Virus record (IMG/VR): IMGVR_UViG_3300032334_000080
Span: 1 to 38,490 of that record
Source: a virus
Lineage: Duplodnaviria; Caudoviricetes
DNA length: 38,490 nt
Strand: one strand, 5' to 3'
The notes beneath the pieces are model-generated. The model was given only the letters and a program-made list of their open reading frames with translations, searched no databases and was not told the DNA's origin. Shown here one piece after another: positions 1 through 38,490 of the stretch. The position numbers and the translations under genes are program-made. How positions within the stretch are numbered: position 1 is the stretch's first letter; each line of letters opens with the position of its first letter.

Positions 1-621
1 AAGCACATCTCTGATGCTGAAGACCTTGCCTATCGCAGATTGCTTGATCTTTACTACATGAGTGAGAAACCTATCTCCCTTGATGTGAAGATGGTTGCAC
101 GAAAGATTGGTATGGAAATTGAGGAAACCGAATCGGTTTTGGTGGAGTTCTTTGAATTGCATGATGATGGTTATCACAACAATCGTGCTGATGTTGAAAT
201 AGCCAAATATCAATCCCAAGTTGCTACAAATCGTGAGATTGGCAAGAGGGGCGGAAGACCTAAGAGCCTTATAAACAAAGGCTTGCAGACCATCAAAACC
301 GAATCGGTAACCGAATCGGATACGAATACGAACCCTAAGAAGATACAGATACAGAAGAAGAATAACAATATATCGTCGAAATTCGACGAGTTTTGGCAAC
401 TATGGCCCTCATCAAAACGCAAAGTAGCAAAGTCAACTTGTGAGACCAAGTGGATCAAACACAAGTTGGATGAGGTTGCAGACAGAATCTTTTCCCATGT
501 CTCTACATTGAAGACCTCAGAGCAATGGACTACAGGGTTTGAACCCGCACCTCTGACCTACATCAACCAAAAGAGGTGGGAGGATGATGTGGAGTCAGCC
601 CCAATGAGGAGAGGCATATGA
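1..621 (+). CDS. Phage replication initiator, YdaU/DUF1376-like (lambda O analogue), 5'-truncated
   Basis: Frame is open from position 1 (KHISDAEDLAYRRLLDLYY, typical of YdaU). Central 'GKRGGRPK' linker and C-terminal 'FDEFWQLWP..RKVAK...P.TYINQKRWED' match phage initiators. It lies upstream of a helicase. Confidence 0.8.
   Translation, partial: KHISDAEDLAYRRLLDLYYMSEKPISLDVKMVARKIGMEIEETESVLVEFFELHDDGYHNNRADVEIAKYQSQVATNREIGKRGGRPKSLINKGLQTIKTESVTESDTNTNPKKIQIQKKNNNISSKFDEFWQLWPSSKRKVAKSTCETKWIKHKLDEVADRIFSHVSTLKTSEQWTTGFEPAPLTYINQKRWEDDVESAPMRRGI
126..389. repeat. Probable replication origin inside the initiator gene (iterons, A-rich tract, inverted repeat)
   Basis: AACCGAATCGG at 126, 297 and 309 (the last two are tandem 12-mers); TACGAA x2 at 321-332; A-rich tract at about 335-370; perfect inverted repeat TCGTCGAA-A-TTCGACGA at 373-389. 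Confidence 0.7.
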
Positions 622-1049
622 CTCCTCTTGAGAACTTGCTCTCTAGGTTGCAAAAGGTCAAGGGTAAGAATGGCTCATGGACTGCTTGTTGCCCATCCCA
701 TGAGGACAAGTCCCCATCCCTAGCAGTAAGGGAGGGTGAGGATGGTCGTGTATTGATTCATTGTTTTGGTGGATGCTCAACTGCTGATGTGCTTGGCTCT
801 ATGGGTTTGGACATGACTGACTTGTTTCCACCTAAAAGGGAATGGGTTGGTGAAACTCAAGGTACAAAGCCAATGAAGCCCGCATTTTATGCAAGTGACT
901 TGCTAAGAATCATTTCCTTTGAGTGCTTAGTTGTGTCAATCTGTGCTTATGACATGAGTCAAGGCAAGAAGATTGCAGAGGGTGACAGAGAGCGGCTCAA
1001 GGTTGCTCAACAACGAATTGAAGAGGTGATGCGTTATGCAAACATCTAA
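618..1049 (+). CDS. Stand-alone primase-type (CHC2-like) zinc-binding protein
   Basis: 'ACCPSHEDKSPSL...LIHCFGGC' motif; no TOPRIM domain follows. Confidence 0.7.
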   Translation: MTPLENLLSRLQKVKGKNGSWTACCPSHEDKSPSLAVREGEDGRVLIHCFGGCSTADVLGSMGLDMTDLFPPKREWVGETQGTKPMKPAFYASDLLRIISFECLVVSICAYDMSQGKKIAEGDRERLKVAQQRIEEVMRYANI

Positions 1050-2040
1050 TGTGGCTCAGAGGGCTAAAGAGTTGGATGACATGAGAAAGGTCAGACTGCT
1101 CAAGCCTAATGAGATTGACTTTGACAAATACCTCAAGGCTAATGATGTGGCTCAAAAGGTACGAGAGGCTCAAGTATGGCTTGATGAGTTGAAAGAGGAA
1201 ATCCATCACCCTGTGCATGAGAAGTTCACCACCATGCCATGGTCAAAGACCCATTCAACCTTTCAGTTTAGACAGGGTGAAGTCACCCTTTATGCGGGAT
1301 CAAATGGTGGGGGTAAGTCCCTCATCACAGGGCAGATTGCCATGGGTTTGATCAAGCAAAAGCAGAAGATTTGCATTGCCTCTTTTGAGATGAAACCCAA
1401 GAGGACTATGTATCGGATGCTCCGACAGTTCGCCGGTGAGAACATTGATGCCCCAAGATTTACAGGTAAGGACAAATACCTTGAGCAGTTGCTCTCAAGG
1501 CTTGGCTCTTTTGTGTCTGACAAGTTGTGGCTCTATGACCAACAGGGAACTGTTACCTCTCAGCAAGTTATTGCAGTTGCAAGGTACTGTGCCATGGAGT
1601 TGGGAGTGCAGCACTTCTTTGTGGATTCATTGATGAAGTGTGTGCCGGGCGAGGATGACTACAACGCTCAGAAATACTTTGTGGATGAGTTGACTGCCTT
1701 GGCTCGTGACCACAACATTCACATACATTTGATCCATCACATCCGAAAGTTGGCTAGTGAAGAAATCATGCCCAACAAAAATGATATCAAGGGGTCAGGT
1801 GCTATATCCGACCAAGTAGACAACGTGCTGATGGTGTGGAGAAACAAGAAGAAAGAACACGATATGCACCTCAAGGGAACTGCTGACAAGTTCACCCCTG
1901 ATGCCATGCTGATGTGCCACAAACAAAGGAATGGTGAGGCAGAGGAATGGTACAACCTTTGGTACAACAAAGAGAGTCAGCAGTTTATTGATGCATACGA
2001 TTCTGTACCAATGGCTTTTGATGATAAGGGGGAATTTTGA
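1036..2040 (+). CDS. DnaB-like (SF4) replicative helicase
   Basis: Walker A GSNGGGKS, 'ASFEM', 'FFVDSL', 'HLIHHIRK', 'DIKGSGAISDQVD' and 'KQRNGE' motifs. Confidence 0.88.
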   Translation: MQTSNVAQRAKELDDMRKVRLLKPNEIDFDKYLKANDVAQKVREAQVWLDELKEEIHHPVHEKFTTMPWSKTHSTFQFRQGEVTLYAGSNGGGKSLITGQIAMGLIKQKQKICIASFEMKPKRTMYRMLRQFAGENIDAPRFTGKDKYLEQLLSRLGSFVSDKLWLYDQQGTVTSQQVIAVARYCAMELGVQHFFVDSLMKCVPGEDDYNAQKYFVDELTALARDHNIHIHLIHHIRKLASEEIMPNKNDIKGSGAISDQVDNVLMVWRNKKKEHDMHLKGTADKFTPDAMLMCHKQRNGEAEEWYNLWYNKESQQFIDAYDSVPMAFDDKGEF

Positions 2041-2300
2041 GTGACTTATTCTCAGCAACAAGAGATTGGCATGAGGGAGAGGGAGATGATGAACACCGCC
2101 ATCGTTGTCTCGTTCGGGGAATCATCAAGATGCGGATACAAGATCGTCAAAAGGCACACGTGTGGCTCAACGGTGGAGTTGATGGAACTGGTAAGCGTGT
2201 CAAAGGATGGAATGAATTACATCCCGGATCAATTTTGGAAAGAGATATTCGGAATCAATGGGCTAAAGGCAACCGTGGAGAGGATGGTGATTGGAAATGA
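2037..2300 (+). CDS. Hypothetical protein
   Basis: TTG start overlaps the helicase stop; the stop overlaps the next ATG. Confidence 0.6.
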   Translation: MSDLFSATRDWHEGEGDDEHRHRCLVRGIIKMRIQDRQKAHVWLNGGVDGTGKRVKGWNELHPGSILERDIRNQWAKGNRGEDGDWK

Positions 2301-2452
2301 TTGAGGCTTTTAAAGATGTGCTTGCTCGTCATGTACAAGAAAGAAAGGATGGTCGTCGCATTACTGAGCAAGACTTGAGTGACATAGCCCGCCAGATCAA
2401 GGAATTGATTGAGCGAGACGAGAAACGAACTAATAAGGAACAAAATGACTAA
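2297..2452 (+). CDS. Small hypothetical protein (51 aa, MIEAFKDV...; not in the ORF track)
   Basis: ATGA overlap with the upstream stop; fills the gap to the next gene. Confidence 0.55.
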   Translation: MIEAFKDVLARHVQERKDGRRITEQDLSDIARQIKELIERDEKRTNKEQND

Positions 2453-2714
2453 GGTAGATTTATCAGACTTTCAAAAGAAGTTCTTGCTTGGACAGGGTGC
2501 AGGTCAGACCTTGTACACCGAGAAAGAATTTAGCGAGGCACTGGCTCAGGCCAAGGCAGAGATCATGGCAGTTGCCATACAGACCACTAAGCAAGCCATC
2601 TTCATTGAGCGACAGGCTTGTGCTGAGATGGCACGTGATTGGAACTCAAACGACTGTCCTAGAGAAGGTCTTTATGAGGCAATTCTTAACCGCATACCTA
2701 CACAGAGGCAGTAA
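2445..2714 (+). CDS. Hypothetical protein
   Basis: ATG at 2445 preceded by TAAGGA; contains 'ERQACAEMA', a motif common in phage accessory proteins. Confidence 0.65.
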   Translation: MTKVDLSDFQKKFLLGQGAGQTLYTEKEFSEALAQAKAEIMAVAIQTTKQAIFIERQACAEMARDWNSNDCPREGLYEAILNRIPTQRQ

Positions 2715-2953
2715 TGAAACAAGTTATCAGACACAAGCGAATCCTTGAGCAAATTACACAAATTGATTTGGTGGAAAACTTTGGTCAAGTAGTTGAGGTT
2801 TCTTACCCAACAAGTGATGAGTTTCCTCCCATGCAAGGTCGTCTATTTACATTTTCTCCTGCACAGTTTGAGCAAATGTTAAATCAAGTAGTGGAGTTCA
2901 CTTATCACGAGACTTTTAATCTCATAAAGCGTCAGGTAAATAGAGATGATTGA
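2714..2953 (+). CDS. Hypothetical protein
   Basis: TAATG-coupled ORF in a tightly packed operon. Confidence 0.6.
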   Translation: MKQVIRHKRILEQITQIDLVENFGQVVEVSYPTSDEFPPMQGRLFTFSPAQFEQMLNQVVEFTYHETFNLIKRQVNRDD

Positions 2954-3293
2954 ACTCACGCTACCTTGGCCTCCAACAGTCAACACCTATTGGCGCAACT
3001 TCAATGGTCGGGTTCTCATCAGTGCCAAGGGGCGCGAGTACCGCAAGGCAGTTGCAGATCAGGTATTGATTCAGAGAGGGGCAAAGCATTTGGACTATGC
3101 CTTGCAAGTAACCATTGCAGCATACCGACCTGACCGCAGACGCCGTGATCTTGACAACTTGCTCAAGGCAATCCTCGACTCACTCGTTCATGCGGGTGTT
3201 ATGGAGGATGACTGCTTAATTGTTGACCTTCGCATCTATTGGGAAGACGATGTAGGTGGGATGGTCAAGGTAACTATTGAGGGGGCTGAATGA
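2946..3293 (+). CDS. rusA: RusA Holliday junction resolvase
   Basis: 'LPWPPTVNTYWR', 'PDRRRRDLDNLLKAILDSL' and 'EDD' motifs. Confidence 0.93.
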   Translation: MIELTLPWPPTVNTYWRNFNGRVLISAKGREYRKAVADQVLIQRGAKHLDYALQVTIAAYRPDRRRRDLDNLLKAILDSLVHAGVMEDDCLIVDLRIYWEDDVGGMVKVTIEGAE

Positions 3294-3448
3294 CAGAAGA
3301 GCCACAACTAATCGATGTCTTTGCAATGTTTGCATTGATAGCGGTAATCCACTCCTTTAGGGGGGAGGACACAGAGTCGGCAGCATTGACTGCTTATGAA
3401 TATGCGAATGAAATGATGAAAGCGAGAGAAAAATATGTCAGCGACTGA
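3290..3448 (+). CDS. Small hypothetical protein (52 aa; not in the ORF track)
   Basis: ATGA overlap with rusA; 'IDVFAMFA...AYEYANEMMKAR' matches a common small phage protein pattern. Confidence 0.6.
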   Translation: MTEEPQLIDVFAMFALIAVIHSFRGEDTESAALTAYEYANEMMKAREKYVSD

Positions 3449-3986
3449 ACAGATGGATTTCTTTGGGGAGGAGAGAGATTTCCTCGCAGAGTTGAGACGC
3501 AACTGGACTAAAACCATAGAGGGAGATGGTGGTCATTGCCCATGTTGCGATAAGTGGGGGAAGATCAATAACTACAACCTCAATGAGACTATGGCGGCAA
3601 CTCTGAAGTGGATGACTGTGGCATCTACTGACCATGCGGGGTACATAGACATGGGGGCGCGGGCGCCGAGGTGGGCAGTTCGTGGCAAGAACTATGCGAC
3701 CATGAAGTTTTGGGGGTTTGTGGAGCCTGCACCCAAAGCCAGGCCCCAAGATAAAAAAGTCACAGGGATAGTCACTAAGACAAGTGGGCTATGGCGTGTG
3801 ACTGAGAAAGGCAGAGCCTTTATTTTTGGGGACTTGTGTGTACCCATCAAGGCTTTTGTGTATGACGACAGATTCTTTGGATGGGGTGACAAGATGACCA
3901 CATTCAAGCAGTGCTTTGGTCGCAAATTCAACTATGAAGATGTGATGGCTACTAATTTCAACTGGTTTACTTTAAGGAGAGATTGA
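3435..3986 (+). CDS. Hypothetical protein with a Cys cluster, possibly nucleic-acid binding
   Basis: 'HCPCC' and a winged-helix-like 'GLWRVTEKG' segment. Confidence 0.6.
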   Translation: MSATEQMDFFGEERDFLAELRRNWTKTIEGDGGHCPCCDKWGKINNYNLNETMAATLKWMTVASTDHAGYIDMGARAPRWAVRGKNYATMKFWGFVEPAPKARPQDKKVTGIVTKTSGLWRVTEKGRAFIFGDLCVPIKAFVYDDRFFGWGDKMTTFKQCFGRKFNYEDVMATNFNWFTLRRD

Positions 3987-4105
3987 TGGATGCTTTTCTA
4001 AATATTTTGGTTTTGTTCTTTGCTATGTCTGGCTTGGTTGGGTGGTTATTTGCCTTGGCTTGCATGGTGTTTTATTGGCTATGTCGTAGACCTTTCAAGG
4101 AGTAA
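3986..4105 (+). CDS. Small membrane protein (39 aa; not in the ORF track)
   Basis: TAAGGAG SD, TGATG coupling, hydrophobic sequence MDAFLNILVLFFAMSGLVGWLFALACMVFYWL. Confidence 0.55.
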   Translation: MDAFLNILVLFFAMSGLVGWLFALACMVFYWLCRRPFKE

Positions 4106-4107
4106 TC

Positions 4108-4437
4108 ATGGAAAACAGAAACCCACATGATGCAGTTGATTACATCTTGCTTAATGGCAAGAAGTTCGCCAAGGCGAAAGCAGAGAGGTGCTACCTTGAG
4201 GAGTATCGCAAGTCCCTCAAGGCAATATTGATGAAGCGGTCAATGGAGACCACCATTGGCGCACAGGAACGCGAGGCTTATGCCCATGAGGAGTATGTGC
4301 AGTTGCTCAAGGGTCTTAAAGAGGCTATTGAGATTGAGGAGAAACTTCGTTGGGACTTGATAGGTGCGCAGGCTCGTGTAGAGATTTGGAGAACTGAGCA
4401 AGCCAACAACCGAGCAGAGGGAAAGGCAACACTATGA
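4108..4437 (+). CDS. Conserved helical phage protein of unknown function
   Basis: AAGGAG SD; all-helical charged sequence ending '..EIWRTEQANNRAE'. Confidence 0.7.
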   Translation: MENRNPHDAVDYILLNGKKFAKAKAERCYLEEYRKSLKAILMKRSMETTIGAQEREAYAHEEYVQLLKGLKEAIEIEEKLRWDLIGAQARVEIWRTEQANNRAEGKATL

Positions 4438-4511
4438 ATGCATTTCAATGGGGAGTTGTGCTTGGGTTGGTTTTATTCGCAGCCATCTTTTATGTGGTGG
4501 AGTTCTTATGA
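4434..4511 (+). CDS. Micro membrane peptide (25 aa; not in the ORF track)
   Basis: ATGA overlaps at both ends; MNAFQWGVVLGLVLFAAIFYVVEFL forms a single TM helix. Confidence 0.45.
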   Translation: MNAFQWGVVLGLVLFAAIFYVVEFL

Positions 4512-4849
4512 CCAAAGAAGAAGAAACTGAAATTGAATTGGAGCGCATGAAACAGGCTAGAGATGCTCTCTTGATTACAAATGCAAGACTTCATGGAGAG
4601 ATTGATCGTCTAAAAAAAACACCAGAGGATGAAGAGTTTGAACGCATTGAGCGAGAGGCTCAAGGCTGGCGCAAAAGGCAAATAGCAAATGCAAAGGATG
4701 GCAAGAAGCCTTATGAAGTTGCCAAAGTCCCCAATGGTTTTTGGATTTCACCAAGACCCGGGTTTAAAGGATGGCTTGATAGTCAAGCAAATCAAGATGA
4801 ACTGCACAAGCACCTTGATGAATTTATTTGGAGAGTGCAAGACGAATGA
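4508..4849 (+). CDS. Hypothetical coiled-coil protein
   Basis: ATG at 4508 is coupled to the upstream stop; its TGA overlaps the methyltransferase ATG. Confidence 0.6.
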   Translation: MTKEEETEIELERMKQARDALLITNARLHGEIDRLKKTPEDEEFERIEREAQGWRKRQIANAKDGKKPYEVAKVPNGFWISPRPGFKGWLDSQANQDELHKHLDEFIWRVQDE

Positions 4850-6876
4850 ACTATTTATCTGTTTGTTCAGGCATAGAGGCAGCAACCTGTGCTTGGCATG
4901 ACCTAGGTTGGAATCCTGTTGGGTTCTCAGAGATTGAGAAATTCCCATCAGAAGTTTTGAAACACCATTACCCCCATGTACCTAACTTGGGAGATATGAC
5001 TAAATTTAAGGAGTGGAATCTTGGAACAAATGTCGATGTTTTCGTCGGAGGAACACCTTGCCAGTCGTTCAGTGTCGCCGGACTTAGAAAAGGATTGGAT
5101 GACCCGCGTGGGAACCTCATGCTCACCTATCTTGCAATTGCTGACCGATTTCGCCCCAAGTGGTTGGTTTGGGAGAACGTCCCCGGAGTCTTGTCATCTA
5201 ACAACGGAGAAGATTTTGGCACCTTCCTTGGAGGGTTGGGGGAACTCGGGTATGGGTTCGCATACAGAGTTCTTGACGCTCAATACTTCGGAGTGGCCCA
5301 AAGAAGGCGTCGCGTGTTCGTTATTGGACACCTTGGAGACTGGCGACCTGCCGCGGCGGTACTTTTTGAGCGCGACAGCCTGCAGAGGAATCCTCCGCCG
5401 AGCCGAAAAGCGAGAGAAAGAACTGCCGCCTTCTTTGAAAGCAGCCTTGCTCAATACCGCGCAGCAGACGTCGGAGGAACTCTCAAAGCAAGCGGAGGAG
5501 TCCTTGGAGGAGGAAGCGAAACTTTCCTCGCCCAACGAGTTGATGGATCAGGAGATGGACGAGGAGTGACTGGGCCATTGTTGGCTAGGGACTTCAAGGG
5601 TATCGACAGTTATGACCACACTAAGGTCATCCCCGTGGTCTATGAGAATCACCCTGCGGACAGTCGTGTGGAAGAGATGGGTGATGTCTGCTCAACTGTG
5701 ACATCGAGATGGGGTACAGGGGGTGGCAATGTACCCTTGGCTACTGCCGCCTACTCCATCCGTGAGGATGCCCAAGCCAACACCTTTAGTGCAACTGAGT
5801 TGGAGGTAGCGGTTGCCCTCAAGGCTTTGCAACCAAGTGTGCAGTCTCACCATGCTCAAACCTTTGTGGCTCAACCCATAGGGGTCTTGGGTAGTGAGCA
5901 TCCCAATGCCGCAGTTGCAGAGGATTTAAGCCCAACTCTGACTAGTGCCATGGGTACTGGTGGGGGTCATGTGCCTGTCTTGGACTGTTACCCCATCAGC
6001 ACACAAAATGCCTTGGGGCGCGTCAATGGGCGCGATGATTGGCCCCTAGGGCTGTTCAATGAGGGTGAGCCTGCACCTACCCTCACCAAGGCTCATGGTC
6101 ATGCCGTAGCACTATCCCCTAAGGCATACAACTTTGCACCGGGCAAGGGGGAGTTAAAGGATGACATCCATGTCACCCAAGCAGATACCACTAAAACTTT
6201 AGATGCATCAGGCAGCAACCCCGCCATGCATCAAGGGGGTGTTGGGGTTATTCATCCTAAGGCTTTCTCTTTTGATAGTGCTGAGAGCAACTCCATGAAG
6301 TCAAGCAACCCTGATAGTGGTTGCCGTGAGGTTGACCTTTCTAAGACCTTGGACACTACTCAGCCCAACCCCGCCAAAGGACAGGGCGGCATTGGCATCT
6401 TGCAACCAGTTGCCTTTAGTGCCATCGATGATGGGAGGGATGCAACTGAGGGTCTATCCCCAACTCTAAGGGTAGGGGGCAATTCTGGGGGCATGATGGG
6501 GGTCGCATTTGACACCTACAACCAAACCCTATCGGATGTGAATCAGACCATCAAAAGCCCCGTAGGAGGGGCTAATGAGTCCATAGGGACTGTTTTGTCA
6601 CCCACCTTGACTACCAACAACCCCTCAAGGTCTCCTCAAGCCTCAGAGGTCACTCAGCAAGTCAATGCCGTGTATCAAGCCTCTATGGCGGTCAGAAGAC
6701 TCACGCCAGTGGAATGTGAACGTCTTCAGGGCTTTCCTGATGGTTACACCAACATCAAGACCAACTGCCCTGATGGCCCAAGATACAAAGCCCTTGGCAA
6801 CTCTATGGCGGTGCCTGTAATGAAGTGGATTGGTCAGAGGATTGCTGACTATGAAAAGAATGTGGAGGGCAAGTGA
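4846..6876 (+). CDS. DNA (cytosine-5)-methyltransferase with a greatly expanded variable region
   Basis: Motif I SVCSGIEA, IV GGTPCQSFS, VI ENVPG, VIII QRRRRVF, IX RRLTPVECERLQGFP and X KALGNSMAVPV. About 450 aa separate VIII and IX. Confidence 0.93.
   Translation: MNYLSVCSGIEAATCAWHDLGWNPVGFSEIEKFPSEVLKHHYPHVPNLGDMTKFKEWNLGTNVDVFVGGTPCQSFSVAGLRKGLDDPRGNLMLTYLAIADRFRPKWLVWENVPGVLSSNNGEDFGTFLGGLGELGYGFAYRVLDAQYFGVAQRRRRVFVIGHLGDWRPAAAVLFERDSLQRNPPPSRKARERTAAFFESSLAQYRAADVGGTLKASGGVLGGGSETFLAQRVDGSGDGRGVTGPLLARDFKGIDSYDHTKVIPVVYENHPADSRVEEMGDVCSTVTSRWGTGGGNVPLATAAYSIREDAQANTFSATELEVAVALKALQPSVQSHHAQTFVAQPIGVLGSEHPNAAVAEDLSPTLTSAMGTGGGHVPVLDCYPISTQNALGRVNGRDDWPLGLFNEGEPAPTLTKAHGHAVALSPKAYNFAPGKGELKDDIHVTQADTTKTLDASGSNPAMHQGGVGVIHPKAFSFDSAESNSMKSSNPDSGCREVDLSKTLDTTQPNPAKGQGGIGILQPVAFSAIDDGRDATEGLSPTLRVGGNSGGMMGVAFDTYNQTLSDVNQTIKSPVGGANESIGTVLSPTLTTNNPSRSPQASEVTQQVNAVYQASMAVRRLTPVECERLQGFPDGYTNIKTNCPDGPRYKALGNSMAVPVMKWIGQRIADYEKNVEGK
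5021..5569 (+). CDS. Out-of-frame nested gene, putative methyltransferase second (beta) subunit, M.EcoHK31I-beta-like
   Basis: 182-codon +1-frame ORF with TAAGGAG (5007-5013) 7 nt before TTG. 'WGNSGM...EFLTLNTSEWP...CSLLDTLE...RYFLS' resembles the EcoHK31I beta polypeptide as I recall it. CpG density jumps exactly over this ORF. Confidence 0.75.
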   Translation: MEQMSMFSSEEHLASRSVSPDLEKDWMTRVGTSCSPILQLLTDFAPSGWFGRTSPESCHLTTEKILAPSLEGWGNSGMGSHTEFLTLNTSEWPKEGVACSLLDTLETGDLPRRYFLSATACRGILRRAEKREKELPPSLKAALLNTAQQTSEELSKQAEESLEEEAKLSSPNELMDQEMDEE

Positions 6877-7022
6877 TGGAGGAGAAAAAGAAAACTTGCC
6901 AAGTCTGCAGGCTTATACCTGCGGAGGTAAAGGGTAGAAACAGTAAGGGTGGCATCCAATGGAGATGTCAGACTTGCCATGACCTCAAGAACCGAATTGG
7001 ATTCACCAATAAAAAACAATGA
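6876..7022 (+). CDS. Small zinc-finger protein (48 aa; not in the ORF track)
   Basis: CQVC...WRCQTC; translationally coupled at both ends. Confidence 0.6.
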   Translation: MEEKKKTCQVCRLIPAEVKGRNSKGGIQWRCQTCHDLKNRIGFTNKKQ

Positions 7023-7288
7023 ACAACCAACTCACCAAGGTAGAGAGGGAGCATCTAGGCAGAGTCAAGGAACTACCTTGCTCTGTCTGTGATCAGCCAG
7101 GCCCCTCAGATGCTCACCACATAGAGCAAGGACTGCAATACACCTGTGTTGCCCTCTGTAAAGACTGCCATCAAGGGTCATTTAATGGGTGGCATGGGCA
7201 GAAAAGGATGTGGTCAATCAAGAAAATGGGGGAGTTGGATGCCCTAAATGTGACCTTGAAGAGGCTTTTTTCTAGGGGATTTCCCTAG
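7019..7288 (+). CDS. Ref/DUF968-like zinc-binding HNH-fold protein
   Basis: 'LPCSVC...DAHHI...VALCKDCHQG' motifs. Confidence 0.7.
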   Translation: MNNQLTKVEREHLGRVKELPCSVCDQPGPSDAHHIEQGLQYTCVALCKDCHQGSFNGWHGQKRMWSIKKMGELDALNVTLKRLFSRGFP

Positions 7289-7293
7289 GTTTT
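7272..7293 (+). terminator. Hairpin closing the replication/nin operon
   Basis: CTAGGG-GATTT-CCCTAG followed by GTTTT. Confidence 0.45.
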
Positions 7294-7335
7294 AGGGTTT
7301 TTTGCAATTATTTTCAACTTTTTTGCAAAAAGGGG

Positions 7336-7364
7336 TTGTAAATGGTTTAAGTTGGGCTTACACT
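7336..7364 (+). promoter_or_regulatory. Sigma70-like (early) promoter
   Basis: TTGTAA (7336-7341), 17-bp spacer, TACACT (7359-7364); A/T-tract palindrome TTTTTGCAAAAA immediately upstream. Confidence 0.65.
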
Positions 7365-7417
7365 TACCTCACCAACACAAAATCAGTTGGGTAACTTAAA
7401 CGAAAGCGAGTAAACAA

Positions 7418-7714
7418 ATGAATGCACCACTAAACATCTCAGCAGTATCAGTAGATACATTGGGTCAACTCTTGGCTCAAATTGCAGACCTCACCAAGCA
7501 AGCAGACATGATCAAGGATTCCATCAAAGACCAAGCATCTTTAGGAGGTGCAAAGGTTTATGAGGGTGCTTTGTTCAAGGCTACCTACATTGAGTCCAAT
7601 AGAAGTGTTGTTGATTACAAAACATTGTGTGCTGATCTTGGTATCACCTCTGAGCAACTTGCTCAATACACCAAAGCATCAGCAGTCTTCTCAGTCAAGG
7701 TCACATCTAAGTAA
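7418..7714 (+). CDS. Hypothetical early protein
   Basis: First ORF after the promoter; N-terminal coiled coil. Confidence 0.7.
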   Translation: MNAPLNISAVSVDTLGQLLAQIADLTKQADMIKDSIKDQASLGGAKVYEGALFKATYIESNRSVVDYKTLCADLGITSEQLAQYTKASAVFSVKVTSK

Positions 7715-7720
7715 ATCAAT

Positions 7721-7736
7721 TCCCCCTTAGGGGGGA
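7721..7736 (+). other. Intergenic stem-loop
   Basis: TCCCCC-TTAG-GGGGGA, no U-tract. Confidence 0.45.
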
Positions 7737-7765
7737 TCACTTCTAAACTCTTTAAGGAAACCAAA

Positions 7766-8266
7766 ATGAATTTCACAGTAAAAAACATCAAATCATTCAA
7801 TGGACATGAGGGCATTGGATATTCAGCAACTCTATACCTTGATGGCAAAAAGTTTGCAGAGGTATTGGATGATGCAAATGGGGGTGAGGTAGATGTCAAC
7901 TGCTTTGATTGGAAAGACCCAAACAAGGTCACCATCAACACCTACATTGATAAAGATGGTGTTCAGCACACATGGGATGTATCCCCTAACTATGCCCTCT
8001 TGCACAACTATGTGTTGACTCTGCCAAAGTGGAAAAGTTCATTCTCTGATGAGATGTATGACATGACTGTAGGTTTGTTTGTAGAGGAGTTGGTCAACAA
8101 GATTCTTGATGAGAAGAAGTTGGCTAAAGCAAAGAAGAAAGGTATTTGTTTCAAACTCAATACTGATGGCAAAAACACCTACAGAACCATCAACACACAT
8201 GACATGGAAGTAGCAGTAAATTATTTGAACAAGCAGTTTGGCATCAACACTTACCAATTCATTTAA
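7766..8266 (+). CDS. Hypothetical early protein
   Basis: TAAGGA SD; 166-aa ORF. Confidence 0.75.
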   Translation: MNFTVKNIKSFNGHEGIGYSATLYLDGKKFAEVLDDANGGEVDVNCFDWKDPNKVTINTYIDKDGVQHTWDVSPNYALLHNYVLTLPKWKSSFSDEMYDMTVGLFVEELVNKILDEKKLAKAKKKGICFKLNTDGKNTYRTINTHDMEVAVNYLNKQFGINTYQFI

Positions 8267-8279
8267 GGAGACCTCAATC

Positions 8280-8567
8280 ATGCTGACATTTGTAGATGTA
8301 TCAGAGTTCAAGCCAAGGGCTAAAAAGGCTGAGTTGACCCAAGAGCAAAAGCAAGAATGGTTCAACAAGGTCAAGCCAACTGCCAATTGGAAGTACCCAA
8401 TCAAGAAGACTTTAGTCCTTGAGAATGAGGATCAGATTGCAGAAGTCATGGACTCCATCATGTGGTTTGTAGGGGGTCTGACTGACTATGAGATTGTCAA
8501 GAGAATGCCTAAGTACATCTCTGTCAAGTTCTACAACCAAGGCTATTACAACAACATAGGAGCATAA
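8280..8567 (+). CDS. Hypothetical early protein
   Basis: TAAGGAG SD at 8264-8270 favours ATG 8280. Confidence 0.7.
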   Translation: MLTFVDVSEFKPRAKKAELTQEQKQEWFNKVKPTANWKYPIKKTLVLENEDQIAEVMDSIMWFVGGLTDYEIVKRMPKYISVKFYNQGYYNNIGA

Positions 8568-8569
8568 CC

Positions 8570-8914
8570 ATGGCAACCATCAGACTCAAAGAGGCTATCC
8601 AAGCCATTGCCCAAGGGGGCTACATCAAAGAGCCAAGCAATCACTTCTCAAGGTACACAACTGTCTTGGATAAAGATGGTGACCATGTTGGCTCAGTTAC
8701 TGCCAATTGCTACTATGAAGTCATGGACTACTTGAGTGGTCTATGGAAACATGGATGCCAACTCAAGGGAGATGACTACCTTGATAGGGTGTATCACTAC
8801 TCAACAGTCAAGGGTGACTTCAAGCACCTTGATCAGATATTGGCAAAACCATTGACAGAAAGATTGATGCAGAGTTTAGTTAGACAACAAGAGGAGGAAG
8901 AGGCTCATGTCTGA
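8570..8914 (+). CDS. Hypothetical early protein
   Basis: AGGAG SD; 114-aa ORF. Confidence 0.7.
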   Translation: MATIRLKEAIQAIAQGGYIKEPSNHFSRYTTVLDKDGDHVGSVTANCYYEVMDYLSGLWKHGCQLKGDDYLDRVYHYSTVKGDFKHLDQILAKPLTERLMQSLVRQQEEEEAHV

Positions 8915-9068
8915 AACAACCATGTCAGAGTACATCAAGGGGTTCAATAGTGGCTATGAATATGTCCTCCATGAGGTAGAGAACTTTATCAAGGCTTACC
9001 CATCAAAGGAGTTTGCCTTGCATGAGTTGTTGGCTCACCTCAAGATGGAGGGCAAGCCCCATGACTAG
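8907..9068 (+). CDS. Small hypothetical protein (53 aa, MSETTMSEY...; not in the ORF track)
   Basis: Purine-rich SD; fills the gap and overlaps both neighbours. Confidence 0.6.
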   Translation: MSETTMSEYIKGFNSGYEYVLHEVENFIKAYPSKEFALHELLAHLKMEGKPHD

Positions 9069-9222
9069 ATCACCCATCCAAGATGTTTGTATGCTCAAGA
9101 TTAGGATACTGCTCCATTCCAAAAGATTGGCTCAGTTGACTGAGAAGAGAGTTGAGAGGCAAGTGTATTTAAAGTTTCGTAAACAAATAACCGAATCGGT
9201 TTTACAAGGAGAGTTGGTATGA
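9061..9222 (+). CDS. Small basic hypothetical protein
   Basis: ATG at 9061 after GGAGG; the stop overlaps the next ATG. Confidence 0.45.
   Translation: MTRSPIQDVCMLKIRILLHSKRLAQLTEKRVERQVYLKFRKQITESVLQGELV
9189..9201. promoter_or_regulatory. Palindromic site AACCGAATCGGTT, identical to the origin iteron
   Basis: Exact match to 126-138; lies just upstream of the SD of ORF 9219. Confidence 0.5.
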
Positions 9223-9479
9223 CACATTTTGAAACCATGGACACCATAGTTAAGAACTTCTTTGACAATCTGCCAAAGGTAAGGCTTGCCTACTGTGACT
9301 ACATTGCCCATCTGATCCAAGGCAACCTCAAGGCAAATGATACTGAGAGGATGCTCTCAAGTGTTGGTCGGACTCAGTATGACACCGACCCTAGTGGCTC
9401 ATTTGCCTCTACCAAGAAGACCATCATGGTTGAGGATCGGAATGGCAAGCAGTACAGGATTACTGTGGAGGAGGTGTGA
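9219..9479 (+). CDS. Hypothetical protein
   Basis: AAGGAG SD; 86-aa ORF. Confidence 0.7.
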   Translation: MTHFETMDTIVKNFFDNLPKVRLAYCDYIAHLIQGNLKANDTERMLSSVGRTQYDTDPSGSFASTKKTIMVEDRNGKQYRITVEEV

Positions 9480-9634
9480 CAGAGAGGGGGGCTGCACTGC
9501 TCCTCTTTTCCTTTTGGTTTGTATTGATTGGGGCCTATGTGGTCAAGGAGGGGAGCAAGCCTCCCCCAAAGCCAAGGGTGCTGATTGTGCAACCCCCTGT
9601 AGAAGTTCCCAAAAGTTTAAAGGATTGGATATGA
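9476..9634 (+). CDS. Small membrane protein with a Pro-rich tail (52 aa; not in the ORF track)
   Basis: GTGA and ATGA overlaps at the two ends; MTERGAALLLFSFWFVLIGAYVVKEGSKPPPKP... Confidence 0.55.
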   Translation: MTERGAALLLFSFWFVLIGAYVVKEGSKPPPKPRVLIVQPPVEVPKSLKDWI

Positions 9635-9768
9635 ACCGACATGAGATAGACAACATGATGAGAGACCTACCAAGTCAGCATGACTACTACCATGAAGAGC
9701 CATTGTGGGAGAAATGCATCATGGGCTTTCTATTTATCGCATTTGTGGTTACCATCTGCTTTATCTAA
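9631..9768 (+). CDS. Small protein with a C-terminal TM helix (45 aa)
   Basis: AAGGA SD, ATG 9631; ends IMGFLFIAFVVTICFI. Confidence 0.55.
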   Translation: MNRHEIDNMMRDLPSQHDYYHEEPLWEKCIMGFLFIAFVVTICFI

Positions 9769-9802
9769 AAAGCGAATCTATATTGAACCGAAAGTGAATC
9801 TA

Positions 9803-9815
9803 AACCGATTCGGTT
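9803..9815. promoter_or_regulatory. Palindromic site AACCGATTCGGTT upstream of terS
   Basis: Reverse complement of the iteron; degenerate copies nearby (9771, 9786, 9945-9957). Confidence 0.5.
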
Positions 9816-9851
9816 ATGCATGGTGAATGAGGACACCTATAAACCTCTGAC

Positions 9852-9879
9852 TCCTAGGAAAGACTAGGACTTTTCTTTT
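9852..9879 (+). terminator. Rho-independent terminator candidate
   Basis: TCCTAG-GAAAGA-CTAGGA followed by CTTTTCTTTT. Confidence 0.5.
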
Positions 9880-9993
9880 GTGCTGAGATATAGTAGAATG
9901 AATGTTATGTTGGCAATCAGCCCAACAACCCAATAGCGACCCAAAAGCGAATCGATTTCGGCAATCATTCACTTCTCATGGGGACTAAGGGTC

Positions 9994-10638
9994 ATGCCTG
10001 AAACTAAAAAGACTGCAAAGAAACCTACAGGGGCCGCAAAGGCTCAAGGTGCAGTTGCCCCCAAAATGCGGAAAGCCACAAGGGCAGAGAAGATCACTAA
10101 GCCCGGTGTCTATGAAGTTCCCGCCCAAAATTCCCCCGAACCCAAAACAAAGCCCAAGATAGGCAGACCATCTAACTATGACCCTGAGATAGCAAGGATC
10201 ATATGTGAACAACTAAGTGAGGGAATACCACTTAGACAGATATGTAGAGAGAACCAAGGCTTTCCTGCGTGGAGGACTGTTTACGATTGGATGGGTCGCG
10301 ACCCCGCTCTTTCCGCATCCATCGCACGCGCCCGAGATATTGGCTATGACGCTTTAGCCGAGGAATGCCTGCAGATTGCTGACAACATGGAGTTTGGGCA
10401 GGTGCAAACCATGACCGACAAGGGGTCGTCAACGACCGTGGAGGATATGCTCGGTCACCGCAAATTGCGGATTGAGACCCGGCTCAAGTTACTGGCTAAG
10501 TTCCATCCCACCAAATATGGGGATAGGGTTGCCATCGAGGGGGTTGATGGAGGTGCGACCATCAAGACCGAGGACACGACTGCCCATAAGTTCCTTGAGA
10601 TCATCCGCAACATGGAGATGACCAAGCGTGCTGGCTGA
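9994..10638 (+). CDS. terS: Terminase small subunit (Sf6/P22-like)
   Basis: 'GRPSNYDPEIARIICEQLSEG..LRQIC', 'ARARDIGYD' and 'RKLRIETRLKLLAK..P.KYGD'; directly upstream of terL. Confidence 0.88.
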   Translation: MPETKKTAKKPTGAAKAQGAVAPKMRKATRAEKITKPGVYEVPAQNSPEPKTKPKIGRPSNYDPEIARIICEQLSEGIPLRQICRENQGFPAWRTVYDWMGRDPALSASIARARDIGYDALAEECLQIADNMEFGQVQTMTDKGSSTTVEDMLGHRKLRIETRLKLLAKFHPTKYGDRVAIEGVDGGATIKTEDTTAHKFLEIIRNMEMTKRAG

Positions 10639-12058
10639 GTTGCTCGATGACCAGACCGCAGCAGAGTTTGAGACCCTGCCGGAACATAACCGCATTGCTT
10701 TTGTCGCCCATGCCCAGTGGATAGCCCAGGCCCATTCCTATCAAATCCCCCCGGACTTGCATATGGATTACCGGGTTTTCTTGATGCTCGCAGGTCGTGG
10801 GGCCGGCAAGACTAGGTCGGCAGCCGAGGCTTTGTGGTGGTGGGCCTGGACTCATCCCGGGACTATGAGCATTGTGCTGGCGCCGACTTCCGGGGACTTG
10901 AAATTCACCTGCTATGAGGGGCCGTCAGGCTTGCTCGCCTGCATTCCAGAGGCTCTGGTCTTGGACTACAACAAGCAGGATCACCTCATCAAACTGTCTA
11001 ATGGGTCAAAGATAAGGGGTGTATCGGCTGACTCCTATGACCGCCTACGGGGTATCAACTCCTCATTCTGCTGGTGTGATGAGTTGGCAGCATTCAACTA
11101 TCTTGGCCCCAATGAGGCTTGGGACAACATGATGCTTGGTCTTCGTATCAAGCCAGACACCAATGAGCATAGTCAGCCCCGGGTGATTGTGACCACGACT
11201 CCGCGCCCAAAGGACTTGATCCTTGATCTGGTCGGCAGGGAGGGTGATGATGTGGTGGTCTCACGCGCCAGCACCTATGACAATGCCAAGAACCTCGATA
11301 AGGCTTTCCAGAGGCAGTTGGAGTCCTATAAGGGCAGCAAACTCTACTTGCAAGAGGTTCTGGGTGAGATTGTTGACCTCGAGGATGGCAAGGTGGTCAA
11401 CCGGGATATGTTCCAGATGTGGCCCGCTGATCGACCATTCCCCAAGTTTGAGTACATCGTCCAGTCCTATGACTGTGCCTACACCGACAAGGAATACAAC
11501 GACCCAACCGCCATGACCACATGGGGAGTCTTCAAGCCCATGGATGGCCCCATGTCCGTCTTGCTTGTGGACTGCTGGGCTGAACACCTTACCTTTCCCC
11601 AACTCAAGCCTAAGGTCATCGAGGAGTGGCGCGTCTCTTATGGTGAGGGGCGCGATGCCAAGCGACCAGACTTGATCCTCGTTGAGGGTAAGGCATCTGG
11701 CAAGTCCTTGATCCAAGAGTTGCAGGCGATGCACTTGCCTGTCCGTGAGTGGAATCCCGGTCATGCCGACAAGATGACCCGCCTCCAGATCACCGCCTCC
11801 ATCTTCACCACTGGGCGCGTCTGGCTGCCTGAGTCCTCTGTCCGCAAGGGCTATGTCAAGGACTGGTGTGAGGGATTCCTCTCCCAGATATGTGCTTTCC
11901 CGGATGCCCGCCATGATGACTATGTGGATTCAGCCACCCAAGCCATGCGTCTGCTCAAGGACATGGGATTCCTAGACATAAACCCGGAGCCTCGTTATGA
12001 TGATGAGGATGACTATTACGATGTAAAACCCAAGCGGGTCAACCCTTATGCGGTGTAA
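10628..12058 (+). CDS. terL: Terminase large subunit
   Basis: Walker A AGRGAGKT, Walker B WCDE, TTTP coupling motif, RNase H-like 'SYDCA' and 'HDDYVDS'. Confidence 0.95.
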   Translation: MLAELLDDQTAAEFETLPEHNRIAFVAHAQWIAQAHSYQIPPDLHMDYRVFLMLAGRGAGKTRSAAEALWWWAWTHPGTMSIVLAPTSGDLKFTCYEGPSGLLACIPEALVLDYNKQDHLIKLSNGSKIRGVSADSYDRLRGINSSFCWCDELAAFNYLGPNEAWDNMMLGLRIKPDTNEHSQPRVIVTTTPRPKDLILDLVGREGDDVVVSRASTYDNAKNLDKAFQRQLESYKGSKLYLQEVLGEIVDLEDGKVVNRDMFQMWPADRPFPKFEYIVQSYDCAYTDKEYNDPTAMTTWGVFKPMDGPMSVLLVDCWAEHLTFPQLKPKVIEEWRVSYGEGRDAKRPDLILVEGKASGKSLIQELQAMHLPVREWNPGHADKMTRLQITASIFTTGRVWLPESSVRKGYVKDWCEGFLSQICAFPDARHDDYVDSATQAMRLLKDMGFLDINPEPRYDDEDDYYDVKPKRVNPYAV

Positions 12059-12061
12059 AAC

Positions 12062-15000
12062 ATGGGCGCACTAAACATACTGGCTAAGACGGCCAAGGCA
12101 GCAAATGAGGCGGATAAGGCTTTGCCCCTGCGTCTGGCTCGTGCCGCGCCCAAGAGTCAAGCAGAGATTGATGCTCTGGCAACCCGGGTCTCTAAGCAGA
12201 TGCTAGGTGAACACGTGTCTAGTGGCAAGCCCAAGGACACCACCAACTTGGCTGGGCGGTCTCGCAAGGAGAATGAGCGCGTCAAGGGCCTGGACTATGA
12301 GGTGACTCCGACTGGAGCCGCCAAGGAATCGGTGATCTACCAGCCCCGCAAGGGTGATGTGAATGTGGCGATCCCCGGTGACCAGACCATCTCCGACTCC
12401 ATCCTGCGCAGAGTTGGGGACATTGAGGGCATTGATTCCCACCAACAGGGTGGGGCAAGGTATGGCTTGGGCAAGATGCATGAGGAAGACCCGCTCTTTT
12501 GGGCATCTGGTGAGGGTCCGGCTCAGATGGCTCAAAACAAGTTTGGGCGCGTGGGTGACTTCTATGACCCAGAGCGTGTGGTCGGTCAGCACTTGGCTAT
12601 GGGGCCTGTCTCCAACAACTTTGCCATGCACTTTGCTGATGCCAACCTAAGGGCAATGGACTACTCCAAGATCAAGCCCAAGGATATGCAAGCCTTTGAC
12701 AGGCTGATTGCCAATGGCTATGTCAAGAAGAATCAGAAGACAGGGCAGATGGAACACATCAACTTCCCTGAGTGGCCCGGCATTGCCGACCCTGATGCAG
12801 CCCTTGAGGTGATGAAAGCCAACCCTGAGTTGCGGAAGTGGTTCAATGACCGCATGAAGACACCTAAGGTAACTCAGCCCTTGGGTCTGCCTAATGGCTT
12901 GGACATCCAATGGGCTATTACCGAGCCACAGTTGCGGAACATGGAGGTCAATCTGACTGGCTTGTCTGCAGGTGAGATGGTTCCGGGCGCCAGCCTAACC
13001 GACACCGCGGCACACAATACCTATGAGAAAGGGATTCGTGGCAAGGCTTTGGGTCATCAAGAGGTCTTGACCCCATTCACCCTGTCCTATCCAGATGCAG
13101 CACAGCACATCGCCTCAACTCAGCGCCCCCAAGACTTCACGGGGACTATCCAAAAGGTCTTCCCCCATCAGTTGGTAGATGACCAATGGCTCGATGAGGT
13201 GGCTAAGTACCGCGAGTTGATCAAGAAATACACCGGGCAGAAGTCTGGTGGTGAGATTCATATGTCCAACTTTGAGAAGCGACTCAGAGGGATCAAGGAC
13301 GAAGAGGGCAAGGATGCCATGCGTAAGATCATGGCTCTGATGGCTGGCATGATCAAGGGTCAGCCTACCGACATTGCCTCCCAGACATTCAAGGGTCGAG
13401 ACTACAAGACCAAGAAAAACCCAAGCCCAACAAGCCCATCCATGCCATCGTTTGCCTTTAAGGGCAAGCAGTATGCAGAGGGTGGGGTAACCGAGTCTGA
13501 ACCGAGTCGGTTTCGCTTGCCTAAGTTCCGCCGTGGTGGTGGATCGCAAAAGGGCAAGGACAGACCAATGTATGAGGCATTCACCCAAGGTCTTGGCCCC
13601 ATGCTCTATGGTGCAGCAAGGGGAACTGCCGCAGGACTTGCTGGCGCGCCCGGTGACATTGAGGAATTGGGTCGCATGGGTATCAACTATGTTGGTGAAA
13701 AGGCGGGCAAGCCTAACCTTGTGAATGAAGAGTCGGCTCTGCCAACCTCTGAGCGAGTGCTAAAGAAGATTCCATCCCTCAAGGATTTGGGGGCAAGCAA
13801 GGCGGCTCAACACTCTGAGGATTTCGGCAGCAACATGGGTATGTATGGCGTTTCTCAGATTGTCGCGCCCAAGGCGGGGACAACCATAGCCAAAGGTGCT
13901 AAGACCTTAGGCAAGGAACTAGGTGAGACTGCTGCACACAAGATTGCAACCGGTCAGCCCCTCATTCCCGGTCTGCCTGCATCCATGACCAATCCCCCTG
14001 TGATGAACATCATCAAGCCAGAGGGTGGCAATTGGCGAAGTGGAGAGGTAGAGAAAGCCTTGAAGAGGCTCAAGGATAGTTCTGAGATGCACAATGCAGA
14101 ACACATTCGTGGCAATCCACAAAAGGTCTATGAAGACAGAATAGACACCTTGGACAAGGTTAGCCAAAAGGCAAAGGATGCCGGGCAATGGGATGATGCC
14201 ATGGAGCGGCAATATGCTGGACTTAGGCAGAATGCCCTCAACAACCTTGCCTTGGATAAGTGGGTTGACTCCAATCTCACCAACTATGTCAAAAAACAAA
14301 TGGGGTCGGAGAAAGACCCTGTCCGCCTATTGGCTGATGAGGGGGTTACTCACTATGCCAATGAGGGAGCAATGCGAGAGGCATTGGATTCAAGTTATCA
14401 GCAAAGCCATAATGCAAGGCTTTTGCGTGAGAGATATGGGATGCCATCCAACCCTATAGCCCAAACCAACATGGGCAAGACTTGGGAACAAGGTGTTGAT
14501 GATCTGCTTGGGCATGACATCAGCAAGACATACATTACAGACAAGCGCATCAAAGATAACCCATGGATGGCAAACATACCCAAGAACACCCCGTTCTATG
14601 GCATGGATGACTACCATACAAGGCAATTTGGCTTTGACCATATCCTTGATGTCTTGAAAGAAGACTTGGCATCTGGTCGCATCCGACCCGACCAACTCAA
14701 CAAGGTCTCAATGAAGCAGGCTGTTGAGCGCACCCATCAGTACAACTTGGATAAAGCCAAGGAGATGGAGAATGCCGTTATCAAGCAGCAAGAGGGTTTC
14801 CCTATCCACAAGGAATATCCAGAAGGCTATCGATGGCTTGAACTGTCTTTGCCCCCAGATGATATGTTGCCCAAGGGATACAAGATCATCAAGAATCCAG
14901 ATGTTGTTACCCCCAAAGATGGTGACCCATATCTGTTGCTCAATGACCAAGGTACTCCAATAGCCTTTGGTGATTCACCCGCAGAAATCATGCGAGGCAT

Positions 15001-17227
15001 CAGCCCAGACATGAAGCCGGGTTATCAGAAACTGAAAGATGCCCTTGACTATGAGGGCAGCACCATGGGTCATTGCGTAGGCTCATACTGTGATGAAGTA
15101 TCTGGTGGTGGCACTAAGATTTATTCCCTCAGAGACAAAAAGGGTGAGCCTCATGTAACTGTAGAAGTTCAGCCCGGACATGGCGATCAATCAATGGAAG
15201 CGGTAGAAGAGCGCTATAGACAAGCACGTGCTGCTGATCCAGTAAACACCCCTAGAAATTTTAATGACTGGGCTGAAGCCAATGACATTGCATTTGAGGC
15301 AGATACTTTCCGTCACCCTAGCATCATGCAAATCAAGGGAAAGCAAAACCGCGCCCCTAAGGATGAGTATTTACCCTATGTCCAAGACTTTGTAAAAAAC
15401 AATAATTGGGCAGTAATTGGTGACTTGAAAAATACGGGATTAAAGTCTATCAATGATGCTTTTCCAAATTATGAAGACCGCAAATTTTTTAGTAAGGCTA
15501 ACCCAAATACCTACTATCTAACCCAAGCAGAAATTGATGCTCACAACAAGGAGGTCAATGAGGCACTTCTTAATGAGTTTTCCAAGCACCGTCTCAAGCC
15601 AGACCCTGAGTCAAAGAACACCCTAGGCCGCAATGACTTGATGACCATCAGAGAATTGGCTGAGTTGGAGTTTCCCGGTGATTTGCAAAAGCAAGCCAAC
15701 ATGATCCGTGGTGCAATGCAAGGCACTACTGAGCCGGGTGCTTATAGTGGCTCAATCTTCCCTCCCCTTGAGGAGAAAAAGGGCGGAGCAATCTCTGTCC
15801 CCAAGTTCACCCTCAAGATGGGTGCGGGCGGCTTGCTCAAGGGCGCGATCAAAGGTGCAAAAGCAATTAAAAAGGCTGAGGCTCCAAGCATCATCATCCC
15901 TAGTGACATCAGTAAAGTCAAAGAGGCTATCCGCCAAAGCAAGGGTGACTTTGGTGCAAGGCGAGTAGAGCGTGCTGCTGATGAGATTCCTAACCTTGAA
16001 AAAATGTACAAAGAAAAGGCTTTGCAAGATGCCTTTGGTGGTGACAATGCTAAAGCCATGATGACCATGAACCCTGCGGACTTTGAAAAGTACGCCACTC
16101 CAGTAATTGAAAGAACAAGACATTGGGGCAGTTTGGGTGCAAGTGACCCTGACAAAATCAATTTGCCTACAGAAGACTACATAAAGTATCTAAGGACTGT
16201 TGGGCCTTTTGATGATGTTCCATTTTTAGAAATCAACAAGCAAGAAGAGGGTTTACCCCTAGTCCCATTTATTTCTGGGCATGAGGGTCGCCACCGCAAT
16301 AGAACCTTGGCAAATAAGGGTGAGAACACAGGGCTTGTCCAACTGTTGCCACGTGCTGAGTTGCGTGAACCTTTCCCACGTCGCTCTCAAGAGGAGTACA
16401 TTGAGGCTTTGAAGAAAGAACTAGAGATGACCAATAATGTGGTTGAGCCTCAAGTTTATTTTTCGCGGGATGCCTTTGCTCACCCTCCACAAATTAGACG
16501 CCCTGCAATTAAGTTGCCAGACATTTATGCCAAAGGCGGTATAGCCTTGGGTGCGGGCGGTTTACTCAAAAATGCCCTCAAAGGAATCAAAGGCACACAA
16601 GAGATATTGCCCGCGGTTGAGCGAGAGGCTAACAAAGCCAAGTACCTCAAGGACAGTAAGGTGCAAACCCAAGCCTATCATGGCCCCGGCAGATTCAATG
16701 GGGTGACCGACATTGACAAGTTCAGAACCATTGAGAATGACACAGGTGGGGCCTGGTTTGCATCCAACCCTGACTATGCTACCCAATTTGGGGACAACTA
16801 TGTGATGCCTGTCCACCTCAACATGAAAAACCCTGTGGACTTGACCAAGTTTGGCAACAAGTCATTGACTGTGAACCAATGGAAGAAAGCCATGCAAAAG
16901 GCTGGGGTAGATACCTCAGAGATGCAGATTAAACCCGCGGGTGTACTAGGTGGGGCGAACAAAAAAGGTGAGCCTAACTATGACCTGTGGGAATTGATGT
17001 GGCGCAATGATGATGGACAGAACAACATCCCTGAGACCCTTATGAAACAAGGGTACGATGGAATCCTAGCGCCAGCAGAGTACGATTCAAAGACTCCAAA
17101 CTATGTTGTCTTTGAGCCAACCCAAGTTAAATCAGCCCTTGGCAATCGAGGTACTTACGATCCGAAAGACCCCAACATCAGCAAAGCCAGAGGCGGCTTG
17201 ACTTCACTAAGGAAACGATATGCCTGA
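12062..17227 (+). CDS. Large polyvalent (probably virion-packaged) protein with PcfJ-like, ParB-like and ADP-ribosyltransferase-like domains
   Basis: PcfJ-like 'EGSTMGHCVGSY...IYSLRD...PHVTVEV...QIKGKQN'; ParB-like 'GHEGRHR'; ART-PolyVal-like 'YHG...WFAS.P.YA..F...VMPVHL.MKNP...GYDGI...YVVFEPTQVKS'. Confidence 0.75.
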   Translation: MGALNILAKTAKAANEADKALPLRLARAAPKSQAEIDALATRVSKQMLGEHVSSGKPKDTTNLAGRSRKENERVKGLDYEVTPTGAAKESVIYQPRKGDVNVAIPGDQTISDSILRRVGDIEGIDSHQQGGARYGLGKMHEEDPLFWASGEGPAQMAQNKFGRVGDFYDPERVVGQHLAMGPVSNNFAMHFADANLRAMDYSKIKPKDMQAFDRLIANGYVKKNQKTGQMEHINFPEWPGIADPDAALEVMKANPELRKWFNDRMKTPKVTQPLGLPNGLDIQWAITEPQLRNMEVNLTGLSAGEMVPGASLTDTAAHNTYEKGIRGKALGHQEVLTPFTLSYPDAAQHIASTQRPQDFTGTIQKVFPHQLVDDQWLDEVAKYRELIKKYTGQKSGGEIHMSNFEKRLRGIKDEEGKDAMRKIMALMAGMIKGQPTDIASQTFKGRDYKTKKNPSPTSPSMPSFAFKGKQYAEGGVTESEPSRFRLPKFRRGGGSQKGKDRPMYEAFTQGLGPMLYGAARGTAAGLAGAPGDIEELGRMGINYVGEKAGKPNLVNEESALPTSERVLKKIPSLKDLGASKAAQHSEDFGSNMGMYGVSQIVAPKAGTTIAKGAKTLGKELGETAAHKIATGQPLIPGLPASMTNPPVMNIIKPEGGNWRSGEVEKALKRLKDSSEMHNAEHIRGNPQKVYEDRIDTLDKVSQKAKDAGQWDDAMERQYAGLRQNALNNLALDKWVDSNLTNYVKKQMGSEKDPVRLLADEGVTHYANEGAMREALDSSYQQSHNARLLRERYGMPSNPIAQTNMGKTWEQGVDDLLGHDISKTYITDKRIKDNPWMANIPKNTPFYGMDDYHTRQFGFDHILDVLKEDLASGRIRPDQLNKVSMKQAVERTHQYNLDKAKEMENAVIKQQEGFPIHKEYPEGYRWLELSLPPDDMLPKGYKIIKNPDVVTPKDGDPYLLLNDQGTPIAFGDSPAEIMRGISPDMKPGYQKLKDALDYEGSTMGHCVGSYCDEVSGGGTKIYSLRDKKGEPHVTVEVQPGHGDQSMEAVEERYRQARAADPVNTPRNFNDWAEANDIAFEADTFRHPSIMQIKGKQNRAPKDEYLPYVQDFVKNNNWAVIGDLKNTGLKSINDAFPNYEDRKFFSKANPNTYYLTQAEIDAHNKEVNEALLNEFSKHRLKPDPESKNTLGRNDLMTIRELAELEFPGDLQKQANMIRGAMQGTTEPGAYSGSIFPPLEEKKGGAISVPKFTLKMGAGGLLKGAIKGAKAIKKAEAPSIIIPSDISKVKEAIRQSKGDFGARRVERAADEIPNLEKMYKEKALQDAFGGDNAKAMMTMNPADFEKYATPVIERTRHWGSLGASDPDKINLPTEDYIKYLRTVGPFDDVPFLEINKQEEGLPLVPFISGHEGRHRNRTLANKGENTGLVQLLPRAELREPFPRRSQEEYIEALKKELEMTNNVVEPQVYFSRDAFAHPPQIRRPAIKLPDIYAKGGIALGAGGLLKNALKGIKGTQEILPAVEREANKAKYLKDSKVQTQAYHGPGRFNGVTDIDKFRTIENDTGGAWFASNPDYATQFGDNYVMPVHLNMKNPVDLTKFGNKSLTVNQWKKAMQKAGVDTSEMQIKPAGVLGGANKKGEPNYDLWELMWRNDDGQNNIPETLMKQGYDGILAPAEYDSKTPNYVVFEPTQVKSALGNRGTYDPKDPNISKARGGLTSLRKRYA

Positions 17228-19727
17228 AATGCCGATAGACCCAGAATTCAACCGATTCCTTGATGGGATCAAAGAAGTCCCAGAAGAGGGGATTGACATT
17301 GATCTTGACATGGAAGAGGCAGAAGTAGAGGAGTTGCCTGATGGCTCTGCCGTAGTCCAAATGGAGGGATTCAAAGGCCCATCTGAGGACGAGGACTTCT
17401 ATGCCAACTTGGCTGAGACTCTGAACCTCTATGACATTGAGAAGATAGCCAACCGCTATGTTGACCTCATTGAGAATGACAAAGAGTCCCGTGAGAAGCG
17501 AGACAAGCAGCAAGAAGAGGGCTTGAAACGCACTGGCATGGGTGATGACGCGCCCGGTGGGGCTATGTTCTTTGGTGCATCCAAGGTGGTTCACCCTGTG
17601 ATGGCAGAGGCTTGTGTGGACTTTGCCTCCCGCGCCATCAAGGAACTATTCCCACCAGATGGCCCAACTCGCACCAAGATCATTGGTGAGGTGACTGATG
17701 AGAAGACTGAGGTCGCAGAGCGTAAGCGCGACTACATGAACTGGCAGTTGACTGAGCAGATTGAAGAGTTTAGGGATGAGCAAGAGCAACTGCTGACCCA
17801 GTTGCCGTTGGGTGGCTCACAGTTTATGAAAATCTGGTATGACGAGACTAAGCGCAGACCATGTGCTGAGTTCGTCCCCATTGACAACATCTTGCTCCCC
17901 TATTCGGCGGTGAATTTCTATACTGCTCAAAGGGTTACAGAGGTGCAGACCATCTCCGCTTGGGAGTTGGATCAGCGAGTTCAAAGAGGTCTATACCGAG
18001 ACACCAACTTTGTCCGCGCTCATTCTGAGCCAGAGCAGACTCATTCTGAGAAAGCCAATGAGAAGATTGAGGGCAAGAAGTATCAGGACAATGAAGATGG
18101 AATGCGTAAGGTCTACCACATCTACACATGGTTAACCCTAGATGATGATGCTCGCACAGATGGTGAATCTGCCCCCTACATCTTGATGATTGACGAGTTG
18201 GAACACAAGGTTTTGGGCTTGTATCGCAACTGGGAGGAGGGTGATGAGACCTTTACCAAGTTGGATTGGCTCATTGAATTCAAATTTATCCCATGGAGGG
18301 GTGCATATGCTATCGGTCTTCCGCAACTCATTGGAGGTCTTTCTGCTGCGCTTACGGGCGCTCTTCGTGCCTTGCTCGATACGGCACACATTAACAATTC
18401 AGCGACGATGCTCAAACTTAAAGGCGCGAGAATTTCAGGTGCAAGTCAACAAATTGAGGTCACGCAGGTTACTGAGGTTGAGAGCGCGCCGGGTGTAGAT
18501 GACATCCGCAAGATTGCCATGCCCATGCCTTTTAACCCCCCAAGCCAAGTTCTGTTTGAACTCTTGGGATGGCTAACCAATGCAGCCAAAGGGGTAGTGA
18601 CCACGGCAGAGGAGAAGATTGCTGATGTGGGGCAGAACACCCCAGTAGGCACAACCCAGGCCCTAATTGAGCAAGGGGCGGCAGTATTCTCATCCATCCA
18701 TGCTCGCTTGCATGAGTCCCAACGCCGTGTGCTTGGGGTCATTGGGCGTCTGAATCGATGGTATTTGGACGAGCAAAAGCGTGGTGATGTTGTGGCTGAA
18801 CTTCCAATCAAGCGGGAAGACTTCAAACGCAATAGCGACATCATCCCTGTCTCTGACCCCCATATCTTCTCTGAGACTCAGAGGGTTGCTCAGATGCAAG
18901 CGGTTTTGCAGTTGTCTACCCAATTTCCTGCAATCTTTGACCAAAGGGCAGTTGTGGCTAGGATGCTAAAGCAATTGAAGATTCCTAACTCCAATGAGTT
19001 GATCCCCAATGCCTCTAAGCCTGCAGAGATGAATGCGGCTCAAGAGAACTCAGCCATGGCTTTGGGCAGACCCGCCTTTGCATACCCTCGCCAAGACCAT
19101 TTAGCCCACATACAGGCTCATTTGTCCTTTGCCCTAGACCCTAACCTAGGCATGAACAATTTGGTCGCTCCTAAGTACATTCCACAGGCTTTGGAGCATA
19201 TCAAGCAACACATGATGCTCTGGTATACCAACCAGATGCAGACCTATGCTGGTGGTGACACAGGGGTCAGAATTGACAACTACGATGGCAACAAGTTGGT
19301 CAAAGAGATTGACAAGGCTATTGCCATTGCCTCAGACCATGTGAAGATGGACTCCCAAGAGGTGTTTGCCGGGGTGATGCCCGCCTTGCAGCAACTTGGT
19401 CAGTTCATGCAGCAGTTCAAACCACCTGCACCTCCTATGGATGGTGAGGCACAGGCAGTTCTGCAAGCATCTATGGCTGAGACTCAGCGCAGAGCGGCTC
19501 AAGATCAAGCCTCTAACCAACTCAAGATGGCTGAATTGCAAGCCAAGATGGCTCGTGAGGATAAGGACTTGCAGGCTCGCATTGCGATGAATGCCGAGGA
19601 CAACCTCACAACTGAGCGTATGAAAACTGCGGAACTGACTGTAGATGGGGTCAGACTGCGTAAGGAGCAGGAAGAAACTGCAATTAAATTGAACCAAACC
19701 ACCCAAAGTAACTTAGGAGAACGATGA
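17220..19727 (+). CDS. Portal protein
   Basis: 835 aa after the terminase; 'GASKVVHPVMAEAC..F' and 'PVGTTQALIEQG' segments plus a long C-terminal helical barrel typical of podophage portals. Confidence 0.85.
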   Translation: MPEMPIDPEFNRFLDGIKEVPEEGIDIDLDMEEAEVEELPDGSAVVQMEGFKGPSEDEDFYANLAETLNLYDIEKIANRYVDLIENDKESREKRDKQQEEGLKRTGMGDDAPGGAMFFGASKVVHPVMAEACVDFASRAIKELFPPDGPTRTKIIGEVTDEKTEVAERKRDYMNWQLTEQIEEFRDEQEQLLTQLPLGGSQFMKIWYDETKRRPCAEFVPIDNILLPYSAVNFYTAQRVTEVQTISAWELDQRVQRGLYRDTNFVRAHSEPEQTHSEKANEKIEGKKYQDNEDGMRKVYHIYTWLTLDDDARTDGESAPYILMIDELEHKVLGLYRNWEEGDETFTKLDWLIEFKFIPWRGAYAIGLPQLIGGLSAALTGALRALLDTAHINNSATMLKLKGARISGASQQIEVTQVTEVESAPGVDDIRKIAMPMPFNPPSQVLFELLGWLTNAAKGVVTTAEEKIADVGQNTPVGTTQALIEQGAAVFSSIHARLHESQRRVLGVIGRLNRWYLDEQKRGDVVAELPIKREDFKRNSDIIPVSDPHIFSETQRVAQMQAVLQLSTQFPAIFDQRAVVARMLKQLKIPNSNELIPNASKPAEMNAAQENSAMALGRPAFAYPRQDHLAHIQAHLSFALDPNLGMNNLVAPKYIPQALEHIKQHMMLWYTNQMQTYAGGDTGVRIDNYDGNKLVKEIDKAIAIASDHVKMDSQEVFAGVMPALQQLGQFMQQFKPPAPPMDGEAQAVLQASMAETQRRAAQDQASNQLKMAELQAKMAREDKDLQARIAMNAEDNLTTERMKTAELTVDGVRLRKEQEETAIKLNQTTQSNLGER

Positions 19728-19906
19728 TGGATAAAGAAGTTAAAGAACTGCAATCTGAGCAAGTGCGTCAAAAAACCCGCATGGCGGCTGGCGCATGGAT
19801 CACAGGTGATTCACTAAAAGAGCAATCAAAAGCGACTATGCCAGAGGCTAACAGCGACCACGGCGACTTTAGCGGCAAGAAAGGTGTGGAGAAATCCAAC
19901 GCATGA
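19724..19906 (+). CDS. Small hypothetical protein
   Basis: AGGAG SD; ATGA coupling at both ends. Confidence 0.6.
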   Translation: MMDKEVKELQSEQVRQKTRMAAGAWITGDSLKEQSKATMPEANSDHGDFSGKKGVEKSNA

Positions 19907-20082
19907 AGTCCATATCCGACATCATTTCTGCTGTGAAAGTAGAGCAGGCAAGGATAAAGGAATCGTTGGCGCAAGGAAACTTGCCCAACTTTGAAACTTA
20001 TCAACGCCTTGTCGGGCAATACCAAGGGTTGGAAGCAACTCTTGACATTATCAACAACCTTTTAAAGGAAGACGAAGAATGA
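19903..20082 (+). CDS. Small helical protein (59 aa, MKSISDII...; not in the ORF track)
   Basis: ATGA coupling at both ends; 'FETYQRLVGQYQGL' pattern; lies directly upstream of groES. Confidence 0.7.
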   Translation: MKSISDIISAVKVEQARIKESLAQGNLPNFETYQRLVGQYQGLEATLDIINNLLKEDEE

Positions 20083-20501
20083 CTGAAAGCACGGTAGCGG
20101 GTAATGCCGCTGAGATAGAGGAGGCATTTCCTCTTGTAGACCCCGGTGCGATTCCATTAGGCGCTCGTGTACTTGTACAAATGCGATTAGCCAAGAAAAA
20201 AATGACTGAATCCGGGATTATTTTGCCTGAAGAGACACGAGATACCGAACGGGCGCAAAACCCAATCGGTAAGGTAGTGGCGATTGGCCCATTGGCGTTC
20301 AAGAAACGCGACTCAATGGAGCCATGGGTTGAGGGCAGTTGGTGTGACATTGGTGATTTCCTCCGAGTACCCAAATGGACTGGCGACCGCTGGACTGTTC
20401 GGCATGGAGAGGATGAACAAGTGGAATTTATGATTATGAATGACCACGAAGTTATCGCTAAAGTTACTGGAAATCCACTTGAGGTGAGGGCATTTGTATG
20501 A
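20079..20501 (+). CDS. groES: Phage co-chaperonin (GroES/Cpn10 family)
   Basis: 'PLGARVLV', mobile loop 'TESGIILP', 'GKVVAIGP' and 'IMNDHEVIA'. Confidence 0.88.
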   Translation: MTESTVAGNAAEIEEAFPLVDPGAIPLGARVLVQMRLAKKKMTESGIILPEETRDTERAQNPIGKVVAIGPLAFKKRDSMEPWVEGSWCDIGDFLRVPKWTGDRWTVRHGEDEQVEFMIMNDHEVIAKVTGNPLEVRAFV

Positions 20502-21490
20502 GTACAGATCAAAATAGTGTGGAAAATCAAGAGGTTATAGTCATTCAAGAGGAGGTAGATGGTTCTGCGACCATAGATTTGCCGCAAAGCATCCCCTCCC
20601 CTGAGGGTAACCATGAAGATGACTCTGATGAGGCTGATGAGCGCGCCCGACAGACCGAAATGGCTGTTGGAGGCTCTATTGACCCTGATGCAGAGGCTAT
20701 GCGGGAGCAAAAAAGGCAGAAACGCCGCGCCCGTAAGGAGTATCACAAGCAAGTTGCCTCTGAAAAAGACCTAAAACTAGACCATTTGAGCCGACAAAAC
20801 CAAGAATTGTTGGAAAGACTGTCTGTTTTAGAGAAAAAGAGCCATGGATCGGACATTGCACGCCTAAATAAGGCGATTGAAGACCAAAATTCACGGATTT
20901 TGTTCGCCAAGCAGAAGATTCAAGAGGCTACGGCAACAGGCAATGGGGAATTACTCACATCTGCCCAAGAAATGTGGTTTGAGGCTCGGAGACAGTCTGA
21001 GGCTCTTGAGGCTTTGAAGAAACGCTCGGTTGCCCCACAGCGCCAGCAGACTATCCAGGCCCCAGACCCACAATTGAAGAAGTTTGCGGGTGCATGGATG
21101 GAGAACAACCCATGGTACGACCCTAATGGGAAAGACCCTGACTCAAGAGTTGCTCTAACAATTGACCAAGCAATGGCTGAAGAGGGATGGAATCCCAAAT
21201 CTAGCGATTATTGGGAAGAGTTAGATAATCGCTTGCAAAAATATTTGCCACACCGTTATACTATGAATACCGATGAGAAACCGATTCGGAACTCTAGACC
21301 AAGGAATGTTGTGACAAGTTCAGGCCGTGAATCAGTATCAACTACTCGAGGAGGTAACACCTTCACCCTATCACCTGATCAGGTACGGGCGATGAAAGAT
21401 GCTGGTATGTGGGATGACGCTGATAAGAGAGCGAAGATGATTCGACGCTATGCCTTAGAAGCCCGACAAAACAATGGATATAGGAGTTAA
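20498..21490 (+). CDS. Probable capsid scaffolding protein
   Basis: Acidic N-terminus, long coiled coil, C-terminal 'TLSPDQVRAMK..G' helix; located between portal and capsid genes. Confidence 0.65.
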   Translation: MSTDQNSVENQEVIVIQEEVDGSATIDLPQSIPSPEGNHEDDSDEADERARQTEMAVGGSIDPDAEAMREQKRQKRRARKEYHKQVASEKDLKLDHLSRQNQELLERLSVLEKKSHGSDIARLNKAIEDQNSRILFAKQKIQEATATGNGELLTSAQEMWFEARRQSEALEALKKRSVAPQRQQTIQAPDPQLKKFAGAWMENNPWYDPNGKDPDSRVALTIDQAMAEEGWNPKSSDYWEELDNRLQKYLPHRYTMNTDEKPIRNSRPRNVVTSSGRESVSTTRGGNTFTLSPDQVRAMKDAGMWDDADKRAKMIRRYALEARQNNGYRS

Positions 21491-21493
21491 GAA

Positions 21494-22039
21494 ATGGTTG
21501 ATTCACGTTTAAAAAGAAATTTATCTGCTGGTGGACGCGAAACCCGCGCGAGTCTTGACAAAGTTCGAGAGGCACCTGAGGATACGTTCGTTTCGGCTGA
21601 AGAGCGTCGCAAGATGTGGAAAGACGAATGGACACAAAGCGCATTACCTAATGTCCCTGAATTAAAGGGATTTCACCTTTGCTGGTTATCAACAACTAGT
21701 AGTTACGACAGCATCGACAAGCGAATTCGACTAGGGTACGTTCCCGTGAAAGCGGATGAGTTACCTGAGTTTGAAAATTATCGCGTAAAGGCTGGCGAGC
21801 ATAATGGTTATGTTGCGTGTAATGAGATGTTGCTTTACAAGATTCCTATGGACTTGTACCAAGAAGTGATGGCTCATTTCCACCATGAGGCACCTCTTGA
21901 GGAAGCGAATAAGATTCGTCTCCAAGCAGAGCAAGCATCTGGTGCGCGTGATAGGAACGGGAGAAATCTCGCTCAAGTTGAAGGCGAAGGATTGGGTGAA
22001 ATTGACAAACAGATTCCTGCTCCGCATTTTGCTGGGTAG
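21494..22039 (+). CDS. Conserved head-module protein of unknown function
   Basis: TAGGAG SD; position in the head operon. Confidence 0.65.
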   Translation: MVDSRLKRNLSAGGRETRASLDKVREAPEDTFVSAEERRKMWKDEWTQSALPNVPELKGFHLCWLSTTSSYDSIDKRIRLGYVPVKADELPEFENYRVKAGEHNGYVACNEMLLYKIPMDLYQEVMAHFHHEAPLEEANKIRLQAEQASGARDRNGRNLAQVEGEGLGEIDKQIPAPHFAG

Positions 22040-22070
22040 GGTAGTTTAAAACCAATCAAGGAGTAAGACT

Positions 22071-22643
22071 ATGTCTTCAACTAACGCTCCGTTTGGCTTG
22101 CGCCCCTCATTCCATCCATCTGGATTGGATCGTGCTGTGGCTCTCGCTGGCGGTATTGCATCTGGTTATAGCACTGGCATTTTAAAAGGTCAGCCTGTAG
22201 CCCTTAACACCAGTGGCAACATCATTGCCGCAACTGCTGGTAGTGCCTATCAAGGTGCTTTCGCAGGTTGCGAATGGACTGACACTACTGGTCGTCGTCA
22301 AATCAGCAACCAATGGATCGCTAACACAGCGTACCAAACTGGTTCTAATGTGACTTACTACTACTCTGATCCTAATATCGTTTACGACATTCAGGCTGAT
22401 GGTAGTCTCGCCCAAACTTCTATTGGCGATCAAGCAAACTTTACAAACATTACTGCTGGTTCTACAACCACAGGTTTGTCACAGTGCACGATCTCTACTA
22501 GTCTTGCAGGCTCAAGCGCGGTCGGTGATATGCGTATCATCGGTCTTTATAACGGCGTAGACAACGCTTGGGGTGATGCTTACACAGTAGTGCAAGTTCA
22601 AGTCTCACGTAGTCAGTACGTTGCAACCATTAACGCCATCTAA
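22071..22643 (+). CDS. Probable capsid decoration/cement protein
   Basis: 'NAPFGLRP' N-terminus, beta-rich; immediately upstream of the major capsid gene. Confidence 0.6.
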   Translation: MSSTNAPFGLRPSFHPSGLDRAVALAGGIASGYSTGILKGQPVALNTSGNIIAATAGSAYQGAFAGCEWTDTTGRRQISNQWIANTAYQTGSNVTYYYSDPNIVYDIQADGSLAQTSIGDQANFTNITAGSTTTGLSQCTISTSLAGSSAVGDMRIIGLYNGVDNAWGDAYTVVQVQVSRSQYVATINAI

Positions 22644-22657
22644 GGGGGGACTGAACC

Positions 22658-23572
22658 ATGGCCGCTCCAATGCGCAGTACGGACTTTAGAAGTATTGTTG
22701 AACCAATTCTCAACGAATGCTTTGATGGAGTCTATGATCAACGTACCGATGAATGGTCACGAGTTTTCCGTGAGCAAGAAGGTATTCCACGTAACTACCA
22801 CGAAGAGCCTGTCCTTTATGGATTTGGTGCAGCACCTCAGTTGCCTGATGGCACTCCTGTGTCGTACCAACAAGGTGGTGTTCTGTTCTTACAACGCTAT
22901 GTATACAACGTATTTGGCTTGGCCTTTGCGTTGACCAAAGTGTTGGTTGAGGACGGTGACCACATCCGTATCGGTCAAGTTTATGCACGTCACTTGGCAC
23001 AGTCTTTGATTGAAACCAAAGAAACTTTGTCAGCAAACGTGTTGAACCGCGCTTTCAATAGCGCATACCCCGGTGGTGACGGTGTTGCTTTGAATAGCAC
23101 ATCACACCCAATCGTTAACGGCACAGTCAGCAACTTGTTGACCACCGCCGCTAACTTGTCTCAGACTTCTCTTGAGCAAATGTTGATCCAAATCCGTCAG
23201 GCTGTGGACAACAACGGCAAGAAGATTCGTCTTGTGCCACGTCAACTGGTGGTAGCACCGGGCAACGTGTTCCAAGCCGAGGTTCTGCTCAAGTCAGTCT
23301 TACGCGCTGGTACAGGCAACAACGACGTCAACCCAATCAAGTCTATTGGCTTGCTTGACGAGGGCGCGGCTGTTCTGTCTCGTTTGACTTCATCTACCGC
23401 ATGGTGGGTGCAGACTGATGCTCCAGAAGGCATGAAGTTGCTGATGCGTCGCAAACTCGAAAAGACGATGGAAGGCGATTTTGAGACCGACTCTATGCGC
23501 TACAAGGCAACAGAGCGTTACCAAGTAGGCTTTACCGACTGGCGTGCTATGTACGGCACACCCGGCGTCTAA
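22658..23572 (+). CDS. Major capsid protein (Mu gpT-like, HK97 fold)
   Basis: 'GDGVAL.STSHP', 'PRQLVVAP' and 'DFETDSMRYKATERY..G..DWR..YG' motifs; followed by a terminator. Confidence 0.85.
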   Translation: MAAPMRSTDFRSIVEPILNECFDGVYDQRTDEWSRVFREQEGIPRNYHEEPVLYGFGAAPQLPDGTPVSYQQGGVLFLQRYVYNVFGLAFALTKVLVEDGDHIRIGQVYARHLAQSLIETKETLSANVLNRAFNSAYPGGDGVALNSTSHPIVNGTVSNLLTTAANLSQTSLEQMLIQIRQAVDNNGKKIRLVPRQLVVAPGNVFQAEVLLKSVLRAGTGNNDVNPIKSIGLLDEGAAVLSRLTSSTAWWVQTDAPEGMKLLMRRKLEKTMEGDFETDSMRYKATERYQVGFTDWRAMYGTPGV

Positions 23573-23580
23573 AGTGTCAG

Positions 23581-23610
23581 GGGGTTGGGATAAAACCCAG
23601 CCCCTTTTTT
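23581..23610 (+). terminator. Rho-independent terminator after the capsid gene
   Basis: GGGGTTGGG-ATAAAA-CCCAGCCCC followed by TTTTTT. Confidence 0.85.
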
Positions 23611-23653
23611 GTTTTAAAACTGTATTTGTCATACTTTTCAAGGAGAAGACAAA

Positions 23654-24616
23654 ATGCCTCAATATTCAGATGATCTATTTCTAGGGCCAGCCGTTACCTA
23701 CATGGGTACGGGTTTGCGTCCCTACACCTCAACCTTTACTGGCTCAATTGCAACAACCACTCTAACCGTCACAGCAATGTTGTCTGGTTCACCAATCGTG
23801 GTTGGTATGTACATTGATGGAACTAGCATTACAGATGGCACTTACATTACTGGTTTTGGTACTGGTACTGGAGGTACGGGTACTTACACGGTTAACCAAT
23901 CAGTAACCGCATCTAGCACCACAATTACTGCACATAGCAATGTGCCTCTTGATAACCCTGCTCCTATGGACTTGGGTGTTGGCCCCTTGGGTCGCATTTA
24001 TGTGTGGGACATTGTTCCTCAAGCCGCCGTCACCAACAACATCGCCGCGTCGCAAACTGCCGCCGCCGCTGGTGCTGTCACTCTGACTGCTGGTACTTCG
24101 GTGCGGTCTGTCACTACTGCTGGTGGTGCGACTGTATTGCAACTTGACTGCCCTCGCGCTATTAAGGTGAACTGCTCTACAACTGCTCGTGCTTTCACCG
24201 TCAGTGGTTACGACTACTACGGGCAGGCAATGAGTGAAGTTATCACTGTTGCCACCGCTGGCACTGCCGTTACTGGTTTGAAGGCTTTCTTCCAAATCTC
24301 TAGCGTGACCATCGCTGGTTCTGCAACTGCCGTTGTGGTTGGTACAAGCGACGTACTGGGTCTTCCAGTTCGCGTGTTCAACGTGTCATACGTTGCAAGC
24401 GTCAAGAGCAACAACACACTAGCGCAAGACGCTGGTACGTTTGTAGCCGCTGACACCGCAACTGCTACGACCACTACTGGTGACGTTCGCGGTACATACA
24501 CCCCTGCCACTGCATCGAACGGTATCGTTCGTACAACTATGGGAATTTTGTTGCCTGCTATTGCTGTTGGCCCTAACGCTACTCGCGTTGGCGCTCTCGG
24601 CGTAACTCAAGCCTAA
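23654..24616 (+). CDS. Virion structural protein (head fibre or decoration-like)
   Basis: AAGGAG SD; Thr/Ala/Gly-rich beta composition. Confidence 0.65.
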
Positions 24617-24628
24617 AGGAGAGCAGTC

Positions 24629-25945
24629 ATGGGTCAATTTAAACCAATGGTCAAAATGATGACCACAGAGCCTACAGTTGAGTTAAAACTCGCTAAAGGC
24701 GGTCATGTAAACATGAAAAAGGGTGGTAAAGCCGAGTCTGGTCATAAGAAGATGGCTATGGGTGGCGGTGCTATGGACATGATGTCAGGAACTCCTGCTT
24801 TGGTAGGTCGCCCTGCTATGAATGCTCCAGTTCGCTCTCCCGGTAAACCATCTATGGCGGCTCGTCGTAAGGCAATGATGGCAAAGCCTGCTGTTACTCC
24901 ATCAGGCCCCCCAATGGCCCCTCCTCCTATGAAAAAAGGCGGTAAGGCAGAGGGTGGTGAGTCCAAAAAGACTCACATGGCTGAGATGAAAGAGATGAAA
25001 GGTCTTGAGAAAGAACTGAAATCTCACGAAAACAAGCCCGCATCTAAAGGTCACAAAGGTCTTAAAACTGGCGGTGTTGCCCTTGGCAATGGCGGTGGTT
25101 ACAAGAAAGGTGGCAAGATTGCTAAGTTTGCTAAAGGCGGAGTTGCTGGCGATGGCATCATCCCTGTTTCAGCCTCATCTCGTGGTGCTGAGAAGTTCAA
25201 AAACACCATGATGCACACCGCAGAGTACACAGGCAAGTCTTCTGGTAAGACTGGCGATGTGAAACTCGGCAATGGTGGTGGCTACAAAAAGGGTGGCAAG
25301 ATCAAGAAGTATGCAACCGGAGGTGTAATCCCTTCTGAGTCTACTTCTGGCTCTTATGCAACGACTGAGATGCATACTGCTCGCCCTGATAGCGCGGGTG
25401 GTGGCACAGGTGGTGTTCGCTTGGGCAATGCTGGAGGCTTTAAAAAAGGCGGTTCAGCAAAAAAAGCCTACGCGGCGGGGGGTACTGTTAATTCAGGTCG
25501 TCCCGTCGCGATGCCCCAAGGTCGCAAGCCAACTCCCGCACCAGTAGCAATCAGCCGTTTGGCTGGTACTTACAAAAATGGTGGTCGTGCAACCCCTGCA
25601 GAGGCGGTTCTTTTAAAGAACAACCGCGCAGAGAATGCAACTGCCATGCGGGAAGCCAAAACCGATAGCAATCTGAAGTATGGGTCTCCCAAACGGATGA
25701 ATGAAGGTGGCGGCACAACTGATATGTCTAAGGGTGCATATGATGCTCACTATGCTCGTGAAAAGGCAGAGAATGAGGCAGATCGCAAGATGATGACTGA
25801 TGCCCTTATGTACTTGCCTCGCCAAGCCAAGAAGGCTTTTAATAGCCTTACTGGTCAAGGTGCGGTGACTACTACAGAGCGTGAGATCAGCAAGACTGTT
25901 TCTCCTCCTCCTGCTAAAAAGCGGAGCGGTGGTAGGGCTTGTTAA
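24629..25945 (+). CDS. Basic low-complexity protein built from xxxGG repeats (probable internal head protein)
   Basis: About 14 copies of the type MKKGG/YKKGG/FAKGG/YATGG/YAAGG; Lys/Gly/Met-rich. Confidence 0.7.
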   Translation: MGQFKPMVKMMTTEPTVELKLAKGGHVNMKKGGKAESGHKKMAMGGGAMDMMSGTPALVGRPAMNAPVRSPGKPSMAARRKAMMAKPAVTPSGPPMAPPPMKKGGKAEGGESKKTHMAEMKEMKGLEKELKSHENKPASKGHKGLKTGGVALGNGGGYKKGGKIAKFAKGGVAGDGIIPVSASSRGAEKFKNTMMHTAEYTGKSSGKTGDVKLGNGGGYKKGGKIKKYATGGVIPSESTSGSYATTEMHTARPDSAGGGTGGVRLGNAGGFKKGGSAKKAYAAGGTVNSGRPVAMPQGRKPTPAPVAISRLAGTYKNGGRATPAEAVLLKNNRAENATAMREAKTDSNLKYGSPKRMNEGGGTTDMSKGAYDAHYAREKAENEADRKMMTDALMYLPRQAKKAFNSLTGQGAVTTTEREISKTVSPPPAKKRSGGRAC

Positions 25946-25950
25946 AAATT

Positions 25951-25975
25951 AGTAGGGGGTTCGCCCCCTACTTTT
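25951..25975 (+). terminator. Rho-independent terminator
   Basis: AGTAGGGGG-TTCG-CCCCCTACT followed by TTT. Confidence 0.8.
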
Positions 25976-25989
25976 AATTGGAGATAAAT

Positions 25990-26409
25990 ATGGCTGATGC
26001 AGTCGCAAGTCAAACGCTCATGGACGGTGAGCGCGTTGCAATTATGAAATTCACAAACACCAGTGATGGCACTGGTGAAACCAATGTGGTCAAAGTTAAT
26101 CCTTCAACTTTGGCTCCTTCTGGTTCAGGCGGTGGCGCTTGCGACCGTGTGACTATTACCAAGATTACTGGTTTGACTCACGGCATGGAAGTGCAGTTGA
26201 AATGGAAGGCATCAACACCTGTGGTCATTGAAACCATTCCTCAGAACAATGCTTACCAACAAGACTTTGAGAAAATTGGTGGTTTGACCAACAATGCTGG
26301 TACTGGTGTTGATGGAGCAATCACATTCACCACGCTAGATGCCTCTGCTGGCGACACCTATACCGTGGTGCTTGAAATGGTGAAACACTATGTGAATCCG
26401 TTGGGTTAA
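25990..26409 (+). CDS. Virion structural protein (beta-rich)
   Basis: GGAG SD favours ATG 25990; located in the structural operon. Confidence 0.6.
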   Translation: MADAVASQTLMDGERVAIMKFTNTSDGTGETNVVKVNPSTLAPSGSGGGACDRVTITKITGLTHGMEVQLKWKASTPVVIETIPQNNAYQQDFEKIGGLTNNAGTGVDGAITFTTLDASAGDTYTVVLEMVKHYVNPLG

Positions 26410-26411
26410 TC

Positions 26412-26936
26412 ATGCCAAGCAAATCACCTTCCCAACATCGCTTGATGGAGGCTGTTGCTCACAACCCCTCTTTTGCTAAAAAAGTAGGAATTCCTCAAAA
26501 GGTCGGCAAAGAGTTTGCCAAGGCTGATGAGGGGAAAAAATTTAAAGGAGGCGGTCTCTATGAAAATATCCATGCAAAGCGTGAACGAATCGCTGAAGGC
26601 TCTGGTGAAAAAATGCGCCGAGTTGGCAGCAAAGGTGCGCCAACGGCTGACGCGTTCAGAGAATCAGCCAAAACAGTAAAGAAGAAAGATGGCGGCCCTA
26701 GTTTGGCTGTTGGTCGTGGCGAAAAATTATCAGTAGATAAGGGCGCAGGACTTACACAAAAGGGGCGCGAGAAGTACAATAGAGAGACTGGAAGTCACTT
26801 AAAAGCACCGCAACCACAAGGAGGGCCTAGAAAGGACTCATTTTGTGCGCGGATGTCTGGGGTTGTAGAACATTCAAAAGGGGACGCTCCACGCGCCAAA
26901 GCATCTTTAAAGCGTTGGAATTGCCCCGGTTGGTAA
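26412..26936 (+). CDS. Basic three-module protein with a DUF6321-like C-terminal part
   Basis: 'GLTQKGREKYN.ETGS.LKAP...RKDSFCARM...SLKRWNC'; modules separated by FKGG and KDGG. Confidence 0.6.
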   Translation: MPSKSPSQHRLMEAVAHNPSFAKKVGIPQKVGKEFAKADEGKKFKGGGLYENIHAKRERIAEGSGEKMRRVGSKGAPTADAFRESAKTVKKKDGGPSLAVGRGEKLSVDKGAGLTQKGREKYNRETGSHLKAPQPQGGPRKDSFCARMSGVVEHSKGDAPRAKASLKRWNCPGW

Positions 26937-26945
26937 AGGATAGGT

Positions 26946-28007
26946 ATGGCGTACTCTGGAACCGTTGGACAAACCGTCATCAATGTTCAGACATTGATAG
27001 ATCATGGCGCTCGTCGGTGCGGTAAGTTAGCCGAGGAGTTGACCTCTGAACAACAAGTTTCAGCCCGCCAATCCCTTTATTTCCTACTGTCTAACCTTGG
27101 CAATCGAGGTATTCAGTTTTGGACAATCACCAAACTTGTATTGGGCTTAACGGCTGACAAGTACATATATGACCTACCCAAGGGGACAATTGACCTTTGG
27201 AATGCCCTTTATCGCACCATGGATCGCCCTGTAGGGGCTTACACCACTTCTGCTGGGGGTGTGATCGCCAATGCCTATGACAACAATGTAGAGACCATCT
27301 GCACCCAAACTAGTGCCAATGGGAACATCTCCATCAACTATGGAACTTCCAACCCTGTCTACATTGGCTCTATAGGCATCTTGCCTGCGGCTACTGGGAC
27401 TTGGTCTCTCATCTATGAATACTCAGAAGATGGCACCACTTGGAACACCTTAGTAGACCTTGGGGCAGTTGATGTTGTCAACAACAAGTGGATTTGGACT
27501 GATATTGAGGCTGGGCAGACTGTCCCCTTTTATCGTTGCAGAGCCTATGCTGGCACGACTTTATCGGTTAGAGAACTGTACTTTGGCAACAATAGCCTTG
27601 AAGTGCAGATGTCTGGCTTGAACCGGGATGACTACACCAACCTCCCAAACAAGAATTTCACGGCAAATCAACCTTACCAATACTGGTTTAACCGCCAGAT
27701 TCCAAACCCTCAGATGTTTATATGGCCCACCCCATCTGATCCATTTGTGCAGATGACCCTTTGGTACTCTCGCCAAATTGAAGATGTAGGTGCCTTGACT
27801 GATGAATTGGAGATTCCACAACGTTGGTATGAGGCTGTGGTATTCATGCTGGCTCATAGGATGAGCCTTGAGTTGCCCCAAGTGCCAATGGATAGGGTTG
27901 CCTACCTTGAGCGCATGGCGACCCAATATCTCTATGATGCAGAGCAAGAAGAGCGTGACCGCTCACCAATCTATTGGGCACCGAATATCTCGGTGTACAC
28001 CGCATAA
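26946..28007 (+). CDS. Head-tail adaptor-like protein with an inserted beta-sandwich domain
   Basis: Helical N- and C-termini ('LIDHGARRCG', 'IPQRWYEAVVFMLA') and 'IWPTP'; discoidin-like insert 'EYSEDGTTWNT...YRCR'. Confidence 0.55.
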   Translation: MAYSGTVGQTVINVQTLIDHGARRCGKLAEELTSEQQVSARQSLYFLLSNLGNRGIQFWTITKLVLGLTADKYIYDLPKGTIDLWNALYRTMDRPVGAYTTSAGGVIANAYDNNVETICTQTSANGNISINYGTSNPVYIGSIGILPAATGTWSLIYEYSEDGTTWNTLVDLGAVDVVNNKWIWTDIEAGQTVPFYRCRAYAGTTLSVRELYFGNNSLEVQMSGLNRDDYTNLPNKNFTANQPYQYWFNRQIPNPQMFIWPTPSDPFVQMTLWYSRQIEDVGALTDELEIPQRWYEAVVFMLAHRMSLELPQVPMDRVAYLERMATQYLYDAEQEERDRSPIYWAPNISVYTA

Positions 28008-28387
28008 TGCCCATCTTTCTAGACACCACAGGGCTTACTTCTGTTGCTATCGGTATTTGTGATCGATGCAAGATGAAGTACCCCTTTGTGGTTTTGGGGC
28101 CTGATCCCAACTTCCCGGGATTACGAGTCTGTAATACTGGATGTCGTGACCAATTTGACCCATACCGCCTTGCCGCAAGGAAGACAGAGCGTATCAACTT
28201 GCGTTTTGCGCGCCCTGATACACCTTTGAATGCTGGAGACAACTACTTGATGACGGGTAGCGAAAACTTTGCTGGCACAACCCAGTTTCAAATTTCGACT
28301 CAGCAAAACAGTATGCCCAATGATATTGAGGATACTGCCAACAAAGACACCATCGCGCCCAACCCGCCTAACAATACGAGTACATAA
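28007..28387 (+). CDS. Cys-containing tail-module protein
   Basis: TAATG coupling gives a start at 28007; 'ICDRC...GLRVC..GC.D' motif. Confidence 0.6.
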   Translation: MPIFLDTTGLTSVAIGICDRCKMKYPFVVLGPDPNFPGLRVCNTGCRDQFDPYRLAARKTERINLRFARPDTPLNAGDNYLMTGSENFAGTTQFQISTQQNSMPNDIEDTANKDTIAPNPPNNTST

Positions 28388-30957
28388 TGTCAGCACAAGT
28401 AACCATACTCCAACTGCCAGCCGCAGGCCCTATTACAGGGACTGAGTCAATTCCTATTGTTCAGAATGGAGTAACGGTTCAGACAACTACTGCTGCAATT
28501 GCGGGTTCTCCGACTCAGACTTATCAGTATCTGACAGTAGTTCAGACCCCAAATCTGCCAAATAGCCGCTATGTTGGGGCATCCAATGGCTTGGCGATTA
28601 CTGATGGTGGCGCTCAAGGACTCTTTAATATCAGCACTACAGGGGCTTTGCTCTCTTTGGTGTCCTCACCTACTGGTTTCCAAGTAAAAACTTCCTCTAC
28701 GGCTATTACAAGCCGTTCTATAGCAGTTTCTGGGACTGGCTTGGCTATTTCCAATGGAGATGGCATTGCAGGTAACCCAACAATCAGCCTAACTGGTCAG
28801 GTTGCAAACCTTGCAAATGCTAGTTTCAATGGTTTCATGGTGCTGACAACTGCTGGCGCAATCACCTCAACCACTTTGGTAGGGACTGCAAACCAGATTG
28901 GCATCACCAATACCAATGGTGTAGGAAATCCTGTATTTTCTATAGCCGACAATCCAATTTTTCCCGGCACGGGATCAATGACCATCCCAACGGGAACTAC
29001 GGGTCAGCAGCCAGTTGCCCCAGTTGTGGGGATGATGCGCTATGACACGACCGCGGGTGCTTACTATGGCTACTCAGCCGGGGCCTGGAGGCAGTTCTCG
29101 CTATCGGGCGGTGTAACTGAAGTAGACACAGGCACAGGATTGACTGGTGGCCCAATCACGGGTATCGGAACAATCTCTATTGCCGACACTACTGTGACCG
29201 CAGGCTCTTATGGCTCCTCAACTCAAGTCGGCACTTTTACTGTAAATGCCCAAGGTCAGTTGACTGCTGCCGCCAATGTGGCAATTAGTGCCTCTGCTAT
29301 TGGTGCGATAACTACCATCAATGGCACTGCAAATGAAATAACTGCAACAGGGGCATCAACTGTCACGTTGTCTTTGCCTGCTGCTTTGACTTTTACTGGC
29401 AAAACAGTTACTGGCGGTACTTTCTCCAATACAACTGTGACCGGGGCTACTCAGTCAGGTGGATCAATCAATAGCACTCCAATTGGGGCTACAACTCCAA
29501 GCACTGGTGCTTTCACTACCTTGTCAGCCTCTGTAAGTGGAACTATTGGTGGAGACACGATTACTACCAATACGGCGGCTCAGACCCTTACAAACAAGAC
29601 TCTGACCCTCCCTGTTATTGCCTCAATCAGCAATACAGGGGTTTTGACTTTACCTACCTCTACCGATACCTTGGTAGGTAGGGCAACAACTGATACATTG
29701 ACCAACAAGTCAATGAGTGGGTCAACCAACACATTCACGAATCTGCCAAATTCGGCTTTGACAAACTCGTCAATCACGGTTGGTTCTACTGTTTTTGCTC
29801 TTGGTGCAACAAGCCTAACCTTGGCGGGATTGACCTCAGTCACATTGACTCAAGACCCAACTGCTGACTTGCAAGCCGCAACCAAACAATATGTTGACAA
29901 CCTTGTATCTACAGGTTTGACATTCCACGCTCCAGTGCAAGCGGCGACTACGGCAAGCCTTGCCTCAACTACAGGCGGAACAGTTACCTACAACAACGGC
30001 GCGGCTGGTGTTGGCGCAACGATTACATTGTCTGTGGCTTTGACTGTGTTAGATGGCTATACGCTTGCCAATACAAACCGCATTCTGGTCAAGAATGAGG
30101 TCAACCAAGCCTACAACGGTGTCTACACATGGGCAACAGGCGGAACAGTTTTAACTCGTGCAACTGATGCCGACACCTACGGAACTGGTGTCAACCAACT
30201 TAGCCAGAACGATTACTTCTTTGTTCAAAATGGTACTGTTAACAGAGGTAGTTCGTATGTTGTTACCACGGTTGGAACCATTACTTTTGGTACGACCGCT
30301 ATCACTTTTGCAGAATTTAGCAATTCTCAAGTCTATACCGCAGGCACAGGATTAACTCTTACTGGTACAACTTTCAGCATCACAAATACTGCTGTTACGG
30401 CTGGTTCTTATGGTTTGGCGGGGTCTGTGCCGACCATTGCGGTCAATGCTCAAGGTCAAATAACAAGCGCCAGCAACACCGCAATTGCCATCAATGGTAA
30501 CCAGATTACCTCTGGAACTGTGGGTTCTGCTTATATTTCAGGCTCTTACACAGGAATTACTGGAGTAGGAACTCTGACTGTGGGTACATGGAATGCAACC
30601 ACCATTGGCGTGGGATATGGTGGCACTGGGCTGACCTCCTACACCCTTGGCGATTTGCTCTATGCAAGTGGCACAACTACTCTTTCTAAGTTGGGTATTG
30701 GTGCGGCTAACTATGTGCTGACATCAAGCGGAACTGCCCCACAGTATGTGGCTCAGTCAACCTTATCTGTGGGTAGCGCGACAAATGCAACAAATGCAAC
30801 AAATATTGCGATCACAGCAAGCACTACCAATGCCACGAACTACCTCACTTTTGTGAGCGCAACTAGCGGAAACCTTGGGCAATTGGTAAACTCATCAATA
30901 ACTTGCAATCCATCAACTGGTGTAATTACTGGTGGGATTTCTGGAGGAACTTTCTAA
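28387..30957 (+). CDS. Long tail fibre protein
   Basis: Thr/Gly/Ser-rich; repeats 'VTAGSYG....VNAQGQ.T.A' x2, 'TLTNK' x2 and 'AATKQYVD'. Confidence 0.8.
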   Translation: MSAQVTILQLPAAGPITGTESIPIVQNGVTVQTTTAAIAGSPTQTYQYLTVVQTPNLPNSRYVGASNGLAITDGGAQGLFNISTTGALLSLVSSPTGFQVKTSSTAITSRSIAVSGTGLAISNGDGIAGNPTISLTGQVANLANASFNGFMVLTTAGAITSTTLVGTANQIGITNTNGVGNPVFSIADNPIFPGTGSMTIPTGTTGQQPVAPVVGMMRYDTTAGAYYGYSAGAWRQFSLSGGVTEVDTGTGLTGGPITGIGTISIADTTVTAGSYGSSTQVGTFTVNAQGQLTAAANVAISASAIGAITTINGTANEITATGASTVTLSLPAALTFTGKTVTGGTFSNTTVTGATQSGGSINSTPIGATTPSTGAFTTLSASVSGTIGGDTITTNTAAQTLTNKTLTLPVIASISNTGVLTLPTSTDTLVGRATTDTLTNKSMSGSTNTFTNLPNSALTNSSITVGSTVFALGATSLTLAGLTSVTLTQDPTADLQAATKQYVDNLVSTGLTFHAPVQAATTASLASTTGGTVTYNNGAAGVGATITLSVALTVLDGYTLANTNRILVKNEVNQAYNGVYTWATGGTVLTRATDADTYGTGVNQLSQNDYFFVQNGTVNRGSSYVVTTVGTITFGTTAITFAEFSNSQVYTAGTGLTLTGTTFSITNTAVTAGSYGLAGSVPTIAVNAQGQITSASNTAIAINGNQITSGTVGSAYISGSYTGITGVGTLTVGTWNATTIGVGYGGTGLTSYTLGDLLYASGTTTLSKLGIGAANYVLTSSGTAPQYVAQSTLSVGSATNATNATNIAITASTTNATNYLTFVSATSGNLGQLVNSSITCNPSTGVITGGISGGTF

Positions 30958-31908
30958 ATGTCGGCAACAAATTACACCCCAATTCAGTTGTACAGAAGTA
31001 CAACGGCGTCTGCCGTTCCTCTAGCGGCAAACCTTGCTGCTGGTGAACTTGCGCTCAATATTGTTGATGGCAAGTTGTATTACAACGATAGTGGCACAGT
31101 CAAACTGTTGGCAAGTAATGCCGCGACGACCAATGTCAGCACAATTTCGTTTGGCACGACTGGCCTGACGCCAGCGACTGCGACTTCGGGCGCGGTGACT
31201 GTTGCAGGCACGCTGGCTACAACCAACGGCGGTACAAACCTGACATCGTTCACCTCTGGTGGCGCGATGTACGCAACCTCGACCTCTGTTTTGACCACAG
31301 GCACTCTGCCAGTCACAGCAGGCGGTACAGGGCTTGCCACAATCACCGCAGGGCGCATTTTGTTCGGTGCTGGCACATCAGCCGTAGGAAACTCTGCAAA
31401 CCTCTTCTGGGACACCGCAAACAGCCGCTTTGGCGTGAATACCGCAACCCCAGCGGTGACCACCGAGTTGGTGGGTACAGATGCCATGCTCATCCCCAAG
31501 GGAACGACAGGAAACCGTCCTACAGGCGTTTCTGGCTATTTGCGCTTCAACACCACTACAAGTGAGTTTGAGGGCTACAACGGCTCTGCATGGGCATCGG
31601 TGGGTGGCGCGGCGTTAAGCAACGACACCTCAACGACATCAAACATCTACCCGCTGTCTGCGGCGGCTACTTCTGGCACAGCCTCAACGCTGTACACCTC
31701 AAACGCCAAGTTCTTGTACAAGCCTTCTACTGGAGAATTGCAAGCCAGCGAGATGGTGGCAACGAATGGTCTGTTTGTGAATGCAACGAGCATCGCGGCA
31801 AGTTACACCATCGCTTCTGGCTACAACGCACAATCGGTTGGCCCAGTCACCATTGCATCAGGTCAATCTGTAACCATCACCAGCGGTCAGCGTTGGTTGG
31901 TGTACTAA
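30958..31908 (+). CDS. Tail fibre or fibre-adaptor protein
   Basis: N-terminal 'IQLYRS....P....LAAGELALN..DGKLY' fibre-attachment motif; 'GYLRFNTT..EFEGYNG..W'. Confidence 0.7.
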   Translation: MSATNYTPIQLYRSTTASAVPLAANLAAGELALNIVDGKLYYNDSGTVKLLASNAATTNVSTISFGTTGLTPATATSGAVTVAGTLATTNGGTNLTSFTSGGAMYATSTSVLTTGTLPVTAGGTGLATITAGRILFGAGTSAVGNSANLFWDTANSRFGVNTATPAVTTELVGTDAMLIPKGTTGNRPTGVSGYLRFNTTTSEFEGYNGSAWASVGGAALSNDTSTTSNIYPLSAAATSGTASTLYTSNAKFLYKPSTGELQASEMVATNGLFVNATSIAASYTIASGYNAQSVGPVTIASGQSVTITSGQRWLVY

Positions 31909-31920
31909 GAGGAAAACAAC

Positions 31921-33054
31921 ATGGCTTCTATAGTCTCAGCAGGAACAACTAGCGCAACAGCGCTGAACATGAGTGCAGATACCACGGGTATCTTGCAACT
32001 CTCATCCAATAATGGCACTGTTGGTTTGACGATGGATACCTCACAAAATGTGGGTATTGGTACTACTTCACCAGCAACTTATGGAAAGTTTGCTGTTGTT
32101 TCTTCAACTGCTGGTGCGGCAAAAATATCAATTCAAGATACATCAGGCGGAAGTGCATCTTCTTTGCTTCAATTTGGAATAAATGATACAAGCGGATTTA
32201 ACACCTCAGATGCCTCAAGAATATGGACAACTGCCTCAAGTGCTACTGCCGCAAGTTTAAATTTTGCCGCATACAACGGGGGCGCACCATCAACGGCTCA
32301 AATGTCTTTGGTAAGCGCTGGATTAAAAATTGGCACAACATCTGCCGCCATGAGAAAGTTAATTGTTGCTTCTGCTTCTGCAATGAAGTTGGGAACATCT
32401 ACTGGCGCTTTATTTTCTGATACTGCCAACGATGGTGGCGTTTTAATTGGTAGTGACTATACCTTTGGAAACATTCAAGGATGTAATGCGGCAGGAACAT
32501 CTGCCAAAGACATTACCATGCAACCAGAAGGTGGAAATTTGCTGGTGGGGGCTACATCAGGAGCGGGGTCAAAACTTTATGTTCTTGCAAGTAGTGCAAG
32601 TGCTATTAGGGGAGATGCAAGTACCGCTACTACGGTTGCTATTTATGGGGTTCATGGTTCTAATTCATCAACAGGATATGTGGCTTATTTATTAAATTCT
32701 GGGGCTTCAAATGGACAATATTTAACAAACACAGGCTCATGGCAAGCACTCTCTGATGTTCGTTTAAAAACAGACATTAAAAACTTAGATTCTACTAACA
32801 GACTGATGCAATTACGCCCAGTTGATTATTTATGGAAATCACAAGAAACATCTGAAGAGCCAAACAAACGCAATTTTGGTTTTATTGCTCAAGAAGTTAA
32901 AGAGATATTTCCTGAGTTAGTAACAGTTTCGCCTGATGGTATGTTTGGCGTTGAATACACGGGTTTAATTTCTCCTCTAGTCAAAGCCATCCAAGAACTC
33001 AGCGCCAAAGTCACCGCTCTTGAAGAGCAAGTCCTTAATTTGGGAGTCAAATAA
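31921..33054 (+). CDS. Tail fibre/spike with a C-terminal intramolecular chaperone (peptidase S74)
   Basis: 'SDVRLKTDI...LRPVDY.W...GFIAQEV..IFPELV...LVKAIQEL' motifs. Confidence 0.85.
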   Translation: MASIVSAGTTSATALNMSADTTGILQLSSNNGTVGLTMDTSQNVGIGTTSPATYGKFAVVSSTAGAAKISIQDTSGGSASSLLQFGINDTSGFNTSDASRIWTTASSATAASLNFAAYNGGAPSTAQMSLVSAGLKIGTTSAAMRKLIVASASAMKLGTSTGALFSDTANDGGVLIGSDYTFGNIQGCNAAGTSAKDITMQPEGGNLLVGATSGAGSKLYVLASSASAIRGDASTATTVAIYGVHGSNSSTGYVAYLLNSGASNGQYLTNTGSWQALSDVRLKTDIKNLDSTNRLMQLRPVDYLWKSQETSEEPNKRNFGFIAQEVKEIFPELVTVSPDGMFGVEYTGLISPLVKAIQELSAKVTALEEQVLNLGVK

Positions 33055-33857
33055 TGGCATCAATAATTAACGCATCCTCAACTGGTAGCGGAGGCATCGT
33101 ACAGACTGCTGACGCTTCTGGAATCTTGCAGTTGCAAGCCAACGGAACTGTCGCACTCACCGTAAACAGCAACGCTTCATTGACTGCATCCAATACTGGC
33201 TCTGGCATCACCTTTGCCAGTTCTGCTGGTTCTGGTATTCGCGTGTATGGCGCGGCTGGCACAAACCAATGGGACATCTACGGCAACGGTGCAAACCTGC
33301 GCTTCAGCGACAACACTGGTGGTGGTCGCATCGTGATTGATGGTACTGCAAGCGTTGGAACAACTTTTGGTGTTGGTGGTGCAACCCCTGCCGCATCTGG
33401 CTCTGGTGTCACCTTCCCAGCCACTCAAAGCGCATCAAGCGATGCAAACACTTTGGATGATTATGAAGAGGGTACATGGACTCCAACAATAGGTACAGCA
33501 TCTGGCACTGTCACGCTTGGCACAACGGGTATGCGATACACGAAAGTTGGAAATATAGTCACGATTAGCGGTTATCTAACCGTGTCTTCCGTTAGCGCCC
33601 CTTCTGGTCTTACTTACATCTCTGGATTTCCTTTTGTCCCCTATTCATATCCCGGCAACGGGTCTAATTTTCCGTATACGTTTTATAACGGAGCATCAAC
33701 TGTAAGCGCAGGTTATTTTCCTTGGGGGTATACCAGCGCAGGGAACAATGGCGCTTACTTGAGGCTTAGCCAAGGCGGTTCTGGTCTTACGGAGATGGGC
33801 GCTTTTTTTAAAGCAAGTATGGAACTTTGGATTAACTGCACATATCAAGTCGCTTAA
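33054..33857 (+). CDS. Short tail fibre or receptor-binding protein
   Basis: 'TFPATQSASSDANTLDDYEEGTWTPT...YTKVGNIV' followed by a beta head domain. Confidence 0.7.
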   Translation: MASIINASSTGSGGIVQTADASGILQLQANGTVALTVNSNASLTASNTGSGITFASSAGSGIRVYGAAGTNQWDIYGNGANLRFSDNTGGGRIVIDGTASVGTTFGVGGATPAASGSGVTFPATQSASSDANTLDDYEEGTWTPTIGTASGTVTLGTTGMRYTKVGNIVTISGYLTVSSVSAPSGLTYISGFPFVPYSYPGNGSNFPYTFYNGASTVSAGYFPWGYTSAGNNGAYLRLSQGGSGLTEMGAFFKASMELWINCTYQVA

Positions 33858-33869
33858 AGGACAGCAACC

Positions 33870-34661
33870 ATGACACTAATTCTTCAAGGAACAGACAACA
33901 GCGTATCGTCCCCAGCGGTGCAAGGTGGTACTGCTGGCACTACGACTGGTCTTTATTATCCAAACACCAGTCAAGTTGCCCTAGCAACAAACGGCTCAAT
34001 TGCTTTAAGAATTGATTCTGGACAAAATACTTTTTTGACTGGAAGTTATCTTAGTCTTAATAACAACGGCTATATTCGTAGCGATATTACAAACAGTTTG
34101 GCTTTTCAGGCTGGTTCAAGTTCAACTGTTGGTTTTCAAGTAAGAAACAATGGTAACGGTGTTGCGATGTTGGCTATGAATGGCGCAACCCAATATTCAT
34201 TGGCGCTTGAGGGTGCAACACCACAATCTGGCGTAGGCATCACTTTTCCCGCAACTCAAGCCTCCTCTGCTAACGCAAATACGCTAGATGATTATGAGGA
34301 GGGGACTTGGACACCGACAGATGCTTCTGGTGCAGGGTTAAGTTTTTCTGTAAATGGTGCTTATTACCGAAAAATTGGTACATTGGTGTTTATCAATTGC
34401 TACTTTACATATCCAGCAACTTCAAACGCAAATCAAGCAGGATTTGGAAATCTTCCCTACACCGCTTCAGGCTCTCAAAATTATAGTTACATAATGGGAA
34501 GAACTCAAAACAACCTAGGCAACATGGTTGCTTGGCAAGTTAATTCAGGCAACAACAGCACGGCGGCAAACTTTGGATGGAACAGTGTTGGGTCTGTATC
34601 AAATGCCAACCTAAGTGGAAGTTATATCCTAGTTTCTGGTTGTTACATTGCAGATAATTAA
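33870..34661 (+). CDS. Short tail fibre or receptor-binding protein (paralogue of the preceding gene)
   Basis: 'TFPATQASSANANTLDDYEEGTWTPT...YRKIGTLV'. Confidence 0.7.
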   Translation: MTLILQGTDNSVSSPAVQGGTAGTTTGLYYPNTSQVALATNGSIALRIDSGQNTFLTGSYLSLNNNGYIRSDITNSLAFQAGSSSTVGFQVRNNGNGVAMLAMNGATQYSLALEGATPQSGVGITFPATQASSANANTLDDYEEGTWTPTDASGAGLSFSVNGAYYRKIGTLVFINCYFTYPATSNANQAGFGNLPYTASGSQNYSYIMGRTQNNLGNMVAWQVNSGNNSTAANFGWNSVGSVSNANLSGSYILVSGCYIADN

Positions 34662-34675
34662 ATCAAGAGTTCATT

Positions 34676-34722
34676 AGCCTGATTGGATTTATCAGGCTGG
34701 ACACAACGCCAACTTTAAGGAG
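34676..34722 (+). promoter_or_regulatory. Leader hairpin, possibly a pseudoknot, adjacent to an SD
   Basis: AGCCTGAT/ATCAGGCT stem; TTGG (34683-34686) is complementary to CCAA (34709-34712); TAAGGAG at 34716-34722. Confidence 0.45.
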
Positions 34723-34730
34723 AAACCCAA

Positions 34731-34988
34731 ATGGCAATCACCAAAGAAAAAGTAATCGACCAAATCACCGTGACTGAGAACGGCATCGTTCTCTATCGTG
34801 AGGCAACTCGCATCATGGAAGACGGTCAGCAACTGAGCCAAACCTACCATCGCACAAGCCTGACACCAGCACAAGACCTCACTGGTCAGCCTGCCAATGT
34901 CGTGGCAATCTGCAATGTGGCTTGGACACCTGAAGTCATTGCGGCTTATCAAGCGCAGATGGCAAAGAACGCTCTCCCAGAGGCATAA
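34731..34988 (+). CDS. Small fibre-associated protein (possible assembly chaperone)
   Basis: Strong SD; 'TYHRTSL.P..D.....ANVVAICNVAWTPEVIAAY'; follows the fibre genes. Confidence 0.65.
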   Translation: MAITKEKVIDQITVTENGIVLYREATRIMEDGQQLSQTYHRTSLTPAQDLTGQPANVVAICNVAWTPEVIAAYQAQMAKNALPEA

Positions 34989-34996
34989 TTAAAAAA

Positions 34997-35031
34997 GGGC
35001 GAACCGCTGGCCCATAACAGCGGATTTTTTT
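34997..35031 (+). other. H-type pseudoknot or terminator-like element
   Basis: GGGC/GCCC and CCGCTG/CAGCGG stems are interleaved; followed by A and T7. Confidence 0.55.
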
Positions 35032-35045
35032 CAAAGGAAATGGCA

Positions 35046-35210
35046 ATGAACGAAAAACTGACTCTCTCAACGCAACTGGTAAACCAGATTCTTGGCTACT
35101 TGGGTTCACGCCCATACCAAGAGACTTTCCAAATCATTGAAGCCTTACAGAAGGAAGCCCAAGCAAGTATGGGTCAGCCTGAGAAGGTTATCGCTGAACC
35201 TGTGAATTAA
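35046..35210 (+). CDS. Small hypothetical protein (54 aa; alternative ATG at 35040; not in the ORF track)
   Basis: AAGGA SD; 'LVNQILGYLGSRPYQE' motif. Confidence 0.65.
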   Translation: MNEKLTLSTQLVNQILGYLGSRPYQETFQIIEALQKEAQASMGQPEKVIAEPVN

Positions 35211-35220
35211 GAGGTGAGCG

Positions 35221-35436
35221 ATGGAAGCGGTTCACGAATTAGCCACCGAGACCGATAAGCGTCTGAGTGTTCACGAAGCAATCTGCGCCCAACGGTACGA
35301 GGGCATTCAAGCCCGCTTCGATGATGGTTCCAAGCGCATGACCAAGATTGAGTACCTCCTGTATGTACTCATCTTGGCTGTGTTGCTTGGCCCCGGCGTT
35401 GCCGCCGAGATGGTCAAAAAGGTGTTTGGACTATGA
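35221..35436 (+). CDS. Membrane protein of the lysis region (XhlA/holin-like)
   Basis: 'HEAICAQRY' coiled coil plus one TM helix. Confidence 0.55.
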   Translation: MEAVHELATETDKRLSVHEAICAQRYEGIQARFDDGSKRMTKIEYLLYVLILAVLLGPGVAAEMVKKVFGL

Positions 35437-35702
35437 ATTGGGCAGACGTACTCAAGGCGGTGATTCCAATCATCGTGGCGTCCCTTGCTTGGCTTTTGGG
35501 TCAGGTCAATGACTTCTCCACTCGATTGACAAGAATTGAAGGCTCCATGCCAGCCTTGATTACAAAAGAGGGTGTTCCCACAGACTCTCCACTTTCAGCC
35601 GAGCGTCGGCACATCTTGAAAGAGGAAATCTACAAAGACATCCACCAACTTCAAGTAAAAGTCCAATTGCTTGAGGAACGCGAAAAGATGGTGAAAAAAT
35701 GA
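35433..35702 (+). CDS. Membrane-anchored coiled-coil protein of the lysis region
   Basis: N-terminal TM helix, C-terminal coiled coil. Confidence 0.55.
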   Translation: MNWADVLKAVIPIIVASLAWLLGQVNDFSTRLTRIEGSMPALITKEGVPTDSPLSAERRHILKEEIYKDIHQLQVKVQLLEEREKMVKK

Positions 35703-36214
35703 TTCCAATAGTCGCATCACTCCTTACGACCCTTGCCTCCAACGGCTTGGGTCTTTTGTCTTCTGCCATTCAAGCAAAGGGCAAACAAGTTGTTGAGGAC
35801 ACTCTCAACATCAAGATTCCAGACAATCCAACCCCTGAAGATGTTGCCAAATTGCGTCAGGCTCAGTTTGACCATGAAGAGCGCCTCTTGGAGTTGGGGA
35901 TTGAAAAGGCTCGATTGGAGCAAGAGGAACTCAAAGCCTTGCTTGTTGCCAAGGTTCAAGAGGACAACAATGTGACCAAACGGTGGGAGGCTGACATGAC
36001 CTCTGACTCTTGGTTATCTAAGAACATTCGCCCCGGCACTTTGCTCTACATTTTGACTGCCTATTTGGTTTTTGCAGGCTTGAGTGCTGCTGGCATCCAA
36101 GTACAAGAGGCTTATGTCAACTTGCTAGGGCAATGGGGTATGTTGGTGATGACCGCCTACTTTGGTGGCAGAACCGTGGAAAAGGTTATGGAGATGCGGA
36201 GTAAGGACAAATGA
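35699..36214 (+). CDS. Holin, 3TM (GTA holin-like) family
   Basis: 'DSWLSKNIRP', TM helices and 'YFGGRTVEK'; directly upstream of the endolysin. Confidence 0.75.
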   Translation: MIPIVASLLTTLASNGLGLLSSAIQAKGKQVVEDTLNIKIPDNPTPEDVAKLRQAQFDHEERLLELGIEKARLEQEELKALLVAKVQEDNNVTKRWEADMTSDSWLSKNIRPGTLLYILTAYLVFAGLSAAGIQVQEAYVNLLGQWGMLVMTAYFGGRTVEKVMEMRSKDK

Positions 36215-36552
36215 GCCTAAGTCAAGAACAAGCCGCATTTTTGCTAGATGCTTGCAAACTGATTCAATACGCCACAGAACAAGGCTTTGTGGTGACTGGT
36301 GGCGAGTTGGCTCGTACACCTGAACAACAGGCTATTTACGTCAATACAGGGCGCTCTAAAACCCTTAACTCAATCCATCTAAAACGATGTGCCATCGACT
36401 TGAATTTCTTCAAGGATGGGCAGATAATATGGGACAAGGGCATCCTTGCGCCATTGGGTGCTTACTGGGAAACTTTGAACCCCAAGAACCGCTGGGGTGG
36501 CAACTTTAAATCACTGGTGGATTGTCCACATTTTGAACGAAACGTGGGGTAA
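36211..36552 (+). CDS. Endolysin, M15 family zinc peptidase
   Basis: 'RTPEQQ', 'SIHLKRCAID' (SxHxxxxAxD) and 'WGGNF...DCPHFE'. Confidence 0.88.
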   Translation: MSLSQEQAAFLLDACKLIQYATEQGFVVTGGELARTPEQQAIYVNTGRSKTLNSIHLKRCAIDLNFFKDGQIIWDKGILAPLGAYWETLNPKNRWGGNFKSLVDCPHFERNVG

Positions 36553-36554
36553 AT

Positions 36555-37190
36555 ATGGCAACCGCATCGGTAATGACTTACGACTCTTTAGTCGAGAATA
36601 TTCAGTCATATTTGGAGCGGACAGATGCTGCAACTCTTGAAAAAATCCCTCTTTTCATCATGCTTGCAGAGCAGATCATTGCAAGCCAAATCAAGTTCTT
36701 AGGCAACCTAACTGTCAATGAAAGCACTATGACGGCCACAGAAGCCATCATAGATAAGCCTGCTCGATGGCACAAAACAGTCTCAATGAATGTCGTTGTT
36801 GATGGCTCAAGAACTCCTGTCCTTTTGCGAAAGTATGAGTATCTGAGGGAGTATTGGCCTGATGCCACCGAAACGGGTGTCCCTGCATACTATGCAGACT
36901 ATGACTATACCCATTGGTTGGTAGCCCCAACACCAGAGGAATCCTATACCTTTGAAGTTTTGTACTATGAGCGAGTTCAGCCTCTTGACTCCTCAAACCA
37001 AACCAACTGGTTTACTATTTATGCCCCACAGGCATTGCTTTATGGCTCTTTGTTGCAGGCTATGCCATTCCTCAAGAATGATGAGCGTATGCCGATGTGG
37101 CAACAGAACTATGACTTGATCATGCAAACCTTAAAGACGGAAGACATTCAAAGAATTGGTGACCGTCAAGCCTCTGTATTGGATACCTAA
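36555..37190 (+). CDS. Head-tail adaptor / tail tube-type protein
   Basis: 'TYDSLVENIQSYLER', 'G.PAYYA', 'VAPTP' and 'NWF...APQALLYGSL' patterns. Confidence 0.6.
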   Translation: MATASVMTYDSLVENIQSYLERTDAATLEKIPLFIMLAEQIIASQIKFLGNLTVNESTMTATEAIIDKPARWHKTVSMNVVVDGSRTPVLLRKYEYLREYWPDATETGVPAYYADYDYTHWLVAPTPEESYTFEVLYYERVQPLDSSNQTNWFTIYAPQALLYGSLLQAMPFLKNDERMPMWQQNYDLIMQTLKTEDIQRIGDRQASVLDT

Positions 37191-37192
37191 CT

Positions 37193-38434
37193 ATGAGTTA
37201 CAACTCCCCTTTCACAGGCAACGTTGTTCAACCAACGGATGTCTCATACCGCCGAATCATTCTGACAGCAGACTTGCAGTTGTCCTGGCCCATCAATGGA
37301 ACTTCAACTGATGATGCCGCCGCTCGAATCATGGAGGTGTCAACCACCTCTACCGCAAACCAGTTGTGGATGCCCCCAGCCAACCAAGCATCGGTAGGTC
37401 AGGACGCACTGATTCGCAACGTCGGTGGAGTTGACCTTGACGTCTATGACTTTGATGGTCAGAACACGATTGTCACCATCGCCGCGGGCGAAGCCCAGTA
37501 CATCTACATTACCGCCAATCCTGATGAGGCTGGTACTTGGGGCATCATTGCTTATGGTATTGGCTCTTCTGGTGCTGATGCCGCAACCCTTGCTGGCTAT
37601 GGTTTGATTGCTATTGGGCAGACTCTAAACCAATCCCAGCCTGTCACCACTTTCTCCTCCAACTACACGGCGGTCTTTTCTGACTTAGCCAATGCTTATG
37701 TGTGGACAGGGGGCGCGGGAACATTAACTTTGAGTGCCGCCTCAGTCCTTGGTGACTCTTGGTTCATGCTGATTCGCAACAATGGAACTGGGGCATTGAC
37801 TATTACTGGGACTGGCGGAAACACTATCAATGGCTCAACTTCTATCATTCTTCAGCCATCTGACTCTTGTGTAATTGTCTGCTCTGGCACGACTTTCTAT
37901 ACTGTCGGCTTGGGCAAGTCAACTCAGTTTGCCTTTACCCAATTGACCAAAGCGGTACTAACTGGAACCTACACTCTGACTGCCGCAGAGGCGGCTAACG
38001 TGGTGCAGAAGTACACAGGCACTTTGACAGGGAATGTGACCATCATCGTCCCCCCTACTGTTCAGGTGTACTACATTCAAAATGCGACTGTGGGCGGTGT
38101 GAGCAACTACACCATCACCATCACAACCAACTCTGGTGGATCAACCGCTACGATTGCTGCCAATCAGCAGTCAACCCTTATTTGTGACTCAGTCAACTTA
38201 GTCAATGCCAACACCGTGTTGGCTGGTTCTACGGCTCTTAGTTTGATTGATGGCACAGTCTCCTCGCCCGCTTTGAACTTTGCCAATGAAAGCACAACTG
38301 GTGTGTACCGGGCGGCATCTGGTGAATTCAACATTGCCATCTTGGGTGTGTTGCGCTCTACCTTGTCAGCAACTGGTTTGGCAATTGTGGGTACTGGTAA
38401 CTTCACAGGTGGCATCTCTGGTGGTACATACTAA
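37193..38434 (+). CDS. Tail structural or fibre-base protein
   Basis: Beta-rich Thr/Gly composition; C-terminal GGISGGTY. Confidence 0.6.
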   Translation: MSYNSPFTGNVVQPTDVSYRRIILTADLQLSWPINGTSTDDAAARIMEVSTTSTANQLWMPPANQASVGQDALIRNVGGVDLDVYDFDGQNTIVTIAAGEAQYIYITANPDEAGTWGIIAYGIGSSGADAATLAGYGLIAIGQTLNQSQPVTTFSSNYTAVFSDLANAYVWTGGAGTLTLSAASVLGDSWFMLIRNNGTGALTITGTGGNTINGSTSIILQPSDSCVIVCSGTTFYTVGLGKSTQFAFTQLTKAVLTGTYTLTAAEAANVVQKYTGTLTGNVTIIVPPTVQVYYIQNATVGGVSNYTITITTNSGGSTATIAANQQSTLICDSVNLVNANTVLAGSTALSLIDGTVSSPALNFANESTTGVYRAASGEFNIAILGVLRSTLSATGLAIVGTGNFTGGISGGTY

Positions 38435-38490
38435 TGACAAAAAAAGTTTTTGCTATTGACACCCAACCCGGAGTTCAGCGGGATGGAACT
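38434..38490 (+). CDS. Start of the next tail gene (3'-truncated)
   Basis: TAATG coupling; MTKKVFAIDTQPGVQRDGT remains open to the window end. Confidence 0.5.
   Translation, partial: MTKKVFAIDTQPGVQRDGT

Follow-up and report, generated by a model that had tools for sequence, protein, structure and literature searches.

A gene nested in the +1 frame of a phage cytosine-5 methyltransferase gene probably encodes the second, linker-bearing chain of a two-chain enzyme

The window analyzed here, that is, the whole stretch of 38,490 nucleotides (IMGVR_UViG_3300032334_000080, positions 1-38490), is a tailed-phage stretch in which primase, helicase and RusA genes are followed by a methyltransferase gene and then by terminase, portal, head and tail-fibre genes, and near-identical DNA is present in freshwater, river and wastewater metagenomes. 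The methyltransferase gene, here called alpha, occupies positions 4846-6876 of the + strand and encodes a C5 DNA cytosine methyltransferase of 676 aa. Its product matched PF00145 in a family profile search (E 7.6e-57), was assigned to phrog_116 in a PHROGs search, and resembles M.HhaI and M.HaeIII in both sequence and fold. The start was placed at ATG 4846, which overlaps the TGA of the upstream ORF (4448-4849); a start at TTG 4828 was considered and dropped, given that the homologues start at this ATG and given the stop-start overlap. Motifs I, IV (PC), VI (ENV), VIII, IX and X follow each other in order in the alpha frame, under the usual numbering of C5 methyltransferase motifs. Motif IV (GTPCQSFS, 5050-5073, +) is intact and holds the catalytic Cys72; motif VIII (QRRRRVF, 5299-5319, +) is not followed by an L-x-D/E-x-L-E..Y-L linker; and motifs IX (RRLTPVECERLQGFP, residues 617-631, 6694-6738, +) and X (YKALGNSM, 6784-6807, +) lie near the C-terminus. 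By these motifs alpha is a C5 methyltransferase of the PF00145 type, cytosine methylation itself being predicted.

No restriction enzyme was found among the 36 window ORFs compared with PHROGs, many of which are without a family, and no sigma-70-like promoter was found within 4400-7500. In the window, AGCT is absent (0 against 249 expected, both strands), GGWCC occurs once and CCWGG 10 times, GGCC and GATC reach approximately one third and one half of expectation, respectively, and several 6-mer palindromes are missing; these avoided restriction-like words may represent host sites that the methyltransferase does not cover. The observed/expected ratio of CG is 0.58 for the whole window, and three consecutive 500-nt bins over a run of small genes (7501-9000) hold no CG at all. 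A further observation is a 1,721-aa ORF of no assigned function (12062-17227), with weak PHROG matches, between the terminase large subunit and the portal.

Wholly inside alpha, on the same strand and in its +1 frame, lies an ORF of 182 aa with a TTG start (5021-5569), here called beta. A preliminary description of this DNA had reported a 182-codon alternate-frame ORF with a Shine-Dalgarno (SD) sequence of its own, and both were found: the SD-like TAAGGAG (5007-5013, +), within alpha codons F54-K55-E56, stands 7 nt upstream of TTG 5021. The conserved part of beta covers approximately residues 1-150. It includes WGNSGMG (residues 73-79, 5237-5257, +), which matches W37-M42 of the beta subunit of M.EcoHK31I and is predicted to run along alpha strand 137-144; SLLDTLETGDLPRRYFLS (residues 100-117, 5318-5371, +), the counterpart of the linker that follows motif VIII within single-chain enzymes; and a conserved helix pair, ACRGILRRAEKREKELPPSL (residues 120-139, 5378-5437, +). 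The acidic tail (residues 151-182) is not conserved; at 5471-5566 it results from reading the glycine-rich first module of alpha in the +1 frame, it varies in length among relatives, and it is probably a by-product. Beta has no family in Pfam or NCBIfam, its matches in PHROGs are weak (E 1.3e-6 and 0.067), those in the ESM Atlas are to 'hypothetical protein' clusters only, and the beta profile found no match among PDB sequences (best E 0.54).

Random synonymous recoding of alpha left the +1 frame open in 10 of 20,000 trials, and two junction-aware recoding models did so in 3 and 7 of 20,000; the open +1 frame in the window exceeds chance. The composition of the ORF had also been pointed out, with about 40 CG dinucleotides by manual count, and we counted 41 inside it, 0 in 4846-5020 (175 nt) and 28 in 5570-6876. 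The proposal that this contrast is a signal of dual coding held under a null that keeps the genome's C|G codon-junction avoidance (means of 17.6 and 23.0; 0 of 20,000 reach 41) and did not hold under independent codon sampling of alpha, in which 41 is ordinary (mean 38.2; at least 41 in 6,177 of 20,000). In homologues the contrast is small (8.07 vs 6.76 CG per 100 nt). Because the outcome varies with the null, the CG excess is used here as supporting evidence only.

To follow the frame across relatives, an alpha query was used, which confirmed 598 viral stretches, and the best 79 loci were kept. The +1 frame is open for at least 148 codons over the same span in all 79 of these best loci and in the window, and the +2 frame has 4-11 stops; stops scattered through this frame in homologous genes, which the preliminary description had named as a result that would refute it, were not seen in these loci. 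A start codon lies at Cys-16 to Cys-8 in 80/80 loci, being TTG, ATG or GTG depending on the locus, with an SD match of at least 5 nt ahead of a start codon in 75 of the 80 and a stop directly before an ATG at Cys-12 in 15 of the loci. Entropy and stops were analyzed in 159 IMG/VR loci, reduced to 118 with full alpha and to 74 after 90% dereplication. At conserved four-fold sites, third-position entropy was 0.97 bits across the 30 sites of the overlap and 0.59 bits across the 14 sites of the beta core, compared with 1.82 bits before the overlap (9 sites) and 1.84 bits in motifs IX-X (15 sites) by the same measure; the check on synonymous-site conservation in the alpha frame accordingly came out as a fall from 1.8 to 0.6-1.0 bits. 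In the 74 dereplicated genes, +1 stops numbered 8 in 8,582 overlap codons, 152 in 3,552 codons before and 157 in 4,088 codons after; all eight overlap stops, from 5 loci, lie at or before Cys+26, upstream of P1- and EcoHK31I-type beta starts. Compared with the window, four near relatives show changes at 34 of 1,800 aligned nt in the core overlap, at 49/559 before it, at 47/480 in motifs IX-X and at 372/2,767 after it, and 17 of the 34 core differences are silent in beta and 15 in alpha; since these relatives share differences, their counts are not independent. The same holds for the loci in general, which are best hits, related to each other and drawn in overlapping sets. Moreover, one of the search peptides used, DMTKFKEW, spans the SD. 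The choice of loci and this peptide temper the selection signal but do not remove it.

These patterns could also be read as those of an untranslated +1 frame, a by-product of alpha conservation, of codon bias or of an RNA or DNA element. Beta residues 1-70 indeed overlap alpha's most conserved motifs and are missing from P1-, CP-T1-, Bcep22- and EcoHK31I-type betas, and the CG excess is gone under one null. Nevertheless, silent alpha positions are fixed where beta requires them, many substitutions leave beta unaltered, the start codon is swapped for another type at the same position, and the frame is kept out to Firmicute and mycobacterial phages; in addition, the homologous frame of EcoHK31I encodes a required subunit, according to the passages of the EcoHK31I literature that describe it. 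We regard a mere by-product as very unlikely and the nested gene, judging from these sequence comparisons, as very probably real; the earlier suggestion of a nested gene under selection agrees with the open frame, the fixed silent alpha positions and the start swaps behind an SD.

Downstream of the conserved part of beta, alpha holds a variable region (residues ~196-612, 5431-6681, +) with approximately 11 TRD-like modules carrying a T-L-type motif, which was modelled with low confidence. The multi-TRD array proposed earlier is well matched by the behavior of these modules, which are gained and lost in frame, and by short similarity to MtbP and H2I. Near relatives are without whole modules, in frame, and a 138-nt (46-aa) module (6118-6255, +), set between direct repeats CCTAAGGC (6118-6125 and 6256-6263), is skipped in close relatives (3 of 4 runs), with one clean joint and two with unknown letters between. 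Across 117 homologues the region spans 34-523 aa, a given module is shared by 0 to 27 of them, 64 share none, and the combinations differ. When modules were compared with known variable regions, no more than 30 of 1,000 shuffles did as well in 7 of 44 tests. The similarity is short, and MtbP was the best match: module 363 resembles MtbP 310-323 (0/1,000 shuffles) and module 411 resembles MtbP 347-373 (5/1,000). SPbeta MtbP and M.H2I are multispecific methyltransferases of Bacillus phages, and both share with window alpha a T-L-type module array between motifs VIII and IX, although with fewer modules. We infer that the modules act as TRDs and that the enzyme is multispecific; TRD arrays are mentioned in PMC12707154.

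The part played by beta may be approached through enzymes that do without it. In the single-chain SPbeta MtbP, M.H2I and Klebsiella phage Matisse gp123 the +1 frame is closed (12 stops in MtbP, 9 in M.H2I), and L/V-x-D/E-I-L-E..Y-x-L/I follows motif VIII in all three (3/3). Among 118 relatives of the window gene, the linker pattern (L-x-D-x-L-E..Y-L) occurs in none of the alphas and in 97 of the +1 frames at motif VIII, having missed the other 21. Window beta itself resembles the single-chain linkers weakly (profile at most 2.6 bits; pairwise 71 of 500 shuffles for H2I and 362 for MtbP), and the best beta-profile hit in all three single-chain enzymes falls in the linker segment. Betas of Firmicute phages match both window beta (0/500 shuffles each) and the linkers of MtbP and H2I (0-1/500), with no match to the Matisse linker (232-350 of 500). 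As the direct match of window beta is non-significant, the link from beta to the single-chain linker goes via these intermediates. In the window the linker overlaps motif VIII, a position that a linker lying downstream would not reach by simple frameshifting. Overall, the sequences suggest that beta likely supplies the structural linker that one-chain enzymes hold in their own chain.

The two-chain complex anticipated in the preliminary description is also predicted: the model of alpha, beta and SAH scored 0.84, against 0.00 for the best of 3 controls. Among 157 solved complexes, 116 attained the mark used, as did 2 of 215 mismatched pairs; the calibration is rough (own alignments, SAH riding along). 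Runs agreed in at least 63% of contacts, with a partner pLDDT of at least 72, and the pass may be owed partly to likeness with solved single-chain C5 methyltransferases. In the complex model beta touches the edge of the catalytic sheet and motif IX. The most confident contacts join alpha 137-142 to beta 75-79 and alpha 142-144 to beta 91-92, and link beta L105 to alpha E623 of motif IX. A role of beta as a scaffold for whichever TRD is docked, which had been suggested as well, finds no support, because the interface holds just two residues of the module array, alpha 472 and 495, and almost no confident contact between beta and the array.

A large predicted interface suits an obligatory subunit as well as a regulator, that is, an inhibitor, an activator or a timing switch of a self-sufficient alpha. 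Alpha has all ten motifs, motif IX included, and because it carries motif IX it would not need beta on the published grounds; modelled without beta, moreover, its catalytic domain folds mostly with high confidence, the module array being not resolved. A self-sufficient alpha is harder to reconcile with the lack of a single-chain linker in every alpha compared (0/118), or with the weak motif IX-X region of the alpha-only model (block pLDDT 47-70 over residues 611-660). In EcoHK31I, the same N-terminal beta core is needed for both association and activity, according to the truncation passages of PMC2836561. A purely regulatory beta is unlikely in our view, and we consider it probable, on the strength of sequence comparison and modelling, that the nested gene encodes the second, obligatory linker chain of a two-chain phage DNA cytosine-5 methyltransferase.

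As an obligatory chain, beta, of about 20 kDa, would be translated from the alpha mRNA, starting at its own TTG behind its own SD, and would complete the fold, providing the post-motif-VIII linker and an extra strand along the catalytic sheet. Residues W73-G79 would pair with alpha 137-144, and L101-L105 would pack on motif IX and tie the small domain to the catalytic domain; alpha without beta would be weak or inactive. The complex would then methylate several recognition sites via its approximately 11 modules, and methylation would shield the phage DNA from host restriction. That beta is kept where alpha has its own motif IX suggests a more basic job for it, as strand and linker, and such a role fits the published EcoHK31I truncation data.

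The beta family has 1,300 relatives of similar length and comprises 5,201 clusters at 50% identity. A match to beta is present in 157 of the 50,697 phage records. Plasmid records with a match number 535; Escherichia contributes 449, mostly under genes of the Dam family. All 80 prokaryote-genome loci retrieved with the beta profile also encode alpha, 79 with PCQ. The nested ORF is present, unannotated, in JL22 dmt, Omega gp127, CP-T1 gp12 and Bcep22 gp25, and, likewise unannotated, in genes of Lactococcus, Clostridium and Streptococcus phages. P1 dmt (8714-9202 in our locus L174; 66713-67201 in NC_005856) contains an unannotated 162-aa ORF that encodes the beta core in the +1 frame. No nested gene is listed in RefSeq NC_005856, where the C5 activity of Dmt is given as 'perhaps'. 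The P1 reference alpha reads VLVWGTPCQ where relatives read VLVGGTPCQ. Omega gp127/gp128 (L081, 1694-2998) is in three pieces: an alpha that ends behind its catalytic domain, the beta nested in it, and a next gene with the modules and motifs IX-X.

Other arrangements were met in the same searches. Two loci (L149 and L153), possibly of a further subtype, have a beta-like ORF that stops at approximately profile position 105, right past motif VIII, and a second +1-frame ORF that holds the tail. The record of Paenibacillus phage BN12 annotates a nested methyltransferase gene, of a different type, and the nested ORFs of BN12 and mycobacteriophage SmellyB were tried as members of the beta family and dropped, since they resemble window beta only weakly (BN12, 12.1 bits and 33/500 shuffles; SmellyB, 9.1 bits and 285/500). 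In BN12 (L171, 1385-2089) and SmellyB (L170, 1490-2116) the partner, nested or overlapping, is of another kind and has P-T-P repeats; by eye the BN12 partner ends in a IX-like segment and the SmellyB partner in IX- and X-like segments, which the tail profile did not confirm.

Longer hits of the beta family raise the question of whether the +1 frame is read by programmed frameshifting, giving one hybrid chain of beta core, modules and motifs IX and X. Such beta fusions, which lack catalytic motifs but have IX and X as judged by pattern, make up 74 of the 121 longer hits examined, and some of these proteins occur on 13-19 contigs. At the DNA level, however, the fusion layout was found in 0/163 and 2/240 loci, one of the two looking like a frameshifted copy, and several fusion proteins are plain alpha/beta chimeras; furthermore, beta starts at a codon of its own behind an SD of its own and ends at a stop that varies, and a shift from alpha to beta would bypass motif VIII. 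Frameshifting is, in our judgement, extremely unlikely, the separately initiated second chain being the preferred reading. Beta-tail fusions as a second common architecture were dropped on the same locus counts, and many 'tail separate' loci look like frameshifts or assembly gaps. A model of one beta-IX-X fusion protein (P0118, pLDDT 65) gave generic helix-pair matches, with a best Z of 5.4.

Taking the family as a whole, we tentatively suggest that there could be a very large and for the most part unannotated class of phage C5 methyltransferases, with P1 Dmt among them, that is switched on only by a hidden in-gene linker subunit. In the full-text literature searched, which covers few subscription journals, the form with motif IX on alpha, its spread in phages and the nested gene in P1 dmt were undescribed. 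If this reading is true, two-chain enzymes would stand behind thousands of phage and prophage methyltransferase annotations that show a single gene, and recoded or codon-optimised synthetic copies would be inactive for want of beta. With the linker in a second frame, the variable region would no longer be tied to the catalytic core, and the modules and motifs IX/X would be free to shuffle, whether placed in one frame, in the other or in a third gene. Translational control would be possible at the weak internal start, and the 1995 reading of the EcoHK31I subunit as a 'motif IX subunit' would be a special case. The question of cytosine methylation by P1 Dmt becomes directly testable in a laboratory phage, and alpha and beta would offer a clean natural case of interacting chains that share identical bases.

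Among known systems, MtbP and M.H2I are single chains with the linker in-chain, whereas in the window it is in the +1 frame. P1 Dmt, whose N-terminal domain is the C5 domain, shares with the window enzyme motifs IX and X on alpha and the beta core in its 162-aa +1-frame ORF; it differs in being fused to a Dam domain and in a later beta start. M.AquI is encoded by two genes that are not known to be nested and, like the predicted window enzyme, consists of two polypeptides. As described in the relevant section of PMC3404938, M.AquI is a natural two-polypeptide C5 methyltransferase whose small subunit holds the distal variable region, motif IX and motif X; in contrast, alpha carries all of these in the window, as it does in 149/163 and 219/240 loci.

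The nearest counterpart is M.EcoHK31I of E. coli HK31, an alpha/beta enzyme recognizing YGGCCR and reported by Lee, Kam and Shaw in 1995, as cited in PMC2836561 and PMC3404938. In the passages of PMC2836561 devoted to it, beta is encoded entirely in another frame of the alpha gene, is required, and is described as having motif IX only; protection and activity fall from the truncation starting at W37, and activity drops sharply between delta69 and delta70. In-frame ATGs further downstream in the beta frame are described as having rescued EcoHK31I. These positions correspond to W73 and L105 of window beta, both invariant in 63 aligned betas. As a stand-in for the EcoHK31I sequence we used an E. 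coli locus (L164), found with a primer given in PMC2836561 that matched 81 of 5,426 E. coli genomes; no relevant plasmid was found with it. In this locus alpha has 309 aa and the +1-frame beta 176 aa, and a gene for a NotI-family nuclease is also present; the locus is a close allele of EcoHK31I, one codon off one primer. Homology of the 182-aa product to EcoHK31I beta, which had been suspected from the W.NSGM..NT.E.P..C.L...LE pattern, was established with this gene: the pattern is there, the window beta-family profile scores 54 bits (E 1e-18), and the pairwise alignment is identical at 31/96 positions (E 3e-9; 0/500 shuffles).

Both betas lie in alpha's +1 frame, in the same register, and share the core W-x-N-S-G-M, N-T-x-E-x-P, C-x-L-x-x-x-L-E-T, F-L and R-A-x-x-R-x-x-x-L-P. 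EcoHK31I beta, however, starts at Cys+25 and ends with motif IX, whereas window beta starts at Cys-13 and is without it; EcoHK31I alpha has only motif X of the two, and the window's motif IX (alpha 617-631) aligns with the C-terminus of EcoHK31I beta. EcoHK31I also has a short variable region where window alpha has approximately 11 modules, and it stands beside a NotI-family restriction gene whereas the window enzyme appears to be an orphan phage enzyme. An enzyme of the EcoHK31I alpha/beta type had been proposed, and this stands as regards the nested, homologous beta but not as regards motif IX; because that motif sits on alpha, the window enzyme is a variant rather than a strict EcoHK31I member. 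In the passages of the literature surveyed, only M.AquI and M.EcoHK31I are given as two-polypeptide C5 methyltransferases, and EcoHK31I beta is credited with motif IX alone. The design has been known since 1995, and what sets the window enzyme apart, as read from the sequence, is a nested beta alongside motif IX on alpha.

Follow-up and report, generated by a model that had tools for sequence, protein, structure and literature searches.

A CG-free block of likely early genes beside a multi-module cytosine methyltransferase gene in a freshwater phage

The window analysed here is the whole of a 38.5-kb record (38,490 nt) of a podovirus-like freshwater phage, which also carries replication genes, terL, portal, GroES, capsid and SU10-type adaptor genes. 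A 676-aa C5 DNA methyltransferase with 11 tandem TRD-like modules is encoded on the plus strand at 4846-6876; PF00145 was matched in two stretches (E 7.8e-57) and the C-terminal motifs align with M.HhaI. This gene is followed, on the same strand, by an 89-aa gene (phrog_1588, 7019-7288), a terminator-like hairpin and T run (7283-7297) and a predicted sigma70-like promoter (7336-7364; TTGTAA, 17-nt spacer, TACACT) with an A/T-rich tract upstream. The promoter scored below the threshold of the promoter scan and was read from sequence and alignment; its -10 element and spacing are kept in 6/6 aligned loci, in support of the original prediction of such a promoter. Downstream, again on the plus strand, lie a widespread 98-aa gene (phrog_6244, 7418-7714; 1,010 homologs), a 166-aa gene (phrog_17767, 7766-8266; model pLDDT 92) and three genes without a family, of 95 aa (8280-8567), 114 aa (8570-8914) and 53 aa (8907-9068). 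Six open reading frames had been predicted for this block, of which five are solid and the sixth (9061-9222 or 9013-9222) is doubtful, with CGs at its end. An 86-aa gene (9219-9479), a terminator-like hairpin (9482-9509), a 45-aa gene (9631-9768), all on the plus strand, and an intergenic region (9769-9955) lead to the Sf6-like terminase small subunit gene terS (9994-10638, plus strand, PF20901). From their position and promoter, the genes of the block are likely early. A 1,721-aa polyvalent protein with matches to PcfJ-like and ART-PolyVal domains is encoded between terL and portal (12062-17227, plus strand); it is highly variable among relatives and would be a candidate co-injected counter-defence.

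Counting of CG positions gave 1,307 for the window and none in 7409-9177, the CG-free core of what is called the island below, in exact agreement with the original prediction. Successive CGs at 7407 and 9178 leave a gap of 1,771 nt, the runner-up in the window being 408 nt. The predicted counts of two CGs within 6995-9177 (7401 and 7407, not conserved among aligned loci) and of five in the replication genes at 421-1020 were likewise exact. For 7409-9177, base composition predicted 77 CGs, the codon usage of the genome 57 (minimum 38 in 2,000 draws) and within-gene synonymous shuffling 37 (minimum 23 in 2,000 shuffles), so that the several dozen anticipated hold under three nulls, codon-shuffled controls included. 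The window as a whole is CG-poor (observed/expected, o/e, 0.58). An extended motif-purged zone reaches from the 89-aa gene to the start of terS (7019-9993) with 18 CGs in 2,975 nt, roughly half of them intergenic and many inside a repeated motif. The 89-aa gene upstream of the promoter holds 0 CG (0-1 in relatives), the 86-aa gene 3 (1-3 in relatives) and the 45-aa gene 2, and the 31 CGs of terS mark an abrupt return, consistent with the abundance predicted there. Low GC content was excluded as the cause, since GC occurs at a normal level as a dinucleotide and 37-57 CGs are still expected under the nulls that preserve codons. Scarcity of tRNA-Arg was excluded as well, as CGs at codon boundaries and in NCG codons are also lost. 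The CG gap is real and conserved and appears to be maintained by selection.

The repeated CG-bearing motif (AAMSCGAWTC-like) of the intergenic region at 9769-9955 is partly palindromic, with further copies at 9189-9201 and, inside the first replication gene, at 125 and 296; it is possibly a site for a packaging or replication protein. Among the island proteins, 8/8 lacked a PADLOC or Pfam match, and no match to a known anti-defence family or fold was obtained for the island genes (2/8 proteins folded). The 7418 protein gave a poor model (pLDDT 69) with no PDB match, and the best match of the 7766 protein had a Z of 4.2, a weak value that leaves a known fold possible, with look-alikes that are all uncharacterised phage proteins. 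The island had no match among annotated phages, and no tRNA genes were found in 8/8 loci. Contigs from two studies showed 0 differences in 652 nt over 8294-8945, with flanking genes differing by ~1-7%, an identity that reflects either constraint or a recent sweep.

The penalty on CG was then resolved by module. The CG log-odds were -4.4 in the island, -1.4 in the terminase genes, -2.4 in the polyvalent gene, -2.3 in portal, -0.5 in the head genes, -0.9 in the tail genes, -1.6 in the ejection genes, -2.4 in the leftward genes, -2.2 in the replication genes and -1.7 in the methyltransferase gene. CG was penalised genome-wide in 10/10 NCGN contexts, and 88% of 76 six-base contexts in the middle genes were below 0.5; from this the penalty acts at the level of the dinucleotide. 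Its profile is a step on a genome-wide penalty and not a gradient from either edge. The original prediction of a gradient along the order of ejection was not borne out, as the module values neither rise nor fall steadily on either side of the island. Synonymous divergence is lower in the head genes, which may mask the penalty there. The 20 runs found all consist of contigs, which do not show ends. Contig depth over 3000-14000 did not double over the island, the depth of assembled contigs being unable to rank regions; it rose ~1.5-2x over ~9.8-13.1 kb in 3/4 runs, which strain collapse explains equally well.

Loss within the island extends beyond CG. The stretch 7409-9177 lacks CCAG, CTGG, CCTG, CAGG, GGCC, GCNGC, CCTTC and GAAGG as well as CASTG, GAAGC, GCTTC, ACAGC and GCTGT. 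These 13 words thus total 0, against ~40 expected from the rest of the window, an expectation scaled by length, not GC-adjusted, for words picked after the islands were seen. The longest gap in this non-CG panel spans 7100-9491 (2,391 nt; runner-up 733). A fairer test than the post hoc panel relied on five non-CG sites whose source is an independent lineage of 35% GC: 9 were observed against 44.8 expected (0.20) in four homologous islands, with ratios of 0.45-0.60 elsewhere. The co-purging of further cytosine-containing sites along this span favours the link to restriction or methylation drawn in the original prediction. GATC is not purged, with 6 sites in 7409-9177 and 7/9, 11/9.5 and 8/6.4 in the islands of the window and of the relatives G002 and G003.

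When synonymous codon choice was modelled by conditional logit, two motif classes emerged. A constant class (AGCT, GGWCC, GDGCHC, RCATGY and RGATCY) is purged in nearly every module, the AGCT penalty being -3.4 to -6.1 in every one, and is ordinary avoidance of type II sites. In a graded class the island is at or near the strongest; it comprises CG, CCAG, CCTG, GGCC, CCTTC, CACTG, ACAGC and CCACC, every one of which contains C. Penalties in the island were -4.4 for CG, -4.2 for CCAG, -3.8 for GGCC, -3.8 for ACAGC, -2.9 for CCTTC, -2.8 for CACTG and -2.3 for CCTG. A general early inhibitor of restriction would relax AGCT too, and the relaxation outside the island is accordingly motif-specific. 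This bears on a classic leader of the T5/T7 type, in which fixed termini put the block first into the cell and an early general anti-restriction protein shields later DNA. Small genes without known function behind a strong-looking promoter would suit such a leader, for which passages of PMC12455610 offer a precedent, and in the syntenic Caulobacter phage RW the interval from terS to the end of the record, perhaps not a physical end, contains small genes. The constant class is purged everywhere, however, with no general inhibitor relaxing it, and the Sf6-like terS suggests headful packaging, for which no leader effect would be expected on the account in part of PMC12455610. We consider a leader of this type very unlikely. 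AGCT is absent from the whole window (0 vs 249 expected), and GGWCC, GDGCHC, RCATGY, TCATGA, GGTACC and AGTACT are absent or nearly so. Members of the family divide into AGCT-avoiders and GATC-avoiders, a split that is likely a fingerprint of the host.

On the coding strand, asymmetric motifs are avoided whichever way round they are read (CTGG 0/17.3, CCAG 3/17.5), which points to double-stranded DNA. The same counts weigh against a cost on the transcription or mRNA of a strongly expressed early operon, in which methylated or CG-rich DNA impedes the RNA polymerase of the host or CG is recognised by an RNase or RNA sensor. Such a cost would fit a purge that tracks an expression unit, with sharp edges from the promoter side to terS and no gradient with distance. 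Against it, gene 7019 is purged as well, upstream of both terminator and promoter, and the head genes, presumably the most expressed, are the least depleted, which makes it an improbable cause.

Substitutions between the window and its complete relative G001 (54,284 bp) were used in order to separate selection from mutation. Loss of CG by C>T occurred at 1.28 x control pooled, and up to 2.4, and gain of CG by T>C at 0.28 x control pooled, or 0.11-0.34 in 6/7 modules; the gain in the head genes was 1.01 x control. In the island, 141/324 synonymous T>C/A>G opportunities would make a CG, and only 1/45 observed differences of this kind did so across 10 loci, where 17-35 were expected. CGs of orthologs in the relative G006 were replaced by AG about as often as by TG (6 vs 6 in the island, 23 vs 15 in the replication genes). 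As gains are suppressed more than losses are raised, the substitution counts point to selection rather than deamination, as the original prediction had argued. Mutational loss, in which 5mC at CG deaminates, unconstrained early genes have run to zero and codon selection or recent import keeps CG elsewhere, draws on the mildly faster C>T loss and on CATG, TGCA and CTAG being raised in the island. The low synonymous divergence of the head genes could account for the weak depletion there, and suppressed gains could be mimicked if constrained sites were mixed with very strong hypermutation. The suppressed gains and the CG-to-AG changes speak against it; moreover, an island C fraction of 0.01 vs 0.65 would require ~100-200-fold hypermutation and the island genes are conserved, not relaxed. 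There is little chance that mutation is the explanation. Among strain variants, of which few are informative, 0/40 listed (of 60) create a CG and 4/40 listed would, each taken by itself, introduce a motif of the non-CG panel.

The distribution of the island was examined among relatives. A matching CG gap is present in 8 records besides the window and is missing from CG-normal family members, in keeping with the conservation in related phages that the original prediction had put forward as a check. Among seven loci with gene 7766, five carry the island, their gaps measuring 756-1,803 nt, and the two without it are more distant. For genes 7418 and 8570, gaps exceed 1 kb in 6 of 81 loci (5 records) and are at most 448 nt in the other 75. 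None of the 36 terL loci profiled (80 fetched) has the island (o/e 0.82-1.0, longest gap 178). In a scan for long gaps in six dinucleotides over 199 redundant loci of at least 8 kb, 19/20 top scores were CG in this clade. G006 is complete, with a capsid 97-98% identical, and lacks a PF00145 match; its CG o/e is 0.92 and it has no CCAG, CCTG, CCTTC or GAAGC penalty, and it too avoids GGCC, CCGG, GGWCC, GDGCHC and RCATGY. The complete, distant relative G005 (terL 45% identical) has a CG o/e of 0.54 with all contexts penalised; like L281 and L324, it combines a multi-module methyltransferase and CG loss with no island. The terL of the window (10628-12058) is 85-89% identical to that of many CG-normal phages and 74-82% to that of its own clade, a pattern that suggests recent exchange.

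Of the original interpretation, selection, the link to restriction or methylation, the promoter and the conservation in relatives are supported and the ejection gradient is not, and that this DNA is packaged last and enters first would be a further supposition; the adjacent multi-module C5 methyltransferase, a candidate cause, had been overlooked. Its 11 modules recur in different combinations across methyltransferase loci, judged by sequence only, and the array is longer in G001. G005 shares modules A, D, F, I and K with the window, those scored being 82-100% identical. F-type modules are carried by 5 among 97 methyltransferase loci, and 4 of these are in the top 6 for synonymous CG loss, a pattern chosen post hoc. 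Mapping of modules to motifs started from 138 loci, 96 after removal of near-duplicates, 10 own-clade or duplicate loci having been dropped beforehand. It paired D with ACAGC and CCACC, A with CCWGG and E with CACTG, pairings that are weak, confounded by kinship and, for D, contradicted by G005.

The explanation we tentatively favour, held at somewhat less than even confidence, is that the early operon is kept free of methyl groups against modification-dependent (type IV) restriction and that the phage likely methylates CG and the co-purged sites. The 11-module methyltransferase would mark CG, with module F as the candidate CG reader, together with other sites, and host type II enzymes would thereby be blocked. 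Marked DNA would be cut by modification-dependent nucleases of the host before phage counter-defences act. Methylation would then cost slightly everywhere and heavily in the operon that works first, a likely early unit of ~3 kb without CG and about eight other cytosine-containing sites, until the type IV attack is blunted by a co-injected or early protein. AGCT, GGWCC, GDGCHC, RCATGY and RGATCY are presumably outside the coverage of the methyltransferase and would be purged genome-wide instead. Passages of PMC12707154 describe type IV enzymes that read methylated CG, GCNGC and CNNR, and a trade-off between protection by methylation and type IV sensitivity; the sites of BisI and LpnPI are given as GmCNGC and CCDG in parts of PMC4926085 and PMC6329791, respectively. 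In favour of methylation by the phage, G006, a close relative without a PF00145 match, has no CG deficit and G005, which shares modules, is CG-poor. CCAG, CCTG, CCTTC and GAAGC, moreover, show no avoidance in the 35%-GC lineage that swaps genes with this clade and are therefore unlikely to be type II sites of a shared host. Several observations count against it: G005 has modules A and D and yet does not avoid CCAG and CAGC, L300 and L307 are equally poor in CG and lack an F-type module, CG is not scarce in the variant carrier L325, and the 35%-GC lineage is CG-poor with no multi-module methyltransferase in the ~13 kb seen. The island-less G005, L281 and L324, the lack of an anti-defence match in the island and the 4/40 variants creating panel motifs count against it as well.

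The 35%-GC lineage consists of L089 and L343-L345, whose records are 16-28% complete with ~13 kb seen. Its CG o/e is 0.18-0.26 in nearly all genes seen, its CG log-odds -2.3 with ten contexts all penalised, and it has zero GGCC, CASTG, CCWGG, GCWGC, CCAGC, AGCT and GATC, the first five of which look like host type II sites. General CCAG, CCTG, CCTTC and GAAGC are not purged. One member has a small, CG-richer methyltransferase and another has none. Genes are shared with the clade of the window, the first island protein being 100% identical and the promoter common. Positions 40-1345 of L089, which has Sak and YqaJ genes, correspond to 7270-8914 of the window with the promoter and homologs of three island genes; L343-L345, close to L089, hold other genes in this place, and the cassette of promoter and island genes looks mobile. 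A search for hosts gave one contig with a 75% homolog in a Limnohabitans MAG, plus one weak hit, and a single Betaproteobacteria label among the 120 homologs listed. L344 DNA gave 6 weak matches and no host against 301 genomes of the family of this MAG, the best being on the small methyltransferase, and had no match among annotated phages. These are weak hints at a host in the Betaproteobacteria.

The CG poverty of this unrelated, gene-swapping lineage suits a CG-directed defence of the host, either a CG methyltransferase and nuclease or a CG-reading nuclease, beside many type II systems. Phages of this host would lose CG, and the present clade would tolerate sites elsewhere through its methyltransferase or an early inhibitor, cover on which the first-exposed operon cannot count. 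The depletion of the five sites in the four islands fits, as does a CG deficit common to two different backbones (L281/L324 and L300/L307). We know of no restriction enzyme with a bare CG site, which counts against such a defence. Virion DNA methylated by the phage enzyme would, in addition, be protected evenly, so that a further assumption is required to account for the island. The avoidance of CCAG, CCTG, CCTTC and GAAGC is confined to the clade, no CG deficit accompanies the overlapping restriction signature of G006, and the remaining 70-80% of the 35%-GC genomes may carry a methyltransferase of their own. Four candidate host genera have a CpG o/e of 1.2-1.7 (one row each in the part of PMC11282364 concerned), which, if they are hosts, implies defence rather than mimicry. 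A defence driven by the host in this way is possible and rather doubtful. Methylation by the phage under type IV restriction is preferred, as it explains both the clade-specific motifs and the purging of one operon despite even methylation. The host-driven account stays close to it, and the two can combine, both being restriction tied to 5-methylcytosine.

Position-specific avoidance of sites is established for T5, T7 and Murciavirus in the relevant part of PMC12455610, and leading regions of plasmids are not consistently depleted according to a section of PMC13478746. As in T5 first-step transfer, T7 and Murciavirus/Mme2I (PMC12455610, in part), a motif is missing from an early block and present elsewhere, a likeness at the level of sequence. 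Unlike in those phages, the purge here concerns a dinucleotide and, in both orientations, a panel of sites containing C; partial selection also acts on the remainder of the genome, and a link to methylated DNA and the phage's own methyltransferase is likely. CG is lost in all contexts, as in the depletion by the CpG-specific M.MpeI and M.SssI covered in part of PMC11282364, but by suppressed gain and transversion rather than by fast C>T decay, and with a concentration in one operon. Genome-wide type II site avoidance in phages, as outlined in PMC12707154, fits the constant class and does not cover the uniform CG penalty or the local purge. The dinucleotide target and the link to a modular methyltransferase are unusual relative to early-region site avoidance. 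No CG-free phage early region or CG-reading multispecific phage methyltransferase was found in open-access titles and abstract openings, a search without REBASE and bioRxiv supplements that leaves an earlier description possible. In its flanking C5 motifs and tandem exchangeable TRD-like modules, the enzyme resembles multispecific methyltransferases of the phi3T/SPR/rho11s type, with which a 1996 study by Trautner reportedly deals; it differs in its 11 modules, in belonging to a large shuffled freshwater pool and in its hypothetical CG-reading module.

In several phage lineages, selection appears to act against CG as a dinucleotide, here with a sharply bounded local purge and a panel of co-purged motifs. 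Whether CG is a target of bacteria, and how costly DNA methylation is to a phage facing type IV restriction, thereby become testable. The sites missing from the operon serve as a prediction of what the 11-module methyltransferase recognises, and the enzyme can be cloned and assayed without culture of the host. More broadly, freshwater bacteria might carry an antiviral system keyed to the CG dinucleotide, whether or not it is methylated. Such a system would be powerful enough to have recoded phage genomes and emptied an early operon of CG, with a mix-and-match phage methyltransferase containing a CG-reading module as its counterpart. We regard this as rather unlikely; if true, bacteria would have an equivalent of the CpG sensing of eukaryotes, and early operons purged of motifs could reveal what a large, unexplored set of methyltransferase modules recognises. 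G005, which also has a multi-module C5 methyltransferase, carries a 2OG-Fe(II) oxygenase gene among its early-region genes (L337:1683-2408). Variable regions of freshwater phage C5 methyltransferases range from 78 to >500 aa and draw on a large shuffled pool of TRD-like modules; ~990 such stretches, loci L178-L255 and L267-L336 among them, are estimated in the viral collection, and synonymous CG loss tends to be stronger where module arrays are longer (Spearman -0.28, n=97).
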